Assembly (NCBI GenBank): GCA_041653675.1
Contig: JBAZEY010000001.1
Span: forward strand, 64,098 to 128,097
Origin: Patescibacteria group bacterium
GTDB taxonomy: Bacteria; Patescibacteriota; Patescibacteriia; XYB2-FULL-38-15
Reading direction: 5' to 3'
DNA: 64,000 nucleotides
Part shown: in pieces, positions 1 to 64,000 of the stretch
How the letters are laid out: each line of letters starts with the position of its first letter
Position numbering within the stretch: the first letter of the stretch is position 1
Notes under the pieces: generated by a model
The model's database searches: none
Told to the model about the DNA's origin: nothing
What the model saw: the letters and a program-made list of their open reading frames with translations, nothing else
Made by a program: the position numbers and the translations under genes

Positions 1-1
1 G

Positions 2-1117
2 GATAAAAATGGGAAAAAAATTTGGTCAAAAAGTTATCAAGGCACTCAGGGGCCGGCTTTGGCGGAAGACGGAACTATCTATTTTTTGGCGCAGGACACA
101 ATCATTGCTTTGGATAAAAATGGAAATGAAAAATGGAAATTCAAAACCAATGGAAATACGGGCTTTGGCCCAACCATAGGACCGGACGGAACTGTTTATC
201 AAGGCAGTTGGGATAAATATTTTTACGCGATAAATAAAGACGGGACTTTAAAATGGAAATACAAAACGGCGGGAACGATCTCTTATCCCGCCAGTATCGG
301 CCAAAACGGAACGATTTATTTAGGAGGTGGCGATGCGCATGCCGGTCCCGACAGCAATCTTTACGCTTTTGATTTCGATGGAAATTTAAAATGGAAATAT
401 GATACAAAAGCCCTGCGGGTCGGTTCGCCGGCAATCGGTTCCGACGGATTGATTTATCTTCCAGCCGCTCCCTATTTGATTGTTTTGGATTCTTCGGGAA
501 ATTTAAAATGGAAAAAAGGTTCCGATTTCATTTCCAATAATAATATCCAAACAAATAATGAAGCAGGGTGCGGTGCTCCGCCCCTCCCGGCTTGTAACGG
601 AATCCGCCCCGCTGACGGAAATACACCGCCATCCTCATCATCTGGATGCGGTGCTCCGCCTCTTCCTCCTTGCAATGGCGGCAGTCTGCCGCAAAACGGA
701 AGTATATCCCAGCCACAAAACGGGAGCATAGTTCAGCCGCCTTCAAACAAAGATGATATTGCGGGAATTATCACCCCGGCGCTTTCTTCCGACGGGATAA
801 TTTATATCGGCAACGCTCAAGGAATTTTATCCGCCATTGATTCCAAAACTCAAGAAATAAAGTGGACTTATCAAACGGACGCCGACCCGAATCAGGCAGG
901 CTTTTACGGTTTGCCGAGTTTTCCGCTTGTTGATAAAAATGGAACAGTCTATATCGGTTCGGTCGACGGTAAAATGTACGCGGTTGATAAAAAAGGAAAA
1001 CTTTTGTGGAAATATCAAACCGGCGGAAAAATTTCCGAAGCTTCGCCCGCTTTTGATTCGGACGGCACGCTTTATTTTACTTCTCAAGACGGCTATTTGT
1101 ATGCGATAGGAAATTAA
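2..1117 (+). CDS. PQQ-like beta-propeller repeat protein (5' end outside window)
   Basis: Reading frame is open from the window edge; the track start at 59 is TTG. Repeated blade motifs 'DG(T/L)IY...(D/S)..G.LKWK(Y/F)' typical of PQQ-enzyme-repeat propellers. Central insert has two copies of Cys-rich 'GCGAPPLP(A/P)CNG'. Confidence 0.6.
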   Translation, partial: DKNGKKIWSKSYQGTQGPALAEDGTIYFLAQDTIIALDKNGNEKWKFKTNGNTGFGPTIGPDGTVYQGSWDKYFYAINKDGTLKWKYKTAGTISYPASIGQNGTIYLGGGDAHAGPDSNLYAFDFDGNLKWKYDTKALRVGSPAIGSDGLIYLPAAPYLIVLDSSGNLKWKKGSDFISNNNIQTNNEAGCGAPPLPACNGIRPADGNTPPSSSSGCGAPPLPPCNGGSLPQNGSISQPQNGSIVQPPSNKDDIAGIITPALSSDGIIYIGNAQGILSAIDSKTQEIKWTYQTDADPNQAGFYGLPSFPLVDKNGTVYIGSVDGKMYAVDKKGKLLWKYQTGGKISEASPAFDSDGTLYFTSQDGYLYAIGN

Positions 1118-1281
1118 ACGAGAGATGTTAGTCGAGCGATCCTTGATTGCAAAGACACTTCGTTTGAAGTTAAAGCGATCGTCCGCCCGAGCTTAATCCC
1201 GCCAAGGCGGGATTAAAATTCAGCGTCAGGATTTTCACTAAAAAGATTCGGATTTCGTTCAGTGTTCGGAGCCAATTAAAT

Positions 1282-1455
1282 ATGAATAGAAAAAGAATTA
1301 AAATATTATGTTTTGTTCTTGCCATATTGTTCGGTATTTTTATGTTTGTGTATGGTGAATTCGATGATAGTCCCGGAGGGCAAATGCTCGGACTCGTAGC
1401 AGTTGTCATTGGCATGGTGGGCATTATAAAGAGCAAGAAGAAAATTTCTAACTAA
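1282..1455 (+). CDS. small membrane protein (57 aa)
   Basis: ATG-initiated short ORF MNRKRIKILCFVLAILFGIFMFVYGEF... with one hydrophobic helix pair. Not in the track because it is under 60 aa. Native AT-rich codon usage. Confidence 0.3.
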   Translation: MNRKRIKILCFVLAILFGIFMFVYGEFDDSPGGQMLGLVAVVIGMVGIIKSKKKISN

Positions 1456-1613
1456 CGAGGAGTTTTCAAATGAATATAAGTTCCGGAGTTGTGATTTAGG
1501 ATTATTAAGAATATAAAATCGCTTTTGGCGGTTTTTTGTTTGTGGATGAAAAACTATGCCGACACCGAAAAAGGTGATAAGCTGATAATGGTTTTACTCT
1601 TAAACAAAACTCT

Positions 1614-3623
1614 ATGCGCTGCTCAAAGTGCGGCCGTTCCTTGGGGATGATCGCGAAGTTTTGCCCTAAGTGCGGTACAGAGGTTACTGCCGGACAAAAA
1701 AAGAAAAGTTTAATCACCTTTGTTGTCTGGCTGGCGGTTTTTTTAATTTTAATTCCGGTGTTTTATTATCTCTCTGTGAAGTCGGGGAGTCTGGAGGACC
1801 ATAGCAATTTGGAGATTTTTGGGGCGGTCGCGCTCGTCGCTTTTTTGACGGCCTGCGTTCTTTATCTCATTTATCTTATAATTTATTCCATCGTTCGTTT
1901 TTTTATTATCCATCCGATTGTTAGTTCAGTTGTTCTTGGCGCAGTTTTAATTTTGGTAGGTTTCGGGGCATATGCTTACCTGGCTGATAAAAATGAAAAA
2001 GACTTTTCTGATTCACTTTATTTAATCCAGGATAATTTGGCCGAAGCAACAGTGGCTAAAATAATGGGAGACTCTCTTGTGGCAAAAAAACCGCTCATTA
2101 CTGCGTCCTGGCAGAGAGTTGGCATTGAAACCCAAATGGTTTCGGGCAGATTAAAAGCTCTCAATGTGCCCAAAGAATTGGAGAGTTACAAAGAGGCGGC
2201 TATTGCCTGGACTGATGAAGTAGGGATTGCTTCTTTGGATCCCAAAGTTTGGAAAGACGTAGCGGATGATCCGGGAAATTTTGATTTAAAATTGAGAGAC
2301 AAAAGAGCAGAACAATTATTTGAAAAAAGTGTTCAAAAAATTTCCGAGTTCAAAGAATTTGGTGACAACTCTATTAAAATGAAAAACAATGTGTCGATGC
2401 TTTATATTGGTGCTAAGTTAAGAGTGGAGAGACACTGGTTAAATGGCATTACTCATTCCGAAAAAGCGAGTTTACTTGGGTTTAATTTTATTTCTTCGGC
2501 CGAGGCTGCTCTGCCGGCCGTGCCGGAGGTTGGTCCAGGAATGGATGTTACCTGCCAAGTTTGCGGCAATCCGAGCGTTAAGATGACTGATTATCAGAGA
2601 AAAATGTATAACTGTGATTTGAAATGTAATCCGTCAGGGCAGCAAGGGCAGAGCCAGGGTGGTGGAACGGTCGGTGGGCAAACAACTGGTGGAACGGTCG
2701 GCGGAACAAATAGCGGACAAACCGGAGGAACGACGGGCGGAACAGCTGGTGGCATGACGGGCGGAACAGCTGGGAGCGGTGATTATCAAACACCGACTCG
2801 CCGAATTTGTATTGGCCGCGGCGGGACGAGCACTGGTTCAGGCGGACCGACTAACGTTTATTGCGTCGAAGATGTTTTACAATCAACAAATGGCATTGAC
2901 GCTTCAGCTATTGGTTTTGCCAAAGGCGAAAAGAATTCAGGGAAAGATTGGGAAAACGGTTGGCATAATTTGGAGGGGTTGGGAGTTATTTCAACCGGCG
3001 AGCCGTCAGCGCAAGGTAATAGTCCGACCGTGCAGAAATTTTACGATGAATGTACGGCTCGGGGCGGGACCGTCGGCGGCGCGGGAATGGCCAAAGTCCG
3101 TCTTCCGACCACTGAGTTTGGTTACACTTGCGATTACAAAAAAGATAGTAGTACAGGGTGTTGGGCATTCTTAACTTATTCGGGTGGGGCATATATGGGA
3201 GGCAATCCCGGTTGCGAAGAAAAAAATCTTTTGCCCGATACTGGCAAAGAAGAGGCCGATAAAAAAGTTGGCGGCCGCTGGGACGGACATTATGTTGGCC
3301 CCTTGTCCGGCACTTGCGCGTCAACTTCAGGCAGGACTTACGCGGATACGGTTGGCATGGATTTTGCTGTGGTCAATAATGTCACTTATGATAGTACTGT
3401 GAATGTATATGTTTCAATTGACGAGGGGGGATTTGCTATTGAAACTTTTCAAACCTCAGTGGCTGTTACGAACGGAACCGCTTACGTTTCCGGTATTTTC
3501 TATTTTGGCTTTAATCAGAATGGTTTTTCTGGCAGTGGGTCAATGGATGCAACTGGTGTTTTTGAAGATGGCACTGTTGATTATGCCAGCTGTACTTTAA
3601 CTGGCTCGGGTACTAAGCAATAA
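1614..3623 (+). CDS. membrane protein with N-terminal double zinc-ribbon (CxxC...CxxC) and Gly/Thr-rich low-complexity linker
   Basis: N-terminus CSKCGRSLGMIAKFCPKCG. Several TM helices follow. Central (GGT.GG)n tract, then a C-terminal Cys-containing globular region. Confidence 0.5.
   Translation: MRCSKCGRSLGMIAKFCPKCGTEVTAGQKKKSLITFVVWLAVFLILIPVFYYLSVKSGSLEDHSNLEIFGAVALVAFLTACVLYLIYLIIYSIVRFFIIHPIVSSVVLGAVLILVGFGAYAYLADKNEKDFSDSLYLIQDNLAEATVAKIMGDSLVAKKPLITASWQRVGIETQMVSGRLKALNVPKELESYKEAAIAWTDEVGIASLDPKVWKDVADDPGNFDLKLRDKRAEQLFEKSVQKISEFKEFGDNSIKMKNNVSMLYIGAKLRVERHWLNGITHSEKASLLGFNFISSAEAALPAVPEVGPGMDVTCQVCGNPSVKMTDYQRKMYNCDLKCNPSGQQGQSQGGGTVGGQTTGGTVGGTNSGQTGGTTGGTAGGMTGGTAGSGDYQTPTRRICIGRGGTSTGSGGPTNVYCVEDVLQSTNGIDASAIGFAKGEKNSGKDWENGWHNLEGLGVISTGEPSAQGNSPTVQKFYDECTARGGTVGGAGMAKVRLPTTEFGYTCDYKKDSSTGCWAFLTYSGGAYMGGNPGCEEKNLLPDTGKEEADKKVGGRWDGHYVGPLSGTCASTSGRTYADTVGMDFAVVNNVTYDSTVNVYVSIDEGGFAIETFQTSVAVTNGTAYVSGIFYFGFNQNGFSGSGSMDATGVFEDGTVDYASCTLTGSGTKQ
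2640..2790 (+). repeat. imperfect tandem DNA repeats (GGTGGAACGGTCGG / GGCGGAACAGCTGG units) encoding the (G-G-T-x-G-G)n tract
   Basis: Repeated 12-15 nt units are visible in the sequence. Sits inside CDS 1614..3623. Confidence 0.5.
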
Positions 3624-3650
3624 AGGGCAAATACCCTTTGTTGTCTGCGG

Positions 3651-3682
3651 CGCTCGGGAATGCGAGTGCTCGCATTCCGCTC
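3651..3682 (+). terminator. perfect 10-bp palindromic hairpin GGAATGCGAG-TG-CTCGCATTCC after the stop of the upstream gene (no clear T-run)
   Basis: Read directly from the sequence. The track ORF 3638 start overlaps it, so the next gene more likely starts at ATG 3710. Confidence 0.35.
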
Positions 3683-3709
3683 ACTATCCTCGACAATAAT
3701 TTAATTAAA

Positions 3710-4576
3710 ATGTCTGATTCCTTGATTTTAAAAACCAAACCCTCGGCGGATTATGAATTGATTGATTCTGGCGAGGGAGAAAAATTGGAACGCTACGGGC
3801 GGTTTGTTTTTTCGCGCCCGGATCCGCAGGCGCTTTGGCCGAAATTAAATTTGGCCGCGTGGAAAAAAGTTGACGGAGAATTTACGCGGAGCGCGGAAAA
3901 GGCTGAATGGAAAATTAAAAAAGAAGTGCCCGGCCGCTGGCAGATAAATTTAGGTGGTTTGGGTTTTTGGATAAAACCCACGACTTTCAAACATTTGGGA
4001 ATTTTTCCGGAGCAAGTTGGAAATTGGGAATGGATTAAAAATTCAGTTAGCGGAGCAAAAAGAAAAGTTTCCGTCTTAAATCTTTTTGGCTACACGGGCG
4101 GAGCAACGCTCGCGGCGGCCTCGGCCGGAGCGGAAGTTTGCCATGTTGACGGATCAAAAGTCGCCATCACCTGGGCGCGCGACAATGCGGCATTATCAAA
4201 ATTAGATAAAAAACCGATTCGCTGGATTTTGGAAGACGCGGTAACATTTGTAAAACGGGAAATAAAACGCGGCCATCACTATGAGGGAATTGTTTTGGAT
4301 CCGCCGGCGTTTGGCCACGGGCCGGGCGGTGAACTTTGGAAAATTGAAGATAATTTTTTGGAATTAATGACTTTGTGTTTTAAATTATTGTCCGATAAGC
4401 CATTATTTTTTCTGATCAATGGGTATGCCTCGGGATATTCCGCCACGGCTTATAAAAATAATTTATTGCTGATGCTAGAAAAAAACGGCGGAACGCTTGA
4501 AGCGGGGGAATTAACAATTGAAGAGAAGAGCGGCCGGCTTTTGCCCTGCGGAATTTTTGCTCGCTGGAACGCATAA
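3710..4576 (+). CDS. class I SAM-dependent methyltransferase (RlmI/RlmK-like rRNA methyltransferase family)
   Basis: Motifs VLNLFGYTGGATLAAA (SAM-binding G-rich loop) and ILDPPAFG (DPPxF catalytic motif). Start moved to the ATG downstream of the hairpin. Confidence 0.55.
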   Translation: MSDSLILKTKPSADYELIDSGEGEKLERYGRFVFSRPDPQALWPKLNLAAWKKVDGEFTRSAEKAEWKIKKEVPGRWQINLGGLGFWIKPTTFKHLGIFPEQVGNWEWIKNSVSGAKRKVSVLNLFGYTGGATLAAASAGAEVCHVDGSKVAITWARDNAALSKLDKKPIRWILEDAVTFVKREIKRGHHYEGIVLDPPAFGHGPGGELWKIEDNFLELMTLCFKLLSDKPLFFLINGYASGYSATAYKNNLLLMLEKNGGTLEAGELTIEEKSGRLLPCGIFARWNA

Positions 4577-4577
4577 T

Positions 4578-5246
4578 ATGAAGCTTAATGTTTTATACGA
4601 AGATAATCATTTAATCGTGGTAGAAAAACCAGCGGGAATGCTTGTGCAAGGAGATAAAACTGGCGACCCTTGTTTAATGGATGAAGTGAAGAAATATTTG
4701 AAAGAAAAATATAAAAAGCCAGGCAATGTTTTTTTGGGATTAGTTCATCGGTTGGATCGTCCGGTTGGCGGGGTCGTGCTTTTCGCGAAAACAAGCAAAG
4801 GCGCGTCAAGACTTTCGGCGCAATTTCGCGAACGAGCGGTGGAAAAATATTATTACGCGGTTGTTCTCGGAAAAATGAAAGAGGTGAATGGCACGATTGT
4901 AAGTTTTTTAAAAAAAGACGAAAATAAAAATATAGTAGAAGTTTTTGATCGTGAAGTTGTGGGCGCCAAACAGGCGGAACTTTTTTGGGAGGTAGAAAAA
5001 GCGGGCGCGAAAAATACTTTGTTAAAAATAAAATTAGGAACGGGCCGGGCGCACCAAATCCGGGCGCAGCTCGCTTCAGTCGGCTATCCGGTTTTAGGCG
5101 ACGTAAAATATGGCGCGGATGAGCCCTTGCCTGATAAATCAATTGCTCTTTTTTCTGCTTCACTTACTTTTCTCTCGGCCACCGGCGGCAAATCAGAAAC
5201 AATTGAATTGCCTTGGCCAAAAGTTTGGGAAAAATATTTAAATTAA
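4578..5246 (+). CDS. RluA-family pseudouridine synthase
   Basis: HRLDRPVGGVVLFAKT motif (catalytic Asp in HRLD) and KYYYAVV. Start placed at ATG 4578 (MKLNVLYEDNHLIVVEKPAGM) rather than the overlapping upstream ATG 4518. Confidence 0.75.
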   Translation: MKLNVLYEDNHLIVVEKPAGMLVQGDKTGDPCLMDEVKKYLKEKYKKPGNVFLGLVHRLDRPVGGVVLFAKTSKGASRLSAQFRERAVEKYYYAVVLGKMKEVNGTIVSFLKKDENKNIVEVFDREVVGAKQAELFWEVEKAGAKNTLLKIKLGTGRAHQIRAQLASVGYPVLGDVKYGADEPLPDKSIALFSASLTFLSATGGKSETIELPWPKVWEKYLN

Positions 5247-5310
5247 TCCGGCTTCGCGAAAAAGAGTTTTTCCGACCGGTTTTTTGATTAAAAATTTAAC
5301 ATTACGAAGT

Positions 5311-5664
5311 ATGGCAAATCTCCAAGAAGTTTGGCTACGGATGCAAAAAACAAAAAAGAAACAAAAAGAAATCAGGTCGGCGTATAAAGATGCGCTCGTG
5401 AATAGCGCTGATTACGGAAAAATCGTGGAAGATTTAAAAACTCTTCGCGAAAAAAAGAAAAAAATTGAAACGGATGTGCGGGGAGATTTTACTTCCGAAT
5501 TTAATGAATTGGAAACCCTAAAAGCGGACACGGAAACTGACGCGGAAATGCTTTCAGATCTCGCCTTAAATACTTTTGTGAAAGGCGAGACAGTTCAGGT
5601 GACTGATGAATACGAAAATAAATACGAACCGGTTTTTGTCGTGAAATTTAAACGGGTGTACTAA
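5311..5664 (+). CDS. hypothetical protein (charged, coiled-coil-like)
   Basis: ORF with native codon usage. No recognisable motif. Confidence 0.35.
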   Translation: MANLQEVWLRMQKTKKKQKEIRSAYKDALVNSADYGKIVEDLKTLREKKKKIETDVRGDFTSEFNELETLKADTETDAEMLSDLALNTFVKGETVQVTDEYENKYEPVFVVKFKRVY

Positions 5665-5745
5665 CGTTATAATGGAAATGGACGCCGGTTTTAAAAAATG
5701 ATAAAATTTAATCGGTGTCCGCCTAAATAATAATCTTAATGCGTT

Positions 5746-6468
5746 ATGAGAAAACAGGCATTTTCCATTGTAGTTTTAGCTATTTTGGCCGTTATTTTTT
5801 GGCCAAGCGGCGAAGTTAAAGCTGAAGAGTGCTGCGGCTGCGATCCGATTTACGACCGCGATTTGCGGGGTGAAGTGATTATCAGCGCTTACGTCCGAAA
5901 CGAGCCATGCACGGTGAATTCCACAATTTTAAAAACCGTGGTCAAGGGATCGGTCATTAAAGTTATCGGCGAAACGGACGGCTGGTATAAAGTGCAATTG
6001 GCTGACGGAACAGTTGGTTGGGTCGGCCAGGTTTTAATGCAGCTCACTGACAAGGCCTTAACAAATACTTCCGGCACAACGAGTGGCACCGGGACTTCTG
6101 CGACGAGTTTAACAAAATATCTTGGTTACATTTTTTTAGCGGTGGAAAAACACGGCGAGGCGTACTACTATTATCCGGTGGATAAAAAAGGATATTATCT
6201 TGGCCGACCGGCAGACGCATTTAATGTAATGCGAACTTTGGGCCTTGGCGCGACGCACGATTTTATCACGAACACCACTTATTTTCCGACGAGCGTGGTT
6301 GGGAGAATTCTGCTCGATGTCCAGTCGCACGGCGAAGCCTATTACATTTATCCAAAGGACAGGAAAAAATATTATCTTGGCCGGCCAGACGATGCCTACA
6401 GTATTATGCGGAGTTTAGGCCTGGGCATCAGCAATACAAATCTGACCGCGCTTCCGTTAGCGCAATAA
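5746..6468 (+). CDS. secreted SH3b-domain protein with two tandem ~55-aa repeats
   Basis: N-terminal signal peptide. SH3b-like segment (YVRNEPCTVNSTILKTVVKGSVIKVIGETDGWYKVQLADGTVGWV). Two copies of HGEAYY(Y/I)YP.D.K.YYLGRP.DA...MR.LGLG. Confidence 0.55.
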   Translation: MRKQAFSIVVLAILAVIFWPSGEVKAEECCGCDPIYDRDLRGEVIISAYVRNEPCTVNSTILKTVVKGSVIKVIGETDGWYKVQLADGTVGWVGQVLMQLTDKALTNTSGTTSGTGTSATSLTKYLGYIFLAVEKHGEAYYYYPVDKKGYYLGRPADAFNVMRTLGLGATHDFITNTTYFPTSVVGRILLDVQSHGEAYYIYPKDRKKYYLGRPDDAYSIMRSLGLGISNTNLTALPLAQ

Positions 6469-6512
6469 AAAATTTAACCCCGGATTTAATTCCGGGGTTT
6501 TGGTTTTAAATT

Positions 6513-7748
6513 ATGAAAAAAATTATTTTGGTAATAGTCGCAGTCATTTTTTTAGTTGCCATCGGCTGGGCGGGAATTTATTTGTGGAAAAACTATGGCG
6601 GGTTTTTGAGAAATATTGAAGAGCCATCAGTAAATATCGTGAATTCGCTGGAAAACCAAAATATTAGCCCACTGCCGCCGAACTCCACCAAAATTCCGCT
6701 GACCTTGCCAAACGGATTTTCTATTTCCATTTTTGCAAAAAATCTTGGCGCGCCGCGCGTTGTTATTTCTGATGAAGCTGGACGGCTGCTTGCGAGCGTT
6801 CCCAGCGCCGGGAAAATTTTTGCTTTGCCAGACAAAAATCAGGACGGCGCAGCCGATGAAACTATCGAAGTGCTTAGCGGTTTAAATAATCCGCACGGCC
6901 TGGCCTTGTGGTGTGAAAATGAAAAATGCAGTTTGTATGTCGCGGAATCGGACAAATTATCAGTTTATGATTATGATAAAGAAAAAGCCGCCGCGACAAA
7001 TGGAAAGAAAATTGTTGATTTGCCGGGTGGAGGTAGGCACTTTACGCGGACACTGCAATTTTTACCAAATAATCCCGATAAAATTTTAATTTCTGTTGGT
7101 TCGTCTTGTGATGTTTGTAATGAAAGCGATTGGCAGCGGGCAAAAGTTTTAGTTGTTGATATTAAAACCGGCGAGCTCAAAGTTTTTTCCTCAGGTTTGC
7201 GTAATTCAGTTTTTATGGCTGAACATCCGGTAACGGGAAAAATTTGGGCGACGGAAATGGGTCGAGATTTTTTAGGCGACAATCTGCCGCCGGATGAAAT
7301 TAATATTATTGAGGATGAAAAAAATTATGGCTGGCCTATTTGTTACGGAAAAAATATTCACGACACGGTTTTTGATAAAAATGTTTACATTAGAAATCCG
7401 TGCATGGAGCCATTTGAAACGCCGTCTTATATTGATATTCCGGCGCACTCGGCGCCGCTCGGTTTGGCTTTTGTCGCGGAAGGAAGCGGTTGGCCGAAAG
7501 ACTATGAAAATAATTTATTGGTTGCGTATCACGGTTCTTGGAATAGAAGTGTTCCGGCCGGATACAAAATTGTTCGTTATAAACTGGATGCGGAAGGAAA
7601 ATATCTTGGCGAAGAAGATTTTATTTTCGGTTGGCTCGCGGGCGGAGAAGTCCTCGGCCGTCCGGCGGGAATTTTATTTTTTGACGGCGCGGCTTATGTT
7701 TCCGACGATAAAGCCGGCGTGATTTATAAAATAACTTATCATCCTTAA
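6513..7748 (+). CDS. PQQ-dependent sugar dehydrogenase (soluble glucose/sorbosone dehydrogenase, YliI-like)
   Basis: N-terminal TM anchor. Motifs GRDFLGDNLPPDEINII, KNYGWP, GLAF typical of the SGDH beta-propeller family. Confidence 0.7.
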   Translation: MKKIILVIVAVIFLVAIGWAGIYLWKNYGGFLRNIEEPSVNIVNSLENQNISPLPPNSTKIPLTLPNGFSISIFAKNLGAPRVVISDEAGRLLASVPSAGKIFALPDKNQDGAADETIEVLSGLNNPHGLALWCENEKCSLYVAESDKLSVYDYDKEKAAATNGKKIVDLPGGGRHFTRTLQFLPNNPDKILISVGSSCDVCNESDWQRAKVLVVDIKTGELKVFSSGLRNSVFMAEHPVTGKIWATEMGRDFLGDNLPPDEINIIEDEKNYGWPICYGKNIHDTVFDKNVYIRNPCMEPFETPSYIDIPAHSAPLGLAFVAEGSGWPKDYENNLLVAYHGSWNRSVPAGYKIVRYKLDAEGKYLGEEDFIFGWLAGGEVLGRPAGILFFDGAAYVSDDKAGVIYKITYHP

Positions 7749-7766
7749 ACGAGGGGAGGTGAATTT

Positions 7767-8129
7767 ATGAATTGGAAAAAAGCTATTGGTTTTGGCGCTC
7801 TGCTTTGGGGACTAATGTTTATTATAGTTTGCATTTTTATTGGTTTTAAAGTTCCTGAATCAACTTGGCTAAACGTTGGATATGCCATTGTTGCCGGTAT
7901 CATCTCTTTCGTTTTGGCCGGTTATGTTAAGCCAAAAAGTTATGGTATGGCGCTCGGTTATGGTGTTTCCTGGCTCGTGGTCGGCGTAATTTTGGACGCC
8001 ATTATCACGACGCGGTTTAATCCGGCAATCTTTACGGCTTGGACACTTTGGCTCGGCTACGGCCTTGCCGTCTTGGCGGTTCTTTTAAGAGTTAAAAAGG
8101 AATCAGCAGTATCTCCGCCCATGCCATAA
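7767..8129 (+). CDS. small integral membrane protein
   Basis: Four predicted hydrophobic helices. RBS GAGGGGAGG upstream. Confidence 0.4.
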   Translation: MNWKKAIGFGALLWGLMFIIVCIFIGFKVPESTWLNVGYAIVAGIISFVLAGYVKPKSYGMALGYGVSWLVVGVILDAIITTRFNPAIFTAWTLWLGYGLAVLAVLLRVKKESAVSPPMP

Positions 8130-8237
8130 TTTTTATTTTAGTCGCGACTAAAATACTCACCTTTGGGGTGGGTATTTTGTTTGCGCTAAATTTTTATTTA
8201 TGATAGGACAAACAGAAGGGGAGATAAGGAGGGAGTG

Positions 8238-8825
8238 ATGGAGGAGAGGAAGATCAACTGGCGAGATCAGGCATTGAAGCCTATCGTGGAAGTGTTTCCG
8301 CCGTGGGTCAAACCCAACCATCTGACCTACACCCGGGCCGCGCTGGTAGTACCCGTGGCAGCGTGTCTTTGGCATGGCTCAAACATTCTGGCAGTGGTTT
8401 TTCTTTCAGTTGCCGTACTGCTGGATATGTTGGACGGCGCCATGGCGCGAATCCGAAACCATCAGACTTCAAACGGCGAATGGCTGGATGCTTATGCCGA
8501 CAAGCTGCTCATTGTTGGACTACTTCTGATCTATGGCTGGGATCATTTCCCGGCCGCGCTCATCTGGGTTATTTTCGCGGTTGAGGTGGTTCTTTGCCTC
8601 GGCCGGCCGATCAAGATCTGGCTCGGTAAGTCGGGCAAGGCAAACGTTTTCGGCAAGATCAAGATGTGGCTGCAGAGCGCGGCTGTCATCGGACTTGCGG
8701 CGCACGCTAGCTGGACGCTCGTCGTTGCCAATGTTACTTTGTGGTCCGCGCTCGTCTTCGCCAGTTTGAGCGTCGCTTTCCATCTTCGCGACATTTTCGC
8801 GCGAAGTCAGCCAGCCGCCGGATAA
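8238..8825 (+). CDS. CDP-alcohol phosphatidyltransferase family protein (GC-rich gene)
   Basis: Signature D-G-x2-A-R-x8-G-x3-D-x3-D present as LDMLDGAMARIRNHQTSNGEWLDAYADKL. Strong SD AAGGAGGG. About 57% GC against ~40% in flanking genes. Confidence 0.65.
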   Translation: MEERKINWRDQALKPIVEVFPPWVKPNHLTYTRAALVVPVAACLWHGSNILAVVFLSVAVLLDMLDGAMARIRNHQTSNGEWLDAYADKLLIVGLLLIYGWDHFPAALIWVIFAVEVVLCLGRPIKIWLGKSGKANVFGKIKMWLQSAAVIGLAAHASWTLVVANVTLWSALVFASLSVAFHLRDIFARSQPAAG

Positions 8826-8845
8826 GGAGAATCCGGGCGGTTCGT

Positions 8846-8889
8846 CCCGCATTTTGTCTTCGGACGGGGTGCGGGATTTTTTCTTTTAT
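8846..8889 (+). terminator. rho-independent terminator (CCCGCA...TGCGGG stem + T-run)
   Basis: Hairpin cccgcattttgtcttcggacggggtgcggg followed by attttttctttt. Confidence 0.6.
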
Positions 8890-8959
8890 TAATTTGTGGT
8901 ACAATAATAAAAAGAGTCATTGCAAAAAATAATTTTTATAATAATTAAGTTAAAATTTT

Positions 8960-9271
8960 ATGGGAAAAAACACATTTATGAAGGGTGCGCTGCTCGGCGC
9001 ACTAATTGGCACGGCCGTTGCGCTTCTTACAACTAAAAAAACTGGCAAACAAAGGCAAGAAGAATTTAAAAAAGCTCATCCGGAACTTTCCGCTAAAATT
9101 TTGGAAGCGGTTGGAAAAATGAAAGTGATGAGTAAAGAAAAATATGAAGAGGTGGTGGAGAAGGTAGTCGTGGAATACGGCAAAAAAAAGAAAATGGCCG
9201 GAGCGCAGATCAAGGAAATAATGGCAGAATTGAAAAGCAAGTGGAGCGATATTCAAAAGCACATGAAATAA
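8960..9271 (+). CDS. YtxH-like small protein (N-terminal TM GxxxGxxxG + Lys/Glu-rich coiled coil)
   Basis: MGKNTFMKGALLGALIGTAVALLTTKKTGKQ... resembles the YtxH/DUF948 architecture. Confidence 0.5.
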   Translation: MGKNTFMKGALLGALIGTAVALLTTKKTGKQRQEEFKKAHPELSAKILEAVGKMKVMSKEKYEEVVEKVVVEYGKKKKMAGAQIKEIMAELKSKWSDIQKHMK

Positions 9272-9391
9272 AATTTTTAAAAAACAAGTCTAAAATAAAC
9301 ATTGGACTTGTTTTTTTATTTATGTTAAATTTGTTTTTAACGGATTGACGGATCCGTTTTTTTAGCCGGGGGAGGGAGGAGGAGCACGGGC

Positions 9392-9976
9392 GTGACGGAG
9401 GAAAAGGAAGGGTGCCAGGGAGGTTGGGTCAAGGAAGGGCAGAACGACGCCATTAGCAGAGAATTGGCGGGGGCAATGGCCGCCGGCAAGGCGCCTCAGT
9501 TCGAAGTAGTCAGGTTTGAGGCGAACAACGGTTGGGTAGACGAGAGCAGCAGCCGGATAAAAATCGATCTTGCTCTGATTTTGGATGGCCAGTTGGTTCA
9601 GGTCTTGGACGAACGGGTAATTGAGGAGCGTCCCAAGAATGGGGCTGCCTTCGACGGCCGACTCGGTTCAATTGACGTGATGGAATGTGCTCTGCGCCGG
9701 GCACTCCAAGAGCGCTGGCCAGAGATTAGGCAATATCTTGAAAAAGTAGAAATCGTGAGCTACTGCGCCTTCACGGCCGATTACAAGCAGAGCCATCATG
9801 TTCAAGTTACCTTCAAGATAATCTGCGATAAAGACGAGACGCCACGCGCTGTAGTGCGCGAGGGTGTTGATACGATCGGCAAGACGCGCTACACTTTGGT
9901 CACCATTTTCCGCTGGCTTGCCTGGCGTCTCTTGCGGCGGCTGCGCGGCGAGAAACGCGCGCGAGGCGAGTGCTAG
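9392..9976 (+). CDS. hypothetical protein, GC-rich, GTG start, C-terminal basic amphipathic tail
   Basis: Strong SD GGGGGAGGGAGGAGG upstream of GTG. About 58% GC. No recognisable domain. Confidence 0.45.
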   Translation: MTEEKEGCQGGWVKEGQNDAISRELAGAMAAGKAPQFEVVRFEANNGWVDESSSRIKIDLALILDGQLVQVLDERVIEERPKNGAAFDGRLGSIDVMECALRRALQERWPEIRQYLEKVEIVSYCAFTADYKQSHHVQVTFKIICDKDETPRAVVREGVDTIGKTRYTLVTIFRWLAWRLLRRLRGEKRARGEC

Positions 9977-9994
9977 ACAAGGAAGGTTCCGTCC

Positions 9995-10031
9995 CCGGCC
10001 GGCTTTACTATAATCCGGCCGGCTTTTTATT
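9995..10031 (+). terminator. rho-independent terminator (CCGGCCGG ... CCGGCCGG stem + CTTTTTATT)
   Basis: Read directly from the sequence. Confidence 0.6.
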
Positions 10032-10074
10032 ATATTTCAAGCAGAAATAAGCCTGCCCTTGACTTTGGGAGGGG

Positions 10075-10103
10075 TTGACAAAAATGACAAAAAGATATAC
10101 ACT
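10075..10103 (+). promoter_or_regulatory. sigma70-like promoter (TTGACA -35; TACACT/ATATAC -10) upstream of the glycosyltransferase cluster
   Basis: TTGACA followed 16-17 nt later by a TAnnnT hexamer. Confidence 0.4.
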
Positions 10104-10162
10104 TTAAACAGAAAATAGGGCTAAAAATAAGCTTTATTTTGAATTTTCAAGAAACCGTTTTT

Positions 10163-11680
10163 ATGAAGATTTCAGATAAGACAAAATATAGAATTCTCGA
10201 AATTATTCCAGGCGCGCTCGTCTGGGTTACTTTTATTTTGGCGATTTTACTTTCTTTTTGGAAACCACTCTGGGTGATTTATTTTATTATAGTTTTTTGT
10301 ATCTATTGGCTTTTTCGCGTACTCTACTTTGTTTTTTACATGGCAATTTCTTGGCGGCGTTTTAAAAAAGATATCAAGACAAACTGGTTGGAAAAAGTTT
10401 ACGCCTTACCCGATTGGCAAAATTTTTATCATTTGATAGTCTTTCCGACTTCGAAAGAACCGCTTGAAGTTTTGCGTTCTACTTTTCAAAACTTATCGAC
10501 GTCTCATTATCCTCTGGATAAAATGATTGTCGTTTTGTCAGGAGAAGAAAGAAATAAGGAAAATTTTTTAAAAAACGCTGAAGAGATTAAAAAAGAATTT
10601 GGTGATAAATTTTACAAGCTTCTTATCACCATGCATCCGGATAATTTGGTTGGTGAAATTAAGGGTAAGGGAGCGAACGCTCATTGGGCGGGTTTTAAAG
10701 CCAAAGAATTGATTGACGAACTTAAAATTCCTTACGGAAATATTATTGTTTCTTATTTTGACAGCGATACCTGCGTACATCCGGAATATTTTGCTTGCTT
10801 GGCGTATAAATATATTACTCATCCAAGACGCGAGCGCGCGGCTTTTCAGCCGGTGGCGCTTTATAATAACAATATTTGGGATTCAATGTCTCTGATGCGC
10901 GTCGCGGCTTTTGGCACAACCTTTTGGCTTTTAACAGAACTCGCGAAACCCGATCGGCTTTTTACTTTTTCTTCGCATAGCATTGCCTTCAAGGCGCTTG
11001 TTGATGTTGATTTTTGGCAGAAGGATGTTGTGACCGACGATTCAAGAATTTTTTTGCAATGTTTTATCCGTTATGGCGGAGAGTTTGAAGTCGTGCCAAT
11101 ATATGTTCCTGTGTCTATGGATACTGTCATGGCGGAAACGCCGTGGCGAAGCATGGTTAATCTTTACAAACAACAGCGGCGTTGGGCTTGGGGAGTAGAA
11201 CATTTTCCTTACATGGTTTGGCATTTTTCCCGCGGCACGTTGAAGACGGATAGTGGCGAAATCAAAGTACCAAAAATTCCTTTTTGGAAAAGATTTAAAT
11301 ATCTTTGGAACTTGGGAGAAGGAATGTATTCCTGGGCGACAGCGCCGATCTTGATGTTTGTTTTAAGTAAATTGCCTCTTTGGGTTGGAAAGGATGAAAT
11401 TGGAACGATGGCATTTTTCCAAACCGCGCCGCTTGTTTTAAAGTGGCTTCTTACAGCCGCCATGCTTGGTATGGTTGTTTCGGCGATTTTATTTTTATTT
11501 TTATTGCCGCCTCGACCAAAAAATAAGAGTCCGTTTAAGTTTGTGATTATGCTTGCGCAGTGGGCATTGCTTCCGGTGTCTTTAATTATATTTGGTGCAA
11601 TTCCGGCAGTGGAAGCGCAAACAAGATTGATGCTTGGAAAATATTTAGGTTTTTGGGTAACGGAAAAAGCAAGAAAATAA
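10163..11680 (+). CDS. membrane-embedded family-2 glycosyltransferase (processive, cellulose/hyaluronan-synthase-like; QxxRW motif)
   Basis: DSD (YFDSDT) motif and QQRRWAWG motif. Multiple TM helices at both ends. Start set at ATG 10163. Confidence 0.65.
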   Translation: MKISDKTKYRILEIIPGALVWVTFILAILLSFWKPLWVIYFIIVFCIYWLFRVLYFVFYMAISWRRFKKDIKTNWLEKVYALPDWQNFYHLIVFPTSKEPLEVLRSTFQNLSTSHYPLDKMIVVLSGEERNKENFLKNAEEIKKEFGDKFYKLLITMHPDNLVGEIKGKGANAHWAGFKAKELIDELKIPYGNIIVSYFDSDTCVHPEYFACLAYKYITHPRRERAAFQPVALYNNNIWDSMSLMRVAAFGTTFWLLTELAKPDRLFTFSSHSIAFKALVDVDFWQKDVVTDDSRIFLQCFIRYGGEFEVVPIYVPVSMDTVMAETPWRSMVNLYKQQRRWAWGVEHFPYMVWHFSRGTLKTDSGEIKVPKIPFWKRFKYLWNLGEGMYSWATAPILMFVLSKLPLWVGKDEIGTMAFFQTAPLVLKWLLTAAMLGMVVSAILFLFLLPPRPKNKSPFKFVIMLAQWALLPVSLIIFGAIPAVEAQTRLMLGKYLGFWVTEKARK

Positions 11681-11682
11681 TT

Positions 11683-12681
11683 ATGAAGGTTTCCATAAAT
11701 TTAGTAACTTGGAACGGAAAAAAATATTTGCCATATTGTTTAGATTCAATTGCCAAACAAACATTTCGCGATTTTTCTTTGTTTATTTTGGATAATGGAT
11801 CAACTGACGGCACGGTTGAGTATTTAAAAAATTCTTTGCTGCCAGTCGCTAATTGCCGGCTGGAGTTTAATGAAGAAAATATCGGTTTTGCCGCCGGCCA
11901 AAATCAAGCGCTTCGGGAAACGGACAGTGATTATGTTTTAATGTTGAACCAGGATATAATTTTAGAGCCAAACTTTTTGGAAGAAATTATTAAATTTTTA
12001 GATGGCAAAAATGAAGTCGCGGCAGTAACGGGAAAACTTTTGCATTGGGATTTTCCCAATAATCAAAAAACAGATTTGATTGATTCCGCCGGAATTAAAA
12101 TTTTCAAGAACCATCGGGCAATTGAATTTGGGGCGGGGGAGATGGATTTGGAAGAATGGAGCGCGCCGCGGGAAGTGTTTGGCGTTTCAGGAGCCGCGGC
12201 GGTTTATCGGCGGGCGGCTTTAAATGATGTCGCTATTAATGGGGAAGTTTTTGATGAAGATTTTTTTAGTTATAAAGAAGACGTGGATCTTGCTTACCGT
12301 TTGCGCCTTGCTGGGTTTAAGGCATGGTTTTTGCCCGGGGCTAGAGGCTACCACGACAGATCGGCAAGAAGCATGGCCCAAACTGATTCCGCGGTGGCGA
12401 GAGCGCGAAAAAATAAATCAGCTTTTGTTAATTATCATTCTTATAAAAATCATTTATTTTTTCTTTTGAAAAATGTTTCAGCGGGAGTTTGCTGGCGCTG
12501 GGGTTATCGGATAAAATGGTATGAATTTAAAAAATTTATTTATCTTTTATTTTTGGAGCCAAGGACGCTCGGAAGTTTAGGAGAATTTTTTAAAAAATTT
12601 CCCAAAATGTGGAGAAAAAGAAAGTGGATTATGAAAAATAAAAAGGCGGATATAGCGGAAATCAAAAAATGGTTTTCTTAA
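11683..12681 (+). CDS. glycosyltransferase family 2
   Basis: N-terminal GT-A fold motifs (LVTWNG.KYL..CL.S...QTF, ILDNGSTDGT, DxD-like DSAG). Start at ATG 11683, one codon after the upstream stop. Confidence 0.65.
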   Translation: MKVSINLVTWNGKKYLPYCLDSIAKQTFRDFSLFILDNGSTDGTVEYLKNSLLPVANCRLEFNEENIGFAAGQNQALRETDSDYVLMLNQDIILEPNFLEEIIKFLDGKNEVAAVTGKLLHWDFPNNQKTDLIDSAGIKIFKNHRAIEFGAGEMDLEEWSAPREVFGVSGAAAVYRRAALNDVAINGEVFDEDFFSYKEDVDLAYRLRLAGFKAWFLPGARGYHDRSARSMAQTDSAVARARKNKSAFVNYHSYKNHLFFLLKNVSAGVCWRWGYRIKWYEFKKFIYLLFLEPRTLGSLGEFFKKFPKMWRKRKWIMKNKKADIAEIKKWFS

Positions 12682-12684
12682 AAT

Positions 12685-13491
12685 ATGGATTTATCAATTA
12701 TTATTTTAAATTATAGGGCGCGCGGGCTCCTCAAAGAATGTCTGAAGGGCATTAAGATGGTTCAGCCAAAATTGGATTACGAAATTATTGTGGTTGATAA
12801 TGCTTCGGGCGATGGGACTGCGCAAATGATGCGCGAAAATTTTCCGGAAATTAAATTTATCGCTTCGGAAAAAAATTTAGGTTACGCCAGGGGAAATAAT
12901 TTGGGAATTAAAGCGGCTAGCGGGCGCTACATAATGATTATGAATCCCGACATTATTGTTTTTTCCGATGTTTTGGAAAAGTTAGTTAAATTTTTAGACG
13001 AGAGACAAGATGTGGGAATTGTCGGACCGAAACTTTTGAATCCCGACAAATCTTTGCAATATTCGTGCTATCGTTACCCGGATTTTTGGGAACCGGTTTA
13101 CCGCCGGACGCCGCTTGGTCGCCTTGGTTTTGCCAAAAAGAAATTGGATCATTATTTTATGAAAGATTTTGATCATAATTCTGTAAAAGAAGTTGATTGG
13201 CTTTTGGGCGGATGCCTTCTTATCAGAAAAAAATCCTTGGACGATGTCCGCCTTTTAGATGAAAGATATTTTGCTTATTTTGACGACGTTGATTTATGCC
13301 GAAGTATGTGGGAGAAAAAATGGAAGGTAGTTTATGATCCAGAAATTTCCGTGATTCATTTTCACCGCCGTGAGTCGGCCGAAGGGAATTGGTGGAGCGC
13401 AATTTTTAAAAAAGTTACGCGGATTCACCTCTCAAGTTGGTTAAAATATTTTAAAAAATGGGGAAGAGAAACAATGGCAACTGGCAGATAA
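12685..13491 (+). CDS. glycosyltransferase family 2
   Basis: LSIIILNYRARGLLKECL, VVDNASGDGT, NLGYARGNN motifs. Confidence 0.65.
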   Translation: MDLSIIILNYRARGLLKECLKGIKMVQPKLDYEIIVVDNASGDGTAQMMRENFPEIKFIASEKNLGYARGNNLGIKAASGRYIMIMNPDIIVFSDVLEKLVKFLDERQDVGIVGPKLLNPDKSLQYSCYRYPDFWEPVYRRTPLGRLGFAKKKLDHYFMKDFDHNSVKEVDWLLGGCLLIRKKSLDDVRLLDERYFAYFDDVDLCRSMWEKKWKVVYDPEISVIHFHRRESAEGNWWSAIFKKVTRIHLSSWLKYFKKWGRETMATGR

Positions 13492-13512
13492 TATAAATGA
13501 TTATATAATCTT

Positions 13513-15510
13513 ATGAAATTTAGGGGGACAAATTTTTTGGATTTAGTTCGTCCGGCGAAGGCAGAGCGACGGAGAGCAATTTTGTTCGTTAAAATTTTGC
13601 TTTACACTTTTGCCGCCGTAGTGGCGATAAGCTTAATTTTAGTAGGAATTTATTTTGGGACTGCCCGCAAGGTTTACGGGTTGTCGGAAAAAGGAAAACA
13701 AAATTTGGAGTTGGCTTCAAATGAAATCTCCGCGCTTAATTTAGAAAAAGCAGGCACGTATCTGACAGAGGCGGAAAATAATTTTAGCGAGGCAGCGGAG
13801 AGTTTTAATAAGTTAAGTTTTTTGAGTAAGCTTCCCTGGATTGGCAATCAGTACGACGCCGCCTCAAGCCTGCTTCGGTCGGGAGTCCAGACTTCGTCCG
13901 CCCTTCACGATCTCGTGGGCGTGGCAGGGGAGGTTATAAGCGTTATGGGCGATGCGCAAGCAGTAGTGCAGGGAATTCCGTCGGTTAGTGGAGAGGCGAG
14001 TTTCGCAGGAATAAGCCCGGAGAAAAAACGAGAACTTTTACAAAAACTTTTTGAGTCGCCGCCGCGTCTTGCCGGAGCGAAAGCAAAAATTGATTTGGCC
14101 TTGCTCGCGCTTGATCAGATTAACGAAGATGATGTCGCGGGCCAGATTTTAAAAATTTTAGAACCGGTAAGGGAGGCTTTATTAAAGATTCAGGGTATTC
14201 TTGCCAAAGCGATTCCCGCGGCGGAAATTTTACCAAAAATTGCCGGCTACCCCGAAGGCAAAACTTATCTTTTTCTTTTACAAAATAGTGACGAGATGCG
14301 TCCGACAGGCGGATTTATCGGCACCTACGGAATTGTTAAAGTTAAAGATGGAAATGTGGAAACTTTTGATACGGATAATGTTTATGCCCTGGATGGCGCG
14401 GCTGAGAGATTTTTACGGGTTAGTCCGCCCGCGCCAATCGGAAAATATTTAAGAGTTGGCGCCTGGTTTTTGCGCGATGCCAACTGGTCGCCGGATTTTC
14501 CAACCGCGGCGGCCCAGGCCGAATGGTTTTATAAAGCTGAAGGTGGACGTGAAAAAAAGATTGACACGGTTATCGCCGTCACCCCGACCTTTATTGAAAA
14601 TATTTTGCGCCAGATTGGGAATATTGAAATTAACGGAGAAACCTTCACACCGGAAAATTTAATGGATGTTCTTCAATATAAAGTGGAAAAAGAATATTAT
14701 GAAAAGGGTATTCCGGAAATTCAAAGAAAAGATATCGTCGGTGATTTGGGGGAAAAGATTTTTGAGCGTCTAACAAATCTCCCGTCATCGCGTTGGTCAA
14801 GTATTTTTAAGGTAGCCGATCAGGCTTTGGCCGAGCGGCACCTTCTTGTCTGGAGCGAAGACCAGGAATTGCAGGCGATTATTGCTCGCGAAGGATGGAG
14901 TGGAAAAATTTTGGAATCTAGCGGGGATTATTTAATGGTGATTGACGCGAATTTAGCTGCCTTGAAAACCGACGGAGTGATGGACAAAAAAATAAATTAT
15001 TCTCTGTCAAAAGATTCATCGGGAAATTACCGCGCCAAGGTTGATATTAATTATAGAAACAACGGAACTTTTACTTGGAAAACTACGCGTTATCGAACCT
15101 ATACCAGAATCTATGTTCCGGACGGAAGTGTTTTGATTGGCGGCAGCGGCATGATGGAAAATGATAAAATTTTAGATCCTTCGGGGCGACCGGGAAAAAT
15201 TGATGTTGGCGAAGAAGCGGGGAAAACTTATTTTGGCGCCTTTATTTCCATTGAACCCGGAAAAGAGAGAACGCTCAGCTTTGAATATACTCTGCCGGAA
15301 AAAATTAAGAACCAGATTGATCAGAAGTTGTATAAATTATTAGTTCAAAAACAATCTGGTACAATTGCTCATCCCTTGACTTTAAACCTTAATTTTGGTA
15401 AAAATATTAAACAAGCCGTTCCGGCGGAAGAGCAGAAAAATTGGGGTGATAACATATATAAACTGCAGACTGAACTACGAGAAGACAAGTCGATTGAAAT
15501 CGGATTTTAA
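13513..15510 (+). CDS. large N-terminally membrane-anchored extracytoplasmic protein (DUF4012-like)
   Basis: Single N-terminal TM helix and 665 aa. Gene context among glycosyltransferases is typical of DUF4012 proteins. The domain assignment is from memory of the family, not a search. Confidence 0.4.
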   Translation: MKFRGTNFLDLVRPAKAERRRAILFVKILLYTFAAVVAISLILVGIYFGTARKVYGLSEKGKQNLELASNEISALNLEKAGTYLTEAENNFSEAAESFNKLSFLSKLPWIGNQYDAASSLLRSGVQTSSALHDLVGVAGEVISVMGDAQAVVQGIPSVSGEASFAGISPEKKRELLQKLFESPPRLAGAKAKIDLALLALDQINEDDVAGQILKILEPVREALLKIQGILAKAIPAAEILPKIAGYPEGKTYLFLLQNSDEMRPTGGFIGTYGIVKVKDGNVETFDTDNVYALDGAAERFLRVSPPAPIGKYLRVGAWFLRDANWSPDFPTAAAQAEWFYKAEGGREKKIDTVIAVTPTFIENILRQIGNIEINGETFTPENLMDVLQYKVEKEYYEKGIPEIQRKDIVGDLGEKIFERLTNLPSSRWSSIFKVADQALAERHLLVWSEDQELQAIIAREGWSGKILESSGDYLMVIDANLAALKTDGVMDKKINYSLSKDSSGNYRAKVDINYRNNGTFTWKTTRYRTYTRIYVPDGSVLIGGSGMMENDKILDPSGRPGKIDVGEEAGKTYFGAFISIEPGKERTLSFEYTLPEKIKNQIDQKLYKLLVQKQSGTIAHPLTLNLNFGKNIKQAVPAEEQKNWGDNIYKLQTELREDKSIEIGF

Positions 15511-15522
15511 ATAAAATAAGAT

Positions 15523-16530
15523 ATGCTACGCAAAAAGATCGGCATTGATCTTGGAACAACGAACGTCCTGGTTCATGTTCCCAAAAGAGGCATTATCATC
15601 AACGAGCCGTCGGTGGTCGCGCTCTCTGTTTCTGATAGAAAAATTTTGGCTGTTGGTCATGAAGCAAAGGAAATGCTCGGCCGCACTCCGGAAACAATTG
15701 TTGCGAGGCGTCCCCTAAAAGACGGCGTTATTGCTGATTATAAAACAACCGAAACAATGCTTAGATATTTTATTAATAAAGCTTTGGGCGGCGTGCGTCT
15801 TTTCCGTCCAGAGGTGATGGTGGCTGTGCCAGCCGGGATTACTTCAACTGAAAAAAGAGCGGTCATTGACGCGACGATTACAGCCGGAGCAAAGGCGGCA
15901 TATGTTATTAAAGAACCAATTGTGGCGGCGATTGGCGCGAATATTCCAATCGGCAGCGCTTCGGGACATATGATCATTGATATTGGCGGAGGTACGGCAG
16001 AAATGGCAGTTATTTCTTTGGGTGGCATTGTTTCTTCCGCGTCGGTCCGAATCGGCGGAAATAAATTGGATATGGCATTGGCTGAATTTATTCGCCGAAA
16101 ATACGGTTTGGCGATTGGCGAACGAACAGCTGAACAAATTAAAATTGAAATCGGTTCGGCGATGTATCTTGAAGATAAATTAAGAATGGAAGTTCGCGGG
16201 CGCGACATGATTTCAGGTTTGCCGCGAACAATTATTGTTACTTCAGATGATGTGACTGACGCGCTAGGAAATGAGTTGGAAGGAATTGTCGCTGCGGTTA
16301 AAGAAGTTTTGTACAACACCCCTCCGGAACTTTCCGCCGACGTGATTGACAAGGGGATTGTTCTTTCTGGTGGGACGTCGTTGCTTAGAAATATCGACCA
16401 ATTAATTTCCCAGGCAACGGGAATCCCTGCTTATGTGGCAAACGATCCGCTGCTTTGCGTGGCCAAAGGCACGGGCATCGCTCTTGAAAATCTCGAATCT
16501 TATAAAAAAAGTATTTTAGCGACGAAGTAG
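15523..16530 (+). CDS. mreB: rod shape-determining protein MreB
   Basis: GIDLGTTNVLVHV phosphate-1 motif, actin-fold motifs, 335 aa. Confidence 0.85.
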   Translation: MLRKKIGIDLGTTNVLVHVPKRGIIINEPSVVALSVSDRKILAVGHEAKEMLGRTPETIVARRPLKDGVIADYKTTETMLRYFINKALGGVRLFRPEVMVAVPAGITSTEKRAVIDATITAGAKAAYVIKEPIVAAIGANIPIGSASGHMIIDIGGGTAEMAVISLGGIVSSASVRIGGNKLDMALAEFIRRKYGLAIGERTAEQIKIEIGSAMYLEDKLRMEVRGRDMISGLPRTIIVTSDDVTDALGNELEGIVAAVKEVLYNTPPELSADVIDKGIVLSGGTSLLRNIDQLISQATGIPAYVANDPLLCVAKGTGIALENLESYKKSILATK

Positions 16531-16548
16531 CCAATATAAAAATTTCAC

Positions 16549-17667
16549 ATGACAATTGGTATCGACGCCTCGCGCGCCAACAAAACCGAAAAGACCGGTA
16601 CTGAGTGGTACTCTTACCATTTAATCCAGGAATTAAAAAAAATCACTGATCCAAAAGATCAGTTTATTTTGTATTCGCGGGAAAAGTTACGCGATGAACT
16701 GGGAGAATTGCCGTCAAATTGGCAGAACAGGGTGCTCGATTGGTCGCCTGGAAAATTATGGACGCAGGTGCGGTTTTCCGCTGAAATGTGGCAGAGGCCG
16801 CCGGAGCTGCTTTTTGTTCCCGCCCATATTCTCCCAACCATCCGTCCGGAAAAAGTCGTGACAACTTGCCACGATGTGGCATTTCTTCGGTTGCCGCAAG
16901 TTTACGATTGGGCATCTTTAAATTATCAGAAGCTAGCCGTGAAGTTTGCTATTCACCACGCGACAAAAATTATTGCCGTTTCAGAATTTACTAAAAACGA
17001 GTTAATTGATTTTTTTAAAATTTCTGCTGGACGAATTGCAGTCGTGCCAAATGGTTATGATAGCGAGAGTTACAAAATTATTGAAGATGGGACAGCGGTG
17101 GCAAAAGTTTTGGAAAAATATAAAATTACTGAGCCATACATTTTATACACCGGTCGGCTGGAGCTGAAAAAAAATACGCCAGGATTAATTGAGGCGTTTA
17201 AAGTTTTGAAAAAAAGTTACAATCAGCCGTTAAAATTAGTCTTGGTCGGCCAGCCAGGTTTCGGTTTTGAAAAAGTCACAAAAGCCATCGCAGAAAGCGA
17301 TTTGCAAAATGATATTATAATGCCCGGCTGGGTTGCGCGAGAAGATTTACCGTATTTGATGAGCGGCGCGCGCGCTTTTGTTTTTCCGTCATTTTATGAA
17401 GGATTTGGCATTCCGGTTTTGGAAGCTATGGCTTGCGGTACGCCAGTCGTCGCTTCGGGAATTCCCGCGCTTCGCGAAGTAGCGGGGGAGGCGGCGTATT
17501 TAGTTGATCCGGATTTTTCGGAAAATATTGCCGAAGGAATTAACCGAGTTTTAACTGATGAACATTTACGGAAAGATTTAAAAATCCGCGGACTCGCGCG
17601 GGTGAAAGATTTTAGTTGGGAGAAATGTGCGAGAGAAACGTGGAAAGTTTTAGAGGGGTTGAAATAA
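16549..17667 (+). CDS. glycosyltransferase family 4 (GT-B, group 1)
   Basis: C-terminal EGFGIPVLEAMACGTPVVAS motif. Confidence 0.7.
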   Translation: MTIGIDASRANKTEKTGTEWYSYHLIQELKKITDPKDQFILYSREKLRDELGELPSNWQNRVLDWSPGKLWTQVRFSAEMWQRPPELLFVPAHILPTIRPEKVVTTCHDVAFLRLPQVYDWASLNYQKLAVKFAIHHATKIIAVSEFTKNELIDFFKISAGRIAVVPNGYDSESYKIIEDGTAVAKVLEKYKITEPYILYTGRLELKKNTPGLIEAFKVLKKSYNQPLKLVLVGQPGFGFEKVTKAIAESDLQNDIIMPGWVAREDLPYLMSGARAFVFPSFYEGFGIPVLEAMACGTPVVASGIPALREVAGEAAYLVDPDFSENIAEGINRVLTDEHLRKDLKIRGLARVKDFSWEKCARETWKVLEGLK

Positions 17668-17705
17668 TTTTTAATTTAAAATTTTGAATTTTGAGTCAAT
17701 TTTAA

Positions 17706-18092
17706 ATGGGGGAATTACAAAACAATCATTTTAATCTAGAAGAGCGGACAGCACAATTTGGCATAGCGATAATAAGGTTCAGTAAAACATTGAGTCAAGA
17801 TGCTGTTTCAAGGCCACTTATAAATCAGTTGGTGAGATCGGGGACTAGCGTCGGTGCGAATTATATGGAAGCCAACGGTGCCAGCTCCAGAAAAGATTTT
17901 CAGAATAAAATTTATATTTGCAAAAAAGAAGTTCAAGAAACAAAACATTGGTTGAGAATGATCGCGGAGTGTTGCCCCAGCTGTAGAGAACGGGCAAGAA
18001 TTTTATGGGCCGAAGCACAAGAGCTGACTCTAATTTTTGGAAAAATAGTTTCTACTTTAAATAGCAAAAAAAGGGACGAACAGATTTTATAA
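17706..18092 (+). CDS. four-helix-bundle protein (23S rRNA intervening-sequence protein family)
   Basis: GTSVGANYMEANGASSRKDFQNKIYICKKEVQETKHWLRMI matches the conserved core of that family. Confidence 0.7.
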   Translation: MGELQNNHFNLEERTAQFGIAIIRFSKTLSQDAVSRPLINQLVRSGTSVGANYMEANGASSRKDFQNKIYICKKEVQETKHWLRMIAECCPSCRERARILWAEAQELTLIFGKIVSTLNSKKRDEQIL

Positions 18093-18139
18093 ATTTAATA
18101 ATTTAGTCATTCATTAAAAATTCAGAATTAAAAATTTTA

Positions 18140-19030
18140 AATTAAAATAAAGAGAGGTCCGTCCGCAAATTGGATTTAGAGTCCAAGTCGCAGGCAGACC
18201 TCAATGGGTGGGATAGAAGAGTCTCAAGAGTCGAGACTCGGGCGGGACGAACTAGTACAGGTCGTCGGCCGGGTCCTCGAGCTGTCCACCGGTGTGGAGC
18301 AGCCGGAGGTGGTCGTCGTCGCAGGCCAAGGCGATCGCGCGATCGCGGTCGCGGGTCTGGCGCCAGACGCCGTCGGGATCCCTCACGAGATCGGCGGGAT
18401 CGTCTTCTCCGTCGTCGCCACGCTGGTCGGGCGACAGCAGTTCGCGCAGTTCTTCGGACAGTTCGCCGCGGTTCAAATCGCACTCCGCGAAACGTCGGCA
18501 AGCCATTCTACCCACTCCTCCTTCCCAACTCCGCTCGGATGAGCGAAGTGATGACCTCCTCCTGATAGTCATCCAGTTGTTTAGAAATTTTTCCAAGCAA
18601 CTGGATAATTGTCAGGAATTTCCGCCTCTTCGGTGGATTTATTTTTTTAAAAAAGTAGGGGCAGAAGAGTTTTTACGCTCCTCTGCCCCATCGTGTTCAA
18701 TGCGCGCCCCGCGCTGCAGTTTCGGGGTAGGGCATTCGCGTTTCCTCCCTGCCGTTTGGATGTGGGTGCCTGCCACCAAACATTGTGTGGTCCAGAATAC
18801 ACACCCTGGGTTAGTTGGCCATCGGCGCTCGCCGGGCGGTGGGGGCGAACATCGAAATGTCGCCTGTCGCGTAATCGGTTAGAGCAGCCTTGGCCCAGCT
18901 CAGAACAGCCTCATCGCCGGCGTCGTCGTGCCGGCACGCGCTTCGGGGAATCCCGCTTTTGCCAGATGGCAGAGCGGTTAGCTCGGTCCTAAGCCGGTTA
19001 AGGCCGTGACAGAGCTTCCCCACGTTCGGT
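18140..19030. other. GC-rich (~62%) island lacking a credible long ORF
   Basis: Six-frame ORFs overlap on both strands in the Arg-rich-junk pattern of GC-rich noncoding DNA. Bounded by AT-rich intergenic sequence. Confidence 0.5.
18252..18505 (-). CDS. small acidic protein (84 aa), very high GC3, perfect SD (GGAGGAG-N7-ATG)
   Basis: MACRRFAECDLNRGELSEELRELL... About 85% G/C at third positions. SD and ATG read from the sequence. A 7-bp hairpin GAGTCTC...GAGACTC follows the stop. Confidence 0.4.
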
Positions 19031-19168
19031 GGTTTTACTTTATCATATTTTTATAATTTTGTCAAGGGTTATTGACAAAATAAGCAAAAAGCCCCAGTTT
19101 TATAGGGCTTTTCTTTATTCCGTATTTATGTTATGATATGTGAATAATTAATAAAAATTAGTAATATT

Positions 19169-19927
19169 ATGTTGGAAAAAGAATTACAAAAATTAGGCTT
19201 ATCAGACAAAGAAGCCAAGGTTTATTTATCTTCAATGGAACTCGGGCCATCTCCGGTGCAAAGCATCGCGAGCAAGGCTGGCGTTAATCGCGCCACAACT
19301 TATGTGATGATTGAATCCCTGATTGAACGGGGACTGATGAGTTCTTTTGAAAAAGGTAAGAAGAAATTTTTCACAGCTGAATCGCCTTTGCGTCTTTTGG
19401 CTCTACTCCGAAAAGAAGAAGCGGAAATTAAAGATAAAATGAGAAATTTAGAAGAAATAATTCCGCACATGAACACACTTTTGGCTAACACGGAAGAGAG
19501 ACCGAGAGTTCGTTTTTACGAGGGAAAAGAAGGACTTCGGGCGGTACAGGAGGATTTTTTACGGACACATGATAAAAAAATAGAAACAATTTATTCGGCT
19601 GATTATATTCGCCAAGTTTTTACCGATGATGAAAGAAAAGAATATGTGGAAAAAAGAATGGAAAAGGGGATCAAGGTTAGATCAATTTACACATTTGAAA
19701 AAGGTACTTTAGTGGATAAAACGGCCACGAGATGTAAAATTCCTACCTCAAAATTCCCGCTTTTTTGCGATATTATTATGTATGGCAACAATGTGGCAAT
19801 AACTTCCCTAAAAGGGAGATTATTTGGCATTATTGTGGAAAGTAAAGAGTTCGCCGATACCATGAGATCCATATTTGAATTATCCTGGGAAGCTGCGGAA
19901 AAATATAAATCAGAAGAGAAAAAATAA
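19169..19927 (+). CDS. TrmB-family transcriptional regulator
   Basis: N-terminal wHTH LGLSDKEAKVYLSSMELGPSPVQSIASKAGVNRATTYVMIESLIERGL. Confidence 0.65.
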   Translation: MLEKELQKLGLSDKEAKVYLSSMELGPSPVQSIASKAGVNRATTYVMIESLIERGLMSSFEKGKKKFFTAESPLRLLALLRKEEAEIKDKMRNLEEIIPHMNTLLANTEERPRVRFYEGKEGLRAVQEDFLRTHDKKIETIYSADYIRQVFTDDERKEYVEKRMEKGIKVRSIYTFEKGTLVDKTATRCKIPTSKFPLFCDIIMYGNNVAITSLKGRLFGIIVESKEFADTMRSIFELSWEAAEKYKSEEKK

Positions 19928-19939
19928 TTTTTTAGATAA

Positions 19940-20340
19940 AAAAACAGCCCGATTATTTTGGCGTGCCTATGTCCACTTAATGGATTCGGCAATCGCCGCA
20001 ACTCTCGGGCTGGATCGCCTGAGAAGGGTAGTGTCCTGCTCTTCACAAGCGGGTTCAACGCTTGCGCGTTGTTGCTCAGTCTCCTGAATCTCCCATGGGG
20101 TTCTCCTTGTCGGAGAGGACTATCTAAAGCAGCAAGCCAAGGCCAAAAGCCTCAAAGCTAAGCCGCAAAAGGCGAATGGGTCTCGAACGACCTCTATTTA
20201 CGCCCTCCTTTCTAGCGGCATGAAGCTTATCAGCTAGTCTGGTGTGGGTAGGTTGGATTGGTTGGCCGAAAGCCGCTACTTCAGAAATCCTCAAGAATTG
20301 GGACGAGGGCATCCCGCCCCATTGCTGATTCTAATTTAAC
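19940..20340. ncRNA. candidate structured RNA (GC-rich intergenic, many local hairpins; family not identified)
   Basis: About 55% GC noncoding region between trmB-like and holB. An 8-bp long-range stem CAGCCCGA/TCGGGCTG. T-arm-like hairpin CAAGCG-GGTTCAA-CGCTTG. Confidence 0.25.
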
Positions 20341-20392
20341 ACGGTATTAAAGATTTGTCAAGTTCAATTGACAAAACATAAGAAGTTAGCCA

Positions 20393-21373
20393 ATGTTTTC
20401 TAATATTATCGGCCATAAAAATATCACAAGTTTCCTGACAAAAAGCTTGAAAAATAGGGAAGTTTCCCACGCTTATTTGTTTTATGGTCCGGCGCGTTTG
20501 GGCAAAAAAACCGTGGCTAGCCGCTTTGCTGAGGCTGTACTCGGTCAGCCGATTTTAAATCATCCGGATGTTTATGAGGTCCGCCGCGAGCGAAAGGAAA
20601 AAGAAGAAAAATTAGCTAAAAATATTAGTATTGAGCAAGTACGCGAATTGGAGCGAAAATTATCTTTGAGCTCCTTTTTAAATTCATACAAAATTGGTAT
20701 TATAGAAGAGGCGGAGACTTTAAGTCTTGAGGCGGCTAATAGTTTGTTGAAGACTCTAGAGGAGCCGACGGCTAAGACCATAATCATTCTTATTTCTACG
20801 AGTATTTCGGCGCTGCCGGCGACGATTGTTTCTCGTTGCCAGACTTTAAAATTTTTGTCAGTAGCAAAAGAAAAAATTTATGACAGATTGCTAGAGCTTG
20901 GGGCAAGCCGCGATGAAGCGAGGGATTTGGCGGGAATTTCTTGGGGTAAGCCCGGCCTCGCGCTTGATTTTTGGGAAAATCGGAAAAATGAGGGGCAGGA
21001 GTCGGCGGTCGCGGAATATGAAGAACAAGCGCAAAATATTTTGGATTTAATGAAAGCAGAAACGCTGCGCGACAAAATGAAAATTTTTGATGAGGTTTTA
21101 GGAAAAGATCCGGGCACGGAAGATTTGTTTGGTTCCCTAAACCAGATTTTATCTCTTTGGACTTCGGTTTTACGCGACGCGGTAATGCTTCGCGAGGGAT
21201 GTCCGGAACTTGTGGCGAATATGAGATTTTCCGAAGAGATAAAAAAAGTTTCCAGCCGTTTTGGCACAGAAAAATTTCCCGAGCTCTACCGAGAGATTCG
21301 GCTTGCTAGAAAATATTTTGGAGAAAATTTAAATCCGCGTTTGGTTTTAGAAAATTTAATGCTTTCTTTTTAA
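20393..21373 (+). CDS. holB: DNA polymerase III subunit delta'
   Basis: AAA+ motifs: HAYLFYGPARLGKKT (Walker A-like) and ILISTSISALPATIVSRCQ (SRC). Confidence 0.75.
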   Translation: MFSNIIGHKNITSFLTKSLKNREVSHAYLFYGPARLGKKTVASRFAEAVLGQPILNHPDVYEVRRERKEKEEKLAKNISIEQVRELERKLSLSSFLNSYKIGIIEEAETLSLEAANSLLKTLEEPTAKTIIILISTSISALPATIVSRCQTLKFLSVAKEKIYDRLLELGASRDEARDLAGISWGKPGLALDFWENRKNEGQESAVAEYEEQAQNILDLMKAETLRDKMKIFDEVLGKDPGTEDLFGSLNQILSLWTSVLRDAVMLREGCPELVANMRFSEEIKKVSSRFGTEKFPELYREIRLARKYFGENLNPRLVLENLMLSF

Positions 21374-21388
21374 ATAATTTTTTAAATT

Positions 21389-22444
21389 ATGAAAAAAATC
21401 TATTTTGTTTTTTTTCTTTTAGCCGGACTAGTTTTGACGGGCGCGGGGTGCATTAGTTTTTCTGGCGGCGGAACAAGCGGAACAGACGGGGGAATTTTTA
21501 AATCAGCTGACAAGGCGGAAAATTGGGGGCAAAAAGTTGCCGTGGCGGCGGTGCAGCCAGGAAGCTTGGCGAACGTTAATGTTGTATCTTTGGTTTTTGA
21601 TCCCGCGGATTCAAAAACAATGTATCTAGCTACGGCCGAGAATGGCCTTTTTTATACGACCGACGGCGCGGAATCATGGTTTACTGCCGGATCGCTTGCT
21701 GGCGGAAGAATTAATGCCGTGGCACCGGACGCGAAAGATAAATGCAATGTTTACGCCGCCGCGGGAAATAAAATTTTTAAAACTTCGGACTGCACGAGAA
21801 GCTGGCAGAATATTTATGTTGATACGCGCGCCGACCAAGCCGTGACGGCGCTCGCGGCCGATTCTTACACGCCGAGCATTATCTATGCCGGGCTTTCTGG
21901 CGGAGATTTTTTGAAATCCACCGATTCTGGGGCGAGCTGGACGGTGACGAAGCGTTTTGAAAATCAAGTCATGAAAATTTTAGTTAATTTTTACGACACA
22001 AGAATAATTTACGTTGGAACTCAAGGGCGGGGAGTTTGGAAAACAACAGACGGCGGAGCGAATTGGACAGACTTGAGCGAAAAATTAAATCAGTTCGACG
22101 GGGCGCGTGACTACAAAAATTTAATCTTGGATTTTTCTAAGCGCGATTCTTTGATTTTGGCATCTCGCTATGGATTACTCCGTTCGTCAGATGGCGGCTC
22201 GTCTTGGCAAGCGATAAATCTTTTAACCCCGCCGGGCAGCGTGGATATTTATTCGCTCGCAGCTAATCCGCAAAATGGAAATGAAATTTATTACGGGACG
22301 ACTTCCACACTTTATAAAACGAGTGATGGCGGATCAAAATGGGTGACAAAAAAATTACCGACAACCCGCGCCGCGACGTATTTATTAGTTGATCCAGGAA
22401 ACGGCAGTATTGTTTATCTTGGCACGACAAGATTTCAAAAATAA
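21389..22444 (+). CDS. BNR/Asp-box repeat (Ycf48/sortilin-like beta-propeller) lipoprotein
   Basis: Lipobox LTGAGC. Repeated S/T-D-G-G-x-(S/N)-W Asp-box motifs (TDGAESW, TDSGASW, TDGGANW, SDGGSSW, SDGGSKW). Confidence 0.55.
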   Translation: MKKIYFVFFLLAGLVLTGAGCISFSGGGTSGTDGGIFKSADKAENWGQKVAVAAVQPGSLANVNVVSLVFDPADSKTMYLATAENGLFYTTDGAESWFTAGSLAGGRINAVAPDAKDKCNVYAAAGNKIFKTSDCTRSWQNIYVDTRADQAVTALAADSYTPSIIYAGLSGGDFLKSTDSGASWTVTKRFENQVMKILVNFYDTRIIYVGTQGRGVWKTTDGGANWTDLSEKLNQFDGARDYKNLILDFSKRDSLILASRYGLLRSSDGGSSWQAINLLTPPGSVDIYSLAANPQNGNEIYYGTTSTLYKTSDGGSKWVTKKLPTTRAATYLLVDPGNGSIVYLGTTRFQK

Positions 22445-22465
22445 TTTATAAATAAAAATAATTTT

Positions 22466-22750
22466 ATGACAGGAGAATTTAGGGGTGAGGGGGAGTTATC
22501 AGGAGAAGCTTTAGAGGAACAAAAACATCAAGAATTTTTAGCCGCAGAAGAGGAAGTGGGCAAAATAATGGAGGAAATTAATAGAATATTTGCGACGATG
22601 CCAGACAGAAGAGAGGCGGAAAAAGTTGTATTAGAAAATTGGGGAGATAAAATGGATAAAGCTATGAAGGTGTCAGGAGAAGCCCTTAGAGAGTGGTTGA
22701 GAGCCATGGAAGAATCTCAGGCAAAATATAAAAGAGAAATGGGGAAATAA
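22466..22750 (+). CDS. hypothetical acidic protein
   Basis: ORF with native codon usage. Confidence 0.35.
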   Translation: MTGEFRGEGELSGEALEEQKHQEFLAAEEEVGKIMEEINRIFATMPDRREAEKVVLENWGDKMDKAMKVSGEALREWLRAMEESQAKYKREMGK

Positions 22751-22765
22751 TTATATTGAAAAAAT

Positions 22766-23320
22766 ATGAATAATTTTTTAGAAGCACATAAAGAAGATTT
22801 TGCAAAAACCGTGGAGCATTTGAAAGGAGAGTTGTCGGCGCTCCGGACCGGGCGGGCGAACGCGTCGCTTGTGGAAAATATTTTAGTTGAAGCGTACGGC
22901 ATCAAAACTCCGATTCGCGGTTTGGCAAATATTACTGTTCCCGATCCGAGAACTTTGGCGATTGAGCCATGGGACAAAAGTGTTATAAAAGATATGGAAA
23001 AAGCGATTCAGATGGCGAATATTGGGATTAATCCGGTGAATGAGGGAACGAAAATCCGCCTCTCCATGCCGCAGATGACCGAGGAAAATCGGAAAGAAAT
23101 GATTAAAATTCTTGGCCAAAAATTAGAGCTGGCGAGGATAAGTTTACGAAACGTCCGCGAGGCGGTAAAAGATGAAATTAATAAAGCGGAAAAAGACAAA
23201 AAAATTGGTGAAGATGAAAAATTTAGATTTCAAGAAGAGTTGGAAGAATTTGTTAAAGAAAAAAATGAGGAAGTAAAAACAATCGGTGAGAAAAAAGAAC
23301 AGGAATTAATGACGATTTAA
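22766..23320 (+). CDS. frr: ribosome recycling factor
   Basis: LSALRTGRANASLVENILVEAYG and PQMTEENRKEM motifs, 184 aa. Confidence 0.85.
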   Translation: MNNFLEAHKEDFAKTVEHLKGELSALRTGRANASLVENILVEAYGIKTPIRGLANITVPDPRTLAIEPWDKSVIKDMEKAIQMANIGINPVNEGTKIRLSMPQMTEENRKEMIKILGQKLELARISLRNVREAVKDEINKAEKDKKIGEDEKFRFQEELEEFVKEKNEEVKTIGEKKEQELMTI

Positions 23321-23325
23321 TTTTT

Positions 23326-24684
23326 ATGGCAAAAAAAGAAAATCAGAATGAATTAATGGATAAAATCGTTTCGCTTTGCAAGCGGCGCGGTTTTATTTTT
23401 CCTGGTTCGGAAATTTATGGCGGCATGGCGAATTCCTGGGATTACGGGCCGCTTGGCGTAGAACTAAAAAATAATGTTAAACAGGCGTGGTGGAAAAAAT
23501 TTGTTCATTCCCGAACGGACATGGTTGGAATTGACGCGGCGCTGATTATGAATCCGAAAGTTTGGGAAGCGTCTGGGCATTTGAAAAATTTTACCGATCC
23601 GCTTGTGGAATGTAAAAAATGCCATGAAAGATTTCGAGCGGATAAAATTTCAGGTGACAAATGTCCGGCTTGCGGTGGGGAATTGACTACAGCAAAACAA
23701 TTTAATTTGATGTTTAAAACTTTTATCGGTCCGGCTGAAGAGTCGGCGAACGTCGCGTATTTCCGTCCTGAGACGGCGCAGGCAATGTTTGTGGATTTTA
23801 AACAAGTCACGGAAACTTCAAGAAAAAGAATTCCTTTTGGCATTGCCCAGATTGGCAAGGCATTCCGAAATGAAATCACTCCGGGAAATTTTATTTTCCG
23901 CACGCGCGAATTTGAACAGATGGAAATTGAATATTTTATCCGCCCGCCTAGACTCGGCGAGGCTGGCGAAAAAGATTGGGAAAAAACTTTTGAATATTGG
24001 CACGAGGAAATGTATGAATGGATGAGGATGCTGGGCTTAGAGAAAAAACATTTGCATGATTTGGAAGTTCCGGAAAAAGAACGGGCGCATTATTCCAAAC
24101 GGACGATTGATATCGAATATGATTTTCCTTTTGGCACGGATGAACTCTACGGCCTGGCTTACCGCACGGATTTTGATTTAGGAAATCATTCAAAGGCCAG
24201 CGGCCAGAGTTTAGAATATTTGGATCCGGAAACGCAGGAAAAATTTATTCCGCACGTGATTGAGCCGACGTTTGGCGTTGACCGGTCAGTGCTCGCGGTT
24301 TTATGTGAATCGTATAATGAAGAAGAAGCGCCGACTTCGGAAGAAGGGAAAACAGAACCGCGAGTGGTTTTGAAGTTTCCGAAATGGCTCGCGCCGATTA
24401 AAGTCGCGATTTTGCCATTATCTAAAAAAGAAGAGTTGGCAAAAGTGGCGCGGCCGCTTTATGAAGATTTGGTCAAAAATTTTGTTTGTGAATACGACGA
24501 AACGCAATCAATCGGCAAGCGCTACCGCCGCCAGGATGAAATTGGCACGCCATATTGTGTGACAGTTGATTTTGAAACTTTGGAAGACAAAGCCGTGACG
24601 GTTCGCGACCGCGACACGATGAAACAAGAGAGAATCAAAATTGAAGAATTAAAAAATTATTTAAAAAATAAGTTGGAGGAGTAA
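23326..24684 (+). CDS. glyQS: glycine--tRNA ligase (homodimeric class II GlyRS)
   Basis: FRNEITPGNFIFRTREFEQMEIEYF motif 2/3 region and zinc-ribbon insert CKKCHERF...CPACGG. Confidence 0.85.
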   Translation: MAKKENQNELMDKIVSLCKRRGFIFPGSEIYGGMANSWDYGPLGVELKNNVKQAWWKKFVHSRTDMVGIDAALIMNPKVWEASGHLKNFTDPLVECKKCHERFRADKISGDKCPACGGELTTAKQFNLMFKTFIGPAEESANVAYFRPETAQAMFVDFKQVTETSRKRIPFGIAQIGKAFRNEITPGNFIFRTREFEQMEIEYFIRPPRLGEAGEKDWEKTFEYWHEEMYEWMRMLGLEKKHLHDLEVPEKERAHYSKRTIDIEYDFPFGTDELYGLAYRTDFDLGNHSKASGQSLEYLDPETQEKFIPHVIEPTFGVDRSVLAVLCESYNEEEAPTSEEGKTEPRVVLKFPKWLAPIKVAILPLSKKEELAKVARPLYEDLVKNFVCEYDETQSIGKRYRRQDEIGTPYCVTVDFETLEDKAVTVRDRDTMKQERIKIEELKNYLKNKLEE

Positions 24685-24688
24685 AATT

Positions 24689-24967
24689 ATGGTTTTTAGA
24701 AACAGTCCATCATCAGAACAACACGAGGAACAAGAAAGAATAAAGTGGGCCGAAGAGACAATGAAACGAGAAATTGAACAAATCGCGGCTCAGTTAAACG
24801 ACATTTTAGGAAAGGAAAATTATGTTATAGATCGAGAGGGGAAGATAACACCTACTCGACAAGGTGATTTAAAATTGGAGCCAAAAGAATCAGAGTTGGT
24901 GGAGCAATTGGAAAAGCGCTTGCGGCAAGTTTATGGCGACTTGAAGAAAGTTCATAAGAGTACTTAA
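24689..24967 (+). CDS. hypothetical protein
   Basis: ORF only. Confidence 0.3.
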   Translation: MVFRNSPSSEQHEEQERIKWAEETMKREIEQIAAQLNDILGKENYVIDREGKITPTRQGDLKLEPKESELVEQLEKRLRQVYGDLKKVHKST

Positions 24968-25014
24968 GATATTTGTAGATTGGGACTTCATTTGCAGATT
25001 TGAATTAATTTTTT

Positions 25015-26283
25015 ATGTTTCAAAAAAAAGTATTAAAAAGTGGATTGCGCTTGATTACCGCGCCGATTTCCGGAACTGAGGCGGCGACAATTTTAGTTTT
25101 GTGTAAAGTTGGTTCGCGTTATGAAGAATTGCCGCAAAACGGCGTTTCGCATTTTATTGAACACATGATGTTTAAGGGAACAAAACGCCGGCCAGAGACG
25201 ATTGATATTTCCAGGGATTTGGACAGCGTGGGCGCGGAATACAACGCTTTTACTTCGCGTGACCACACGGGGTATTACATAAAAATTGAACAAGATAAAA
25301 TTGAATTGGCACTGGACATGCTCTCTGACATGCTTTGGAATTCTAAATTTGATGAGAAAGAAATTAAACGCGAGTCGGGTGTGATTTCGGAGGAAATCAG
25401 AATGTATGAAGATAATCCGATGATGTTTATTGAAGATCTTCTGGAGCAGACGATGTTTGGCGACCATCCACTCGGCCGGAAAATCAGCGGCGATGTGGCG
25501 ACCGTCAAAAGTTTTAATAGAAAAATGATGTTGGAGTACCGCGATAAATTTTATCAGCCGAATAATACGGTTCTAGCTCTGGCGGGAAAATTTGATGATC
25601 GGGCGGTCGGACTTGCTGAAAAATATTTTGGCGCGGGGGGCGTGAAAGCTAAACCAATTTTTAAAAAATTTGATTTTTCCGCGGGAGAAGCGAAGCCGAA
25701 ATTAAAAGTTCAATTTAAAGAAACCGAACAGGTGCAATTGGCTTTTGGTTTTCCGGGGTTTTCCCATTCAGATTCAAAACTCTACGCCCTACAGCTCATG
25801 AGCATAATTTTGGGCGGTTATATGAGTTCGCGTCTTTTTATTTCCATCCGCGAGAAACGGGGATTATGCTATTTTATTAGATCATACGCGAATGTCTACG
25901 AAGATACGGGGAATTTAGTAATTCAGTCCGGACTCGATAAAACAAGAATTACTTCGGCAATCGGCGCGATTTTTGAAGAATTGGATAAGGTTGCTCAAAA
26001 GGGTGTGACGGAAGAAGAGTTGGAGCGGGCGAAAGAATGTGTTAAGGGCAGGTTGGTTTTGGCGCTTGAAGATTCAAGCCAGGTAGCCGATTGGTATGCC
26101 AGGCAAGATCTTTTGACCGGAGAAATTTTGACACCGGAGGAAAAATTGAAAAAAGTTTTTGCCGTGACAACGGGAGATATTAAAAAAATTGCGAAAGAAG
26201 TGATGCAGAAAAAAAACATGACTGTCGCTCTGATCGGGCCGTTTAAGGATGAAGCGCCTTTCGCGAAGTTCCTAAATTTATAA
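25015..26283 (+). CDS. M16 family zinc peptidase (pitrilysin/insulinase-like)
   Basis: Inverted zinc motif HFIEHMMFKGT (HxxEH). Confidence 0.75.
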   Translation: MFQKKVLKSGLRLITAPISGTEAATILVLCKVGSRYEELPQNGVSHFIEHMMFKGTKRRPETIDISRDLDSVGAEYNAFTSRDHTGYYIKIEQDKIELALDMLSDMLWNSKFDEKEIKRESGVISEEIRMYEDNPMMFIEDLLEQTMFGDHPLGRKISGDVATVKSFNRKMMLEYRDKFYQPNNTVLALAGKFDDRAVGLAEKYFGAGGVKAKPIFKKFDFSAGEAKPKLKVQFKETEQVQLAFGFPGFSHSDSKLYALQLMSIILGGYMSSRLFISIREKRGLCYFIRSYANVYEDTGNLVIQSGLDKTRITSAIGAIFEELDKVAQKGVTEEELERAKECVKGRLVLALEDSSQVADWYARQDLLTGEILTPEEKLKKVFAVTTGDIKKIAKEVMQKKNMTVALIGPFKDEAPFAKFLNL

Positions 26284-26295
26284 AAATTTTAAGAT

Positions 26296-27069
26296 ATGAA
26301 AAAAAAGATTTTTGTCGCCAATTGGAAAATGAATTTAACCGTGGCGGAAACAGAAGATCTTACGGAAAAATTGAGCCAAGGATTGCGAAGCCTTGCGAAC
26401 GAAAAAACGGAAATAATTTTATGTCCGGCTTTTCCCGCCTTGGATAATCTTTCTCTAATACTTAGGAAAGAAAATCCGGCTGATTTGAAAATTGGCGCGC
26501 AAGATGTTTTTTGGGAAGAGAAGGGCGCTTTTACCGGAGAGGTTTCAGTGAAAATGTTGAAAGAGGCAGATTGTCGTTATGTTATTGTCGGACACTCGGA
26601 GCGCCGGAAAAATTTGGGAGAGACAGATGAAATGGTAAATAAAAAAGTAAAAATTTTATTGGAGAATGACCTTACGCCGATTGTTTGCGTTGGAGAAACT
26701 TTTGAAGAAAGGCAGAAGGGGATTCGCGATGTCCGGGTTGCCGCGGAAACCACGGCGGCGGTGGAAGGAATTGAGCTTTTTGGAAATAAAAAAATTATTA
26801 TCGCGTACGAACCAGTCTGGGTAATCGGCACGGGCCAGGCGGTAGAACCGGAAGACGCGGAACATTCTCATCGGATGATTCGCGAGGCGTTATTAGAGAT
26901 TTTTCCGCCAGATGCTATTGAAAAACATTTCCAGATTATTTATGGCGGGAGCGTTGACAGCAAAAATATCAGAGATTTCGTTGATAGGGAAAATATTGAC
27001 GGAGTTTTAGTTGGAGGAGCATCGCTTAAAGTTGAAGAATTTGTTAAAATGATAAAAGAGATAGCATAA
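26296..27069 (+). CDS. tpiA: triosephosphate isomerase
   Basis: VIVGHSERR and AYEPVWVIGTG motifs. Confidence 0.85.
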   Translation: MKKKIFVANWKMNLTVAETEDLTEKLSQGLRSLANEKTEIILCPAFPALDNLSLILRKENPADLKIGAQDVFWEEKGAFTGEVSVKMLKEADCRYVIVGHSERRKNLGETDEMVNKKVKILLENDLTPIVCVGETFEERQKGIRDVRVAAETTAAVEGIELFGNKKIIIAYEPVWVIGTGQAVEPEDAEHSHRMIREALLEIFPPDAIEKHFQIIYGGSVDSKNIRDFVDRENIDGVLVGGASLKVEEFVKMIKEIA

Positions 27070-27074
27070 TTTTT

Positions 27075-27941
27075 ATGCCACTTGTCCACATCAAAAATTT
27101 ATTGAAAGACGCGAGCCGCGGGAAATTTGCCCTCGGCGCATTTAATACGCAAAATTTAGAAACTACTTTGGCGATAATGCGCGCGGCGGAAGTTAATCGC
27201 GCGTCGTTTGTAATTCAAGTCAGCGAGGCGACGATTGATTATGCTGGATTGGAATCAATTACGGAAATTGTGAAAACCGCGGCAAAAAAAGAAATGAGGA
27301 ATTCTCGGGCGGCATTGCACCTTGATCATGGAAAGAAATTTGAATCAATTGTAAATTGTATCAAGGCTGGATTTTCTTCAATTATGATGGACGCCTCGCA
27401 TTTGCCTTTTAAAGAAAACATCGTAGTGACGCGCCGGGCGGTACAATACGCACATAAACACGGAGTATTTGCGCAAGGAGAAATAGGGCGGCTCGCGGGA
27501 GTGGAAGATGTTGTTCGCGTTGCCGGACACGAAGCTTTTATGACCCATCCGGACGAAGCAGCGGAGTTTGTTAAAAAAACCGGCGTTGATACTCTCGCGG
27601 TTTCTATCGGAAATGTTCACGGTATTACAAAAATCAGAGAAGGCGTGCCGAAACTTGACTTGGAGCGCTTGAAAGAAATTGAAAAAAAAGTTAAAGTTCC
27701 ATTAGTGTTGCACGGTGCTTCGGGTATTCCGGAAGAAGAAATAAAAAAGGCAATAAAATTGGGAATTAGAATAATTAATATTGATACGGAAATAAGATTG
27801 GCCTTCACGGATTCCTTGAGGGCGACGCTTTCAGGCGACAAAAATATTTTTGATCCAAGAAAAGTTTTAGCCCCGGCAATCTTGGCAGTAGAAAAAGTCG
27901 TGGCGGAGAAAATGAAGATCCTCGGCAGCGCAAAGAAATAA
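27075..27941 (+). CDS. fba: class II fructose-bisphosphate aldolase
   Basis: FNTQNLE and LHLDHG motifs, 288 aa. Confidence 0.8.
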   Translation: MPLVHIKNLLKDASRGKFALGAFNTQNLETTLAIMRAAEVNRASFVIQVSEATIDYAGLESITEIVKTAAKKEMRNSRAALHLDHGKKFESIVNCIKAGFSSIMMDASHLPFKENIVVTRRAVQYAHKHGVFAQGEIGRLAGVEDVVRVAGHEAFMTHPDEAAEFVKKTGVDTLAVSIGNVHGITKIREGVPKLDLERLKEIEKKVKVPLVLHGASGIPEEEIKKAIKLGIRIINIDTEIRLAFTDSLRATLSGDKNIFDPRKVLAPAILAVEKVVAEKMKILGSAKK

Positions 27942-27955
27942 TTTTAATTTTAAGT

Positions 27956-28741
27956 ATGTCATCTTACGATATTATTCCTTTAGGAACTATTGTTCTTTGT
28001 TTGGCTGGAATGATTTTTATTGTTGTGAGAAAATTTCCCGTTTTGGCGTCCATTAATATTGAAACCATAAAGAGCGAACAGGAAGCGGTTAAAAAAGAAA
28101 AAATTGTAGCCGAAAGGCTCAGCCGGAAAATTTCTTCCGCGGGAAAATTTTTATACGTCCTGCTTTCTCCGATTGGCCGGGCAGTAAAAGGATTATTTTC
28201 TAAAATTCACGCGAAAGTTTTGGATTGGGAGAAAAAATACGGTAATAAGAAAAAAGAAAAACAGATCTCTCTTCCTGATGCCGGCAGCCAGATGAAAACA
28301 CTTTTTTTTGAGGCAGAGGAATGTTTGAAAACGGGAAAACTGGAAGAAGCGGAACAAAAATGTATTGGCATTATCGCGCTTGACCATAAAAACATTGAGG
28401 CGTACAAAAAATTGGGCGCGGTTTATTTAGAACAGAAAAATTATGAGAATGCCTTTGAAACTTTTAAGCATATTCTTAAATTAAATCCTGATGATGCGGA
28501 AACAATTCTTGATCTTGGAGCGCTTCACCGAGAGCGGGGGGAAAATGACGCGGCACTCGCGAATTTTAAGAGAGCGGTTGAGCTTGAGCCGGGGAGCCCC
28601 AAAAACCTTGATTTTTTAATTGATATCAGTATAATAGTAAAGAACAAAGATTTGGCGGAAGAGACGCTTAAAAAGTTGAGAGAGGTAAATCCGGAAAATC
28701 AGAAATTGGCGGAATTCGCGGAGCGGATTAAGGCAATTTAA
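27956..28741 (+). CDS. TPR-repeat protein with N-terminal TM anchor
   Basis: TPR-like helical repeats (AYKKLGAVYLEQKNYENAFETFKHILKLNPDDAE...). Confidence 0.5.
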   Translation: MSSYDIIPLGTIVLCLAGMIFIVVRKFPVLASINIETIKSEQEAVKKEKIVAERLSRKISSAGKFLYVLLSPIGRAVKGLFSKIHAKVLDWEKKYGNKKKEKQISLPDAGSQMKTLFFEAEECLKTGKLEEAEQKCIGIIALDHKNIEAYKKLGAVYLEQKNYENAFETFKHILKLNPDDAETILDLGALHRERGENDAALANFKRAVELEPGSPKNLDFLIDISIIVKNKDLAEETLKKLREVNPENQKLAEFAERIKAI

Positions 28742-28797
28742 AAAGGGTGTAAAAATTGAAGATCGCCCGAAATATTTTTTGTTTTTGGCTAGGTTAT

Positions 28798-28870
28798 GCC
28801 GTTGTAGCTCAGTTGGTAGAGCATCTCCATGGTAAGGAGAAGGTCGCCAGTTCAATTCTGGCCAACGGCT
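28798..28870 (+). tRNA. tRNA-Thr (anticodon GGT)
   Basis: Cloverleaf folded by hand. Acceptor GCCGTTG/CAACGGC. Anticodon loop ATGGTAA. T-arm GCCAGTTCAATTCTGGC. CCA encoded. Confidence 0.8.
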
Positions 28871-28924
28871 CCATTCCTTTTCACAATCGGGGCCCCCAAA
28901 CGAAGTTTGGGGAAAAACATTAGG

Positions 28925-29007
28925 GGGCAGGTACCGAAGTAGTCAAACGGGGCAGACTGTAAATCTGCTGGCTCACGCCTTCCAAGGTGCAAATCCTTGC
29001 CTGCCCA
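28925..29007 (+). tRNA. tRNA-Tyr (anticodon GTA, long variable arm)
   Basis: Acceptor GGGCAGG/CCTGCCC. Anticodon loop CTGTAAA. Long variable arm. T-arm CAAGGTGCAAATCCTTG. Confidence 0.8.
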
Positions 29008-29028
29008 TTGAGTTTAAATTATCCCCGT

Positions 29029-29101
29029 TTGCCGATGTAGCTCAGCTGGTAGAGCAACGGTTTTGTAAACCGTAGGTCGCCGGTTCGAACCCGGCCATCG
29101 G
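29029..29101 (+). tRNA. tRNA-Thr (anticodon TGT)
   Basis: Acceptor GCCGATG/CATCGGC. Anticodon loop TTTGTAA. T-arm GCCGGTTCGAACCCGGC. Confidence 0.8.
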
Positions 29102-29143
29102 CTTTGAAGTAAAAATCTAAAATCATAAATCTAAAATAAATTT

Positions 29144-29299
29144 ATGTCACAGGAAAATTTAATCAAAATGGAGTGTACAGTCTGCAAGCGCGTCAATTAT
29201 TTTTCTCATAAAAATAAAAAGACCTTGAAGAACAGATTGGAACTCAAAAAATACTGCAAGTGGTGTAAAAAACACGTTGCGCACAAAGAAACGAAATAA
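29144..29299 (+). CDS. rpmG: 50S ribosomal protein L33
   Basis: 51-aa [30 protein letters not shown]...[15 protein letters not shown] with the L33 Cys4 zinc-ribbon. Absent from the track because it is under 60 aa. Confidence 0.8.
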
Positions 29300-29339
29300 T
29301 AACCCGTCTGCCGCGAGGGTGGGCGCGTAATTTTTTCTT

Positions 29340-30893
29340 ATGCCCGAAGAGGGAAAGCAGGAAGTTCTAAAGCTCCCGAGCCTCATTGTTTTCGTGAGCA
29401 GTTTTTGTCTGATGGTCTTGGAACTTGTGGCCGGAAGATTAATGGCGCCGTATCTCGGCGTTTCTCTTTATACTTGGACAAGTATTATCGGCATAATTTT
29501 GGCCGGAATAAGTTTGGGAAATTATTTGGGCGGCCGTCTCGCCGACCAGAAACTCTCTCGGCAAATTCTGGGATCAACATTTTTTCTGGCGGGGATTTCT
29601 TCCGCCGCCGTGCTTTATCTTGTCCCAACGCTTGGAACGGTTTTGGGGAAAATGAATTTACCGCTCGCTCTTTCAACCTTTCTTTTTTCACTTGTCATCT
29701 TTTTTCCGGCAAGCATGTTTTTGGGCTGCATCTCGCCGATGGTCATAAAGTTTGATTTAAAAAATCTGGAGCAAACCGGGCGGACAGTCGGAAAAATTTA
29801 CGCCATGAGCACGCTCGGCAGTATTCTTGGAACTTTTGCCACGGGATTCTTTCTAATCTCACTTTTTTCCACAAAATATGTTGTCATTGGAATTTCCGCG
29901 ATTTTGATAATTTTGGGAATTATAATTTTTGGGCAAGGCAGGGGACTCTTAAAAGACAAAGCCAATATTATTTTTAGTTTAATTTTCGTCGGAAGTTTTT
30001 TCCTGCCGCAAAATTGCGACAAAGAAACAAATTACTATTGCATCAAGGCAACCGCGACGGAGACTGCGAGCGAAGCGCAAGGTTATGTTTTGAAACTTGA
30101 CCACTTGATTCATAGTTTTGTTTATCCGGGACAAGAAGAAATTTTGACTTACGAATACGAAAAACTTTATAAATTTTTGACGGACTATTGGTTGAACGAA
30201 AATAGGACAAATAATTTTTCATCGCTCTTTTTAGGCGGCGGGGGATACACGCTTCCCAGATATTTTGAAAAAAATTATTCCGGCGCGAGTTTAGAAGTCG
30301 CGGAAATTGATCCGGGCGTGACGAATTTTAATTATCAAAAATTAAGTTTAAATCCGGAAACAAAAATTAAGACCATAAACCAGGACGCGCGAATATATCT
30401 CCAGCGATTGCCGGCTGACAAAAAATATGATTTAATCTTTGGAGATGCTTTTAACGATTTTTCCGTTCCATATCACCTCACAACCCTTGAATTTGGGAAA
30501 GTGGTAAAAGAGCATTTGGCGCCTGGCGGATTTTACGCCGTGAATGTGATTGATGATTATAAATATGGAAAGTTTGTCAGTTCTTTTGTGAAAACCTTGG
30601 AAAAAATTTTTCCGAATGTTTATCTCGCCCCGCTTGCCCTGGATTGGAAAAAGGAGCATCGAAATACTTTTGTAGTTTTGGCCGGCGAGAAGCCGATAAA
30701 TGAAGAGGGTTGGTCGGCGATTTTGCGAGTGCTTGAGCAAGGCGGGCAATACAGCAATATGGATAAAGCGAGTTTTCTTGTGAGCAAAGATGAGACGCAG
30801 AAATTTTTGGAAGAAAAGGGAGCGATTGTTTTGACCGACGATTATGTTCCGACAGACAATTTGTTAGCTCCGGTTTTCAATTACGCGTATTAA
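29340..30893 (+). CDS. fused polytopic membrane domain / spermidine-synthase-like aminopropyltransferase
   Basis: N-terminal ~7 TM helices. C-terminal motifs FLGGGGYTLPRYF, VAEIDPGV, GDAFNDFSVPYHLTT as in spermidine synthase family proteins. Confidence 0.65.
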   Translation: MPEEGKQEVLKLPSLIVFVSSFCLMVLELVAGRLMAPYLGVSLYTWTSIIGIILAGISLGNYLGGRLADQKLSRQILGSTFFLAGISSAAVLYLVPTLGTVLGKMNLPLALSTFLFSLVIFFPASMFLGCISPMVIKFDLKNLEQTGRTVGKIYAMSTLGSILGTFATGFFLISLFSTKYVVIGISAILIILGIIIFGQGRGLLKDKANIIFSLIFVGSFFLPQNCDKETNYYCIKATATETASEAQGYVLKLDHLIHSFVYPGQEEILTYEYEKLYKFLTDYWLNENRTNNFSSLFLGGGGYTLPRYFEKNYSGASLEVAEIDPGVTNFNYQKLSLNPETKIKTINQDARIYLQRLPADKKYDLIFGDAFNDFSVPYHLTTLEFGKVVKEHLAPGGFYAVNVIDDYKYGKFVSSFVKTLEKIFPNVYLAPLALDWKKEHRNTFVVLAGEKPINEEGWSAILRVLEQGGQYSNMDKASFLVSKDETQKFLEEKGAIVLTDDYVPTDNLLAPVFNYAY

Positions 30894-30898
30894 ATTAC

Positions 30899-30969
30899 GG
30901 GGGTGTAGTTCAGTGGTAGAACACTGGTCTCCAAAACCAGGGATGAGGGTCCGATTCCTTCCGCCCCCG
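30899..30969 (+). tRNA. tRNA-Trp (anticodon CCA)
   Basis: Acceptor GGGGGTG/CGCCCCC (one G-U). Anticodon loop CTCCAAA. T-arm GAGGG-TCCGATT-CCTTC with an unusual C55. No encoded CCA. Confidence 0.7.
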
Positions 30970-31097
30970 CTTGGCCAAAGTTACCGTCCGTGACGGTTAT
31001 TTTGGCCAATGAGGTCGGAGTTGGAGAGAAGCCGCGCCCCGTAAGTCCGTTGCGGCCGTTTCTGCACCGAGGAGCCTCCGATTCCTTCCGCCCCCGT
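30950..31097 (+). repeat. 20-nt direct repeat of the tRNA-Trp 3' end (TCCGATTCCTTCCGCCCCCG at 30950-30969 and 31078-31097) flanking a ~108-bp hairpin-containing spacer
   Basis: Exact duplication read from the sequence. Spacer has an imperfect palindrome GGCCAAAGTTACCGTC...GACGGTTATTTTGGCC. Confidence 0.6.
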
Positions 31098-31140
31098 GGA
31101 AAATACTGATCTTAGTAGAAAAATAATTTAACTTAAAAAT

Positions 31141-31629
31141 ATGAACAACGAAAATAAAGAATGTTGCCCAAAATTTAATCCGGAAAAATGGAACGAAAAA
31201 ACGTATACCTGGGATAACAAGCCGTTTATAAAAGAAACTATTCCGACGTTTCTTCACATGCCGCTTCCCTCAATGATTGGTAAAAAAGTTACTAAAATGT
31301 GCAAGATGATGGAAGATTCGAAAAAGGCAGAAGCTAACGGTGAGGATGTTTTATTATTGTTCCACGATCCCAGCGCTTTTAAATCGGAAATATTTTTATC
31401 GGTTACCGGTCCGGTGGAAAATGCGAATAATGTGAATCTTTCCGGCACATTTGTTGCTAAAGTTTTTTCCGGCCCGTATAATGCCATTCCAAAATTTATA
31501 AAACAAATTGATGAATATTTGGCGGCGCAAGGAAAGAAAGCTAAGGATTATTATGTTCATTACGCCTACTGCCCCAAGTGCGCGAAAAAATACGGCGATA
31601 ACTATATGATTTTATTCGCCCAGATTTAA
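31141..31629 (+). CDS. hypothetical Cys-containing protein
   Basis: ORF. Pairs CCPKF and CPKCAKKYG suggest metal binding. Confidence 0.4.
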   Translation: MNNENKECCPKFNPEKWNEKTYTWDNKPFIKETIPTFLHMPLPSMIGKKVTKMCKMMEDSKKAEANGEDVLLLFHDPSAFKSEIFLSVTGPVENANNVNLSGTFVAKVFSGPYNAIPKFIKQIDEYLAAQGKKAKDYYVHYAYCPKCAKKYGDNYMILFAQI

Positions 31630-31683
31630 ATTTCCGCCCCCGCCTTGACCGAAACCGCCGCTTTGCGGAGTTAACGTAAATTT

Positions 31684-32790
31684 ATGAAAAAGGCAATTCT
31701 TTACAATGTTATCGGAGTGCTCGCGGTCTTAGCCATAATAATTTTTAAGATATCAATGATCTGGGTAATTCTGGGAGTGTTGGCACTTTTTATTTTTATA
31801 ATTTTTAATCCATTCAGACTTTCCGTTGAGGAGATTCCTAAAGGATTTGCTGAGAAAAAATTTAATACAGGAAAAGTAATCTTAAACTATATTGAAGGCC
31901 CGGATAACGGGCCTCCGCTATTGTTCATCCCGGGGCAGACGGAATTTTGGCAGGGATATAAATTGGTAATTCCGTATTTCGAAAAAAAATATCATGTTTT
32001 TGTCGTTGATGTCAGGGGACACGGAAAATCAACGCATACTCCTGGAGAATATTCATATAACATCATCGGCGAGGATTTCAAAGAATTTTTGAAAAATGTC
32101 GTTAGGAAACCCGCGATTGTATCCGGGCTTTCTTCAGGAGCAATTCTTTCGCTTTGGCTGGCGGCCAATGCGCCCGAACACGTTTCCGCGGCAATCAGCG
32201 AAGACCCGCCGCTTTTTTCTTCCATGTATCCAAGAATCAAGGAAGAAAAATACATGTATCACATTTTTAAAACAATGATAGATACTCTTGAACCGGAAAG
32301 AGATATAAAAAATTATTTTTTATTGCAGGGAATTCCTCATCCTAAAGGCAGAAAAGAACTTTTGCTGATTCCTTCTTGGATAGCCAATTTTATCACCGGA
32401 CTTTTTTATCTCAATAAAAAATTTCGTCCCAAAAAACAATATGACGTGCCCATGGCTCCTTATAGCGGACGAGCGGGTTTCAAGTTTTTGAGCGAATACG
32501 ATGTTGATTTTTCCAAGGCAACAATTGACGGAAGGTTAACCGAAGGATTTGATCCGGAAGAAACATTGAAAAAAATAAAATGCCCAGTTTTGTTAATCCA
32601 GGCAAAGTGCACACGAGATGAAAATTGGGGAATTATCGGAGCGCTGGAAGATGAAGATGTTCAAAAAATCCTCCCGATTGTAAAAAATTTAAAACATGTG
32701 CATGTTGATTCTTTCCACGATGTTCATTTGTCAAAACCAAAGATATTTATCAAAGTGGTTAATGATTATTTGGAAAGTTTAAATAAATAA
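31684..32790 (+). CDS. alpha/beta-hydrolase fold protein with N-terminal TM anchor
   Basis: Nucleophile elbow GLSSGA (G-x-S-x-G), HG oxyanion motif RGHGKS, C-terminal His. Confidence 0.6.
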   Translation: MKKAILYNVIGVLAVLAIIIFKISMIWVILGVLALFIFIIFNPFRLSVEEIPKGFAEKKFNTGKVILNYIEGPDNGPPLLFIPGQTEFWQGYKLVIPYFEKKYHVFVVDVRGHGKSTHTPGEYSYNIIGEDFKEFLKNVVRKPAIVSGLSSGAILSLWLAANAPEHVSAAISEDPPLFSSMYPRIKEEKYMYHIFKTMIDTLEPERDIKNYFLLQGIPHPKGRKELLLIPSWIANFITGLFYLNKKFRPKKQYDVPMAPYSGRAGFKFLSEYDVDFSKATIDGRLTEGFDPEETLKKIKCPVLLIQAKCTRDENWGIIGALEDEDVQKILPIVKNLKHVHVDSFHDVHLSKPKIFIKVVNDYLESLNK

Positions 32791-32843
32791 TTTTCCGCCA
32801 AAGGATAAAATATGCCCTTGGCACGACTTCCGTCCCCGCCACT

Positions 32844-33377
32844 ATGCCCAAACTGTCATATCAAAATAGAAGATATACTATCACGTTGTACGACCCAGAT
32901 TGGAAGAAAAATTTTGAAAACGAGGTTAAAATAATTCAACCAATTTTTGCCGGTAAAGCATTACAGATTGAACACATTGGAAGCACTTCTGTCCCGGGTC
33001 TAGCGGGAAAACCAACAATAGATATTCTTGTTTTAGTAAACGATGTTTCTGAAATTGATGGACTAAATAAAAAAATGGAAGATATTGGCTACAAGGTGTT
33101 GGGTGAATATGTGATGCCGGGAGCTCAGCTTTTTGTAAAGGAGAAAAATGATGTTCGACTGGTAAATTTGCACGTATTCCAAAAGGATCATTCCCACGTA
33201 AAAGAAATGCTTCAGCTGCGCGACTATCTTCGCGTTCATCCAGAGGATGTGAAAGAATATAGTGATTTAAAATTTGAGTTAGCCGAAAAGTATCCAAACG
33301 ACTACGCCCAGTACCGTAAATATAAGGATGAGTATATGGAAAGGTTAAAGGATAAAGTAAGAAAAAGTTTTAGTTAA
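32844..33377 (+). CDS. GrpB-family protein (nucleotidyltransferase-fold, UPF0157)
   Basis: IEHIGSTSVPGLAGKPTIDILV motif. Confidence 0.65.
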   Translation: MPKLSYQNRRYTITLYDPDWKKNFENEVKIIQPIFAGKALQIEHIGSTSVPGLAGKPTIDILVLVNDVSEIDGLNKKMEDIGYKVLGEYVMPGAQLFVKEKNDVRLVNLHVFQKDHSHVKEMLQLRDYLRVHPEDVKEYSDLKFELAEKYPNDYAQYRKYKDEYMERLKDKVRKSFS

Positions 33378-33383
33378 ATTTTT

Positions 33384-34022
33384 ATGAAACTTCTTTTAAC
33401 TTCAGTTGGTTGGCGAAAAAATCCCGAAATAGGGAAAGAATTTTTAAAACTTGTCGGGAAAAAACCGTCGGAAGTAAAAATATTTTTAGTCGTGACTCCG
33501 AGAAAATATCTCAAAAGAAATAAATACATATTAAGATTGTTTAGGCAGTTTAAGGTGGCAAAAATTTCGGAAAAAAATGTTACGTTTTTTAAACTTGACA
33601 GAAAGGCCAAAAAGGAAGATTTAAAAAACATTGATGTTGTTTTCGTTTTTGGTGGAAACACTTTTGAGTATTTATACAGAATTAAAAAAACGGGTCTTGA
33701 TAAATTGATAAAAAGTTTTGTCAAAAGGGGCGGAGTTTACGTTGGCTTAAGCGCTGGCAGTTATGTTGCTTGTCCCACGATTGAAGCCGCCGGATGGAAA
33801 CATGCAGATACAAATTTTGTGAAGTTAAAAAATTTAAATGGTTTGAACCTAGTTCCTTTCTTGATAACAGCACATTTCAGTGAAAGATTTCGTCCTATCA
33901 TCGAAAGATCGGCTAAAAACACCAAATATGAAGTTATTGCTTTGACTGATAAGCAGGCGGTGTTAATTAAGGGAAAAAGTAGAAAAATTATTGGAAAAGG
34001 AAAAAAGAATATTCTAAACTAA
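33384..34022 (+). CDS. peptidase S51 / type-1 glutamine amidotransferase-like (PepE-like)
   Basis: VVFVFGGNTFEYLYRIKKTGLD...GGVYVGLSAGSYV (nucleophile Ser context). Confidence 0.6.
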   Translation: MKLLLTSVGWRKNPEIGKEFLKLVGKKPSEVKIFLVVTPRKYLKRNKYILRLFRQFKVAKISEKNVTFFKLDRKAKKEDLKNIDVVFVFGGNTFEYLYRIKKTGLDKLIKSFVKRGGVYVGLSAGSYVACPTIEAAGWKHADTNFVKLKNLNGLNLVPFLITAHFSERFRPIIERSAKNTKYEVIALTDKQAVLIKGKSRKIIGKGKKNILN

Positions 34023-34122
34023 AATTAATTAAGTTCTCGCCCTCGGCGGAGATTCCTTCCGTTCACGCGGAAAATTCTGATTTTAAAACCAGGGACGTGG
34101 GTTTTTAACCCCGCAATACTCT

Positions 34123-35016
34123 ATGCAATTTTTTTCTGATTTATTAATTGTGAAGAGTCTCTCAGTGTATAGTTTTTTATTAGTAGTGATGGTTAGCTTA
34201 ATCAGTTTTTTGTTTATCAAAGACGGATCAAATAAATCTAAAAATCTACAAAAAATAATAGGTGGCTTGTCAGTATTTATTATTGCGATAATTTCCCAAA
34301 ATGGATGGGTTTTTAGTTTATCGGTATTTGTAGGAGGTTTAATAATTGCTAGCGAGGATTTTATGAAGTTTTTTGCGGCAATTATGAAAACTTCCGGAGA
34401 TAAAGTGCCAGAGACAATAGATGCTTTGAATGCGTCAAAGGCAAGTACAAAAGATATTGATAAAAAAATTGAAGAAGAAGGGGCCGGGGCGGACGTTAAA
34501 GTTTTTGGTGAGGAGGAAGGTGGTTTGGAAGTTACGCATTGTGGAGACAAATTAAAGATGGGTTCAAATGATCGCGTAAATGAGAGAATTGCTAAAATAA
34601 AAATAATAGAAGAACAGCTTCAGCCAATTTTGGCCACAGAATTTGGGAAAAATTATGAAAGTAATATGAAAATTACTAAGGGTAAACAATCTTTAGTCGT
34701 TGACGGATTGATTAGAAAGAAAAATAAAATTAGGAAAGTGGTGGAGATTAAATACATTAGTAAGGAAAGTTTCCCGGCCATTAAATATCTAATAGCAAGA
34801 ATACGAGAGAAGCTCGCTAAAATGGATATTTCCAGGAAGATAATGTTGGTTATTGTTTCGGAGACCATGACCGTTGAAATAGCATCAAATATAAGGAAAG
34901 AAAATTGGGGACTTGCCATTTTATGGTTTTTTAAATTTGCTGATAACAAGGTATATCCAATATTAACAAAAGAAGAATTTGTAATACCCAGCGTGTCAGA
35001 GTCTTCAGAGGTATAA
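34123..35016 (+). CDS. hypothetical membrane protein
   Basis: Two or three N-terminal TM helices and a charged C-terminal domain. Confidence 0.4.
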   Translation: MQFFSDLLIVKSLSVYSFLLVVMVSLISFLFIKDGSNKSKNLQKIIGGLSVFIIAIISQNGWVFSLSVFVGGLIIASEDFMKFFAAIMKTSGDKVPETIDALNASKASTKDIDKKIEEEGAGADVKVFGEEEGGLEVTHCGDKLKMGSNDRVNERIAKIKIIEEQLQPILATEFGKNYESNMKITKGKQSLVVDGLIRKKNKIRKVVEIKYISKESFPAIKYLIARIREKLAKMDISRKIMLVIVSETMTVEIASNIRKENWGLAILWFFKFADNKVYPILTKEEFVIPSVSESSEV

Positions 35017-35021
35017 ATTGA

Positions 35022-35996
35022 TTGTTTATGCCAATCATTGAAATAAAAAACTTAACCAAAAAATACAACGGCTTGACGGCCGTTGATGGTTTGAATTTGG
35101 AAGTTCAAGAAGGGGAGATTTTCGGTTTGCTCGGACCAAACGGCGCGGGAAAGACGACAACCTTGATGATGCTCACCACGCTCGTGAAACCAACCTCGGG
35201 AACCGCTCTCGTCGGCGGATTTGATATTGTAAAAAATCCGGCGGATGTCCGGCGGTCGATTGGCATTGTTTTTCAGGATCCAAGTTCTGATGAAATTTTA
35301 ACCGGTTATGAAAATTTAAAACTCCACGGCATGCTCTACGGTATGCCGGCGAAATTGCGCGAAGAAAGAATTAAGGAAGTTTTGGAACTCGTGGAACTAA
35401 CGGAGCGAAAGAATGATTTAGTAAAAAAATATTCTGGCGGAATGCGGCGGCGGTTGGAAATGGCGCGCGGCTTAATGCACCATCCGAAGATTTTATTTTT
35501 AGACGAGCCGACGCTCGGCCTTGATCCGCAAACGCGCGAACACATTTGGAAATATGTGGACGATCTCGTCCAAAAAGAAAAAATTACAGTTATTATTACA
35601 ACTCATTATATGGACGAGGCGGATAAACTTTGCGACCGGCTCGCGATTATTGATCATGGAAAAATTTCCGCTCTGGATTCGCCCGCGAAATTAAAACAAG
35701 TCGTGGGCGGGGATGTTGTAGTTTTAAAAACCAAAAATCCAAATTTGGAAAATATTAAAAAATTGGAATTTGTAAAAAAAATCCAGACAAAAGACGACAT
35801 AGTTTCTCTTACCGTGACAAACGCCGGCGAACATTTGCCGGAAATTTTAGCAGCCATTGGAAAAGTGGAATCCGTAGAAGTCCATCTGCCAACGCTTGAA
35901 GATGTTTTCCTGCATTATACCGGCCGGGCAATTCGGGAAGCATCGGGCGAGGGCGGATGGGCGGAAAAAGTTATGGCTTTCAGGGCGAAGAAATAG
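35022..35996 (+). CDS. ABC transporter ATP-binding protein
   Basis: Walker A GPNGAGKTT, signature YSGGMRRRL, Walker B ILFLDEPT. Confidence 0.8.
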   Translation: MFMPIIEIKNLTKKYNGLTAVDGLNLEVQEGEIFGLLGPNGAGKTTTLMMLTTLVKPTSGTALVGGFDIVKNPADVRRSIGIVFQDPSSDEILTGYENLKLHGMLYGMPAKLREERIKEVLELVELTERKNDLVKKYSGGMRRRLEMARGLMHHPKILFLDEPTLGLDPQTREHIWKYVDDLVQKEKITVIITTHYMDEADKLCDRLAIIDHGKISALDSPAKLKQVVGGDVVVLKTKNPNLENIKKLEFVKKIQTKDDIVSLTVTNAGEHLPEILAAIGKVESVEVHLPTLEDVFLHYTGRAIREASGEGGWAEKVMAFRAKK

Positions 35997-36022
35997 AATC
36001 TAGAAAATAGAAAGTAGAATAT

Positions 36023-36802
36023 ATGAATATACAAAATGAATTAGTCGGAATTTTGGCCGTGTGGTATCGGGAGTTTAAAGTTTTCTTGCGGGAAAAATCA
36101 AGAATCGTGGGGTCAATCGTCACGCCGGTTCTTTGGCTTTTGATTTTCGGCGGGGGATTGGGCAGCAGCGTTTCTATCTCAGGATTAAATTATCAAGCTT
36201 TTATTTTCCCCGGAATCCTTACTCAGGCGGTGCTTTTTTCTTCAGTTTTTTTCGGCGTCTATATCGTTTGGGACAGGAAAGTAGATTTTTTGAAAGAAGT
36301 TTTGGTGGCGCCAATTTCTAGGACTTCAATTTTTATCGGAAAAGTTGTCGGCGGCACGACAGACGCTCTTCTCCAATCTTTGATATTGCTCGTGATCGGC
36401 TGGATTTTCGGCTACTTTGGAATAATTCCCGGACTTCACATCACGATATTTTCTTTTTTTCTCGCGATTTTGGTTTTGTTTATTACGACGACTTCACTCG
36501 TTAGTATTGGTTTGATTGTCGGATCGCAAATGGAAAGCCCGGAAGGATTTCAGCTGATTTCAAGTTTTCTTATTTTCCCGCTTTTCTTCCTCTCCGGCGC
36601 GCTTTTCCCGATTAACAATCTGCCGGCATGGCTCGCACCATTTACTTTTTTAAATCCGATAACTTATTGCGTTGACGCGCTTCGAAACGTTATTCTCGGC
36701 ACGGCGCAATTTTCCTTGGCCCACGATCTGGTAATTATGGCAATCTTTACCGTTGTGGCTATCGCCGTCGGCACTTACTCTTTCAAAAAAATGAAGGTTT
36801 AG
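36023..36802 (+). CDS. ABC-2 type transporter permease
   Basis: Six TM helices. Immediately downstream of the ATPase. Confidence 0.7.
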   Translation: MNIQNELVGILAVWYREFKVFLREKSRIVGSIVTPVLWLLIFGGGLGSSVSISGLNYQAFIFPGILTQAVLFSSVFFGVYIVWDRKVDFLKEVLVAPISRTSIFIGKVVGGTTDALLQSLILLVIGWIFGYFGIIPGLHITIFSFFLAILVLFITTTSLVSIGLIVGSQMESPEGFQLISSFLIFPLFFLSGALFPINNLPAWLAPFTFLNPITYCVDALRNVILGTAQFSLAHDLVIMAIFTVVAIAVGTYSFKKMKV

Positions 36803-36858
36803 GGCGAACACTTTTGTGCTCGCCGCTTTCCGTTAAATCGGCTAAAAGCCGATTTTTA
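36802..36858 (+). terminator. tandem hairpins ending in T-run (ATCGGCTAAAAGCCGATTTTT)
   Basis: Read from the sequence. Confidence 0.55.
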
Positions 36859-36869
36859 GTTTAGTTCCC

Positions 36870-36898
36870 TTGACATAGTTTCTTTTCCGTGTTATACT
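36870..36898 (+). promoter_or_regulatory. near-consensus sigma70 promoter TTGACA-17-TATACT, giving a ~115-nt structured 5' leader for the DEAD-box helicase gene
   Basis: Hexamers and spacer read from the sequence. Confidence 0.55.
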
Positions 36899-37015
36899 AA
36901 GTAATCTTAAATAATGTCGCGACTAATTTTTGTCCCGACAAGACTCGAACCTCTTTTGTGTCATGCATTAAATTATGTGGCCCCTACTAGAGAAATCGGG
37001 TCACTAATTTTTTTT

Positions 37016-38332
37016 ATGACACCTAAAACACAAACGGCTGTTCGCTTTAGCGATCTCGGCCTCTCGCAAAAAATGCTTTCCATTTTGGAACGGCAGAATT
37101 TTTCCGTTCCAACTCCTATTCAGCATAAATGTATTCCCTTGGCCCTGGAAGGCCGGGATATCGTGGGTATTGCCCAGACCGGCACGGGCAAGACCCTGGC
37201 TTTCGGTTTACCAATGATTGAGCGATTGGCCAAATGCCGAGGCCAGGCTTTGATTTTAATGCCGACAAGAGAACTTGCCTTGCAGGTTGACGAAGTTTTG
37301 CAAAAAATCGGACGTTCAATCGGTCTCAAAACCGCGGTTGTAATCGGAGGCGCGTCTTCGCATCAGCAATTGCAGATGTTACGCCGCAATCCGCACGTCG
37401 TGGTTTCGACTCCGGGCCGCTTGATTGACCACCTTCATCAAAAAAATTATTCGTTGCGAAACGTAAAAATTATTATTTTGGACGAAGCAGACCGCATGTT
37501 GGATATTGGTTTCGCGCCGCAGTTGAAACAGATTTTATCTGTCGCTCCGAGCGAGAGACAGACAATGCTTTTTTCGGCAACAATGCCGGGAGCAATCGCG
37601 GAGATCGCCAAGGGGCACATGAGAACGCCCATGCGAATTGAAGTGGCGCCGTCGGGCACGCCGGCCGAGAATATTGATCAAAAAATATTTATTGCCAGCA
37701 AAGAACAAAAAATGCAGTTGTTAGATAAAGTTTTAACCGATAATTCTGGAACAGCATTAATTTTTGCCCGCACAAAATTTGGCGCTAAAAAGATTGCGGC
37801 GAATTTAAATGCGTCAGGATACCGCGCGGCGGAAATTCATTCTAACCGCTCGCTAGCTCAGCGCAAGGAAGCGCTTGGCGGTTTTAAATCCGGTAAATAC
37901 CGAGTGCTTGTCGCGACAGATATTGCCGCTCGCGGCATTGATGTGAATGACATCGCCATGGTTATAAATTTTGATTTGCCTGACAATCCGGAAGATTACG
38001 TGCATCGTATCGGACGCACCGGCCGAGCCGGAAATTCCGGCCAGGCAATATCTTTTGCCTCTCCAGGGGAAACATACGATATTCGGCAGATTGAGCGGTT
38101 GATCAGACGGGCGATTCCCGTTGTCGGTTTGCCGGTTTTGCCGCCCCGCCGCGCTAATTTAGTGGAAACCGACCGGGACCAGGGAAGAGGAAACGGAAGT
38201 TATGCCCGCGGCGGAAATCATAATTTTCAAAAACGAAGCGGTGGTTTTAAATATGGCGGCGCTCCAAAACGGCGAGGAGGCGGCCGAGAGTTTGGTTCGT
38301 TCGCGCGCCGCGAGAGTTATGCTCGCATTTAA
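37016..38332 (+). CDS. DEAD-box ATP-dependent RNA helicase with Gly/Arg-rich C-terminal tail
   Basis: Q-motif, Walker A AQTGTGKT, DEAD (ILDEAD), SAT, HRIGRTGRAG. C-terminal RGG-like tail. Confidence 0.8.
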   Translation: MTPKTQTAVRFSDLGLSQKMLSILERQNFSVPTPIQHKCIPLALEGRDIVGIAQTGTGKTLAFGLPMIERLAKCRGQALILMPTRELALQVDEVLQKIGRSIGLKTAVVIGGASSHQQLQMLRRNPHVVVSTPGRLIDHLHQKNYSLRNVKIIILDEADRMLDIGFAPQLKQILSVAPSERQTMLFSATMPGAIAEIAKGHMRTPMRIEVAPSGTPAENIDQKIFIASKEQKMQLLDKVLTDNSGTALIFARTKFGAKKIAANLNASGYRAAEIHSNRSLAQRKEALGGFKSGKYRVLVATDIAARGIDVNDIAMVINFDLPDNPEDYVHRIGRTGRAGNSGQAISFASPGETYDIRQIERLIRRAIPVVGLPVLPPRRANLVETDRDQGRGNGSYARGGNHNFQKRSGGFKYGGAPKRRGGGREFGSFARRESYARI

Positions 38333-38345
38333 GTAAGATTTTTAT

Positions 38346-39587
38346 ATGCGCGTGGCAATTATCGGCGGCGGAGCAGCCGGCATGATGGCAGCCGCGACAA
38401 TCAATGAAAATAATCCGGAAGTAGAGGTTTTTTTAATTGAAAAAAACGAATCGCTTGGAAAAAAGGTTTTAATTTCCGGCGGCGGCCGCTGCAATATCAC
38501 GACTGGAATCGCGGATATAAAAATCGTGCTTAAAAATTATCCGCGGGGAGAAAAATTTTTAACTCCCGCCATGCATCGTTTTTCGCCTTCGGATGTCCGC
38601 GACTGGTTTCTCTCGCACGGCGTACCGCAGCAGTGCGGCGATGATCTTCGCGTTTTTCCAAAATCCAACGACGGCCGCGACGTGGTCGGCGTTTTTGAAA
38701 GAATTTTTTCCCGCCATCGGACTAAAATACTTTTTGGCCACGCGGTTAAAAATATTGAAAAAAATCAAAACAGGTTTATTATTAATTTTAAGGAACAGCC
38801 GCCACTTGAAGTTGATCGCGTAGTTTTGGCTCTTGGTGGCGAAGCGTACCGCCACACGGGATCAACCGGAGACGGCTATGCGCTTGCTGAATCTCTGGGA
38901 CATCACATAAGTCCGCTCGCGGCCAGTTTATATTCTTTTGTCACGAAAGAGAAATGGCCGAAAGAAATTTCCGGCCTTACCATTCCGAAATCGGCGGTTA
39001 TCGTAAAACGTGAAAAGCGTTACCGGACAGCCGGCTCGGTTTTATTCACTCATTGGGGCGTCTCCGGTCCGGCAATTTTTGCCATGTCGTCTCTTGTTGC
39101 CTTTTTAAATTTTAGTTCGGCCGAACCGTTTGATATTTTTATTGATCTTATTCCCGATGCGTCGGCGGAAAAAATTATTACTGATATGAAAAATTTTGCG
39201 CGGGAAAATCCCCAAAAAAGCTTTAAAAGCACGCTGCATCATTTTGTTCCGCGGTCGCTCGCCGAAATAATCGCGCGGGAAGCCGGGATTCCTTCTTTAA
39301 AAAAGAATGCCGAAATAAGCAACGCGGAAATAGGAAAAGTTGGGCGATGGTTTAAGTTTTTGCCGCTTCATGTTGTTGGAGGAGGGGCAGGCGAAGAATT
39401 TGTTACAGCCGGAGGAGTGGAATTATCTGAAGTTAATCCACATACCATGGAATCAAAAATTTGTCCCGGGCTTTACTTCGCCGGAGAAATCTTAAACATT
39501 GACGGTTTCACTGGCGGATTTAATCTTCAGGCCGCCTGGACTACGGGACGCGCGGCGGGGGAATCTTTGGCTCGAAATGAGAAATAA
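38346..39587 (+). CDS. NAD(P)/FAD-dependent oxidoreductase, HI0933/BaiN family
   Basis: N-terminal Rossmann VAIIGGGAAGMMAA. Family-typical ...GRCNIT... and C-terminal GEILNIDGFTGGFNLQ. Confidence 0.7.
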   Translation: MRVAIIGGGAAGMMAAATINENNPEVEVFLIEKNESLGKKVLISGGGRCNITTGIADIKIVLKNYPRGEKFLTPAMHRFSPSDVRDWFLSHGVPQQCGDDLRVFPKSNDGRDVVGVFERIFSRHRTKILFGHAVKNIEKNQNRFIINFKEQPPLEVDRVVLALGGEAYRHTGSTGDGYALAESLGHHISPLAASLYSFVTKEKWPKEISGLTIPKSAVIVKREKRYRTAGSVLFTHWGVSGPAIFAMSSLVAFLNFSSAEPFDIFIDLIPDASAEKIITDMKNFARENPQKSFKSTLHHFVPRSLAEIIAREAGIPSLKKNAEISNAEIGKVGRWFKFLPLHVVGGGAGEEFVTAGGVELSEVNPHTMESKICPGLYFAGEILNIDGFTGGFNLQAAWTTGRAAGESLARNEK

Positions 39588-39598
39588 CCCGCCTGGAT

Positions 39599-39627
39599 TT
39601 GACTTTTTTATTGGTTTGAGTTATAAT
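39599..39627 (+). promoter_or_regulatory. consensus sigma70 promoter TTGACT-17-TATAAT upstream of cspA with ~70-nt leader containing hairpin GTAGAAA...TTTCTAC
   Basis: Read from the sequence. Confidence 0.55.
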
Positions 39628-39697
39628 TAACATAGAAAAGTTAAGTAGAAACATCGTCGAATTTCTACAAATAAATTATATTTATCGTTTCGTTACT

Positions 39698-39898
39698 ATG
39701 AATGGTACAATCAAAACTTTAGTGGTGGAAAAGAACTTCGGTTTTATCACCCCAGAAGATGGATCAAAGGATGTCTTTTTCCATGCCACTAGCCTTCAGG
39801 GCGCCGAATTCGGACAATTGAAATCAGGCGATGCTGTGACATTTGATGTCGAGCAATCAGAAAAGGGTCCGAGAGCCGTGAACGTTGTCAAAGCGTAA
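39698..39898 (+). CDS. cspA: cold-shock protein (CspA family)
   Basis: RNP1 motif KNFGFI and VFFHATS (RNP2-like), 66 aa. Confidence 0.85.
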   Translation: MNGTIKTLVVEKNFGFITPEDGSKDVFFHATSLQGAEFGQLKSGDAVTFDVEQSEKGPRAVNVVKA

Positions 39899-39910
39899 AA
39901 TCTTTGAAGA

Positions 39911-39950
39911 AAACAGAGCTGCTAAACCGGCTCTGTTTTTATTTTATTTA
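39911..39950 (+). terminator. rho-independent terminator (CAGAGC...GGCTCTG + T-run)
   Basis: Read from the sequence. Confidence 0.65.
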
Positions 39951-39979
39951 ATTTTAAAAAAGTGCTAAAATAATAGAAT

Positions 39980-42223
39980 ATGTTTAAACCAAAAATTTAT
40001 CTGCCAGTTTTATTTTGTCTCGCGGCCGGAGTTCTGGGCTTGTCTTTTTGGCATTTTGAAAATGGCGGGGAGGGGACAGTGCAATTAGCGGCGAGCAGTT
40101 GCTCAACCGCGCCCGTAAGTTCGACGACACTCATCAATACTCATCATTTGCGTACTGATACGCACGGCTACGGAATTTTTCCCACTAAAGACGGCGGATA
40201 TTTACTGACGGGCGACACTATTTGGGCCAACGCCATGGCGGTTCCAAATCCTTTCACAATTAAAACAAATTCTAAAGGCAGCGCTTCGTGGAGCAAACAA
40301 TACAGTAGTCAAAGCATGCCCGACAGCGGCTATGACATAAGGCGCCTCGCAGTAGAGACATCGGACGGGAATTTTATTACCGCCAATAATATTTTAGATT
40401 TTATTGACGCCGCCTACGAAAAAGTGTTGGAGGTCACCGGCGATATTTTGGTTACTAAACTAAATTCCAAGGGCACAAAACAATGGTCAATCATGCTCGG
40501 CGATTATAGTATTGATTGGGTGCAAGATATGTGGCCAACATCTGACGCAGGAGTAATTTTGCTCGCGCGATTTATGGAGACGGGTTATGGCAATGACATC
40601 GCCGACATTGACGCTATCCCTAAATACAGTGTTTTGATGAAAATTGATAAAAATGGAAAAGTAGTATGGACTAAAAAGTTAAATTTTGAGGCAATAGAGA
40701 TGCAATATCTCTCGGACGGCGGCTTTATCGCGCTCTCCGAGATTAGGCCGCCCACGATAGAACAAGAAGGAAATCCAATGGGACTCGAAACCGCGATCGG
40801 GGATTTGCCAACCGTTATCAGGTTGGATAAAAATTTAAATCTTCTCTGGGCCAAAAGTATAGAAATGATTCCGTCCACTATCAACAGTTCTCCTACAACC
40901 ACAACAACGCTTAGAATTTCCGGCGGAGATTTTCAAACAGTACAGGCCGCACCAGACGGAGGTTTTATTGCCTTCGGCTTTGCTAATCTTTTGGCAACGC
41001 AAGGGCTCCTGGGGAATTTAACCGGGATAACGTCTTTTTCCCCACAGTCGTTTATTGCGGTAAAATTTAATTCAGCAGGAAATTATTTATGGGGGAAAAA
41101 GTTAACCAGCGGCTCAATCGGCGGTCTGAGTTCAAACGATTTTATGGTGGCCAAAACCACTGACTCTAATTTTGTGATGATGCGGAGCGTGGTTCGCGAT
41201 AGCGCTGGATTACAGGCGAAATACAACGATGCCGGAGAAAAAGCAAAATTGGTAACGGAAAAATGCAAAGAATATAATTGTAAATTGCCGGGCGATGAAT
41301 ACGAGATTCCCGAAGTTAAGCCGTTTGCCGAAAGCTCAGCCGCCGCCGCTAAGTTGTTGAGTGAAGCATGGGCGGCGAATATTGAGTTAATTAAAATAGA
41401 CGCGGATTTTAATCCCAGATGGATTAAACAAATTGATGTGGAGCGGAATTTGACCTGGGAAGATATCCAGCCGACTTCCGACAAGGGTGTGGCGATTCTC
41501 GGCACCATTGAAACTCGCAAACAATATTATTATCTCGGCAGCTGGTATCCTTACAAGGAAGCGACATTGATAAAAGCGGATGTGAATGGAAATGTGGTTT
41601 TGCCCAGAGCTGTTGGTTTTGAAATGGAGGGTTATGTGGACGTTAGCTCGTACGACGAAGCGACAGTGGAAGATCAAAGTTCATATTTAATAACACAAAA
41701 CATGAACGTCAGCGTAGAAAGTTATAAATTAAATATAAATAAGTCAGTAAACGAAAAAGTTTCCACAATCAAAAATACTGTCCGGAATATTGCATCTTAT
41801 AAAAAAATCAGTGTTGTCCCGGTCTGTTCATATTTAACCTCAGGCGGAGCCTCTTCTGGATCGGGCACGACTCCGACAGCCAAAACTTGGGCCCAAATAA
41901 ATTATGATAATGCTAAAGAAGATACGCTTGATGGCGCGCGAGCTACAGAAATCCACGAAGAACTATTGCCGATCTTGAACCAGATTTTTAATAATCAGGT
42001 CAAGATGACGGATAGTTTAGCCAGTATGTGGCAGGATTATGTTTTTCCGCGCCTTGTGACGCGCGATGATGTTGTGACAGTTGAAAATTATTACAAAGGT
42101 TTAGGATATAAAATTGACAGTTCCGAGGGCGGAGATCTTTATGTTTCAAGGATCGGCCTGACAATGCATTTGGATTTTTCTATTACGAGCCAGCTAGCCG
42201 GAAAATTAGAAGTGACCTATTAG
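39980..42223 (+). CDS. large secreted/surface protein (747 aa), no recognised domain
   Basis: N-terminal signal/TM. Ser/Thr-rich segments and repeated aromatic/Gly beta-rich stretches. Confidence 0.45.
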   Translation: MFKPKIYLPVLFCLAAGVLGLSFWHFENGGEGTVQLAASSCSTAPVSSTTLINTHHLRTDTHGYGIFPTKDGGYLLTGDTIWANAMAVPNPFTIKTNSKGSASWSKQYSSQSMPDSGYDIRRLAVETSDGNFITANNILDFIDAAYEKVLEVTGDILVTKLNSKGTKQWSIMLGDYSIDWVQDMWPTSDAGVILLARFMETGYGNDIADIDAIPKYSVLMKIDKNGKVVWTKKLNFEAIEMQYLSDGGFIALSEIRPPTIEQEGNPMGLETAIGDLPTVIRLDKNLNLLWAKSIEMIPSTINSSPTTTTTLRISGGDFQTVQAAPDGGFIAFGFANLLATQGLLGNLTGITSFSPQSFIAVKFNSAGNYLWGKKLTSGSIGGLSSNDFMVAKTTDSNFVMMRSVVRDSAGLQAKYNDAGEKAKLVTEKCKEYNCKLPGDEYEIPEVKPFAESSAAAAKLLSEAWAANIELIKIDADFNPRWIKQIDVERNLTWEDIQPTSDKGVAILGTIETRKQYYYLGSWYPYKEATLIKADVNGNVVLPRAVGFEMEGYVDVSSYDEATVEDQSSYLITQNMNVSVESYKLNINKSVNEKVSTIKNTVRNIASYKKISVVPVCSYLTSGGASSGSGTTPTAKTWAQINYDNAKEDTLDGARATEIHEELLPILNQIFNNQVKMTDSLASMWQDYVFPRLVTRDDVVTVENYYKGLGYKIDSSEGGDLYVSRIGLTMHLDFSITSQLAGKLEVTY

Positions 42224-42388
42224 AGCTGAGCTGGTGGGATAGTGATAATAAATTTAGTTATAAAAATTACCTTCTTGAGGGTAATTTTTAATTATCCGCG
42301 GTTGGCCTTGCTATCCCTTGATTTTTAAGGCAGTTTCTGCTAGAATTAAGGAAAAGGAAAGTTTGTTTTAAATCTTAAAATTTAAACT

Positions 42389-43012
42389 ATGTTCAAGAAA
42401 TTTTTGATTTTGACCGCGGCTTTTGCCTTAGTTTTGGCTGGCGCGGGATGTGGAGAAGAAAAGACTCCGGCAGCAGAAAATGAGAATCAAAACGCAAATG
42501 TTATCACGGCGAATGTTAACGGTTCGGTTGTGGAGTTAGTTGAACCGCAAGAAGAAGAGGAAACTGGCGAGATGGCGTTTGTTGAATTTGTTAATAAAAC
42601 AATGGGCTACAAGATTGTTCGGCCAGATGGATGGTATTGGCAGCATCTTATCCAAAGAGAAATCGGCGAGACGATGCCTGAAGTAGACGATCTATTTGTC
42701 ACCGATCCAAATCCATTACCGCCGCTTGGCACGGGATATCTCGGGAGAATTGTGATTGAAGTTTCAAGAAGAAGTTTAACCGATTTAGAAAGAAATCTTT
42801 CTGATCTGACTTCGCGAACCGTGACGGTCGGCGGAATTTCCGCGACAAAGTATGAAGGTGTGCGCTCAAATGAAATGGTAGAAAATCAAAAATATATTAC
42901 TTATCTTTTTCAAAAAGATAGTAAAACATACCGGATCGCTTACACCATGAAAGACAGCACTACCGAAGACGAAGCGGTATTTACAAGAGTTGTGGAAAGC
43001 CTTAGTTTCTAA
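42389..43012 (+). CDS. lipoprotein, hypothetical
   Basis: Lipobox LAGAGCG. Preceded by terminator AATTACC...GGTAATTTTT. Confidence 0.45.
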   Translation: MFKKFLILTAAFALVLAGAGCGEEKTPAAENENQNANVITANVNGSVVELVEPQEEEETGEMAFVEFVNKTMGYKIVRPDGWYWQHLIQREIGETMPEVDDLFVTDPNPLPPLGTGYLGRIVIEVSRRSLTDLERNLSDLTSRTVTVGGISATKYEGVRSNEMVENQKYITYLFQKDSKTYRIAYTMKDSTTEDEAVFTRVVESLSF

Positions 43013-43065
43013 AATATAAATCAAAAAATTCCGCCGGGAGGAGGCGGAATTTTTATAAGTCGCAG

Positions 43066-43533
43066 ATGTTTAATATTGTTATTTTAGCCGTAGGAAAGAT
43101 TAAAGAAAAACACTGGCAGACGGCAGTGAAAGAATATTTGGCGCGGTTAAAGCCGTACGCCAGAGTTATTATTGAAGAAGTGGAGCCGGAACCATTTAAA
43201 AGGGAATCGGACAAGGAAAAGTCAAAACAAAAAGAAGGGGAGAGATTGCTCGCGGCTCTGTCTAAATATTCCGACAGTGAAATTATTATTCTTGATGAAC
43301 GCGGCCGAGAATTAACTTCGCCGGAATTTTCTGAATTTTTTAACCGCGAAGCGCGGCGCATAATTTTTGTTATTGGCGGAGCCCTGGGGTTCAGTGAAAA
43401 TTTTTCTAAAAGAACTTTTACTAAAGTATCTTTATCAAAAATGACCTTGCCGCACGAGCTTGCGAGAGTGGTTTTGTCGGAGCAAATTTATCGGGCGGCG
43501 ACGATTGTTACCGGGAAAAGTTATCATTATTAA
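43066..43533 (+). CDS. rlmH: 23S rRNA (pseudouridine1915-N3)-methyltransferase RlmH
   Basis: 155-aa SPOUT protein. MFNIVILAVGKIKEK...IIFVIGGALGF... Confidence 0.8.
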   Translation: MFNIVILAVGKIKEKHWQTAVKEYLARLKPYARVIIEEVEPEPFKRESDKEKSKQKEGERLLAALSKYSDSEIIILDERGRELTSPEFSEFFNREARRIIFVIGGALGFSENFSKRTFTKVSLSKMTLPHELARVVLSEQIYRAATIVTGKSYHY

Positions 43534-43536
43534 AGT

Positions 43537-44322
43537 ATGAATTTTTTTCATGCGATAATTTTGGGAATAGTAGAGGGTGTGACAGAATTCCTGCCGATTT
43601 CCTCCACCGGCCACTTGATTTTGGCGTCAAAAATTTTACAACTGCCATCAACTGAATTTTTAAAAAGTTTTGAAATTGCTATTCAGCTTGGAGCAATACT
43701 GGCGGTAGTTGTTCTTTATTGGAAATCTTTTTTTGTAAAACTTGAAATTTTGAAAAAAATAATTGTTGCTTTTTTGCCGACGGCGGCGCTCGGATTAATT
43801 TTTTATAAAATTGTCAAGCAGTTTTTGTTGGGAAGTGAAGGAGTTGTTTTATGGGCGCTGTTTTTAGGCGGCGTTTTTTTGATTATATTTGAATGGAAAT
43901 ATAGTGAAAAACCGGACGCCGTGGAAGAGGTGGAAAAAATAACCTGGCGGCAAGCGCTCCTCATCGGCGTTTTTCAGTCAGTAGCAATTATTCCCGGAGT
44001 TTCCCGCGCCGCCGCGACAATTATTGGCGGCCTTTTACTCGGACTCAAAAGAAAAACTATTGTTGAATTTTCTTTTTTGCTCGCCGTTCCGACTATGATT
44101 GCGGCTACCGGACTTGATTTTCTAAAAAGCGGAGGGAATTTTTCTTTGGGAGAATTTGGTCTGCTCGCCCTGGGTCTTGCTTTTTCATTTTTTACGGCGC
44201 TCGCGGCGATTAAATTTTTCTTGAATTTCATCAAAAATCATTCTTTTGTTTTTTTCGGGGTTTATCGAGTTCTTTTGGCACTCGCTTGGTGGGTTGGCGC
44301 ACTGTTTCTCTTGCGGGTTTAA
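43537..44322 (+). CDS. uppP: undecaprenyl-diphosphate phosphatase (UppP/BacA)
   Basis: GIVEGVTEFLPISSTGHL and SRAAATIIGGLLLG motifs. 8 TM helices. Confidence 0.8.
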   Translation: MNFFHAIILGIVEGVTEFLPISSTGHLILASKILQLPSTEFLKSFEIAIQLGAILAVVVLYWKSFFVKLEILKKIIVAFLPTAALGLIFYKIVKQFLLGSEGVVLWALFLGGVFLIIFEWKYSEKPDAVEEVEKITWRQALLIGVFQSVAIIPGVSRAAATIIGGLLLGLKRKTIVEFSFLLAVPTMIAATGLDFLKSGGNFSLGEFGLLALGLAFSFFTALAAIKFFLNFIKNHSFVFFGVYRVLLALAWWVGALFLLRV

Positions 44323-44335
44323 AATGATATAATGT

Positions 44336-45328
44336 ATGAAGGTTTGTTTGTATCTTGAATTTAAGCGATTTTTAAGAGGTTATTTTTATAAGAATGCGGG
44401 TACGGGTTTTTTATCGTCCTTTAAAAATTATTTAAAAGCGTTAAACTTGGCCGGAGTGGAGATTACGGAAAATTTGAAAGATAATTATGATATTTTACAT
44501 ATTAACATTCCATTTTTAAAGTCACTTTGGGCAGTCCGGCAAGCGAGAAAAAGGGGAATAAAAATTGTGATGTCGGCCCACGCTACGGCAGAAGATTTTA
44601 GGGGCGTTTGGCGGGTGAGCAATTTTTTGATGCCGCTTGCGCGCCGTTATTACCGATTTGCTTACAATCGGGCGGATATCGTCATTACCCCGACTATTTA
44701 CACCAAAAGTTTGCTCGAAAAATATCCTTTGAAAAAAAGAATCGAGGTTATCTCCTGCGGCGTTGATTTCGGAAAATATTCTCTGGCCGGAAAAGAAAGA
44801 AATTATCGTAAACCCGAAAAAGATTTGGTTATTTTAAACGTCGCGAACGCGATTTCGAGAAAAGGCATAGAGAGTTTTATAAATTTGGCCAAGGCTTTTC
44901 CTGATAATAAATTTTTTTGGTACGGAAAAATTTTTAAATCTTTTTTGTATAAACGACTGCCAAAAAATTTTCCGCCGAATTTGGAATTTAAAGGATTTGT
45001 GTCCGACATTTTAGCAACTTATCGGGACGGAGATATTTTTGTTTTTCCATCACATGAAGAAAACCAGGGTATGGTTATTTTGGAAGCCGCAGCGGCGGGG
45101 TTGCCGATTTTAGTAAGAGATTTGCCTGCCTATCATGGATGGCTTGTCCATAACGAAAATTGTTTAATTGCTAAAAGCGAAGAAGAATTTCAAAAATATT
45201 TAAATCAGTTAATTTCTGATGCGGAACTTCGAGCGCGGCTGGGTGTGTCGGCAAAAAAAATAGCCGAGTCGGAAAATTTAAAAATTATCGGAGAACGTTT
45301 GCGCGCCGTTTATCAAAGTCTAATATGA
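44336..45328 (+). CDS. glycosyltransferase family 4 (GT-B)
   Basis: C-terminal PSHEENQGMVILEAAAAGLPILV (E-x7-E region). Confidence 0.6.
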   Translation: MKVCLYLEFKRFLRGYFYKNAGTGFLSSFKNYLKALNLAGVEITENLKDNYDILHINIPFLKSLWAVRQARKRGIKIVMSAHATAEDFRGVWRVSNFLMPLARRYYRFAYNRADIVITPTIYTKSLLEKYPLKKRIEVISCGVDFGKYSLAGKERNYRKPEKDLVILNVANAISRKGIESFINLAKAFPDNKFFWYGKIFKSFLYKRLPKNFPPNLEFKGFVSDILATYRDGDIFVFPSHEENQGMVILEAAAAGLPILVRDLPAYHGWLVHNENCLIAKSEEEFQKYLNQLISDAELRARLGVSAKKIAESENLKIIGERLRAVYQSLI

Positions 45329-46059
45329 AAGTATCAATCATCATCCCGGCCTATAACGAAGAAAAATTATTGCCGCGGTGTTTAAAATCAATTTTCTCCG
45401 CCCGCCTTCCGGAAGATTTTGAAGTGATTGTCGTAAACAATGCTTCAACCGATCGGACAGAAGAAATTGCAAAGAGCTTTTCCGGAGTTAAAGTCGTGAC
45501 AGAATTGAACAAAGGAATTACAAGGGCCAGGCAAGCCGGGTTTCAAGCTGCGAGCGGCGATATTTTAGTTTTTTTTGATGCGGACACAATCATTCCTTCG
45601 GATTGGTTTCAAATCGCGACAGAAAAATTGAAATCTGATCCAAAACTTGTTGGCGTTTCCGGTCCATATCATTTTGAAGCAATTTCTTGGTGGGCGAGGG
45701 GGTTTGAATGGTTTTATAATTGTATTGTGATGCCATCCGGCGAATTTGTTTGGAAATATTTTTTGCGTCAGGGTGGAATAATGCTTTTAGGGGGAAATTT
45801 TGCCGTGAGACGCGAAGCCCTTGTGGCTATAAATGGTTTTAACACGGAAATAGATTTTTATGGTGAGGATACAAATCTTACGAGGAGAATGGCGAAGATT
45901 GGGAAAATAGATTACACCAATAAGTTGTTTGTTTATTCTTCACCGCGACGGTTTGAAGGAGAAGGTCGGCTGAAACTCATAATTAAATACATTATAAATT
46001 TTTTTGGAGAGTGGATTCTTAAAAAACCTATAAATAAATCTTACGAAGATTTTAGATAA
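45325..46059 (+). CDS. glycosyltransferase family 2
   Basis: VSIIIPAYNEEKLLPRCL, VVNNASTDRT, FFDADT (DxD). Confidence 0.65.
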   Translation: MKVSIIIPAYNEEKLLPRCLKSIFSARLPEDFEVIVVNNASTDRTEEIAKSFSGVKVVTELNKGITRARQAGFQAASGDILVFFDADTIIPSDWFQIATEKLKSDPKLVGVSGPYHFEAISWWARGFEWFYNCIVMPSGEFVWKYFLRQGGIMLLGGNFAVRREALVAINGFNTEIDFYGEDTNLTRRMAKIGKIDYTNKLFVYSSPRRFEGEGRLKLIIKYIINFFGEWILKKPINKSYEDFR

Positions 46060-46065
46060 AATTTA

Positions 46066-47448
46066 TTGAAAATTTTTAAAATGAAAAACGGGAATAACAA
46101 TAATCACAATCATGGTTACAAAAAAGCCTGGGTTGTTACTGTGGATATGGGCTACGGGCATCAGCGCGCCGCTTTTCCCCTAAAAAGTTTGGCTTACGGC
46201 GGAAAAATTATTAATGCCTCAAATTATACCGGAATGCCGCGCACCGATAGAAAAACTTGGCGAGAAAGCAAGAAGTTTTATGAATTTATGTCGCGGTTCA
46301 AGCGCGTCCCGTTAGTTGGTGAAGCGGCTTTCGGCATTTATAATAAACTTCAAGCAATCCCCTCGTTTTATCCCAAGCGCGATCTTTCCGATCCGAGTGT
46401 GCAGATTGAGCAGACAGCGGCCTTAATCAAAAAGAGAGAATGGGGGAAGCACCTGATCCACACCTTGAATAAGAAAAAAATTCCTTTGATTACAACCTTT
46501 TTTATTCCGGCTTTTATGGCCGAGGCCTGGGGATATAGCGGAGATATTTATTGTGTAATTTGCGATGCTGATATTTCCAGAGCTTGGGCGCCGCCCGATC
46601 CGACTCAAAGTAAAATAAAATATTTTGCTCCTAATTATAGAGTTGTCGAAAGACTGAAGTGTTATGGTGTTCCGGCGGAAAATATTTTTTTAACGGGTTT
46701 TCCATTGCCTGAAGAAAATACGGGAGGAAGGTATCTTGGAAATTTACGCCACGATTTAGGGATAAGGCTTACCCACCTTGATCCGAAAAAACTTTATACT
46801 TCAAAATACGCGCTGACGATCGATGAACACTTGGGGACAAAATGGCCGCCGCCAAAAACAAAGGGCCCACCGACCTTAATGTTCGCAGTTGGAGGTGCCG
46901 GAGCGCAGCGGGAACTAGGGGTAGAAATAGTAAAAAATTTGGCGCAAAAGATTAAAGCGAAAAAAATAAAAATAGTTCTTGTAGCCGGTATCAGAAACGA
47001 AGTGAACCAATATTTTAAAAGAAGTATCAGGCGTTTTGGTTTAGGGAGTTATCTTGGAAAAAATATTAAAATAATTTTTGGGGAAAATACTGATGATTAT
47101 TTTAGAAAATTTAATCGGGCTTTACGGGAAGTTGATGTTTTATGGACAAAACCTTCCGAACTTTCTTTCTATACCGCCTTGGGCTTGCCCATTATTATTT
47201 CTTCGTCAATCGGTTCGCAGGAAGATTTTAATAAAAAGTGGTTGATAGCTATTGGCTCTGGGATTGAACCCGAAGATGTAAAGTATGTTGACCAGTGGTT
47301 TTTCGACTGGATTGATTCAGGGTGGTTTGCTAGAGCAGCCATGCAAGGATTTATGGAGGGAGGAAAATATGGAACTTACAACATTGAAAAGTTTATCAAG
47401 CACAAGATAGCGGAAGTTAAGGCCATGAAGATGGTTTTGCAGTATTAA
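46066..47448 (+). CDS. MGDG-synthase/UgtP-like (GT28-type) glycosyltransferase, putative
   Basis: N-terminal G-Y-G-H-x2-A-A motif (DMGYGHQRAAF), similar to diglucosyl-diacylglycerol/MGDG synthase N-domains. The C-terminal half is less clear. Confidence 0.4.
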   Translation: MKIFKMKNGNNNNHNHGYKKAWVVTVDMGYGHQRAAFPLKSLAYGGKIINASNYTGMPRTDRKTWRESKKFYEFMSRFKRVPLVGEAAFGIYNKLQAIPSFYPKRDLSDPSVQIEQTAALIKKREWGKHLIHTLNKKKIPLITTFFIPAFMAEAWGYSGDIYCVICDADISRAWAPPDPTQSKIKYFAPNYRVVERLKCYGVPAENIFLTGFPLPEENTGGRYLGNLRHDLGIRLTHLDPKKLYTSKYALTIDEHLGTKWPPPKTKGPPTLMFAVGGAGAQRELGVEIVKNLAQKIKAKKIKIVLVAGIRNEVNQYFKRSIRRFGLGSYLGKNIKIIFGENTDDYFRKFNRALREVDVLWTKPSELSFYTALGLPIIISSSIGSQEDFNKKWLIAIGSGIEPEDVKYVDQWFFDWIDSGWFARAAMQGFMEGGKYGTYNIEKFIKHKIAEVKAMKMVLQY

Positions 47449-47456
47449 TTTTTTGG

Positions 47457-48458
47457 TTGATGTACTCCCTTTTTAAAAAAATATTGATTGCCATCGGCGC
47501 CACGATAGTCGCGATGGTTTTGTTTCTCGCAGTTTTATGGTTGCCGTCTTTTAATTCCCCAAAAGAAATTGAATTTGGCGTAAGTTTTAGCAAATCTTAC
47601 GCTGATTATTTAGAATTGGACTGGAAGGAAACTTACCTTGCAATTTTGGACGATCTTGGAGTCAAGTCAGTGCGGCTTCAGTCGGACTGGGATAAAACGG
47701 AATTATCTGAAGGAATTTTTGATTTTTCCGTGCTTGATTGGCAAATGGCCGAAGCGGAAAAGAGAGGAGTTAAAGTATTACTCGCGGTGGGGAAGCGCCA
47801 GCCGCGCTGGCCAGAATGTCACATTCCTTCTTGGCTTGCCGAAACACCTGAAGTTGAAATTCAAGATAGGGCGCTTGAGTTTATAAAAACAATGGTTTTG
47901 AGATATAAGGATTCGCCCGTTCTGACAATGTGGCAAGTGGAAAACGAGCCGCTTTTGAATGCTTTTGGGGAATGCCCTCCGGGAGATATAAATTTTTTAA
48001 AACGAGAAATCGCGCTTGTAAAATACCTGGATGATCGTCCAATTTTAATTACCGACAGCGGAGAATTATCAACCTGGCGTAAAACGGCACATCTTGGTGA
48101 TTATTTTGGCACAACAATTTATCGGCGCGTGTATAGCACCTATTTCGGGTATTTCCGCCATTTTTTTGCGCCAGCCTTTTATCGATTAAAAGCTAAAATG
48201 GTCGGATTATCTCCAGAAAAGGTAATTATTTCCGAATTACAAGCCGAACCGTGGATGCCGGACGGAAAAGAAAGCAGAGGAAGTCTTGAGGATCAAAAAA
48301 GCGTAATGGATGATGAATTTATAAAGAGACAAATTGAGTTCGCCCAAGAAACAAGGTTCTTTAAAGCCTATATTTGGGGAGTAGAGTGGTGGTATTGGGC
48401 AAAAACTCAGGGGGATGAATCAATTTGGGATATTGGGAAAAATATCTGGCAACCTTGA
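47457..48458 (+). CDS. TIM-barrel glycoside-hydrolase-like protein with N-terminal TM anchor
   Basis: Catalytic-acid-like WQVENEPL (NEP) motif. GH5/GH42-like spacing. Family assignment is tentative. Confidence 0.4.
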   Translation: MMYSLFKKILIAIGATIVAMVLFLAVLWLPSFNSPKEIEFGVSFSKSYADYLELDWKETYLAILDDLGVKSVRLQSDWDKTELSEGIFDFSVLDWQMAEAEKRGVKVLLAVGKRQPRWPECHIPSWLAETPEVEIQDRALEFIKTMVLRYKDSPVLTMWQVENEPLLNAFGECPPGDINFLKREIALVKYLDDRPILITDSGELSTWRKTAHLGDYFGTTIYRRVYSTYFGYFRHFFAPAFYRLKAKMVGLSPEKVIISELQAEPWMPDGKESRGSLEDQKSVMDDEFIKRQIEFAQETRFFKAYIWGVEWWYWAKTQGDESIWDIGKNIWQP

Positions 48459-48535
48459 TTTTCCTTTACAATTATTAAAAAAGTGCTATAATTAGATAAA
48501 AGTTATACACACCCTAATTTTTAACTTTTTAGACT

Positions 48536-48706
48536 ATGGCCAATGAACCAGTAGTAGCTTATTGCGTAAAATGCAAAGCAAAAAAAGACATGAAAGACCC
48601 ACAAGAGGTGGAAATGAAGGGAAAAGGCGGCGTGGCACGAAGAGCCATGAAGGGCACGTGCCCGGTCTGCGGAACAGGCATGTATAGAATTCTGGGAAAA
48701 AAATAG
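48536..48706 (+). CDS. small zinc-ribbon protein (56 aa; C-x2-C ... C-x2-C)
   Basis: MANEPVVAYCVKCKAKKDM...GTCPVCGTGMYRILGKK. Extended -10 promoter TGCTATAAT upstream. Absent from the track (under 60 aa). Confidence 0.45.
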   Translation: MANEPVVAYCVKCKAKKDMKDPQEVEMKGKGGVARRAMKGTCPVCGTGMYRILGKK

Positions 48707-48998
48707 TTGAATTTGATAGTTTTGACTAAAAAATGCTGAAAATTAATTTTTCGGCATTTTTTTGGTGGTTTAGGGGCGGCGTCGTAGGCTAATTTAATCT
48801 TTCTTTAATTTTTCTCTGTTATATTATTAGGTGAGGGGCAATCGATTGCGAGAGGTTCGTCTTTGGCGAACCTGCAAATCAAAATTTGCATGCAAAGCAG
48901 TGGATTGTCTCTCGCCAAAAGATTCCCGGGTCAGTGGGAATTTTTTGTTTTTTGTGGTAAAATAAAGCAAAAGATAATTTATCTCATATATTTTATTA

Positions 48999-50488
48999 TG
49001 CCTTTTTTTAAAATAAAGAAATTGGATTTTAAGACCGGTGGAAGATGGATTGTAGTTTTACGTGAAAAGGAAGCGCAGGCCTACGGTATCAGAATGGGCG
49101 ATAAGTTGAAATTAAAATGGGATGGCAAGGAAACCGTAGTGACGGCTAATTATACTACTTCTAAGGTTGGCGAGGGCGAAGTGGGCCTTTTTAAAGAGAT
49201 TTGGCAAGGGCGCGCTTTTCGGCCTGGCGAAATGTCTGAACTTACTCTTCTTGAACGGCCGGTTTCTATTGAATCAATCAAGAAAAAACTTTTAGGCGGA
49301 GAATTGAATTATAAGGAAATGCACGCGGTCGTAAAAGACATTGCGGATTATGTTTTGGGTGATCTGGAAATAACTTATTTTGTCGCTTCGGGTTTTGCCA
49401 GAAAATTTTCTAATCGTGAGCTTTACTATCTTACGAAATCTATCGCGGAAACTGGTGATACACTTCGTTTGCCTGGCGCGGTAGTAGATAAGCATTCGGT
49501 CGGCGGTTTGCCGGGAAATAGAACAACAATGCTTGTGATTCCAATTATCGCGAGCTTGGGTTTTAAAATTCCGAAGACTTCTTCGCGAGCCATTACTTCG
49601 GCCGCGGGTACGGCTGACACAATGGAAGTTTTGGCGCCAGTAACTTTCCCAATGAAAAAAATAAAAGAGATTGTCAGAAAAACCGGCGCTTGCATTGCTT
49701 GGGGAGGGGGAACGCGCATTGCTCCGGCCGATGATCGGATTATCAGAGTTTCTTATCCGCTGTCTCTCGAGCCGTATACAAAAATGATTGTTTCCGTGCT
49801 GGCGAAAAAAGTAGCCATGGGAATAAAATATTTAGTGATTGATCTGCCGGTTGGCCCGACTGCTAAAATTCATCGCGTCGCTGACGCAAAAAAAATTGAA
49901 CGGATAATGAAATATCTGGCTAAACGATTTGGCATAAAAATAAAAGTGGACACGAGCGAGGCCCTAAAACCGATCGGCCGAGGCGTTGGCCCGTCCCTTG
50001 AGGCGCGAGATGTTTTGCGCGTGCTCCAAAGAAAAGAACATCGGCCGCTTGATTTGGAAGAAAAATCCTTGGAGCTTGCCGGTGAACTTTTGGATTTAGT
50101 TGGATTTTCTAAAAAAGGAGACGGCTATGATCGGGCGATGGAGGCTCTCCGAAGCGGCAAGGCCTGGAAAAAAATGCAGGAAATTATTCGGGCGCAAGGC
50201 GGAAGAGCAAATATTGACTCAGAAGAAGTTGTTTTAAGCGATAAAATTTTAAAAGTTAAGGCAAAAACTGCCGGCCAGATAGCAAGTTTTGATAATAAAG
50301 CTATTGTCGCCATTTGCCGAATTTTGGGGGCGCCCACTTGCAAAATTGCGGGAATCTACTTAAATAAGGTGATGGGCGACCGGGTAAGAAGGGGAGATGT
50401 GCTCTTTACGATGTACGCAGAAAGTAAGGATAGGCTTGATTTAGCGGAAAAGGCGTTAGAAAAGAATGAGGTTTTAAAGATAAAATAA
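48999..50488 (+). CDS. AMP phosphorylase / thymidine phosphorylase family protein
   Basis: VVDKHSVGGLPGNRTTMLVIPIIASLG...SSRAITSAAGTADTMEVLA (phosphate-binding TGGT-like region). Start placed at ATG 48999 (MPFFKIKKLDFKTGG). The track ORF extends further upstream through a hairpin-rich leader. Confidence 0.7.
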
Positions 50489-50507
50489 AAGGTTACAATA
50501 ATCATTT

Positions 50508-51218
50508 ATGAGTATATTTAAAAAAATATTTAAAGGGAATACGCTGTATTATCCGGGATGTCTTTCTAAGTTTGTGGCGAAAGAGTTGGTGGAAAATTAT
50601 CGTCGGATTTTGCGCGAAGCCGGAGTTGATTTTATCGAACTTTCGGATCTTGAAGTTTGTTGCGGTTCGCCAGCGCTTAAGGCTGGCTATGGTGATGATT
50701 TTAAAAAATTGGCGGAAAAGAATTTACAAGTTTTTAAAGATCATTCGGTTGGTCGAATTGTCACGCATTGCCCGGCGTGTTTTATGATTTTTAAAAAAGA
50801 ATATCCAAAAGTTTTGGGTGACAAGTGGGACATTGTAGTCGAACACGCGACAGAAGTGTTAAATAAAAAAATTAAAAAGTTGGAAAGCCGTAAGGGTGAT
50901 GTAACATATCATGATCCATGTCATCTTGGCCGGCAGATGGGAGTTTATGAGCCGCCGCGGGAAATTATAAAATCTTTAGGCTACGAAATTAAAGAAATGG
51001 ATTTAGTTGGCAAAGAAAGTTTTTGTTGTGGCGGAGGCGGGGGAGTCCAGTCCAATGAATCGGAGCTAGCGGATAAAATCGCGAAAGACAGAATTGCTAT
51101 GGCGAAGAAAACCGGCGCGAAAATTTTAGTTACGCCTTGTCCGCTTTGTTATATGCACTTAAAGAAAAACGCCGAGGGAGAAGATATAGATGTTAAAGAA
51201 CTGTCGCATTTAATGTAA
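50508..51218 (+). CDS. cysteine-rich (CCG) domain Fe-S oxidoreductase subunit, LutA/GlpC-like
   Basis: Two CCG-type motifs (EVCCGSPA, ESFCCGGGGG; HCPAC, CPLCYMH). Confidence 0.65.
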   Translation: MSIFKKIFKGNTLYYPGCLSKFVAKELVENYRRILREAGVDFIELSDLEVCCGSPALKAGYGDDFKKLAEKNLQVFKDHSVGRIVTHCPACFMIFKKEYPKVLGDKWDIVVEHATEVLNKKIKKLESRKGDVTYHDPCHLGRQMGVYEPPREIIKSLGYEIKEMDLVGKESFCCGGGGGVQSNESELADKIAKDRIAMAKKTGAKILVTPCPLCYMHLKKNAEGEDIDVKELSHLM

Positions 51219-51220
51219 AT

Positions 51221-52477
51221 ATGCAAAAAGAATTTTTACCGAAAGAAACAAAAGAAAATATTTGGAAAGTAGTTTTTGAGTATAAAGCCAAGCGGGAAAA
51301 AACTTTGGCTAATTTAGGTTTGGATCCGGAAAAATTCCGTAACGAATTTAGAAAGATGAAAGAGGATTCTTTTCGCGATATGGAAAATTTGCGAAAGACA
51401 GCCATCGTTAATTTAGAAAAAAACGGGATTAAAGTTTTTGAGGCGAAGAATATTGCCGAGGCACAGAAAATTTTAAAAGATTTAACCGCAAGTGAGGAAG
51501 TGATTATAAAATCCAAAACTTCCGCTGCCGATGAAATAGAAATTGATAAAATTTTGGGCGACAAACTCGTGAGTACCGACCTGGGAGATTTTATTATGAG
51601 CATTGCCGGGGCGCGCGACATGCATCCGGTTTTTCCGTCATATCATTTATCGCCAAAACAGATCTCAGAAATTATTAAACAAAAATTTGGTGAAGATGTC
51701 CCAGCTGACGCCAAAAGCATTGCCGCTTTCGCGAGAAAATATTTGAGAAAAAAAATGGCCGAGGCAGGAGCGGGAATTACGGGCGCGAATGTTATTACTG
51801 CCGACGGCCGGATTGTGGTTTTGGAAAATGAAGGAAATATTTCTTTGGTTTCCCGCCTGCCGGATAAACATATTATAATTTCCGGCTGGGAAAAAATCGT
51901 GCCGACCGTGGAAGATGCCATGAAAGTCGTCCGGGCCGCCTCCGTTTGGGGTACGGGTCAGGACTGGCCGGTTTATGTTTCCATAATTTCCGGGCCGTCT
52001 AAAACCGCCGATATTCAAAATGAACTTGTGGTTGGAGCACAGGGCGCGAAAGAAGTTTATTTGATTTTATTGGATAATGGCCGTAGTCAAATGTTAAAAG
52101 ACGGATTTGAAGAACTTTTATATTGTATTAATTGCGGCGCGTGTTTGAATTTTTGTCCGGCCTATCACCAGTTAGGCACAAAATACGGCGATAAATATTT
52201 GGGAAGCAAAGGAATTATTTTGTCGGCGTTTATGGCGGAACTTTTACGCGCTAAAGAATCAGGCTGTTATTCTTGTACTTTATGCTCCGCTTGCCTGGAA
52301 AATTGTCCGGCAAAAATTGATTTGCCTGGGATGATGAAAAAAATTCGCGGCAAATTAAACGCGGAGAATTTAGAAACAGATGAAAATAAAAAAATGATTG
52401 GAAATACTAGAAAGTTTGGCAATCCGTTCGGCGAAATAGGAGATGATGGCACGCCAAAAGAACTTTATTGCTGCTAA
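51221..52477 (+). CDS. LutB/LldF-like iron-sulfur protein (DUF162 + 2x[4Fe-4S] ferredoxin motifs)
   Basis: CINCGACLNFCP and CTLCSACLENCP motifs. Adjacent to the LutA-like gene. Confidence 0.65.
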   Translation: MQKEFLPKETKENIWKVVFEYKAKREKTLANLGLDPEKFRNEFRKMKEDSFRDMENLRKTAIVNLEKNGIKVFEAKNIAEAQKILKDLTASEEVIIKSKTSAADEIEIDKILGDKLVSTDLGDFIMSIAGARDMHPVFPSYHLSPKQISEIIKQKFGEDVPADAKSIAAFARKYLRKKMAEAGAGITGANVITADGRIVVLENEGNISLVSRLPDKHIIISGWEKIVPTVEDAMKVVRAASVWGTGQDWPVYVSIISGPSKTADIQNELVVGAQGAKEVYLILLDNGRSQMLKDGFEELLYCINCGACLNFCPAYHQLGTKYGDKYLGSKGIILSAFMAELLRAKESGCYSCTLCSACLENCPAKIDLPGMMKKIRGKLNAENLETDENKKMIGNTRKFGNPFGEIGDDGTPKELYCC

Positions 52478-52531
52478 AAATTTGGATAAAAAATCAGGGC
52501 GGTATGAACGCTCTGATTTTTATTTATACTT

Positions 52532-55066
52532 TTATGCCAAGGATTTTTGATTATGGTTTGAAAAACGAAAATAGATTAATTTAACAATTTCCGTAATGGC
52601 GAAATAACAAATAACAACGCCAAAAATAATCAAGAAATGGCTAGGCTTGGGCTTTACGAAGTTAAATATTTTTTGTCCGAACGAAGTAAGCGGAAGAGTG
52701 ATGGTAATCGCGATTGTCAAAACCGCAAGACCAATCAAGAATGATGAAGCGCGTTTGGCCGAGAGAAAAAAGAATTTTGTCCGGACGGAAAAAATTAGAA
52801 TAATTTCCGTAAGGACGCTGCCGATAAACCAATTTGTTTGGAGTACGCCAGGCGAAATGCGGTAGAATAATCCAAAGAAAATGAAATCAAAGATAGTGCT
52901 TACTACGCCCAAGATTGTTGCCAGTAAAACAATTTCTTTGATGTTATAGCTTTTTGGTTTTTTTAATTCATCTTGATCGACCGTGTCCGTCGCGATAGAA
53001 ATCATGGGAAAATCGGAAAGCAAATTTAGAAGAAGAATTTGAATCGGCAGCATGGGCAAGAAGTCGATCAAAAGCGATGCCGTGGCTACGGCAAAAAAAT
53101 TGCCGAAATTGGAGGATAAAGTCACTTTAATATACTTTGAAATATTGGCGAAAATTTTTCGGCCCTCTCTGATTCCTTCAATAATTACCGATAAGCTCTT
53201 TTTTAGGAGAATAACGTCGGCGGCGTCTCTCGCGATATCGGCTCCGCTTTGGACAACAATGGCGACATTCGCAATTTTCAACGCCGGAGCATCATTAATT
53301 CCTTCACCCAAAAAACCAACTTCATTTTTTTCTTGCAATAATTTGATAATGTTATATTTTTGTTCCGGAGAAACGCGGGCGAAAACAAAGAAACGTTCTG
53401 CGGCGCTGTGTTTTTCCTCAATTGTCAACGCGTCAAATTCTTCACCAGTAATTACTTCGTTAGGAGAATTAATCAGATCTATTTTGTAGGCTACGGCCCC
53501 GGCTACTTCTCGGCTGTCGCCGGTCAAAATTTTTATTTTTACTCCTAATTTTTTAGCTTCTACGATTGTATGAGCTGCGGTTTTTTTAATCGGATCTACA
53601 AAAGAAATGATACCAAAAAATTCCAGATTGTTTTCCTCTTTTTCCAAATCAGAATTATTTTTGGCGGATATTTTTTTTCGCGCTATGGCCAGAACCCGAT
53701 GACCGTGCGCTCCTTCCGCGGCCATCCAAATTTTTAGTGAATTTTTCAGAGACTCGTCTAGTTTTGGACAGAACTTAAAAATAATTTCGGGCGCGCCGCG
53801 TACGATAAGTTCCGCGCCGTTTTTGGTTTGAACAAGAACGCTGTTACGCCGCCGCTCGGGGCTAAAGGGAATTTCCGCCAGATGTTTATATTGGTTTATT
53901 TCTTCACGGACGGCCGGAGAAAGTTTTTCCCAAAGGGCGACATCAAAAGCGTCTGTTGGTTTTTTTTCTTTAGTATCTAAAAACGAAGAAGCCATGGCGG
54001 CAAAGAAGAGGCAGGCTTCTTCGCTATCAGATTTTATTTTTTCCACGGTGAGTTTATTTTCGGTCAGAGTGCCGGTTTTATCAGTACAGAGAACCTCAAG
54101 ACTACCCAAATCTTCAATCGCTGAAAGCCTCTTAACAATCACTTTACTTTTTGCGAGACGCAAGGCACCGCGGGAAAGGGAGATCGTCGTGACGGCCGGT
54201 AATGGTTCAGGAATAACGCTGATAGCGAGAGCGATAGAAAATATAATTAGTTCGGGGATATTGGCTTTGTCTCCGCGGACAATAATATTAGCTAAAAATA
54301 CAAGAACAATAGTAATTAAAATCAGACGTAAAATAAATTTGCTGAAACCAAAGATTCCTTTTTCAAAACTGCTTACGCGTTTTGTTTCCGCTGTCAATTT
54401 AGCAATCCCGCCCAGACCCGTATTTTTTCCGGTGGCGATAACAACACCCAGTCCTTTTCCGGCAACCACTGTTGTGCCGGAAAAACCCAAATTTTCCGCT
54501 TTATAAAAATCTTGGGCCGGTTTTTCCATGGCAACAGAAATTTTATGGACCGGAACGGATTCCCCAGTCAAAATCTCCTCATCAACCATTAAATTATTTT
54601 CTTCAAGAAAACGGACGTCGGCGGGAATTTTATCGCCGGCTTCCACAATAACAAAATCGCCGGGAACGAGGTTTTGACTTTCAATAGTCAATTCTTCATT
54701 CGCTCGGCGAACTTTAGCGTGAGATAATATGTATTTTTTAAGAAGTTTTAAATTTTTTTCAGAATGATATTCTTGGAAAAAGCTAAGCGTTGCGTTTAGC
54801 GCCACAAAGACCAAAATCATTATTGCTTCAGTCAGCTCGCCAAAAAAAGAAGAAATCAGCGCCGCGGCAAAAAGAATGTAAATAAAAGGAGATTTCAATT
54901 GGCGAAAAAATATCTGCCACCAGTGGGTTTCCTTAGCTTCAATTTCATTTTTGCCGTATTTGCCAAGGCGAAGGGTTGCTTCCTCAAGGCCGAGACCCGT
55001 TGAAGTTACCCCGAACTCATTAAAAATTTCCTCGGCGGTTTTGGTAGTGTATGAGGAAAAATTCAT
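52532..55066 (-). CDS. cation-transporting P-type ATPase (P2/P3-like)
   Basis: CTDKTGTLT phosphorylation motif, TGES (LTGESVPV), GDGINDAPALK. Start trimmed to MNFSSY (55066) because the track start 55126 runs through tRNA-Pro. Confidence 0.8.
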   Translation of the reverse strand: MNFSSYTTKTAEEIFNEFGVTSTGLGLEEATLRLGKYGKNEIEAKETHWWQIFFRQLKSPFIYILFAAALISSFFGELTEAIMILVFVALNATLSFFQEYHSEKNLKLLKKYILSHAKVRRANEELTIESQNLVPGDFVIVEAGDKIPADVRFLEENNLMVDEEILTGESVPVHKISVAMEKPAQDFYKAENLGFSGTTVVAGKGLGVVIATGKNTGLGGIAKLTAETKRVSSFEKGIFGFSKFILRLILITIVLVFLANIIVRGDKANIPELIIFSIALAISVIPEPLPAVTTISLSRGALRLAKSKVIVKRLSAIEDLGSLEVLCTDKTGTLTENKLTVEKIKSDSEEACLFFAAMASSFLDTKEKKPTDAFDVALWEKLSPAVREEINQYKHLAEIPFSPERRRNSVLVQTKNGAELIVRGAPEIIFKFCPKLDESLKNSLKIWMAAEGAHGHRVLAIARKKISAKNNSDLEKEENNLEFFGIISFVDPIKKTAAHTIVEAKKLGVKIKILTGDSREVAGAVAYKIDLINSPNEVITGEEFDALTIEEKHSAAERFFVFARVSPEQKYNIIKLLQEKNEVGFLGEGINDAPALKIANVAIVVQSGADIARDAADVILLKKSLSVIIEGIREGRKIFANISKYIKVTLSSNFGNFFAVATASLLIDFLPMLPIQILLLNLLSDFPMISIATDTVDQDELKKPKSYNIKEIVLLATILGVVSTIFDFIFFGLFYRISPGVLQTNWFIGSVLTEIILIFSVRTKFFFLSAKRASSFLIGLAVLTIAITITLPLTSFGQKIFNFVKPKPSHFLIIFGVVICYFAITEIVKLIYFRFSNHNQKSLA

Positions 55067-55083
55067 TTTAGTGTTTTTATGGA

Positions 55084-55157
55084 AAAATTCTGGTCGGGGT
55101 GGAGGGATTCGCACCCTCGATCTCACGGTCCCGAACCGTGCGCCTTAGACTACTGGG
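55084..55157 (-). tRNA. tRNA-Pro (anticodon CGG)
   Basis: Minus-strand cloverleaf. Acceptor CGGGGTG/CACCCCG. Anticodon loop TTCGGGA. T-arm GGGTGCGAATCCCTC. CCA encoded (to 55081). Confidence 0.8.
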
Positions 55158-55290
55158 CCACACCCCGTAGTAGAACTTCGACTTGAAATAATACTACACT
55201 ATTTTTTCAATTTTTGACTATGCACCATAGCGAATCATTGACGGATATTTTTGTTCGCCGCGAGCGAACCGTCGAAGTTTCACTACGGGG
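55153..55290. mobile_element. MITE-like element copy 1 (~138 bp; TIR CCCCGTAGTAGAACTTCGAC / GTCGAAGTTTCACTACGGGG; flanking 4-5 bp direct repeat CACA(C)) inserted at the 5' end of tRNA-Pro
   Basis: Inverted repeats and duplicated CACAC flank read from the sequence. The left TIR supplies the first 5 nt of the tRNA. Confidence 0.45.
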
Positions 55291-55428
55291 CACACCCCGT
55301 TAGAAATAAAAGACCGCAAAAGGTCTTAAAATTATTATACAAGATAATCTTTTTTTCGTAAACCCTAAAAGTTAGCCCCTTCACTAAAAGCAGAAAAAGG
55401 ATTAAAATATATATACTCAAATAATTTT

Positions 55429-56691
55429 ATGCAAGACCTCTTCGACGGAAAATTAAATAAAGACTTGGCAAAAAACGCGCCGCTCGCGGATCGTTTGCGG
55501 CCGGAAACGCTTGATGAATTTGAAGGCCAGGAAGAATTGATCGGCCAGGGAAAAATGCTCCGTAATTTGATTCAAAATGATGAAATTCCTTCCATGATTT
55601 TTTGGGGGCCGCCGGGATCAGGGAAAACAACTCTGGCGCGGATTATTGCCAAAATGACCAAGTCGGAATTTATCCAGATGTCAGCGACGGCTTCCGGCCT
55701 CGCGGATTTGCGAAAAATTGTTTCCGCGGCACAAAGCGGACGAAAGTTTAATAATCGCCGGACGATTTTATTTATTGATGAAATTCATCGCTGGAATAAA
55801 TCCCAACAAGATTCGCTTTTGCCGTACGTGGAAAACGGAACAATTACTCTAATCGGCGCGACTACGGAAAATCCGTCATTTGAAGTTAATTCCGCTCTTC
55901 TATCCCGCTCGCGGGTTTTTGTTTTGAAATCCTTAACCGCGGAAAATATTAAAAATATTTTAAAGCGGGCGATTTCCGACAAAGTTCGCGGTTACGGCGC
56001 GCTTGACGTGCAAATTCTTGACAAGACACTTGACTATCTCTCAGGAGTGGCGAACGGCGACGCGCGGATTGCCTTGAATGCTCTAGAATTTGCGATTAAA
56101 GCCTCTCGAAAAGAAGGCCAAAAAATGATACAATTAAATCAGGAAACAATTCGCGAGGCTTTGCAAAAAACTCATTTGCTTTACGATCGGGCCGGAGAAG
56201 AACATTATAATATTATTTCCGCGCTTCATAAATCAATGCGCGGTTCGGATGCCGATGCCGCTCTTTATTGGCTCGGGAGAATGCTCGAGGCCGGAGAAGA
56301 TCCGCTCTATGTTGCTCGCCGTTTAGTTCGTTTTGCATCGGAGGATATTGGCCTCGCTGACCCGCAAGCGCTCGTGCAGGCGACAACTGGCTACACGGCT
56401 TGCCATTATTTGGGAATGCCAGAGTGTAATGTAATTTTGGCGCAAGTTGTGGCCTATCTCGCTCGCGCCCCGAAATCAAATGAACTTTATACGGCTTACG
56501 GCGAAGTGCAGCGCGACATCCGGGAAACGGAAAATGAGCCCGTCCCGCTGCATCTTCGAAACGCGCCGACGGATTTGATGAAAGATTTGGGCTACGGAAA
56601 AGGATATAAATATAATCCAAATTTTAAAGAGCCGGTGCAGCAAGATTATTTTCCGGAAAAATTAAAAGGAAGAAAATATTTTAAAAAATAA
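55429..56691 (+). CDS. rarA: replication-associated recombination protein A (AAA+ ATPase RarA/MgsA)
   Basis: Walker A GPPGSGKTT, Walker B ILFIDEIHR, sensor motifs, C-terminal MgsA helical domain. Confidence 0.8.
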   Translation: MQDLFDGKLNKDLAKNAPLADRLRPETLDEFEGQEELIGQGKMLRNLIQNDEIPSMIFWGPPGSGKTTLARIIAKMTKSEFIQMSATASGLADLRKIVSAAQSGRKFNNRRTILFIDEIHRWNKSQQDSLLPYVENGTITLIGATTENPSFEVNSALLSRSRVFVLKSLTAENIKNILKRAISDKVRGYGALDVQILDKTLDYLSGVANGDARIALNALEFAIKASRKEGQKMIQLNQETIREALQKTHLLYDRAGEEHYNIISALHKSMRGSDADAALYWLGRMLEAGEDPLYVARRLVRFASEDIGLADPQALVQATTGYTACHYLGMPECNVILAQVVAYLARAPKSNELYTAYGEVQRDIRETENEPVPLHLRNAPTDLMKDLGYGKGYKYNPNFKEPVQQDYFPEKLKGRKYFKK

Positions 56692-56692
56692 G

Positions 56693-57031
56693 TTGACGCA
56701 TATGACTGATGAAAGATGGTTAGACACAATTTCCATACTCAAAGATAAATTTCCCGTTTTGGAAGAAGGAAAGGAAGATTTATTGGAAGAAGAGGGAAGG
56801 GGCTTCCGGGAATTTGTAATTTTCAACGGTCCGCTCGGAAAAATGAAAATTGAACGTACAACCAAGGCCGTTGTCACCGGTAAAAAAACCATTGGCTCAA
56901 AAAGAATGGGCAGCCAAGCCTCGGTTGAATATCTTTATTCTGAAACGGAAAAAAGCCATAAATTTAAAGCTTACAAATGGGATGAAGCGCAAAATGATTG
57001 GATAGAGATTACACTAGAGGGAAGTTTATGA
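56693..57031 (+). CDS. hypothetical protein
   Basis: ORF only. Confidence 0.35.
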   Translation: MTHMTDERWLDTISILKDKFPVLEEGKEDLLEEEGRGFREFVIFNGPLGKMKIERTTKAVVTGKKTIGSKRMGSQASVEYLYSETEKSHKFKAYKWDEAQNDWIEITLEGSL

Positions 57032-58866
57032 GTAGATTCAGAGAGAGAAAAAAATTTAGTGAAAAGGCGAGCGACGGCGACCGTCGCTTAAAGCTTATTA
57101 AGCTGATTATTTTTTTATTCGCGGGGATTATTGCTCTCCGCCTTTTTAGTTTACAAATTTTAAATAATGATTTTTATTCCGCCCTCGCCGCCGGCCAACA
57201 CGAAATTTATAAAGCGATTTTTCCCGAGCGGGGAAGAATTTTGATGCAGGAAGTTGGCGGAAGCAGTGCCACGCAAGACGAAAAATTATATCCCCTGGCC
57301 ACAAACCAATCATTATATCTTGTGTATGTTGATCCTCGTAAAATAAAAAATGCCGAGGAGTTGGCAAAAAAATTAGTTGATATTTTATATGTGAGGGAAG
57401 AAAAAGAGGGAGAAGAATTAACTCCAGAAGAAATTGAAGATATAGAATTTGTTGATAAAAAGAATTTGGAAGAAGAATTTTTGGCCAAATTAAAAAAAGA
57501 AAATGATCCTTACGAACCCTTGCGCCATGGAGTGCCCGAGACAACGGTTACAAAAATTAAAGATTTGCAAGCAGAGGGGATTGGCTATATTGAAGAAGAA
57601 GCGCGTTATTATCCGGAAAATAATTTGGGCAGCCATTTTTTGGGATTTGTTGGAACAAAAGATAATAAAAAAATAGGGCAGTACGGACTCGAGGGTTATT
57701 TTGAAAAAGAGCTGGGCGGGGTTCAGGGATTTCTTTCCTCGGAAAAAGATGTGGCCGGCCGCTGGATTCCGATTTCCGGACGGGAATGGCAAAAAGCCGA
57801 GGATGGCGGGGACATAGTTATCACAATTGATAGAAATATTGAATATTTTGCTTGCGGAAAATTGAAAGAAGCAGTGGAGCGTCATGACGCCGACGGAGGA
57901 ACAGTAATAATTATGGATCCGAAAACCGGAGCGATTCTCGCGATGTGTTCTTACCCAGATTTTAATCCAAACGAATACTCCAAAGTAGAAAATATAAATG
58001 TTTATAATAATCCGGCGATTTTTAATCAGTACGAGCCGGGATCAATTTTTAAAGCCATAACTATTGCCGCGGCGTTGGATGTGGGAAAAATTAGCCCAAC
58101 AACAACTTATGTTGACGAAGGGGAAGTAAAGGTTGATGATAGAACAATTAAAAATTCCGACTTGAAAGCGTATGGCGTGCAAACGATGACGCAAGTTTTG
58201 GAAATGTCATTAAACACCGGCGCGGTTTTTGCCGCGGATACGATTGGTCCGGAAATTTTTAAAAAATACGTCGAAGATTTTGGGTTTGGGACAACAACAG
58301 GGATTGAGTTGGATTTTGAAAATTCGGGCAGTATCAGTTCTTTGGATAAAAAAGGAAAAATTTGGAGCGCGACGGCTTCTTTTGGTCAAGGAATTTCCGT
58401 CACGCCGATTCAGGTTGTAACCGCGTTTTCAGCAATCGCGAACGGCGGGAAACTTATGGAGCCTTACATCGTTGACCGTGTTATAAAAAGTAACGGCGAA
58501 ACAATTAAAACAGAACAAAAAGTTATCCGCCAGGTGATTACGCCAAGAACTTCAACTCTTTTGGGCGGCATGCTTGTTTCTGTGGTAGAAAATGGACACG
58601 GCAAGCGAGCTGGCGTTCCGGGATATTATGTGGCAGGAAAAACCGGTACGGCGCAGGTTGCAAAAAAAGACGGCAGCGGTTATGAAAAAGATATTACTAT
58701 TGGTTCATTTATCGGTTTCGCGCCGGTTGAAGATCCGAGATTTGTTATGTTGACAAAGATAGATCATCCAAGATCAACGATTTGGGCAGAGTCTACGGCC
58801 GCTCCGTTATTTGGCGAAATTGCCAAATTTATGCTAAACTACTTGAAAGTGCCTCCGAGCAGGTAA
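57028..58866 (+). CDS. penicillin-binding protein 2 / FtsI-type transpeptidase
   Basis: N-terminal TM. Active-site SxxK (EPGSIFK), SxN (SLN), KTGT (GKTGTA). Start at ATG 57028 (MSRFRERKKF). Confidence 0.75.
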   Translation: MSRFRERKKFSEKASDGDRRLKLIKLIIFLFAGIIALRLFSLQILNNDFYSALAAGQHEIYKAIFPERGRILMQEVGGSSATQDEKLYPLATNQSLYLVYVDPRKIKNAEELAKKLVDILYVREEKEGEELTPEEIEDIEFVDKKNLEEEFLAKLKKENDPYEPLRHGVPETTVTKIKDLQAEGIGYIEEEARYYPENNLGSHFLGFVGTKDNKKIGQYGLEGYFEKELGGVQGFLSSEKDVAGRWIPISGREWQKAEDGGDIVITIDRNIEYFACGKLKEAVERHDADGGTVIIMDPKTGAILAMCSYPDFNPNEYSKVENINVYNNPAIFNQYEPGSIFKAITIAAALDVGKISPTTTYVDEGEVKVDDRTIKNSDLKAYGVQTMTQVLEMSLNTGAVFAADTIGPEIFKKYVEDFGFGTTTGIELDFENSGSISSLDKKGKIWSATASFGQGISVTPIQVVTAFSAIANGGKLMEPYIVDRVIKSNGETIKTEQKVIRQVITPRTSTLLGGMLVSVVENGHGKRAGVPGYYVAGKTGTAQVAKKDGSGYEKDITIGSFIGFAPVEDPRFVMLTKIDHPRSTIWAESTAAPLFGEIAKFMLNYLKVPPSR

Positions 58867-58891
58867 TCTGTGTTTACATATAAATTAATTT

Positions 58892-60184
58892 ATGAAAAAA
58901 ATAGTTCAAAAAATTTTATACGTTTTAGCCCGATCAATTTTAAAAAAATATAAGCCCGAAGTTATTGGCATTACGGGCAGCATGGGCAAAACTTCTACTA
59001 AAGAGGCGATTTTTGCCGTGCTGTCTTCTAAATTCCGCGTGCGCCAGAATTTAAAAAATTATAATAATGAACTTGGCGTGCCGCTTTCTATTTTGGGAGC
59101 GGAGTCTGGGCGGAAATCCATTTTGAGATGGCTTGGGATATTTTTCCATGGCATAAAATTAATTTTATTTCGAGACGCCGAATATCCGCAGATTTTAGTT
59201 TTGGAAATGGGAGCCGATCACCCGGGTGATATAAAATATTTAACAGAGCTCGCGCCATGCAAGGTCGGTGTTGTGACAGGAATCGGTCCGGCGCATTTGG
59301 AATTTTTTGAAAGTATTGAAAAAATTATTAAAGAAAAAAGAGTAGTTGTGAGCCATCTTCGTCCGGAAGGTTTCGCAGTTTTAAATCGTGATGATGAGAA
59401 AGTTTTTGAGATGAGAGAAAAAACGCGAGGTAAAGTTTTGACTTATGGTTTTAACGCGGAGGCTGAAGTTCGGGCCGGGGAAGAGGGGATGATTGGAGAT
59501 GGTGTGGAAATTTCCGGAATGAATTTTAAATTGAGTTATGCTGGCGCGGTTGTTCCGATTTTTTTGCCCGGAGTTTTGGGGCGGCAACACATTTACGCGG
59601 CGCTTGCCGGCGCGGCCGTGGGAATTACTTATGGAATGAATCTTGTTGAAGTTGCTGAAAGTTTAAAAAGATATATAGCGCCGAAAGGCCGGATGAATTT
59701 GATCCCCGGCATCAAGAGAACTTTGATTATTGATGATACTTATAATGCTTCGCCAATTCCCGTGGAAGCGGCGCTCGGAGTTTTACAATCAATAAAACTT
59801 CCGGCGGAAGATGATAAAAAATTTGCCGTGTTGGGCGATATGTTGGAACTCGGAAGCTTCAGCGAAGAAGGGCATAAGCAAGTTGGACGGGCTGCGGCGG
59901 CGAGCGGAGTAGATTTTCTCGTGACGGTTGGCGAGCGGTCGCGCGATATAGTTCGGGCGGCAAAAGAAGCCGGAATGAGTGAAGATAAAATTTCTAATTT
60001 TCCAACACCGGAAGAAGCAGGAATTTTTGTTCAGGGAAAAATGAAACAAGGGGACATAGTTTTGATAAAAGGATCGCAGGGAATGCGGATGGAAAAAGTT
60101 GTTAAAGAACTTATGGCTGAACCCCTGCGGGCATATGAATTTTTAGTCAGGCAAGACGCGTCGTGGGCGCGTAAGAGAGAATAA
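58892..60184 (+). CDS. murF: UDP-N-acetylmuramoyl-tripeptide--D-alanyl-D-alanine ligase
   Basis: Mur ligase P-loop GITGSMGKTSTKE. Follows the PBP gene as in dcw clusters. Confidence 0.8.
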   Translation: MKKIVQKILYVLARSILKKYKPEVIGITGSMGKTSTKEAIFAVLSSKFRVRQNLKNYNNELGVPLSILGAESGRKSILRWLGIFFHGIKLILFRDAEYPQILVLEMGADHPGDIKYLTELAPCKVGVVTGIGPAHLEFFESIEKIIKEKRVVVSHLRPEGFAVLNRDDEKVFEMREKTRGKVLTYGFNAEAEVRAGEEGMIGDGVEISGMNFKLSYAGAVVPIFLPGVLGRQHIYAALAGAAVGITYGMNLVEVAESLKRYIAPKGRMNLIPGIKRTLIIDDTYNASPIPVEAALGVLQSIKLPAEDDKKFAVLGDMLELGSFSEEGHKQVGRAAAASGVDFLVTVGERSRDIVRAAKEAGMSEDKISNFPTPEEAGIFVQGKMKQGDIVLIKGSQGMRMEKVVKELMAEPLRAYEFLVRQDASWARKRE

Positions 60185-60254
60185 GTTGTGATATTTTAGA
60201 TTTAAGATTAAAGCGGGCCATGAAAGGCTCGCTTTTTGAAACCCCCATTGATGC

Positions 60255-60283
60255 TTGACAAATTCGTTATCATGGTTTATAAA
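60255..60283 (+). promoter_or_regulatory. sigma70 promoter TTGACA-17-TATAAA driving a noncoding GC-rich transcript
   Basis: Read from the sequence. Follows the murF terminator AGCGGGCC...GGCTCGCTTTTT. Confidence 0.5.
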
Positions 60284-60290
60284 TAGAGAG

Positions 60291-60446
60291 CCGCTGACAG
60301 ACCCGTGGGCGGCATGCCGGCCCGAAAGGCTCGGCGACGGAGGTTTGTTCGATGTACAAGTCAACGTCTGTCGCACAGAGATCGCGCTCTATGCGGCTAC
60401 ATGGGTCACTGGCTCTCGATCGAAACGACCGAGAGCCACTTTTTAT
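60291..60446 (+). ncRNA. candidate small RNA (~155 nt, GC-rich, own promoter and terminator; family unidentified)
   Basis: Long-range helix AGCCGC-U-GACAGAC / GTCTGTC...GCGGCT. GNRA hairpin GCCGGCCC-GAAA-GGCTCGGC. Terminator TGGCTCTCG...CGAGAGCCACTTTTT. No plausible ORF. Confidence 0.35.
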
Positions 60447-60482
60447 ACATACAGCGAGCCGCTGATTTTTTTGTCGACAATT

Positions 60483-60511
60483 TTTTCTTTTTTTGATATA
60501 CTAAAAATCAG
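60483..60511 (+). promoter_or_regulatory. promoter TCGACA-17-TATACT for tRNA-Glu
   Basis: Read from the sequence. Confidence 0.4.
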
Positions 60512-60523
60512 TTTAGAATTTGA

Positions 60524-60598
60524 GGCCTCATCGTCTAGCCTGATCTAGGACGCCTCCCTCTCACGGAGGAAACTCGGGTTTAAATCCCGATGGGGCTA
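60524..60598 (+). tRNA. tRNA-Glu (anticodon CTC)
   Basis: Acceptor GGCCTCA/TGGGGCT (two G-U). D-arm GTCT...GGAC. Anticodon loop CTCTCAC. T-arm TCGGGTTTAAATCCCGA. CCA encoded. Confidence 0.75.
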
Positions 60599-60798
60599 CC
60601 AAAATAAATTAGAAATTAAATACAAACTAGCAAAAAGAAATTACCGCGAATTTATTGCGAAGGATTTAAACCAGGGAAGGGTCGGAAACCGCTAGGTTTC
60701 CGTTCGCGGAAATATTAAAACCGCAGGGTTTTAAGGAGCGAAGCGACGTTTAATTTCCCGATGGGGCTACCAAAAATAAATTAGGAATTAAATAAAAT
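60578..60798 (+). repeat. ~46-nt direct repeat of the tRNA-Glu 3' end plus 25 nt of downstream flank (TTTAAATCCCGATGGGGCTACCAAAATAAATTAGAAATTAAATA; second copy 60753-60798) flanking a ~130-bp hairpin-rich spacer
   Basis: Near-identical copies read from the sequence (3 differences). Confidence 0.6.
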
Positions 60799-60803
60799 AG
60801 TCT

Positions 60804-61493
60804 ATGATTACAAAAATTTCCGAAATTATTTTTTTGGTAGGGTTATTGGTATTCGTGGGTGCCGGTTGCGGTAATAAAAATTCTGCTGATAACGAGGAAC
60901 CGGTAGAAAGTGATTCAGCAAGTCTTTGCGACTCGGCCAAAGAAATGAAGTCGCCAAGTGATTTTGCAAAAGAATTAAAGGAAATTTTTGAAGAGGCCGG
61001 CGGCAAGGTAAAAATAACAGACAGTACGGAACAAGATTCGGCGAATGGAGAAATGTTTACTTTTGTTTGGGAAAATACACCTACGGCCAAGGATTTGGAA
61101 GATGCTTTTAAAAAACACGGTTATAAAATAGAAGTTCCGGGTACGGCTATGGTGGTTTCAAAAAATAATATTATTTTTGAGTTCAATTTGACGGAGGGAT
61201 CTGAATGCGCACAAGTTATTGTCAAAAAAACAGAGGGGCCGTTTAATCGAGCCAGCAGGGTAACAATTAGTGAATGTGCGGAAATGAAGGCGTTAGCTCT
61301 CCATGCCGATGTAAGAAATCATGATTTAGGTACTGCTATGATTTGGGCTAAAAAATTATTCGACAGAATGGCCGTGATTGAGGCAAAATATGGCATATCG
61401 GAAAAACAACTCAAGACGATTTGTGAAGGAACAAGAGCCAAGGAATCGGGATTTGACGCCTTGGTGGATGAATGGGTGCGGTTATTGGAGTAA
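60804..61493 (+). CDS. lipoprotein, hypothetical
   Basis: Lipobox VGAGCGNK, 229 aa. No recognisable domain. Confidence 0.45.
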   Translation: MITKISEIIFLVGLLVFVGAGCGNKNSADNEEPVESDSASLCDSAKEMKSPSDFAKELKEIFEEAGGKVKITDSTEQDSANGEMFTFVWENTPTAKDLEDAFKKHGYKIEVPGTAMVVSKNNIIFEFNLTEGSECAQVIVKKTEGPFNRASRVTISECAEMKALALHADVRNHDLGTAMIWAKKLFDRMAVIEAKYGISEKQLKTICEGTRAKESGFDALVDEWVRLLE

Positions 61494-61519
61494 GTAAATA
61501 AGGTTTATAAATTTCTATT

Positions 61520-62233
61520 ATGTTTCATCAAGTTTGGCATGATGTTCTATACACCCCTCTTTTGAATGTTTTGATTTGGCTTTATAATGTTCCGGCTTTT
61601 GGAAATTTGGGCGTAGCGATTATTTATTTAACAATCATTATTCGCGTTGTTCTTTTGCCTTTTACGGTTGTTTCCGAACGCAGCAAAATTTTATACGAAA
61701 GATTGGGGCAAAAGATAGACAGAATCGGGCAAGATTTTAAAAACGATCCGATTCAGAAAAAAGAAATGATTCGCAAGGTCATGCGCGAACATCGAGTGAG
61801 CCCTTGGGCAAAAGTTATGGTTTTAGGCGTTCAGGCTTTAACCTTGGTTCTTTTGTACCAAGTTTTCATTGGCGGAATTAATGGCAAGCTCGGCGACCTA
61901 TATTCTTGGGTGACTCATCCAGATTTTATTAATACGGATTTTTTGGGATTTGACTTGGGAGAGGTGAGAAATTTATTTTGGAGTGGGCTGGTCGGCGCGG
62001 TTTTATTTTTAGAAATTTTTATTGACTACCGCGGCAAGTCAACCGGACTCACTAAATCCGAAGTGGCTTACATGATCTTTTTCCCCGCTGCCGTTTTTCT
62101 GACGCTCTGGATTTTGCCGATAGCTAAATCAATTTTTATTTTAACTTCAATTTGTTTTTCTTTTATTGTAATTTTCTTTAGGCAGATATTTAAAAAGAGA
62201 TTTGAAGCGGCGCCCGCAGAGTCAAAGAAATAA
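61520..62233 (+). CDS. yidC: YidC/Oxa1-family membrane protein insertase (short form)
   Basis: Conserved core GNLGVAIIYLTIIIRVVLLPFTV...KILYERLGQKIDRIGQDFKNDPIQKKEMIRKVMREHRVSPW. Confidence 0.7.
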   Translation: MFHQVWHDVLYTPLLNVLIWLYNVPAFGNLGVAIIYLTIIIRVVLLPFTVVSERSKILYERLGQKIDRIGQDFKNDPIQKKEMIRKVMREHRVSPWAKVMVLGVQALTLVLLYQVFIGGINGKLGDLYSWVTHPDFINTDFLGFDLGEVRNLFWSGLVGAVLFLEIFIDYRGKSTGLTKSEVAYMIFFPAAVFLTLWILPIAKSIFILTSICFSFIVIFFRQIFKKRFEAAPAESKK

Positions 62234-62254
62234 AGATATAAAAATAAATTTTTG

Positions 62255-62281
62255 AAACCGGCCATAAAGCCGGTTTTTTTA
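62255..62281 (+). terminator. rho-independent terminator (ACCGGC-CATAAA-GCCGGT + TTTTTTT)
   Basis: Read from the sequence. Confidence 0.65.
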
Positions 62282-62347
62282 AATCCCTTGACTCGCTATC
62301 GCTCGCTCAGAAAATAATTATGTCCTGAGTCTGTCGAAGGCCGGGGA

Positions 62348-62376
62348 TTGACAAAATTTTCATTCCATGATATAAA
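62348..62376 (+). promoter_or_regulatory. sigma70 promoter TTGACA-17-TATAAA upstream of the GC-rich noncoding unit
   Basis: Read from the sequence. Confidence 0.5.
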
Positions 62377-62384
62377 GATATGTG

Positions 62385-63566
62385 CGGGCAAACTTTCGTA
62401 AATTCAATCCGGGAGGATTAAGACACCGGTAGGTGATTGCCTCTCCAACAGGCCCGCCTTGAAAGATACGAGCTACCGCTCGTTGGAAATATGACGCGGC
62501 AGATAACTGCCGTAAGCCGCTGTAGCGCAATACGGGTATGCGTTTCGGAGCAATACCCTGAAGTTGTGGAGGTTCAAATCCTCCCTAGCGGCTCTACGAA
62601 GGTTGGCGGCCGGCGGAAGATCTCAGCCGGGTACGTCAGCAGCGGCCAGCGCGCTTGGCGCGTGTGGCTTAAAAAAAAGCCCAGTGGCTAAGTCCAAGGG
62701 GACTAGAATTGGGAAGTGTGCTCTCCCGAGCCACAGGGGAGAGCGCCAAAGCTTCCGCGAGCCGAGCTCGCGTTGGCAATAAGTTGCGGTCGGTCTGAAA
62801 GCGCGAATACGAGCGTGGTGTCGGGTTTCCCCCGATGGCTCTGGGCGCTTGCCGGCCGCGACCTGCGCTGTTCCAAAGCGGCTGCCAGAATGCGGTCGTT
62901 GAACGCTCGCCGCCAGAATGCGGTGGGCGGAATGGCGCAGATCTTTGCTCCCCGTGGTTGCCTGGATGGTGGTCTGGGCATGGGGCATTAAGGTTTCCCG
63001 ACGCCACTTGGGAAATCAGGAGGAACCCTGCTCGTCGTTATCCGCCTTAGGCGGACTGCGGCGGGTATAAAAATCTCGCGGGTGCCATCACACACTGCGA
63101 GATGGGGGCGGCACAATCGGACTCGGTGGGGTGGATCCTCCTGAGGAGGAGTTCCAGCCGAGATCGGTTCCGGGCCAAGGGAGGCCTGCTGTGTCGCTTT
63201 CTCTTAATCACGACCCATCGGGTTTGTCGGGCTTGCTCGGCAGCACGGTGGGTTGGGGCCCGGCGGTTGTCCAGGTGGTTCTGGGCAGGGCTTTAAAGGA
63301 CGCTCTCCGCCGCTATAAGAGAGGTCTAGGCGTTCCTGTCGTTCCGCAAGGGGCGAATCCCGATACTGAAACCACACCAGTAAAGGGACATCAGGAAGCG
63401 ACATAATCATGTTCCCCTCCCTGAGGAACACATGATTCCGGGCTATTTCCCGCCGTGGTATGCCTGCGATGTCGCAGTTTGCTCAGTACTTCCAAGTGCG
63501 GAATCCCGCGCGAGGAAGTCGCGATACTGCGCCGTGATGATTCATTCGTCACGGCGCCCTTTTTTA
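62385..63566 (+). ncRNA. candidate large structured RNA (~1.2 kb, ~58-60% GC, promoter-to-terminator, no credible ORF; family unidentified)
   Basis: Arg-rich junk ORFs in all six frames. Dense local hairpins. Embedded tRNA-like element. Ends at strong terminator GCGCCGTGA...TCACGGCGCCCTTTTTT (63529-63566). Confidence 0.3.
62515..62591 (+). pseudogene. tRNA-like element (acceptor, D-arm and canonical T-arm GGAGG-TTCAAAT-CCTCC present; anticodon arm degenerate)
   Basis: Hand fold gives 7-bp acceptor GCCGCTG/TAGCGGC, U8, A14, D-stem GCGC/GCGT, T-loop TTCAAAT. No 5-bp anticodon stem/7-nt loop. One extra base between T-stem and acceptor. Confidence 0.3.
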
Positions 63567-63579
63567 TCGATGACCTTGA

Positions 63580-63703
63580 CCCCGTAGTAGAATTTCGGAA
63601 TGTGAAACGGCGTTATGCAAACAAGCTTTGTGACAATTTAAAATTTTTTTAAAACAAATTATTTTTTCCGGCTTTGACGGAAATCCGAAATTTCACTACG
63701 GGG
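63580..63703. mobile_element. MITE-like element copy 2 (~124 bp; TIR CCCCGTAGTAGAATTTCGGA / TCCGAAATTTCACTACGGGG; flanking direct repeat TTGA(C))
   Basis: Same TIR family as 55153-55290, including the same asymmetric AG/GA positions. Internal sequence differs. Confidence 0.45.
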
Positions 63704-63732
63704 TTGACAAAATTGCTTTTCAGAGTTAGTAT
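63704..63732 (+). promoter_or_regulatory. sigma70 promoter TTGACA-17-TAGTAT for the last gene
   Basis: Read from the sequence. The -35 overlaps the MITE target duplication. Confidence 0.45.
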
Positions 63733-63777
63733 TAGCCATAGGGTAGATTTAATTTTTAAATCTAAACAAAACAAAAT

Positions 63778-64000
63778 ATGGCTGATTCTTTAGACAAAAT
63801 AATGTATTCGTTTGTCGTGGAAGACGTCTTAAAGGGCTTTTTTATCACTGTTCCGCCGGGTTATGTTGCCTGCGTTTACGACCTTGGCAGGGGAGTCCTG
63901 AAAAAAGTTTTGCATCCCGGTTTGCATTTAAAAATTCCATTTTGGCAGAGAGCAAAATTGTTTAATACTCAAACTTTGGAATACAATATCAGCAAGGATT
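63778..64000 (+). CDS. SPFH/band-7 (stomatin/prohibitin-like) domain protein, 3' end outside window
   Basis: N-terminal FFITVPPGYVACVYDLGRGVLKKVLHPGLHLKIPFWQ resembles SPFH-domain proteins. Confidence 0.5.
   Translation, partial: MADSLDKIMYSFVVEDVLKGFFITVPPGYVACVYDLGRGVLKKVLHPGLHLKIPFWQRAKLFNTQTLEYNISKD

Follow-up and report, generated by a model that had tools for sequence, protein, structure and literature searches.

Characterized Ssn enzymes cut single-stranded DNA (ssDNA) only. As described by Chenal et al. (Nat Commun 2025, PMC11893778), Ssn is a single-domain GIY-YIG nuclease of about 94 aa that binds the NTS/SRM hairpin repeats flanking its own genes and cleaves ssDNA near these repeats. 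The authors likened the NTS-ssnA-NTS layout to an insertion sequence (IS), and drew a comparison with the REP/REPIN repeats and RAYT as well (PMC11893778). The terms "target site", "duplication", "MITE", "Patescibacteria" and "Candidatus" are absent from that paper. A survey of insertions in CPR rRNA genes has reported insertions with GIY-YIG ORFs, described as "not similar to either intron" and situated where conservation is poor, together with many short insertions that carry no ORF (PMC11270868). Beyond these two papers, literature searches returned nothing specific on CPR MITEs or GIY-YIG transposons.

The CPR family described here resembles Ssn in its ~90-aa single-domain GIY-YIG gene, bracketed by a repeat that is also dispersed in many copies through the genome, and in that the repeat of both systems is hairpin-forming and has a defined orientation. 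It differs in that the Ssn flank is a self-contained hairpin of ~30 nt, whereas each CPR flank contributes one of the two halves of an inverted repeat, 20 bp long, that pairs at long range. The CPR units are further distinguished by 4-bp target duplications, empty sites, nested insertions and MITE derivatives, none of which appears in PMC11893778, and by their hosts, the Patescibacteria, which go unmentioned there. The SRM motif HGTCWYN(0-2)YYVSBRHN(0-5)WNVSBRGN(0-2)RNCYNB was found in 0 of 49 elements (each searched with 150 bp on either side) and was likewise absent from the window, by which is meant the whole 64-kb stretch of DNA analyzed here. Plasmid records, searched for a link to a bona fide Ssn, gave only distant matches (<38% identity). 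The inverted-repeat GIY-YIG units with target duplications may represent a new variant of Ssn-type systems, and maybe a new transposon class. The CPR rRNA insertions of PMC11270868 are consistent with membership in the same GIY-YIG/MITE family.

With the classical MITEs (Neisseria Correia, ERIC, RUP), the short copies of the CPR family share a small size, terminal inverted repeats, target duplications, the lack of coding sequence, an intergenic or 5'-UTR location and a strong hairpin potential; as with Correia elements, copies are found at or beside promoter elements. Known MITEs trace to DDE-type IS families, whereas the only coding relatives of the CPR family encode a GIY-YIG nuclease, and the CPR interiors are extremely diverse between genomes while the ends are conserved. 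REP/REPIN sequences with RAYT are also dispersed hairpin repeats accompanied by a small nuclease gene flanked by the same repeats, and their structure-based recognition of an ssDNA hairpin is what we propose for the CPR family. REPIN and IS200/IS605 elements, however, produce no target duplication and rely on HUH/Y1 enzymes, in contrast to the constant 4-bp duplication and the GIY-YIG nuclease of the CPR family. The CPR arms also pair with each other and not locally, which sets them apart from both the IS200/IS605 and the REP-RAYT systems.

The insertion at tRNA-Pro(CGG) and a second copy

Copy 1 (Table 1) is almost certainly a non-autonomous transposable element (MITE) that entered the tRNA-Pro(CGG) gene with duplication of its 4-bp target, CACA. 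An earlier, sequence-only reading of this DNA had described inverted repeats of ~20 bp around an AT-rich core, flanked by a direct CACA duplication, and both parts of that description hold: the arms are complementary at 18 of 20 positions with a spacing of 88 nt, and the duplication is 4 bp long and present as a single copy in the empty sites of relatives. The range it had given, 55149-55295, does contain the element but its bounds are inexact, the start lying 14 nt inside the tRNA and the end falling on the first base of the displaced CCCCG. Both copies in the window (128 and 124 bp) have the small size of MITEs (under about 300 bp) and hold no transposase-sized ORF. Folded as single-stranded DNA, copy 1 is predicted to form a hairpin of -25 kcal/mol (z -6.5). 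The window contains the arm motif 4 times where 0.05 occurrences are expected, and 0 of 100 shuffles reach 4. Rfam has no family for the element, returning nothing other than a weak match to a plant miRNA-precursor hairpin, and no outward promoter inside the MITE was reported by a promoter scan of the window, where the best candidate by eye scores 8/12.

Table 1. Features of the two MITE copies in the window and of the genes adjoining them.
Feature	Position	Strand	Size or sequence	Remarks
MITE copy 1	55163-55290	+	128 bp	Non-coding; 20-bp inverted ends
Left inverted repeat, copy 1 (AG arm)	55163-55182		CCCCGTAGTAGAACTTCGAC
Right inverted repeat, copy 1 (GA arm)	55271-55290		GTCGAAGTTTCACTACGGGG
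Left target-site duplication, copy 1	55159-55162	+	CACA	Single CACA in L118 and L117
Right target-site duplication, copy 1	55291-55294	+	CACA	Flank from 55291 on equals the L118 empty site
Displaced original tRNA nt 1-5	55295-55299	+	CCCCG	Directly after the right CACA
tRNA-Pro(CGG)	55091-55167	-		ARAGORN; Rfam tRNA, 58.9 bits
Promoter-like site of tRNA-Pro	55334-55362	-	TTTACG-17-TATAAT	10/12; upstream of the element, directed towards the tRNA; conserved in L117-L120
MITE copy 2	63580-63703	+	124 bp	Arms 63580-63599 and 63684-63703
Left target-site duplication, copy 2	63576-63579	+	TTGA
Right TTGA of copy 2 and promoter-like site for the Band_7 gene	63704-63732	+	TTGACA-17-TAGTAT	Band_7 start at 63778

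As the sequence-only reading had proposed, the CCCCG of the element's left end supplies nucleotides 1-5 of the tRNA-Pro acceptor stem, and the ARAGORN and Rfam tRNA coordinates agree on this point. The 5' CGGGG of the tRNA is thus made of the first five bases of copy 1, the left target duplication provides its nucleotides 6-9 (TGTG), and its original nucleotides 1-9 are now found 132 bp upstream at 55291-55299, with the displaced CCCCG in the place claimed for it beyond the right duplication. Read along the tRNA strand, the element ends in CGGGG, the bases with which tRNA-Pro(CGG) begins, and these five bases, one duplication copy and the gene body again form an intact gene. The insertion is tolerated because the terminal bases of the element stand in for the first five nucleotides of the gene. 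The insertion, in an essential-type gene, offers a clear-cut example from nature of a mobile element that rebuilds its own target.

Because the promoter-like site of the tRNA lies beyond the element, copy 1 is located in the predicted leader of the pre-tRNA. In the predicted fold of a 237-nt precursor, the old, displaced CGGGGUG pairs with the 3' strand of the tRNA, and the whole MITE hairpin forms a 132-nt insert between tRNA nucleotides 9 and 10; use of the new tRNA 5' end would mean opening five G-C pairs of the MITE stem in this fold. Since tRNA-Pro is perfectly conserved while the MITE interior has drifted by 21% (window versus L120), the tRNA is presumably still functional with the MITE in place. 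The presence of an element at the 5' end of a tRNA raises the testable question of how such a pre-tRNA is matured.

Syntenic loci of relatives were fetched via the neighboring RarA/MgsA protein. In L118 (OZ246416.1, 95% protein identity) the copy 1 site is empty (...GGGCCACACCCCGTTAGAAATAAAAGACC..., also ...CTGGGCCACACCCCGTTAGAAATAAAAGACCGCAAAAGGTC...), the sequence being exactly that of the window minus the element and minus one CACA, and the site is likewise empty in L117 (97% protein identity). In L120 (92% protein identity) the same position is filled by an element with identical 20-bp ends and an interior 79% identical to that of the window copy. The 74-nt tRNA-Pro body is identical at 74 of 74 positions in the window, L117, L118 and L120, whether the site is filled or empty. 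When presence of the MITE is crossed with presence of a nearby 23-nt hairpin indel, all four combinations occur (window, L118, L120 and L117), indicating either repeated insertion at the tRNA-Pro site or precise excision.

Two other differences were observed around this gene. At about 9600-9690 in L119, a partial duplicate of the tRNA-Pro 3' half adjoins the intact tRNA-Pro gene, and the gene next to tRNA-Pro is MgtE in L117-L119 versus a P-type ATPase in the window and L120. The partial duplicate and the changed neighbor gene mark the locus as a rearrangement hotspot.

A second copy with the same terminal inverted repeats, also part of the sequence-only reading, is present upstream of the Band_7 gene with TTGA on both flanks, and the AG-versus-GA asymmetry noted for the arms is indeed common to both copies. 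The interiors of the two copies are unrelated, and the inner arm positions vary between them yet stay complementary within each copy. The right TTGA duplication of copy 2 constitutes the first four bases of the Band_7 -35 box, and L119 and L120 are empty at this site, TTGA being present just once there, in the TTGACAAAAT -35 box of the Band_7 gene. On the same TTGA target, L117 (about 17080-17210) and L118 (about 17150-17290) carry a sister element with the ends CCCCGTTAGAAGTT... and ...AACTTCTGACGGGG. The sister inverted-repeat family (CCCCGTYAGAAGTT) is present in L117 and L118, with no clear copy in the window. The occurrence in relatives of a related but different element at the same TTGA identifies the site upstream of Band_7 as a recurrent target.

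The short-copy family and its targets

CPR genomes are about 1 Mb in size and are usually thought to be poor in transposons. A scan with the arm pattern, taking one genome per species, returned at least 115 loci. Among the matches listed, single arm matches in ordinary bacteria are at chance level, and paired inverted arms occur only in Patescibacteria MAGs, the hosts being Saccharibacteria; Nealson-, Buchanan-, Uhr-, Portnoy-, Wolfe-, Kaiser-, Moran- and Andersenbacteria; Paceibacterota; and Microgenomates. These matches include about 95 short copies of 63-153 bp, in two size classes of 63-88 and 117-153 bp. Perfect 4-bp repeats flank 67 of 94 copies among the matches listed (P about 1e-91 even at p=0.02), and relaxed matching gave 99 arm pairs among them, 93 with the same AG/GA asymmetry. 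Interiors are shared within a genome and nearly all different between genomes (79 clusters among 92 copies listed), while the 20-bp ends are conserved across the phylum-level lineages of the CPR. Nested and tandem insertions are present, and up to 8 copies were counted in the sampled loci of one MAG. Unpaired arms were also seen in the CPR loci L040, L053, L101, L114 and L030, where ordinary genes adjoin and there is no partner arm; these are solo ends.

The sequence-only reading had preferred a mobile element to a coincidental palindrome, had proposed a wider search for copies and for the length of the target duplication, and had allowed that the elements might number two only, in the same place in relatives and free of duplications. 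The search beyond the window instead gave the ~95 short copies among the matches listed and a duplication length of 4 bp, perfect in the 67 of 94 cases given above, and, with the empty sites, these results bear out the mobile element. As far as the searchable literature shows, this is an undescribed and very abundant mobile-element family across the CPR.

Across 125 distinct arm pairs, the arms are 92% paired, with positions 1-20 complementary and position 21 not. A fixed non-complementary dinucleotide, A·C and G·T in every pair, occupies positions 10-11, and positions 4, 14 and 17-20 take several Watson-Crick pair types. The number of double changes is 262 versus 56 in shuffles, and the covariation score is 0.317 versus 0.04-0.065 when the pairing is slid. 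That arm positions are open to any base and yet complementary argues that end-to-end pairing, as a hairpin or a cruciform, matters.

From 95 non-redundant target sites that were rebuilt, the duplicated tetranucleotide has the consensus Y-A-T-R and the target as a whole the quasi-palindromic consensus G|YATR|C, with G enriched at -1 and C at +1. CATA/TATG accounts for 41 of the 95 sites, followed by TTGA/TCAA with 15. GGG on the left or CCC on the right is found at 17/95 sites versus 4/95 in a mirrored control, and in sequence the targets look like short palindromes or like the terminus of an element already in place (NNNN+CCCCG). This preference for element-end-like sequence would explain the site at tRNA-Pro (CACA+CCCCG). 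Family elements are often positioned exactly on host start codons, where the 4-bp duplication regenerates the ATG (L129-L208, L001-L115); in duplications that contain an ATG, 56 of 69 ATGs open an ORF of at least 60 codons, against a TATG background of 28%. TTGA insertions, for their part, sit on TTGAC(A) -35 boxes. Given these positions, at start codons and promoters, the family probably influences the expression of genes.

A second tRNA-Pro gene is also touched by the family. In Microgenomates bacterium OLB22 (L030, 122-139), a family arm extends over the first five bases of tRNA-Pro(UGG) (...TTTTACTACGGGG|TGTAGCTCAG). In the 121 nt of upstream sequence covered, no partner arm was seen. The arm probably stems from a separate insertion into a different tRNA-Pro gene at the corresponding position.

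GIY-YIG relatives and the probable mobilizing enzyme

Longer copies, of 305-313 bp, are rare (L062, L066, L006); each codes for a single, complete protein of 85-88 aa that matches Pfam GIY-YIG (PF01541, E 1e-16 to 1e-18), and GIY-YIG copies and MITEs share contigs in all three. A metagenome scan with these proteins yielded at least 572 relatives, the best 80 of which were analyzed. By strict criteria, both family arms bound 49 of the 80 best homologues, with a modal length of 310 bp, and most of the remaining homologues among the 80 have variant arms. One arm lies about 25 nt ahead of the ATG and the other follows the stop immediately, so that the unit consists of an inverted repeat, 5-7 nt, an ORF of 85-92 aa and a stop codon abutting the second inverted repeat. 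There is no room in the unit for a promoter or ribosome-binding site of its own, which suggests that the GIY-YIG ORF uses host expression signals. Perfect 4-bp duplications, mostly TATG, are present in 32 of the 49 arm-bounded units. The ORF is intact (75-105 aa) in 74 of the 80, and the catalytic Y..Y, YxG, R, H and E are conserved in at least 90%. Of the two arms, the AG arm precedes the ORF in 21 copies and follows it in 26; the asymmetry of the ends is uncoupled from the orientation of the ORF and fits no simple model. By sequence, the nearest solved structures are the UPF0213 proteins 1zg2 (E 1e-7) and 1ywl, and matches to SLX1 are weak. Other small GIY-YIG genes, in L023 and L099 (40-52% identity), are without inverted repeats, and not every small GIY-YIG gene therefore belongs to the family. 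The 64-kb window contains no GIY-YIG gene.

Because the family's only coding members encode the GIY-YIG nuclease alone, this protein is likely to be the mobilizing enzyme of the family. In the mechanism that we propose, the nuclease of the ~310-bp units would be supplied in trans to the MITEs and would probably recognize the hairpin or cruciform formed by both ends, as Ssn does ssDNA hairpins, and host repair and ligation would then complete insertion. The account as a whole, in which the tRNA-Pro MITE belongs to a Patescibacteria-only family mobilized in trans by a small GIY-YIG nuclease, is judged reasonably probable. Against the nuclease step stands the lack of similarity between the MITE interiors and the GIY-YIG ORF: the interiors were considered as deletion derivatives of the unit and gave only short, chance-level matches to the ORF.

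GIY-YIG enzymes are hydrolytic nucleases, and no GIY-YIG enzyme is known to be capable of strand transfer or joining, whereas a duplication of fixed length at targets of palindromic consensus is the classic hallmark of DDE transposases. A DDE partner with the GIY-YIG gene as its cargo is therefore a serious rival, although on present evidence we hold it to be rather unlikely. The same MITE would then be moved in trans by a DDE transposase making 4-bp staggered cuts (IS1380/piggyBac-like, IS5-like or IS701-like), the GIY-YIG gene being a passenger or selfish cargo. The 20-bp inverted repeats, the fixed 4-bp duplication and the palindromic G|YATR|C are all typical of DDE chemistry, and MITE interiors unrelated to the GIY-YIG ORF speak for the same view. 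IS1380 and piggyBac have 4-bp target duplications and ends beginning CC(C), and the precise excision known for piggyBac would fit the mixed pattern of filled and empty sites among close relatives; the CPR family departs from them in a target that is not TTAA, a coding unit of ~310 bp and the absence of a DDE gene at the loci sampled. The 115 genome, 80 metagenome and 8 viral loci examined (the 8 arm matches on viral contigs being uninformative) show no transposase, of the DDE type or another, between the arms or next to them, none of the 55 window ORFs of at least 120 aa belongs to a transposase or integrase Pfam family, and arm pairs 0.4-5 kb apart with matching 4-bp flanks enclose no transposase. 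The only candidates for a full-length IS among these pairs were rejected: L081 3311-5398 is a chance match enclosing ordinary genes, and the wide arm pairs of L013 and L088 are pairs of separate MITEs. A passenger role is also hard to reconcile with the extreme compactness of the GIY-YIG unit, with the duplications that flank this unit itself at many different sites and with the purifying selection on its ORF. A rare or extinct DDE master copy is conceivable nevertheless, because only about 250 loci were sampled. The partner suggested by the sequence-only reading, an IS630/Tc1 or IS5-like transposase, does not find support here, since the duplication is 4 bp (YATR) and not the TA of IS630/Tc1-mariner, no DDE gene with these ends was found at the loci sampled, and the relatives that were found encode GIY-YIG proteins instead.

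Two further explanations dispense with transposition of the element altogether, and both are highly improbable. The view that each copy regulates its gene, tRNA-Pro or Band_7, as a conserved palindrome or a structured leader RNA would agree with the strong hairpins of the copies (z -4.4 to -6.5), with the location of both window copies in 5' regulatory regions and with inverted repeats that are identical between the window and L120 around a diverged interior; it is contradicted by the exact empty sites in close relatives, by the ~95 copies (among the matches listed) that lie at unrelated loci with 4-bp duplications, by nested insertions and by the lack of a match to any Rfam family. The CACACCCCG direct repeat could instead be read as an attL/attR pair, or its remnant, from integrase-mediated integration at tRNA-Pro, given that tRNA genes are common integration sites, that a 9-nt direct repeat (CACA+CCCCG) brackets the insert, and that an att-like duplication exists at tRNA-Glu. 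This repeat, however, splits exactly into the 4-bp duplication of the family and the first 5 nt of its inverted repeat, and the insert is 128 bp long, holds no integrase and lies at the 5' end of the tRNA, where integrative elements usually occupy the 3' end. The same type of element also occurs at non-tRNA sites with other 4-bp repeats.

If the GIY-YIG nuclease does mobilize the family, the duplications, empty sites and MITEs described here would be direct genomic evidence for the suspected IS-like nature of Ssn, and the mechanism of transposition would be new, minimal and plainly useful as a tool. A still broader proposal, which we put forward only tentatively, is that these elements form a previously unrecognized class of DNA transposon whose sole gene encodes an Ssn-like GIY-YIG nuclease of ~87 aa. 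The nuclease would recognize the element's own ends as a hairpin or cruciform, and host repair would produce the 4-bp duplications. Such a transposon would spawn MITEs and home to start codons, -35 boxes and the 5' ends of tRNA-Pro genes, and its ~310 bp would make it smaller than any autonomous transposable element known so far. Homing of this kind, if true, would leave host function preserved by the duplication or by the element's terminal bases.

Other features of the window

Upstream of copy 2, the window contains about 1.2 kb (62350-63565, + strand) of 57-63% G+C, versus about 40% for the genome, with no ORF of more than 91 aa wholly inside. This stretch is preceded by a promoter-like TTGACA-17-TATAAA, found by eye, and ends in a strong intrinsic terminator (63529-63557) followed by a T run. 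The only Rfam match within it is a sub-threshold, tRNA-like one at 62516-62593 (27.4 bits versus a gathering score of 29). A gene-less gap between YidC and Band_7 is also present in L117-L120, where ARAGORN calls odd tRNA-like structures. The region is a candidate for a large structured non-coding RNA.

At tRNA-Glu(CTC), the last 17 nt of the gene and ~24 nt downstream (60585-60625) are repeated 171 bp further on (60756-60797), an att-like arrangement that suggests a past integration or excision. A free-standing ORF at 17706-18092 (+ strand), with no rRNA gene nearby, matches the "23S rRNA-intervening sequence protein" family (PF05635, E 3.5e-15). Finally, a 25-nt inverted repeat, 88% complementary and with its arms 157 nt apart (38328-38352 and 38510-38534), overlaps two successive ORFs, at the end of the first, which encodes a DEAD-box helicase, and at the start of the second.

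Follow-up and report, generated by a model that had tools for sequence, protein, structure and literature searches.

Does the DNA between murF and the tRNA-Glu gene of this uncultivated Patescibacteria group bacterium hold an RNA gene of its own, and if so, what kind of RNA might it encode? Patescibacteria (CPR) have tiny genomes with few regulators, and most of their lineages lack genetics. To our knowledge almost nothing has been reported on their regulatory and structural RNAs, which are essentially uncharted, and our search of the literature on CPR non-coding RNAs found nothing relevant. In the window, by which we mean the whole stretch of 64,000 nucleotides that was analysed, the MurF ORF (58892-60184) encodes a protein with the domains Mur_ligase_M and Mur_ligase_C, named UDP-N-acetylmuramoyl-tripeptide--D-alanyl-D-alanine ligase in the sources. 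Its nearest relatives are encoded in metagenome-assembled genomes that carry the label Candidatus Falkowbacteria or Patescibacteria group. On the 3' side of murF follow, in this order, the murF terminator, of which a homologue was found in all related loci, the sRNA unit considered here, and tRNA-Glu(CUC). The G+C content of the sRNA unit is 0.51-0.54 as compared with about 0.40 in its flanks. The features of the locus are compiled in the table.

A sequence-only reading of this DNA had described a complete transcription unit running from a promoter to an intrinsic terminator, and this description is borne out: both elements are present, and the whole unit recurs in seven other distinct sequences. 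The promoter has a perfect -35 element and a spacer of the optimal length, 17 nt; both hexamers are invariant in all eight copies while the spacer drifts. The -10 hexamer lacks the final T, which is the usually conserved position, and a consensus promoter scan that demands T at this position skipped the promoter. The terminator was likewise skipped by the terminator scan, which took the loop of the hairpin to exceed 8 nt. Its hairpin (arms UGGCUCUCG...CGAGAGCCA, 60410-60438) is followed by the CTTTTT tract that had been claimed, i.e., a C and five U residues in the RNA, and two pairs of the stem carry compensatory changes on both sides. The unit was assigned to the plus strand on the basis of invariant G-U pairs and the U-tract, which are incompatible with the other strand. 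We infer that transcription starts at A60289 or G60290, 6-7 nt past the -10 hexamer, and ends in the U-tract. Judged from these signals, the unit is an independent promoter-to-terminator gene with a predicted non-coding transcript, and it is highly probable that this gene is real, expressed and selected.

Table. Features of the murF-tRNA-Glu(CUC) intergenic region (positions refer to the window)
Feature	Position	Strand	Description
murF intrinsic terminator	60213..60237	+	Hairpin 60213-60232 (GCGGGCC/GGCUCGC) and T5 60233-60237; upstream bound of the sRNA unit
sRNA promoter	60255..60283	+	-35 TTGACA 60255-60260, 17-nt spacer, -10 TATAAA 60278-60283
Predicted sRNA transcript	60289..60444	+	About 155 nt; eight distinct homologues; covariance-model scores 144-188 bits
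P1 (local hairpin)	60290..60313	+	GCCGCU 60290-95 / GGCGGC 60308-13; 12-nt loop; 100% of cells paired
Pseudoknot (tentative)	60300..60307 / 60400..60407	+	GACCCGUG / CAUGGGUC; RNAalifold consensus
P2 (hairpin)	60316..60335	+	GCCGGCC-CGAAA-GGC(U)CGGC; 60316-22 / 60328-35; 96% of cells paired; conserved
P3	60336..60368	+	60336-48 / 60356-68; basal GACG/CGUC, GA/AA internal loop, 7-bp upper stem, UCGAUGU loop
P4 (hairpin)	60370..60397	+	GUCGCACAGAG 60370-80 / CUCUAUGCGGC 60387-97; 100% of cells paired
Intrinsic terminator of sRNA unit	60410..60444	+	13-pair stem 60410-22 / 60426-38, C, U5 60440-44
Decayed second copy of murF terminator	60451..60472	+	ACAGCGAGCCG..CUGAUUUUUUU; window and L047 only
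tRNA-Glu promoter	60474..60502	+	TCGACA-17-TATACT; separate from the sRNA promoter
tRNA-Glu(CUC)	60524..60601	+	Next gene downstream in 8/8 sRNA loci

Related loci were fetched via MurF, and JGI metagenomes were scanned for motifs in addition. Eight distinct copies of the unit are known from the window, L047, L001, L066 (identical to L067), L068 (identical to L069), L002, L046 and L073. All of them reside at one locus, flanked by the murF terminator and the tRNA-Glu promoter, and all come from close Falkowbacteria-like relatives. No further copy came to light when 52 Patescibacteria murF loci and the window were searched with the covariance model, L038 (15 bits) and L054 (17 bits) being judged chance matches, and a three-part motif scan of the JGI metagenomes returned only two copies, both from the same locus. 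The unit is missing from this site in about a dozen genomes that are related just as closely (L003, L005-L007, L058, L059/L060, L061, L063-L065, L075/L076 and L077; MurF 74-91% identical), where the murF terminator is directly followed by the tRNA-Glu promoter. In a neighbour-joining tree of MurF the genomes possessing the sRNA do not form a monophyletic group; the window clusters with L058 and L061, whose sites are empty. Because all copies occupy a single locus, the site is empty in close relatives and none was found elsewhere in the data searched, the sRNA gene is lineage-restricted and accessory, and it is dispensable in many close relatives.

The rate at which the unit changes was compared with that of murF in the window, L001, L002 and L066, with the close L001/L066 pair (78% at fourfold sites) excluded from the ranges. 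Identity in the sRNA core (columns 1-122) is 83-92%, as opposed to 49-57%, i.e., near saturation, at the fourfold-degenerate sites of murF; murF DNA overall is 81-84% identical and thus below the sRNA core. Given this difference between the core and the fourfold sites, the core is under strong purifying selection, and the conservation spans about 120 nt.

A secondary structure was derived with RNAalifold from five sequences and by counting pairs on five, seven and eight sequences. In the whole model 96.8% of the pair cells are standard. Ten cells show double-sided changes as compared with 3.1 in shuffles, none of 500 shuffles reaching ten, and slid controls gave 30-45% pairing. The z-score of the single-sequence fold, -3.5, was similar for the opposite strand and, taken alone, tells little. 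The best-supported helix of the predicted core is P4, in which two pairs display both-sided changes (CG/UG/GU and GC/AU/GU); in the alignment, the predicted P4 and terminator helices are conserved. P2 corresponds to a GNRA hairpin proposed earlier, which is indeed present and conserved, but the two 8-nt arms as originally written are not fully complementary: they require a bulged U, resulting in 4+3 bp and a CGAAA loop. The GNRA loop is not strictly conserved, as the loop in L002 is of the GACGG type. In P3, the basal four base pairs are weak and broken in three of the eight copies, and L002 and L073 have 2 bp more in the upper stem. The segment GCGACGGAGG (60333-60343), which lies within the P3 region, is invariant in all eight copies. 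In P1, three pairs differ between copies through changes in just one partner, which leave the pairing intact (G-C/G-U, U-G/C-G/U-A). The 10-nt palindrome CGGCAUGCCG (60310-19) is retained, wobble variants included, and might serve for dimerisation.

The 5' strand of the proposed pseudoknot is located in the loop of P1, and the 3' strand stops 2 nt before the terminator. This helix is fully paired in all eight copies, the only changes being C-to-U and A-to-G replacements in the 3' strand that preserve pairing as wobbles. The fold with local P1 is the minimum-free-energy structure (-50.5 kcal/mol), and a nested variant that contains the GACCCGUG/CAUGGGUC helix reaches -48.9 kcal/mol, so that the two are nearly isoenergetic. 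Tentatively, we consider P1 and the GACCCGUG/CAUGGGUC helix to be sterically compatible in a pseudoknot that encloses P2-P4. With one-sided, wobble-type changes among eight closely related sequences as their basis, the pseudoknot and P1 are candidate rather than proven helices.

The structure originally suggested for the unit was a different one, in which the 5' end pairs over a long distance with a 3' segment. The respective segments are complementary in the window (AGCCGC 60289-94 with GCGGCU 60393-98; GACAGAC 60296-302 with GUCUGUC 60366-72), but two tests lead us to reject this helix as the functional fold. In the eight sequences it lacks any double-sided change, and its measures are the same as those of shuffles; it breaks exactly at the variable columns 4:111 and 8:87, two of which, 87 and 111, form a covarying pair within P4. 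Moreover, the best fold keeping the long-range helix has -40.1 kcal/mol and is thus about 10 kcal/mol worse than the minimum-free-energy structure. Covariation among homologs, which had been named as a check, hence supports P4 and the terminator but not the long-range helix.

Taking into account these data, we propose that the locus harbors a gene for a non-coding RNA of about 155 nt which is confined to a narrow Falkowbacteria-like clade, adopts a compact fold and acts in trans in a manner that depends on this fold. We assign this reading a probability of roughly 0.4. The predicted fold would comprise the 5' hairpin P1, hairpins P2-P4 and the intrinsic terminator, with the P1 loop probably pairing with the stretch that directly precedes the terminator to form a pseudoknot around P2-P4. 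The perfect -35 element, the 17-nt spacer, the compact core of about 120 nt, the stable terminator and the lack of a cis target point to an abundant, stable RNA, which we predict to bind a protein or a small ligand in trans via its three-dimensional fold. Fold-dependent action in trans is suggested because nearly every nucleotide is paired or invariant, and because there is no long accessible seed and no regulated ORF downstream. Taken by itself, this mode of action is an argument by exclusion and a tentative proposal with rather less than an even chance of being correct; classical antisense pairing or regulation in cis would be less likely.

Base pairing with distant mRNAs via a short exposed segment, either the GCGACGGAGG junction or the P3 loop UCGAUGU, is a mode of trans action to which we concede a small yet real chance. 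Like many trans-acting sRNAs with a Rho-independent terminator, the unit is intergenic and lineage-restricted, has a promoter of the σ70 type of its own and a length in the range of 100-200 nt, and ends with a terminator hairpin and a U-tail. Also, the invariance of GCGACGGAGG despite disruption of the GACG/CGUC pairing in three of the eight copies indicates that this segment may be single-stranded. By contrast, a search for antisense targets within the 64-kb window (about 7% of a genome of about 0.9 Mb) yielded nothing above chance, the longest match being 12 nt with approximately one such match expected. Unlike in typical members of that class, no exposed conserved seed and no target in the window were found; most of the RNA is engaged in conserved helices, and conservation over about 120 nt goes far beyond what a seed requires.

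The patchy distribution of the unit raises a second issue, namely whether a small cassette, mobile or recombining, carries it as cargo at a tRNA-Glu hot spot or left it there as a relic, selfish or hitch-hiking and with no function for the host. Genomes whose MurF proteins are 87-91% identical differ in the presence of the unit, and those possessing it do not form a single clade. Moreover, the decayed copy of the murF terminator behind the unit aligns to the intact murF terminator of the empty-site genomes, from which it differs by a 7-nt deletion, and suggests insertion or replacement by recombination. Because of this decayed copy in the window and in L047, the data fit a scenario in which a cassette consisting of terminator, promoter, sRNA and terminator was placed before the old terminator, most simply via recombination with a relative. 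The region has received other insertions as well. Among them are a GIY-YIG ORF with duplicated 5' fragments of the tRNA, an ORF of 157 amino acids which in L066 and L068 is located between murF and its terminator, and, close to tRNA-Glu at about 60640-60778, an unannotated structured RNA element that bears a tRNA 3' end. However, the unit is always found at the same locus and never as a second copy in the data searched, and terminal repeats, a transposase or an integrase were not seen. No homologue was detected in phages and plasmids by blastn, and viral contigs, scanned with a 16-mer and with a two-part motif, produced only chance matches as judged by covariance-model rescoring. Strong purifying selection, finally, implies some activity of the RNA itself. 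A cassette without host function is thus an unlikely explanation of the unit as a whole.

We consider it quite improbable that the unit is a cis-acting leader, i.e., a riboswitch-like attenuator or a tandem promoter tuning transcription into tRNA-Glu, with the fold sensing a signal and the terminator setting the extent of read-through. The layout as such, with a promoter, a compact aptamer-like fold with a possible pseudoknot and a terminator, would suit such a device, as would the proximity of the 3' pseudoknot strand to the terminator. The unit is also always located directly 5' of tRNA-Glu, and in six of the eight loci its U-tract abuts the -35 element of the tRNA promoter. Yet the tRNA gene has its own conserved promoter, which is kept in genomes with and without the unit and serves alone in many relatives; this agrees with the earlier view that the unit is not merely a tRNA leader. 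In the window, moreover, the unit and the tRNA promoter are separated by the decayed terminator. A conserved antiterminator was not apparent on inspection: a likeness to the 3' arm of the terminator is confined to 4-7 nt at the very 5' end, which are not conserved and are located mostly upstream of the likely transcription start. Finally, none of the riboswitch classes in Rfam matches.

The known RNA families were consulted by searching Rfam 15, as had been recommended with emphasis on 6S and SRP RNA. No family matched at the gathering threshold in the whole window, and none at E<=10 in a segment of 701 nt or in the 127-nt core, apart from chance matches such as Actino-pnp, on the minus strand of the terminator, and PyrR204. 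A divergent housekeeping RNA of the 6S or SRP (4.5S) type, of which the 6S-like variant had been put forward initially, is therefore very improbable. Size range, a G+C content above that of the flanks and a structured nature with a GAAA-capped hairpin are what the unit has in common with these RNAs. Unlike them, it fails the covariance models and is not universal: the site is empty in many close relatives, and the metagenome scan found only copies from the same locus. The helices with covariation support are local hairpins instead of a rod with a central bubble as in 6S RNA. Domain IV (helix 8) of SRP RNA contains a conserved AGCA / GGAA-type internal-loop sequence; despite the GAAA loop of P2 no such internal loop is present, in line with the poor fit to SRP RNA that was noted from the outset. 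What survives of the initial suggestions is a lineage-specific sRNA, present in eight copies within a narrow clade.

Several other candidates were rejected. Neither ARAGORN nor the Rfam tRNA model made a call at 60289-60444, which speaks against a tRNA or tRNA-like element. Local alignment to tRNA-Glu gave a score of 15 as compared with 14.3 +/- 2.0 for shuffles. The short strings 'AGCCGCUG' and 'GCGGCUAC' are shared with tRNA-Glu or the large RNA encoded nearby, but the alignment scores are in the range of shuffles and thus do not support an origin of the unit from either of them. Readings as an HDV-like double pseudoknot, a T-box, a T-loop or a GNRA receptor were dropped upon inspection of the sequence since required elements are missing; we take these elements to be a P3/L3 hairpin, a specifier together with a UGGN bulge, and an 11-nt receptor.

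A small protein is hardly credible as the product of this locus: the ORF of 37 codons in question (60352-60465) does have a Shine-Dalgarno-like GGAGG 7 nt 5' of its ATG in the window, but the start is lost in five of the eight copies (ATA in L001, L066 and L068; ATG absent or replaced in L002 and L073), indels of +1, +2 and -1 nt in the unit are not multiples of three, and substitutions follow helices rather than codons. The original statement that the unit contains no ORF was thus not literally correct, as mechanically called ORFs of 37, 63 and 97 amino acids overlap it, yet none of them is conserved.

Among characterized RNAs, the unit is reminiscent of orphan riboswitch-type RNAs that act as sRNAs. 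SreA and SreB of Listeria as well as EutX/Rli55, which is controlled by a B12 riboswitch, are examples of this type. As in these RNAs, an aptamer-like fold is followed by an intrinsic terminator and no ORF is directly controlled; unlike them, the unit matches no known aptamer class, and inspection revealed no alternative between terminator and antiterminator structures. The raiA-motif RNA, which is ModT of Clostridioides difficile (PMC11706538), represents the independently transcribed structured non-coding RNAs whose function is either newly assigned or still unknown. The unit shares with the raiA-motif RNA a promoter and a terminator of its own, a compact fold of several helices, conservation beyond the needs of a seed, and the lack of an adjacent regulated ORF. 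By contrast, the raiA motif is contained in Rfam, measures about 200 nt and occurs in thousands of species, whereas the unit has no sequence or structure match, measures about 155 nt, and is found in few close Patescibacteria, among which it is dispensable.

From these sequence comparisons the predicted RNA emerges as representing a new sRNA family, familiar in kind but restricted to one lineage and placed outside Rfam. Being strongly selected and yet gained or lost between near-identical neighbourhoods, it is a testable candidate for an RNA-based function at the level of strains. Its value is limited by a very narrow distribution, with eight near-identical members. It is tempting to speculate, improbable as this may be, that the pseudoknotted core of about 120 nt constitutes a new class of RNA fold, such as an orphan aptamer, a small ribozyme or a protein-sequestering RNA, carried on an exchangeable accessory cassette in ultra-small Patescibacteria and perhaps part of a tRNA-Glu-centred cluster of structured RNAs that would include the element at about 60640-60778 and a larger RNA further downstream. 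By eye, and on untabulated data, the presence of the sRNA did not correlate with that of the 157-aa ORF, the post-tRNA element or the large RNA. The latter, one of at least two further unannotated structured RNAs in this neighbourhood, is G+C-rich and about 1.2 kb long (approximately 62384-63565), and it is preceded by the same TTGACA-17-TATAAA layout at 62350-62378. Its covariation is much richer than that of the sRNA, which may make it the more rewarding target of the two.

Near yidC lies a large candidate structured non-coding RNA of about 1.2 kb, which may exceed the ~155-nt sRNA between murF and tRNA-Glu in interest. The G+C content of this region is 0.55-0.67 compared with about 0.40 in its flanks, and it contains only short ORFs on either strand. 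Its predicted promoter is of the type that also precedes the sRNA, and it ends in a terminator hairpin. No Rfam family was matched at E<=1; a tRNA-like cloverleaf in its interior scored slightly under the cut-off of the tRNA model. Conservation is modular (L068, L061, L003, L058, L001 and L002, all murF loci of related genomes), and within a 425-nt core 27 of the 99 predicted pairs show compensatory changes, a count drawn from five sequences only.

Features of the murF-yidC region and of related loci (L, murF loci of related genomes in their own numbering)
Feature	Position	Strand	Remarks
Candidate structured RNA, ~1.2 kb	window 62349-63565	+	between yidC (61520-62233) and next gene
Its promoter, TTGACA-17-TATAAA	window 62350-62378	+	
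Its terminator, hairpin + T6	window ~63531-63565	+	
Its tRNA-like cloverleaf	window 62516-62593		27.4 bits, Rfam tRNA model
Post-tRNA element, ~130-170 nt	window 60640-60778	+	directly 3' of tRNA-Glu
Post-tRNA element, relatives	L058 11535-11663; L003 4530-4660; L005, L061, L066, L073		
Inserts at tRNA-Glu	L001 4585-4915; L068 5745-5960; L073 5355-5450		
Decayed duplicate of murF terminator	window 60451-60472	+	between sRNA terminator and tRNA-Glu promoter
Inverted-repeat element, ~120 nt	L007 4350-4480		murF/tRNA-Glu spacer
Palindrome, 10 nt	window 60310-60319	+	sRNA P1 3' strand and P2 5' strand
157-aa ORF	L066 3495-3968; L068 4974-5447		between murF stop codon and murF terminator
229-aa ORF	window 60804-61493	+	between post-tRNA element and yidC

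The tRNA-Glu gene is followed by a conserved, non-coding element that had no match in Rfam. Its 3' end is a copy of the 3' strands of the T-arm and acceptor of tRNA-Glu together with CCA, and this copy pairs with an internal CCAGGGAAG. At sites where the tRNA differs, the pairing is maintained by compensatory changes, as in L061 (CUAGGG with GAUAGCGG) and L066 (CCAGGAAAG with UUUUCUGAUGG). The element looks like a mimic of the tRNA 'top half' and not simply like the scar of an att site.

tRNA-Glu is itself a hot spot of small insertions. In the inserts found there, the 5' portion of the tRNA is partly duplicated and followed by hairpin-rich sequence, e.g. CCACCCUUCGGGUGG and UCACCCGUAGGGUGA. 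That of L001 carries an ORF of 83-98 aa for a GIY-YIG nuclease (Pfam E=2e-13), behind which an intact copy of the tRNA is located. Upstream of the tRNA, the window and L047 alone carry a second, decayed copy of the murF terminator, which is evidence on the route by which the sRNA cassette arrived. The murF/tRNA-Glu spacer of L007, a more distant Falkowbacteria genome, holds an inverted-repeat element (GUCAUUCUGAGCAGAGCGAAGAAUCUC...GAGAUCCUUCACUGCGUUCAGGAUGAC) that differs from the sRNA. Within the sRNA, the perfect palindrome CGGCAUGCCG joins the first two hairpins, P1 and P2, and is retained in all copies, with wobble variants; it is possibly a site of dimerization or of alternative pairing.

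Two ORFs also vary between the genomes. The 157-aa ORF is inserted only in L066 and L068, both of which bear the sRNA; it encodes a hydrophobic N-terminal helix and gave nothing significant against Pfam (SoxE_N, 20 bits, under its cut-off). The 229-aa ORF, in which no Pfam domain was found, starts with a lipoprotein-like N-terminus (…VGAGCGNK…). As the window and L058 have this ORF but most relatives lack it, it represents a further variable piece of the region.

Follow-up and report, generated by a model that had tools for sequence, protein, structure and literature searches.

A dispersed family of small noncoding elements at duplicated tRNA, tmRNA, and protein-gene ends in Patescibacteria, with a target-complementary segment as a putative guide

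The window, as we call the whole 64,000-nt stretch of DNA that was analyzed, belongs to a member of the Patescibacteria (CPR) that is close to Candidatus Falkowbacteria as judged by MurF and neighboring proteins. It contains a tRNA-Glu(CTC) gene with an encoded CCA, called both by ARAGORN and Rfam, whose 3' end occurs a second time downstream (Table 1). The two copies, GTTTAAATCCCGATGGGGCTACCAAAATAAATTAGAAATTAAATA and GTTTAATTTCCCGATGGGGCTACCAAAAATAAATTAGGAATTAAATA (60748-60794), are in direct orientation and 171 to 172 bp apart, and the repeat spans the last T-stem pair and the T-loop through CCA, and then 21 nt beyond. A repeat finder detects a 20-nt exact block common to both copies (60585-60604/60756-60775) and a further 25-nt block with 92% identity (60601-60625/60773-60797). 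By hand count, there are two substitutions and two one-base indels, i.e., four small differences and not the three given in the initial annotation, which had correctly recognized that the tRNA-Glu end is duplicated together with flanking sequence.

The spacer of ~125 nt between the copies consists of an AT-rich stretch followed by a GC-richer block with two hairpins, and its GC content is above that of the surroundings, which bears out an earlier description of hairpins of the GGAAACC-GCTA-GGTTTCC type. Since no match to the 23-nt hairpin word is expected in shuffles, a chance origin of this word is excluded. The arrangement is identical, base for base, in three independent assemblies (one from ENA and two from Logan, made from different samples), and it is therefore not an assembly artifact. 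Sample data with this genome are available under ERZ27247358, SRR6484325, and SRR18595300. In both Logan assemblies, the contigs break within the spacer at the conserved core, as would be expected from a de Bruijn assembler at a word that is repeated in the sample. Between tRNA-Glu and the ORF at 60804, predictions gave no terminator, nor did they give a dedicated promoter in the linker.

Table 1. Parts of the tRNA-Glu locus and of the element next to it
Feature	Position	Strand	Remarks
Promoter-like site of tRNA-Glu, TCGACA-17-TATACT	60474-60502	+	Only such site in 60150-60900
tRNA-Glu(CTC), intact, CCA encoded; target gene	60524-60601	+	T stem/loop/stem at 60574-60590
Repeat copy 1: G53, T-loop through CCA (contiguous with the live tRNA), plus 21 nt AAATAAATTAGAAATTAAATA	60578-60622	+	
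Linker, AT-rich, varying between lineages	60602-60661	+	
Target-complementary segment GGATTTAAACC	60662-60672	+	Directly 5' of the core, as in all members
Conserved core: AGGGAAGGGU, P2, GUUCGCGGAAAUA, P3, AAGGAGC	60673-60741	+	Covariance model 93.8 bits, E 1e-22
Hairpin P2 of the core (spacer hairpin 1), CGGAAACC-GCTA-GGTTTCCG	60683-60702		Loop GCUA
Hairpin P3 of the core (spacer hairpin 2), TTAAAACC-GCAG-GGTTTTAA	60715-60734		
Variable 3' tail GGAGCGAAGCGAC	60735-60747	+	Holds GCGAAGC; longer hairpins in its place in other members
Repeat copy 2, tRNA part GTTTAATTTCCCGATGGGGCTACCA	60748-60772	+	Without the 5' strand of the T stem
Repeat copy 2, linker-like part AAAATAAATTAGGAATTAAATA	60773-60794	+	

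The core of the spacer is found elsewhere. When the core word AGGGAAGGGTCGGAAACCG was scanned against a species-representative genome collection, it matched 14 contigs, 11 of which were of Patescibacteria type with the full hairpin, while the other 3 were chance matches in coding DNA of other phyla. An 18-mer core word matched 52 metagenome contigs, ~31 of them real. Including relatives, 45 copies were collected, 40 of them distinct and all in Patescibacteria-like contigs; the pattern is thus no coincidental rearrangement at one locus. All of these members were gathered with one exact core word (18/19 nt), and their diversity and the rules described below come from a sample that is biased accordingly. 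A covariance model of the 69-nt core (R1, built on alignment A2) recovers all members in the fetched loci with 44 to 97 bits, plus three divergent ones, and has a single match in the window, the next best score being 13 bits. P3 co-varies at three pairs (AU/CG/GC, 12 cells), and 0 of 500 shuffles reach its score. The sequence of P2 is fixed by the search word among the collected copies, and divergent copies show compensatory changes in it (CGGGGAAC/GUUCUCCG in L083 and CGGGGG/CCCCCG in L061). An apical AACC...GGTT is common to P2 and P3, and the loops of P2 are mostly GNRA on the displayed strand. Near-identical cores occur at different targets, and a single genome (L022 and L030) and a single contig (L083) each hold two copies at different targets.

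Units are noncoding and ~130 to 200 nt in size (typically ~150), with no ORF inside the element. One variant of ~400 nt (L021) has a long structured insert with no convincing ORF. Rfam gave no match at E up to 10 over the element, the long variant, or the spacer at tRNA-Trp described below, and known ribozyme, intron, or guide-RNA families were discarded as candidates on this basis. A phage or plasmid attP origin was likewise rejected, as neither core-word scans of viral contigs nor BLAST against phage and plasmid collections produced a match. Literature searches, including with the core sequence itself, retrieved no description of the family. Membership of the tRNA-Glu element in this family and its anatomy are secure, and these noncoding insertion elements of Patescibacteria have apparently not been described so far.

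In all members, the parts follow each other on one strand in the order intact gene, terminal segment, linker, target complement, core, and second copy of the terminal segment. The linker is 0 to 70 nt long, and a segment of 9 to 22 nt whose complement in the target spans the junction lies directly 5' of the core in every copy. From core to tail, the order is (A/G)GGGAAGGGU, P2, a short joiner, P3, and a variable tail or hairpin. The targets, which were identified by ARAGORN, Pfam, NCBIfam, or source annotation, include ten tRNA species, i.e., Glu, Pro(GGG), Pro(TGG), Met, Gln, Gly(TCC), Gly(GCC), Thr, Trp, and Lys. The initial annotation had spoken of tRNA-targeted miniature elements; the class is real at tRNA genes, but the family is also found at tmRNA, the 3' end of rpsI, and the 5' ends of lepA and gpmI. 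One nearly identical core thus occurs at at least 14 different targets. When the native N terminus of gpmI was sought, the closest homolog was 81% identical, and the N termini were hypervariable.

What varies with the target is the segment before the core. In the window, GGATTTAAACC is the exact reverse complement of 60577-60587 (GGTTTAAATCC) in the T-arm, and across the family, the 22 nt before the core hold an exact complement to sequence 30 to 106 nt upstream. Among 38 distinct elements, the exact complementary run has a median of 11 nt to the element's own target vs. 5 nt to other loci, and the longest complement is 22 nt with one mismatch (L083). Complements are also present at nonpalindromic targets (16 nt at lepA and 20 nt at rpsI). 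A repeat was detected in 26 elements, and in 17 of these, at tRNAs, tmRNA, rpsI, and lepA, the 3' end of the putative guide is complementary to a position 4 to 6 nt (mode 5) to the left of where the duplicated block begins. This offset is 8 to 11 in seven tRNA-Glu members because an AAAT/AATTT change shortens the exact block; the exceptions are gpmI (L030/L071), with -3, and two tandem cases, which are artifacts. At tRNAs and tmRNA, the block starts after GGTTC and the junction is always at T-loop 56|57, and in our own reading of the alignment, most of the non-Glu tRNA and tmRNA members have GTGA in copy 2 where the target has GTTC. The putative helix of guide and copy 2 (P1) has a conserved mismatch of 2 to 3 nt at the junction. 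Within the ~12-nt paired zone, a hand count gave 7 G.U-type mismatches vs. 1 to 2 of A.C type, which would indicate real pairing of the displayed strands, while a script run over all 16 positions counted 13 G.U vs. 16 A.C, i.e., no bias.

The duplicated block, 15 to 89 nt long, always ends at or past the gene end, and the intact gene is therefore always 5' of the element. Four independent members (L049, L050, L053, and L084) have a block that stops precisely at the 3' end of the tRNA; at rpsI, the block stops at the stop codon, and at lepA, where the element is on the opposite strand, it stops at the start codon. Untranscribed or trailer flank is often taken into the block (L020, L022, and L081). 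Elements lie on the G-rich strand at 27 of 31 loci, but gene orientation confounds this figure, and at lepA and gpmI the element is on the C-rich strand. It is the gene end, not the replication strand, that sets the orientation of the element, and strand bias was discarded as an argument for single-strand transposition. At lepA and gpmI, the element is also antisense to the only promoter that is obvious, and some rpsI members have a terminator in the linker, upstream of guide and core. At rpsI, the terminal and complementary segments form a hairpin at the stop codon. Tandem units (L047 and L019) and partial second units (L029 and L026/L037, of which the latter stop after AGGGA) show that a regenerated target is reused or that units recombine.

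We compared the tRNA-Glu locus across genomes whose MurF is 72 to 91% identical. Spacer and second copy are present in L007, L015/L016, L028, L036, L048, and L019/L059, of which L028, L036, L048, and L019/L059 came from later core scans. L012 to L014 and L008 are precisely empty, the tRNA being followed directly by flank and yidC. Filled and empty sites occur among genomes with MurF 87 to 91% identical, and the element is missing in about half of the close relatives with nothing in its place. In filled L028, copy 1 is followed by a linker resembling that of the window, and the sequence that follows copy 2 (ACTGAAAATTATTTTTTATG) is the counterpart of the flank in empty L012 (ACTAAAATAATCTTTTTATG). 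Linker, core, and one copy of the gene end are therefore the inserted DNA, and the insertion is precise. Other relatives carry other changes at this locus: unrelated AT-rich inserts after CCA (L018 and L010), a 123-nt inverted-repeat insert between promoter and tRNA (L009/L011), or a GIY-YIG gene with a new tRNA-Glu, the old tRNA being reduced to its first 25 nt (L017).

Filled and empty sites also refine the notion of a site duplication that includes flank. It stands insofar as the insertion is bracketed by a duplicated target, but the 21 nt of the repeat that lie beyond the tRNA are probably something other than ordinary flank of the target. This segment appears to travel with the element because AAATAAATTAGAAATTAAA is found after copy 1 also in lineages with a different native flank (L028 vs. 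empty L012) and because the linker start of the window recurs after tmRNA: its first ~19 nt, which are common to the linkers of other tRNA-Glu elements, match exactly over 19 nt in the tmRNA element L031 and less exactly in L060. The 22 nt of linker start after copy 2 in the window (60773-60794), and also in L007, may be captured flank or a truncated second unit, in which case the 21-nt segment may be the start of that unit. The copies themselves carry further marks. Six of nine tRNA-Glu members have the AAAT>AATTT change in copy 2, among them L028 despite its different native flank, whereas copy 2 reads AATTCCCCGA at this site in L036 and AATTTCTCGA in L048 and one L019 unit. In L015, whose acceptor stem differs (GCCGCTA/TAGCGGT), copy 2 has the same variant, and its right part is of host type. 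The copy 2 change, the linker at tmRNA, and the host-type right part in L015 fit recombination within the shared block, by which the left copy would be made of host-left and element-right sequence and the right copy of element-left and host-right sequence.

A complement that co-varies with at least 14 unrelated targets, a fixed position of this complement on the scaffold, and a constant offset together argue for guide-directed insertion. We give about even chances to the interpretation that spacer and one repeat copy are a single unit of a dispersed family, inserted under the direction of a guide in a way that restores the gene end. The family and its anatomy, the co-variation of guide and target, the constant offset, the filled and empty sites, and the tandem units can be read off directly, whereas we infer that pairing directs insertion, that the pairing nucleic acid is RNA or single-stranded DNA, and that an enzyme acts on it. 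In such a scheme, the complementary segment would be the guide that base-pairs with a target strand, and it would fix where the duplicated block starts on the left, ~5 nt inward of the core-proximal end of the guide. Recombination inside the shared terminal segment would then join the unit to the site, so that a rebuilt gene stands 5' of it and a dead fragment 3' of it. A target regenerated in this manner could be reinserted into, which would yield tandem or partial second units. It speaks against this scheme that the intact left copy still matches the guide perfectly, so that there is no target immunity, and that the gpmI member departs from the 5-nt offset. Alternatively, the complementary segment could be a by-product of insertion, by copying of the target, instead of the cause of site choice.

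Since the element encodes nothing, the chemistry would have to come from a trans-acting enzyme, for which a recombinase, an HUH-type single-strand transposase, or a reverse transcriptase would be candidates. A more specific proposal, which we hold tentatively and with somewhat more doubt than belief, is that a protein-less cassette of gene end, guide, and two-hairpin scaffold programs a trans-acting enzyme of Patescibacteria with a fixed 5-nt offset. A search for integrases and recombinases, as the initial annotation had proposed, was negative within the 64-kb window: Pfam found no recombinase, transposase, or reverse transcriptase among ~50 ORFs. All-against-all clustering of ORFs within 6 kb of elements gave only synteny-specific clusters with no recurrent partner across targets, and no free, circular, or autonomous form was found. 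As for the pairing nucleic acid, the similar hairpins, the boundary-defining guide, the GCGAAGC mini-hairpins, and the antisense members point to single-stranded DNA chemistry like that of IS200/IS605, while the GNRA loops and the co-orientation with highly expressed genes point to RNA. Terminators in some linkers and the antisense lepA and gpmI members speak against a simple read-through RNA guide.

If the site is indeed chosen by pairing, the element would amount to a very compact natural system for the programmable and scar-tolerant insertion of DNA beside essential genes, and possibly a new class of nucleic acid–guided mobile elements in which retargeting would take only a new guide and a new gene-end copy. 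The host phylum has tiny genomes with few recognized transposons, and the enzyme would remain to be found there. The guide model is directly testable through its rules, i.e., a guide by a fixed scaffold, a constant offset, and a carried gene-end copy. Even on a conservative reading, the family explains duplicated tRNA, tmRNA, and rpsI ends in Patescibacteria annotations and contigs that are broken at a repeated 40-nt core.

How does the element compare to known systems? Like tRNA/tmRNA islands, CIMEs, and the att sites of T-loop-class tyrosine integrases, it shows repeats from the T-loop to the gene 3' end (direct repeats starting in the loop were found at ten tRNA species and tmRNA), a gene rebuilt by an element-borne copy, tandem accretion at a regenerated site, and targets that comprise tRNA, tmRNA, the rpsI 3' end, and 5' ends of conserved genes. 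Unlike them, it has a size of ~150 nt instead of kilobases and no integrase nearby, with neither an integrase gene nor a helper evident among element ORFs (there are none), the ~50 window proteins, or shared neighbor proteins. Where integrative elements have one att specificity per lineage, the same core is found here at at least 14 targets, and att sites have no core-adjacent target complement. Comparison with MITEs revealed no fixed terminal inverted repeats, the sole inverted pair (complement and start of copy 2) changing with the target, and a duplicated block of 15 to 89 nt that ends at or beyond the gene end instead of a short target duplication of fixed length. Group I/II introns do not fit either, as the core is 69 to 100 nt long, no model matches, and the gene is complete without splicing. 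The L017-type free-standing homing-endonuclease cassette (GIY-YIG plus new tRNA-Glu) resembles the element in occupying the same locus and in leaving a dead gene fragment beside a working copy, but it encodes a nuclease and replaces the whole tRNA, whereas the element encodes nothing and duplicates only the last 17 to 45 nt.

Pairing-based systems offer different likenesses. Like IS200/IS605 elements and PATEs, the element is small with two similar hairpins (P2 and P3 share AACC..GGTT), and as in IS200/IS605, a short guide 5' of a hairpin would pair with the cleavage/target site at the left boundary, seamless excision would be possible, and GCGAAGC-type mini-hairpins, typical of single-stranded DNA, are present. 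P2 and P3, which co-vary, are internal and 12 nt apart, whereas IS200/IS605 hairpins are subterminal at both ends. IS608 guides are 4 nt at the hairpin foot, while those described here are 9 to 22 nt, with AGGGAAGGGU between guide and P2. IS200/IS605 elements make no duplication, carry no target copy, and have a replication-strand bias; in contrast, we found direct repeats, an orientation that follows the gene end (lepA and gpmI members being on the C-rich strand), and no TnpA in the window. With the bridge (seek) RNAs of IS110/IS1111, the element shares a noncoding structured RNA, here putative, that is encoded by the element and reads the target by pairing, with matches to both strands. Bridge RNAs differ in residing in 1.2- to 1.5-kb elements next to a DEDD recombinase gene, and in having two internal loops with short split guides and insertion at a 2-nt core without long duplication, whereas none of these traits is seen in the ~150-nt units, which have no ORF and show 15- to 89-nt direct repeats. 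With Cas9/IscB guide RNAs, finally, it shares a contiguous guide immediately 5' of a multi-hairpin scaffold of ~90 nt and an event at a constant small distance from the scaffold-proximal guide end, but it has no effector gene, array, or Rfam match, and its putative guide matches the element's own neighbor, which stays intact. By this comparison, the element would resemble integrative elements in gene restoration and targets and IS608/IS110/Cas9-type systems in pairing, while lacking defining traits of each.

Several other explanations have to be weighed. The units might be scars or satellites of a conventional integrase, i.e., an attP with a tRNA 3' part that was deleted to ~150 bp or is mobilized CIME-like by a helper, which we think unlikely; it is no more probable that the conserved core is the arm or accessory-site region of such an attP, with a tyrosine integrase acting in cis or in trans. 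Direct repeats from the T-loop to the tRNA 3' end, reportedly the classic pattern of one integrase sublocation class, would be accounted for in this way, as would the restored gene end, the target types (tRNA, tmRNA, the rpsI 3' end, and lepA are known integrase targets in other bacteria), and the 3-kb island at tRNA-Trp in the window that is bounded by a third, degenerate 3'-end copy. But an integrase family normally has one target, while one near-identical core is found here at at least 14, and the target-varying segment is a contiguous complement beside the core, which attP architecture does not need. Left of the junction, moreover, the sequence (GUGA etc.) is no mimic of a left half-site as would be expected in an attP-like joint, no integrase is present in or near any of the ~45 copies or in the window, and the core was absent from phage, plasmid, and viral contigs. 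Insertion of a retro type is an improbable alternative. The 3' target copy of a read-through transcript would anneal to a nicked strand and be reverse-transcribed into the site, and the 5' target copy would resolve the other junction by homology, comparable to R2 or to a natural prime-editing template, which again seems a slim prospect. A 5' complement, a scaffold, and 3' identity to the same strand formally make up such a template, the duplicated block varies in length, P2 loops are mostly GNRA on the displayed strand, and most members are co-oriented with highly transcribed genes, with no terminator between tRNA-Glu and the element. This is difficult to reconcile with lepA and gpmI members that are antisense to the gene promoter, with terminators within some linkers, with the untranscribed or trailer flank that duplicated blocks often contain (L020, L022, and L081), and with partial units that are missing their right (3') parts, since target-primed reverse transcription gives 5' truncations; no reverse transcriptase is encoded in the 64-kb window.

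A host-beneficial, cis-acting structured RNA (a 3' trailer or UTR module) could pair with the end of the neighboring transcript and act in its processing, stability, or termination, which we judge very unlikely; nor do we put much more faith in the corollary that it spread only by transformation and homologous recombination via a conserved flanking gene. The hairpin formed by the terminal and complementary segments at the rpsI stop codon, the conserved core structure with its co-variation, the tolerance of G.U-type mismatches in the paired zone (by hand count), and the retention of the element with intact hairpins in several lineages are in line with such a role. Against it, pairing with the T-arm would misfold the tRNA precursor, the same RNA logic is inapplicable to 5'-end members on the opposite strand, the dead second copy and tandem units would have no role, and about half of the close relatives lack the element and have nothing instead of it. 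A local tandem duplication or coincidental rearrangement in this genome only, for which the direct orientation of copies 171 to 172 bp apart could be quoted, has practically no chance of being correct: it is refuted by the core at ~45 other places and at least 14 targets, and the spacer shows no relation to the 170 bp that precede copy 1, which also rules out a tandem duplication of tRNA plus flank. Copy 2 was considered as a degenerate second tRNA or tmRNA as well, and this was rejected since neither ARAGORN nor Rfam calls it and it is without the 5' strand of the T stem. Guide-directed insertion remains the interpretation that we prefer.

The initial annotation had grouped the tRNA-Glu case with insertions at tRNA-Trp and tRNA-Pro in the window as one pattern. 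All three insertions are real, but they are of three different element types: the tRNA-Glu spacer alone matched the core model (93.8 bits, the next best score in the window being 13), and the covariance model, BLAST, and a complementarity search ruled out that the tRNA-Trp and tRNA-Pro insertions belong to the same family. The tRNA pattern of the window is that of several unrelated small elements using tRNA ends, and small insertions of at least four unrelated kinds have their hot spots at tRNA ends in Patescibacteria genomes. Downstream of tRNA-Trp (30899-30970) come a structured spacer of 109 nt and a repeat of the last 20 nt of the gene (31079-31098), a layout of T-loop-to-3'-end duplication as at tRNA-Glu. 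Its spacer has no T-arm complement, no core-model match, and no sequence similarity to the tRNA-Glu element, and its word found nothing in a viral scan. The first hairpin of this spacer co-varies between lineages, and the site is occupied by the element in L085 and L087 but not in L086. The UCCGUU...GCACCGAG of the spacer may resemble the tail of the SpCas9 tracrRNA, a likeness that no tool supported and that was set aside. The third, degenerate copy of the tRNA-Trp 3' end lies at 34051-34085, at the border of a 3-kb block with genes for a hydrolase, GrpB, and peptidase S51, and this block varies between relatives. At tRNA-Pro (55091-55167, minus strand), a 125-nt insert at the 5' end has terminal inverted repeats of 15 to 20 bp and a 9-bp duplication, and is MITE-like.

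The tRNA-Glu locus of relatives carries insertions other than the ~150-nt element that duplicates the tRNA 3' end in the window (Table). At the fetched locus L017, the old tRNA-Glu gene has been cut after the D-arm and only 25 nt of it are left, followed by a gene for an 83-aa GIY-YIG endonuclease and then by a complete tRNA-Glu(CTC) of slightly different sequence. This insertion is a homing-endonuclease cassette of the free-standing kind, with a tRNA of its own. The promoter-side insert shared by L009 and L011 has inverted ends (GTCATTCTGAGCAGAGCGAAGAATC ... GATCCTTCACTGCGTTCAGGATGAC), and a strain variant, L010, is without it and has an unrelated insert directly after CCA. In L059 and L019, the second tRNA-Glu(CTC) lies past yidC, ~1 kb downstream of the gene that bears the element, and is itself followed by a GC-rich structured stretch.

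Features at the tRNA genes of the window and of fetched loci
Feature	Location	Strand	Remark
Truncated tRNA-Glu, GIY-YIG gene and new tRNA-Glu	L017 4090-4500		related Falkowbacteria genome
123-nt insert	L009 4345-4470; L011 1720-1850		between promoter and tRNA-Glu
Second tRNA-Glu(CTC)	L059 2824-2897; L019 1532-1605		shorter, 74 nt
Two adjacent divergent units	L061 120-400		
Small-RNA-like gene	window 60247-60445	+	directly upstream of tRNA-Glu
MITE-like insert	window 55168-55292		at tRNA-Pro(CGG) 5' end
tRNA-Trp end with insertion	window 30950-31098		109 nt, structured, differs from tRNA-Glu element

The two neighbouring element copies in L061 differ in their complementary segments (directly 5' of the core), one of which matches the T-arm and acceptor of a tRNA that is now absent from the contig; the pair resembles an array that is decayed or nested. 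In two independent Logan assemblies, the contigs break at an identical 18-nt overlap, where L002 and L003 end and L005 and L006 start. This overlap (window 60705-60722) falls within the conserved core, and the shared break suggests that more core copies are present in these two samples.

At tRNA-Trp, the last 20 nt of the gene are duplicated by the insertion; L085 and L087 have a filled site and L086 an empty one. A degenerate third copy of the tRNA end and flank (34051-34085) forms the boundary of a 3-kb variable island (31099-34050), which is without an integrase. The T-loop of the live tRNA-Trp (30950-30956) reads TCCGATT, with C at position 55, as does that of the downstream partial copy; in L085 and L086 it is the canonical TTCGATT. 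U55 is almost universal in tRNAs. The working gene looks as if it has been converted by the dead copy.

The tRNA-Pro insert is bounded by the terminal inverted repeats GTAGTAGAACTTCGAC / GTCGAAGTTTCACTAC and by a 9-bp direct repeat, CACACCCCG, which takes in tRNA nucleotides 1-9. No further copies were found in the window or fetched loci.

The small-RNA-like gene has a strong promoter (TTGACA-17-TATAAAT), a GC-rich body of ~150 nt closed by a long helix, and, ahead of a T run, a terminator hairpin (60410-60438). Rfam returned zero matches for it. It is kept, with substitutions, in L008, L017, L048, and L059 and is missing from L007, L012, L015, and L018. In the window, the two members of an imperfect 20-nt direct repeat (60278-60297 / 60446-60465) bracket it.

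Follow-up and report, generated by a model that had tools for sequence, protein, structure and literature searches.

A candidate new large structured non-coding RNA of modular architecture in a narrow clade of Patescibacteria

We identified a predicted gene whose product would be a stable and highly structured non-coding RNA (ncRNA) of ~1,186 nt, at positions 62348-63566 of the forward strand of the window (the whole 64-kb stretch of DNA analyzed here). It appears to be an independent gene, and we consider it to encode a new, clade-restricted and fast-evolving large structured ncRNA whose function can only be inferred. The explanation that we judge to be the probable one overall is that this clade-restricted, modular, folded RNA acts in trans as a scaffold. 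Sequence features, predicted folding and homologues all support the discrete promoter-to-terminator, non-coding, structured RNA unit proposed in the initial annotation. Its suggestion of a new RNA class also stands, as Rfam 15 has no matching family.

To our knowledge, few bacterial ncRNAs longer than ~500 nt have been described (rRNAs, group II introns, GOLLD, ROOL, OLE and HEARO), and almost nothing is known about ncRNAs of the Candidate Phyla Radiation (CPR, Patescibacteria). Each known large bacterial ncRNA opened a new line of RNA biochemistry. We found no relevant description of a large CPR ncRNA in the literature; if our reading is correct, the gene adds a class of large ncRNA from this radiation.

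The predicted transcription unit and its surroundings

The promoter reported at 62348-62376 is present on the forward strand, with a -35 element TTGACA (62348-62353), a 17-nt spacer and a -10 element TATAAA (62371-62376), and the TG at 62368-62369 makes it an extended -10 promoter. It has the features of a strong, sigma-70-type promoter, and transcription probably starts near 62383. A promoter consensus scan that demands T at the last -10 position passed over TATAAA. A stricter extended -10 pattern found three sites in 64 kb, of which this one is the best. The layout TTGACAnAATTTT..TGnTATAAAG recurs in 17 of the 18 large inserts that were examined for it.

The unit ends in a predicted intrinsic terminator (63529-63566, forward strand), with a 12-bp stem, a 5-nt loop and then CCUUUUUU; the stem occupies 63529-63557 and CCTTTTTT reaches 63566. 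The hairpin and T-run claimed for this position were thus recovered, but the stem has 12 pairs, eight of them G-C, rather than nine. Five terminator-like sites were found in the region, compared with 3.8 expected, and are not rarer than chance. We nevertheless take the terminator to be real because it is conserved in homologues, as two alternative hairpin versions: the type found in the window is kept at loci L003, L005, L083, L088, L089 and L150, and a longer hairpin with a T-run is found instead at L004, L006, L084, L085, L149, L159 and L165.

As originally described, the unit is GC-rich and lacks ORFs. The GC content is 0.52-0.63 over 62350-63550, compared with a mean of 0.42 for the window. 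When all six frames were listed, no frame stayed open and the longest ORF (121 aa) was on the opposite strand. None of the 10 longest ORFs of the unit matched Pfam, and when the longest conserved open frame was searched against 5.8 billion protein clusters, no protein sharing words with it was found. In the alignment of the C domain (see below), variable columns are distributed 22/22/22 across the three codon positions, without periodicity, and the length of 20 of 23 pairwise indel runs is not divisible by three, so that frames shift within conserved blocks. On these tests, we rejected a coding gene.

The neighboring genes include murF and yidC, and band7-hrcA-grpE-hsp20-dnaK lie downstream on the same strand. 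The band7 gene has a separate promoter 3' of the terminator, identical in a relative without the insert (L087), and in the window a 124-bp MITE-like element lies between the terminator and the band7 promoter. Small MITE/REP-like repeats occur in and around the locus.

Modules and conserved base pairing

The order of the modules is fixed: leader hairpins, tRNA-like cloverleaf, module B, the module E junction, one or more C domains, the module D hairpin and the terminator. The RNA is predicted to be a chain of self-contained folded modules, with two tandem C domains in the window; all features described below are on the forward strand. The 5' leader (62384-62513) is predicted to form three hairpins (MFE fold, z = -2.33), at 62384-62458, 62468-62483 (ACGAGC..GCUCGU) and 62496-62513 (GCGGCAG-AUAA-CUGCCGU), the last of which stops 2 nt short of the tRNA-like acceptor stem. 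Both the CGAGC/GCUCG hairpin and the GCGGCAG/CUGCCGU hairpin, together with the 2-nt spacing, are found again in L003, L007, L088 and L089.

The tRNA-like module noted initially was identified at 62516-62593 by Rfam and Aragorn, with an acceptor stem, a D arm, a canonical T arm (GGAGGUUCAAAUCCUCC) and a 9-nt anticodon loop. It scores 27.4 bits on the Rfam tRNA model (RF00005), for which the cutoff is 29, and Aragorn found it at a relaxed threshold only. The homologous modules in relatives score 38.2-62.3 bits, and relative to these the copy in the window is degraded. There is no encoded CCA, and UCUA follows the acceptor stem. Judged by a 7-nt anticodon loop, U33, a purine at position 37 and a 3' CCA or CCA-ready end, the module in the window does not resemble a functional decoder (9-nt loop, UCUA end). 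The anticodon arms of most relatives carry tetraloops, 6-nt loops or insertions of ~25-80 nt. Canonical anticodon loops occur in L005 and L003a only, and an encoded CCA in L089 only. The L005 module, directly 3' of the promoter, resembles a canonical tRNA-Glu(CUC) (62 bits). Compensatory changes were found in 10 of 21 cloverleaf pairs, and 92.5% of cells are paired.

A variable domain (62600-62748), recognized from an inverted repeat and closed in the MFE fold, separates the tRNA-like module from module B and has only weak matches, in L089 and L006. Its segment GGCGGAAGAUCUCAGCC (62612-62628) is complementary to CUUCCGC of module B. Module B (62749-62793), AAGCUUCCGCGAG-loop-CUCGCGUUGGCAnnAAGUUGCGGUCGG, has an invariant sequence that surrounds a 7-bp hairpin. 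Nine inserts contain it and up to eight homologues match it, which places it among the most widely shared parts of the RNA; the hairpin is 100% paired, with compensatory changes in two of seven pairs.

Module E (62862-62940), identified from the fold and from homologues, is a three-way junction with CCUGCGCUGUUCC / GGAAUGGCGCAG as its closing helix. Across six homologues this helix is 97.2% paired, and four of its 12 pairs are compensatory. The internal near-repeat reported earlier, GCYGCCAGAATGCGGT, was found at 62881-62896 and 62909-62924, and its copies fold into twin hairpins, at 62879-62898 and 62908-62929, both of which are capped by a CAGAAU loop. Tandem arrays (CRISPR, TIGR or ToxI-like) were considered for this 16-nt near-repeat and rejected, as there are two copies only and these are the twin hairpins of module E.

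Domain C1 (62951-63201, ~250 nt) was defined by homologue alignment and a consensus fold. It contains a hairpin (GCCUGGA..UCUGGGC), the invariant unpaired block UCAGGAGGAACCC (63016-63028), the block GUAUAAAAAUC (63065-63075) and a three-way junction formed by GCGGCACAAUCGG (63108-63120), a variable hairpin and GGUUCCGGGCC..GGCCUGCUGUGUCGC (63166-63197). Sequences 74-85% identical to C1 are present in L085, L156, L150 and L007; L159 also matches, as does L004 in part. The consensus fold has 68 pairs, is 98.3% paired and includes five compensatory pairs and six invariant G.U pairs. Because of these G.U pairs, we take the forward strand to be the transcribed one.

Domain C2 (63202-63478) is a diverged tandem copy of C1, recognized from direct repeats and from weak nhmmer matches of the C1 profile at 63265-63314 and 63433-63477. 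Its start is marked by GUCCAGGUGGUUCUGGGC (63269-63286), and its junction consists of GCGACAUAAUCAUG (63398-63411) .. GAUUCCGGGC..GCCUGCGAUGUCGC (63434-63475). From the order of these motifs, C2 probably arose by duplication of C1. The ~230 nt at 63205-63433 matched no homologue or other locus searched. Module D (63488-63527), recognized from homologues, is a two-tier hairpin (ACUUCC-AA-GUGCGG-loop-CCGCGC-GA-GGAAGU) followed by a conserved tail, CGCGAUAC. Shared by up to 10 homologues, more than any other part of the RNA, it is 98.6% paired across 12 sequences, with four of 12 pairs compensatory.

The homologues thus show compensatory changes in D, B, E, the cloverleaf and C, in keeping with the structured RNA first proposed. 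In all five, compensatory pairs in the true register are far above those in registers slid by 1-3 columns, in alignments that are shallow (6-12 sequences, one clade) and against shuffle controls that are not equivalent to probabilities and that kin sequences can exceed without structure. The folding z-scores are -6.33 for 62594-63200 (-2.85 on the reverse strand) and -5.09 for 63195-63566 on the forward strand. The full-length MFE is -570.7 kcal/mol on the forward strand, compared with -470 on the reverse.

Distribution and mosaic evolution

Loci were gathered by synteny search, and ~17 distinct homologues were found, all between yidC and a Band_7 gene. Among the yidC-band7 loci sampled, they appear to be confined to one narrow, Falkowbacteria-like clade of Patescibacteria; the true distribution may be wider than this sample. 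The homologous inserts are 743-2008 bp long, with a GC content of 0.50-0.58 and a module order common to all, and the RNA ranges from ~0.55 to 1.7 kb as modules are present or absent. Gaps of ~2-290 bp are found in almost all of ~130 more distant yidC-band7 loci. In L087, L163 and L164 (yidC 85% identical) the gap is 161 bp and the RNA is absent. The gene is dispensable, because this lineage within the clade is without it.

The module content is mosaic and does not track the relatedness of the flanks. The closest relative, L083, has flanks that are 93% identical at the nucleotide level, yet alignment of the RNA is limited to 80 of 1186 nt. By comparison, 453 nt of the RNA are in common with L150 (yidC 84% nucleotide identity) and 291 nt with L007 (yidC 73%). 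Gain, loss, duplication and exchange of modules far outpace the divergence of the flanking genes. The narrow clade, dispensability and fast turnover also fit weakly constrained or selfish DNA. Clade confinement, loss in one inner lineage and mosaic modules were not visible to the initial annotation.

We rejected a phage or plasmid origin. No similarity was detected by blastn against 50,697 phage records or 72,556 plasmids. Scanning IMG/VR twice by sequence pattern identified no homologue either; the 112 IMG/VR matches to a 16-nt module D pattern were due to chance, as nhmmer found nothing in them. A multi-copy mobile element was also rejected: comparison of all inserts with the 64-kb window and all flanks returned only small MITE/REP-like repeats and promoter similarity, and no further copies.

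Possible function, alternatives and known RNAs

If the RNA is a trans-acting folded scaffold, it would be neither message nor leader. Stability of the 3' end and the main functional surface would probably be provided by the conserved 3' core (C junction, D hairpin and terminator), and the L-shape of the tRNA-like module could be a handle for tRNA-binding machinery. One option is processing by RNase P and RNase Z, which would release three pieces: the leader, a tRNA mimic of ~77 nt and a 3' RNA of ~970 nt. Alternatively, the tRNA-like elbow may be retained in the RNA as a docking module, an option that we favor because a conserved hairpin sits 2 nt upstream of the acceptor stem. The invariant unpaired UCAGGAGGAACCC, together with the tRNA mimic, suggests a partner from within the translation apparatus. 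In a test for rRNA mimicry, exact matches of at least 11 nt to E. coli 16S and 23S rRNA were not enriched over shuffled controls, and a single 13-mer in L083 and L003 alone stands out. The exact 16S 790-loop sequence, GGAUUAGAUACCC, is carried on a hairpin in two relatives.

We hold more tentatively, as a minority view, that the locus is a hypervariable mimic of the translation machinery that serves as a decoy, sponge or cage in genetic conflict. The target would then be a phage- or toxin-encoded factor that recognizes tRNA elbows, Shine-Dalgarno sequences or rRNA loops. Such a role would explain why a tRNA mimic is paired with an invariant exposed AGGAGG, the display of the 790-loop sequence, and whole-domain swaps between strains with 93% identical flanks. 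GOLLD and ROOL were recently found to form RNA-only nanocages, and by analogy this RNA may, under the conflict reading, self-assemble into a multimeric RNA-only particle. It is unlikely, in our assessment, that the insert is functionless relic DNA, in which an ancestral tRNA gene at yidC-band7 served as an integration or recombination hotspot and what remains is foreign DNA and tRNA pseudogenes in decay, with the old tRNA promoter driving no more than incidental transcription. The tRNA-like modules near the 5' end (above all the tRNA-Glu(CUC)-like one directly after the L005 promoter), the mosaic content and variable presence among close relatives, the loss in one lineage, the small MITE/REP-like repeats and a GC content far over that of the host genome are all compatible with a relic. 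However, every member of the clade keeps a high GC content in genomes of 42-49% GC, and this clade-wide maintenance argues against neutral decay. In addition, the B, C, D and E helices and the cloverleaf stay paired via compensatory changes, long invariant single-stranded blocks persist (e.g., UCAGGAGGAACCC and GUAUAAAAAUC), a promoter (in 17 of 18 large inserts) and a terminator bracket the unit, and there are no ORF remnants, Pfam matches, phage or plasmid similarity, or other copies in the flanks and window.

The position of the unit directly upstream of band7-hrcA-grpE-hsp20-dnaK on the same strand raises the alternative of a giant cis-acting leader or attenuator that senses temperature, a tRNA-related factor or a ligand and gates terminator read-through into these genes. 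In its favor, a CGCGA-GGAAG-UCGCG segment near the terminator can form a pairing in place of hairpin D, and by inspection this pairing covaries in L149 and L088. We nonetheless regard it as distinctly improbable, given the strong terminator followed by a separate band7 promoter that is identical in the RNA-less L087, the intervening 124-bp MITE-like element, and the retention of yidC-band7 by most Patescibacteria with a gap of only 20-150 bp. Moreover, at ~1.2 kb the unit far exceeds known leaders, and we know of none near this size. Very little weight can be given to the leading candidate of the initial annotation, an ORF-less group I/II intron or intron remnant, for which the RNA is suitably large, GC-rich and structured. 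The GUGCG thought to mark the 5' end is present as GTGCG (62382-62386), but it is one base off and is not conserved, as GUGYG is missing from the homologues, whose 5' ends read GAAAGUAC... There is also no Rfam group I (Intron_gpI) or group II match (window, E<=10; 15 relative loci, E<=0.5) and no domain V-like hairpin, and the unit, which has its own promoter and terminator, is intergenic, lacks exons and interrupts no host gene. A protein-coding gene or pseudogene from a high-GC donor is no more credible; the GC content of 58-62% in a 42% genome and the short ORFs that gene callers place within some homologues could be read this way, but the closed frames, the absence of matches in Pfam and in 5.8 billion protein clusters, the even spread of substitutions over codon positions and the frame-shifting indels argue otherwise.

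With the trans-acting scaffold as the preferred reading, we compared the RNA with known families. Rfam 15 was searched with the whole window at gathering thresholds, with 62200-63700 at E<=10 and with 15 relative loci at E<=0.5. In the unit no family matched, and the nearest was tRNA, below its cutoff; the relatives' loci gave tRNA matches plus sub-threshold matches to YrlA and mascRNA. This agrees with the earlier statement that rRNA, RNase P, tmRNA and SRP signatures are lacking. RNase P, tmRNA, SRP, 6S, group I/II introns, GOLLD, ROOL, OLE and HEARO were rejected on this basis. For RNase P RNA, neither the type A nor the type B bacterial covariance model matched the window, the region or the 15 relative loci.

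Like tmRNA, the RNA has both a tRNA-like domain and a long structured insert, and in L006, L007 and L088 ~80-215 nt separate the acceptor/D side from the T-arm side. Unlike tmRNA, it has no G3.U70 pair, no tag reading frame and, except in L089, no encoded CCA; neither Aragorn (default threshold) nor Rfam identified a tmRNA. The MALAT1 and MEN-beta transcripts of eukaryotes likewise contain a non-decoding tRNA-like cloverleaf within a long non-coding RNA, where the mascRNA element recruits RNase P and RNase Z and sets the RNA ends. A weak match to the mascRNA model was found in L150 (25.9 bits, far under the cutoff of 42.5). Unlike these, the element described here is bacterial and is near the 5' rather than the 3' end.

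YrlA is a bacterial ncRNA with a tRNA-mimicking domain comprising a T arm, a D arm and an acceptor-like stem (PMC4201824). Matches to its model overlap or abut the modules of L165 (25.9 bits) and L159 (24.6 bits), far under the cutoff of 69, and the model did not match the window (62200-63700, E<=10). No rsr/Ro60 (TROVE) gene is present in the flanks listed for L001 and L150-L166. YrlA is ~100-200 nt long, with a closed acceptor end and an anticodon end that opens into the Ro-binding stem; in contrast, modules of the family described here have an open acceptor end and a closed anticodon end.

Membership in GOLLD (an Rfam family reportedly described by Weinberg in 2009) or ROOL, also suggested initially, was not borne out, as there is no covariance-model match (for GOLLD, at any threshold tried) and no prophage context. 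ROOL is a large, ornate, non-essential ncRNA often found near tRNAs (Weinberg 2017, PMC5737381), averaging 581 nt with a fairly uniform architecture (PMC5737381). The RNA described here is similarly large, ornate and associated with a tRNA(-like) element, and differs in its range of ~0.55-1.7 kb with modules present or absent. It lies in a housekeeping chromosomal locus rather than in the phage or tRNA-island setting of GOLLD and ROOL. GOLLD, known from cryo-EM, is a very large bacterial ncRNA (more than 800 nt) that is rich in GC and has multiple junctions; its 3' region is conserved, its 5' region varies, and a tRNA is sometimes found in the linker or next to it (PMC12286853). The present family also has a variable 5' part, an embedded tRNA-like unit and a most conserved 3' part, a resemblance that is an analogy of layout and no evidence of common descent. 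Unlike in GOLLD, the embedded unit is usually a tRNA mimic without an anticodon loop, rather than a working tRNA, and the family is found in one narrow clade of Patescibacteria. At ~1.2 kb, the RNA would exceed typical GOLLD and ROOL lengths, and its architecture would be modular and recombining, with a tRNA mimic covalently embedded. Close relatives supply a natural domain-swap series and a natural knockout lineage, and could thus provide a comparative system for learning which domains matter and why large ornate RNAs accompany tRNAs.

Boundaries and composition of the large RNA unit

We identified the elements of a GC-rich, non-coding transcription unit, as the initial annotation had proposed, at 62348-63566 (+). 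The promoter consists of a -35 TTGACA (62348-62353), a 17-nt spacer and a -10 TATAAA (62371-62376), and a TG at 62368-62369 gives it an extended -10. The proposed terminator hairpin and T-run (63529-63566) are present, although the stem (63529-63557, + strand, followed by CCTTTTTT) has 12 pairs, 8 of them G-C, rather than the 9 bp suggested. GC content is 0.52-0.63 (the window averages 0.42), none of the frames has an ORF longer than 121 aa, and the ten longest ORFs have no Pfam match. The previously noticed near-repeat GCYGCCAGAATGCGGT occurs twice (starting at 62881 and 62909); the GUGCG pentamer exists at 62382-62386, one base from its original coordinates. The minimum free energy is -570.7 kcal/mol for the + strand versus -470 kcal/mol for the complement. 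Fold z-scores against shuffles are -6.33 (+) and -2.85 (-) for 62594-63200 and -5.09 for 63195-63566.

The unit is flanked by yidC (61520-62233) and a Band_7/SPFH gene (start 63778), with hrcA, grpE, hsp20 and dnaK further downstream, and the region is identical (100%) in two independent assemblies. The interval from the yidC terminator to the large-RNA promoter holds a palindromic REP-like element (CTCGCTATCGCTCGCTCAGAAAATAATTATGTCCTGAGTCTGTCGAAGG, 62292-62340). A version occurs in L004 (L-numbers denote syntenic yidC-band7 loci from relatives), and copies related to the L004 version are found, in the opposite orientation, at other sites in L088 (7956-8013) and L155 (7367-7424). A 124-bp MITE-like element (63580-63703) has terminal inverted repeats of 20 nt (CCCCGTAGTAGAATTTCGGA / TCCGAAATTTCACTACGGGG). 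Its insertion point is precisely the band7 promoter's TTGAC, which is duplicated so that it flanks the element at either end; L007 has a related copy at the same place, and none is present in L004, L005, L083 or L087.

Modular structure and the tRNA-like domain

Module order between promoter and terminator is constant in all insert versions. All keep the promoter layout TTGACAnAATTTT..TGnTATAAAG and terminate with a hairpin, of one of two types, and a T-run; the band7 promoter that follows is the same as in relatives without the insert. After the leader hairpins, which include GCGGCAG-loop-CUGCCGU 2 bases 5' of the cloverleaf, come the tRNA-like cloverleaf itself, then module B (AAGCUUCCGCGAG..CUCGCGUUGGCAnnAAGUUGCG) and junction E (CCUGCRCUGUUCC .. 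GGAAYRGYGCAG). The C domain (~250 nt) follows; its invariant blocks are UCAGGAGGAACCCUGC, GACUGCGGCGRGUAUAAAAAUCUCG and GGGGGCGGCACAAUC, and its three-way junction ends GGUUCCGGGCC..GGCCUGCUGUGUCGC. Last is hairpin D (ACUUCCAAGUGCGG..CCGCGCGAGGAAGU, followed by CGCGAUAC). In the window, the RNA has C1 (62951-63201) and C2 (63202-63478), which we read as a diverged second copy of C1; ~230 nt of C2 had no match among the other loci.

Covariation was checked on the homologues. Paired cells and compensatory pairs are 98.6% and 4/12 for hairpin D, 100% and 2/7 for B, 97.2% and 4/12 for the E closing helix, 92.5% and 10/21 for the cloverleaf and 98.3% and 5/68 for the C domain, in alignments that are shallow (6-12 sequences, one clade) and not statistically rigorous. 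Control registers shifted by 1-3 columns lower pairing to 14-65% for every module. Six C-domain pairs are G.U in all sequences and would be A.C if read from the other strand, and thus the transcript is assigned to the + strand. Hairpins between invariant blocks differ by 1-2 nt in length, and variable columns fall 22/22/22 over three codon positions. There is thus good evidence, at the sequence level, that the unit encodes RNA and is neither protein-coding nor junk.

The tRNA-like module noted initially (62516-62593) scores 27.4 bits against Rfam tRNA (cutoff 29), and the modules of relatives score 38-62 bits. Conservation covers the acceptor stem, the D arm, the variable loop (AGGUCG) and the T arm (GGAGGUUCAAAUCCUCC) but does not extend to the anticodon arm. 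That arm is closed by a tetraloop in L089 and L165, has a 6-nt loop in L159 and L003b (a module of L003), carries an insertion of ~25-80 nt in L083, L149 and L006, and has the canonical form only in L005 (CUC) and L003a (UCA). Among the modules, only that of L089 encodes CCA, which the genome's real tRNA-Glu does have. The module is a predicted tRNA mimic that retains the L-shaped elbow but not decoding, and degradation has gone furthest in the window copy.

A 16S-like sequence, GGAUUAGAUACCC, occurs in the anticodon insertion of L083 (gap 323-335) and in a C-junction hairpin of L003 (gap 1058-1070). It matches E. coli 16S exactly at positions 785-797 (790 loop), is displayed by a hairpin with a 9-nt loop (AUUAGAUAC) and a 4-bp stem, and is absent from the window RNA. 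Taken overall, the inserts share no more k-mers with rRNA than shuffled controls do, so the match is perhaps chance or one shared module.

Distribution, mosaic evolution and other elements

About 150 syntenic loci were gathered via YidC alignment from GTDB genomes and JGI metagenomes, and further contigs were added. The yidC-band7 adjacency is kept across Magasanikbacteria, Falkowbacteria and related Patescibacteria, almost always with a gap of 20-150 bp. Among these loci, only the closest clade (YidC identity at least 77%, plus L149) has a large insert rich in GC (743-2008 bp, GC 0.50-0.58), in ~17 distinct versions. The element therefore appears to have originated in, or reached, a narrow lineage a single time. 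Within the clade it is missing from L087, L163 and L164 (three samples, YidC 85%; gap 161 bp), and is thus apparently dispensable; the next relatives out (YidC 70-71%) also lack it. In the more distant L008 (YidC 74%), a different insert fills the same site: the 736-bp gap (4655-5390) is AT-rich (GC 0.33), has its own TTGACA promoter and has no similarity to the large RNA.

Near-identical pairs aside, pairs of inserts share 0-58% of their length. L083 and the window have 93% nucleotide identity in yidC and band7, and only 80 of 1186 RNA bases (module D and terminator) are alignable. L150 has 453 nt of RNA in common with the window (yidC 84% nucleotide identity) and L007 has 291 nt (yidC 73%). 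By these alignments, RNA sharing does not follow flank similarity. No additional copies were identified in the 64-kb window or any flank. Together, these observations point to recombinational exchange of whole domains or alleles, which we infer takes place between conserved anchor points: the promoter, module D plus terminator, and the genes on either side.

The window contains other GC-rich units. A second ORF-free unit, of ~385 nt (18649-19065, - strand; GC 0.60), has a promoter in the style of the large RNA's, TTGACAAAATT..TGATAAAGT (19065-19037), a hairpin and T-run (18689-18649), a fold z-score of -2.99 and no Rfam match at E<=10, and may be another unclassified ncRNA. Nearby are a 23S_rRNA_IVP four-helix-bundle gene (17706-18092; Pfam E = 3.5e-15) and, beyond it, a stretch of GC up to 0.71 (18132-18610). 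The only plausible ORF there (18252-18596, - strand, 114 aa) lacks a Pfam match; the stretch could be foreign DNA or encode a novel small protein. A third extended -10 promoter match, TTGACAAATCTTTAATACCGTGTTAAATT (20361-20333, - strand), is followed by the GC-rich start AGAAUCAGCAAUGGGGCGGGAUGCCCUCGUCCC. Between murF and tRNA-Glu is a GC-rich unit of ~160 nt (60255-60444, + strand) with promoter TTGACAAATTCGTTATCATGGTTTATAAAT (60255-60284) and terminator (60411-60444). It has no credible Rfam family; the sole match (Actino-pnp, 24.5 bits) is the terminator hairpin on the opposite strand. The 3' end of tRNA-Glu(CUC), CCCGATGGGGCTACCAAAA, and the AT-rich bases after it (60586-60604) recur ~170 bp downstream (60757-60775), an arrangement resembling attL/attR remnants left by a small element that had integrated at this tRNA.

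Proposed working and relation to known RNAs

The comparison of loci shows, at the level of prediction, a folded, non-coding RNA of several domains that has its own promoter and terminator and an embedded tRNA mimic. It is very probably a functional structured ncRNA gene. We consider it somewhat probable that it is a stable scaffold RNA acting in trans with the tRNA mimic as a handle; any specific partner is far less certain. The C junction, D hairpin and terminator, which make up the 3' core, would be the constant functional and stabilizing part, and the elbow would be recognized by tRNA-recognizing machinery. Cleavage by RNase P/Z would yield the leader, a ~77-nt mimic and a ~970-nt 3' RNA. 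We favor retention of the elbow as a docking module because a conserved hairpin abuts the acceptor stem. An AGGAGG that is invariant and unpaired may hint at ribosome-related partners, which have been reported in GOLLD pull-downs (PMC12286853).

The Rfam scan suggested initially, run with Rfam 15, gave no gathering-level match in the unit, and the sub-threshold tRNA is the sole notable match at E<=10. This result rejects the group I/II intron candidate. Phage and plasmid records have no similarity to the unit; membership in GOLLD, also suggested, fails because there is neither a model match nor a phage context. ROOL, MALAT1 mascRNA, YrlA and tmRNA each have one feature in common with this RNA, and their membership tests failed. 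We found no published account of an RNA like this one from Patescibacteria. The suggestion of a new RNA class stands: judged from its sequence, the large RNA is a real feature and represents a new family among the large ornate ncRNAs of bacteria, with a narrow known distribution. Unusual traits of this family are its embedded tRNA mimic, its mosaic of domains and its host from the CPR. Its nearest analogue is GOLLD, a large RNA of unknown function with a variable 5' part, a conserved 3' part and tRNAs sometimes present in the linker (PMC12286853).
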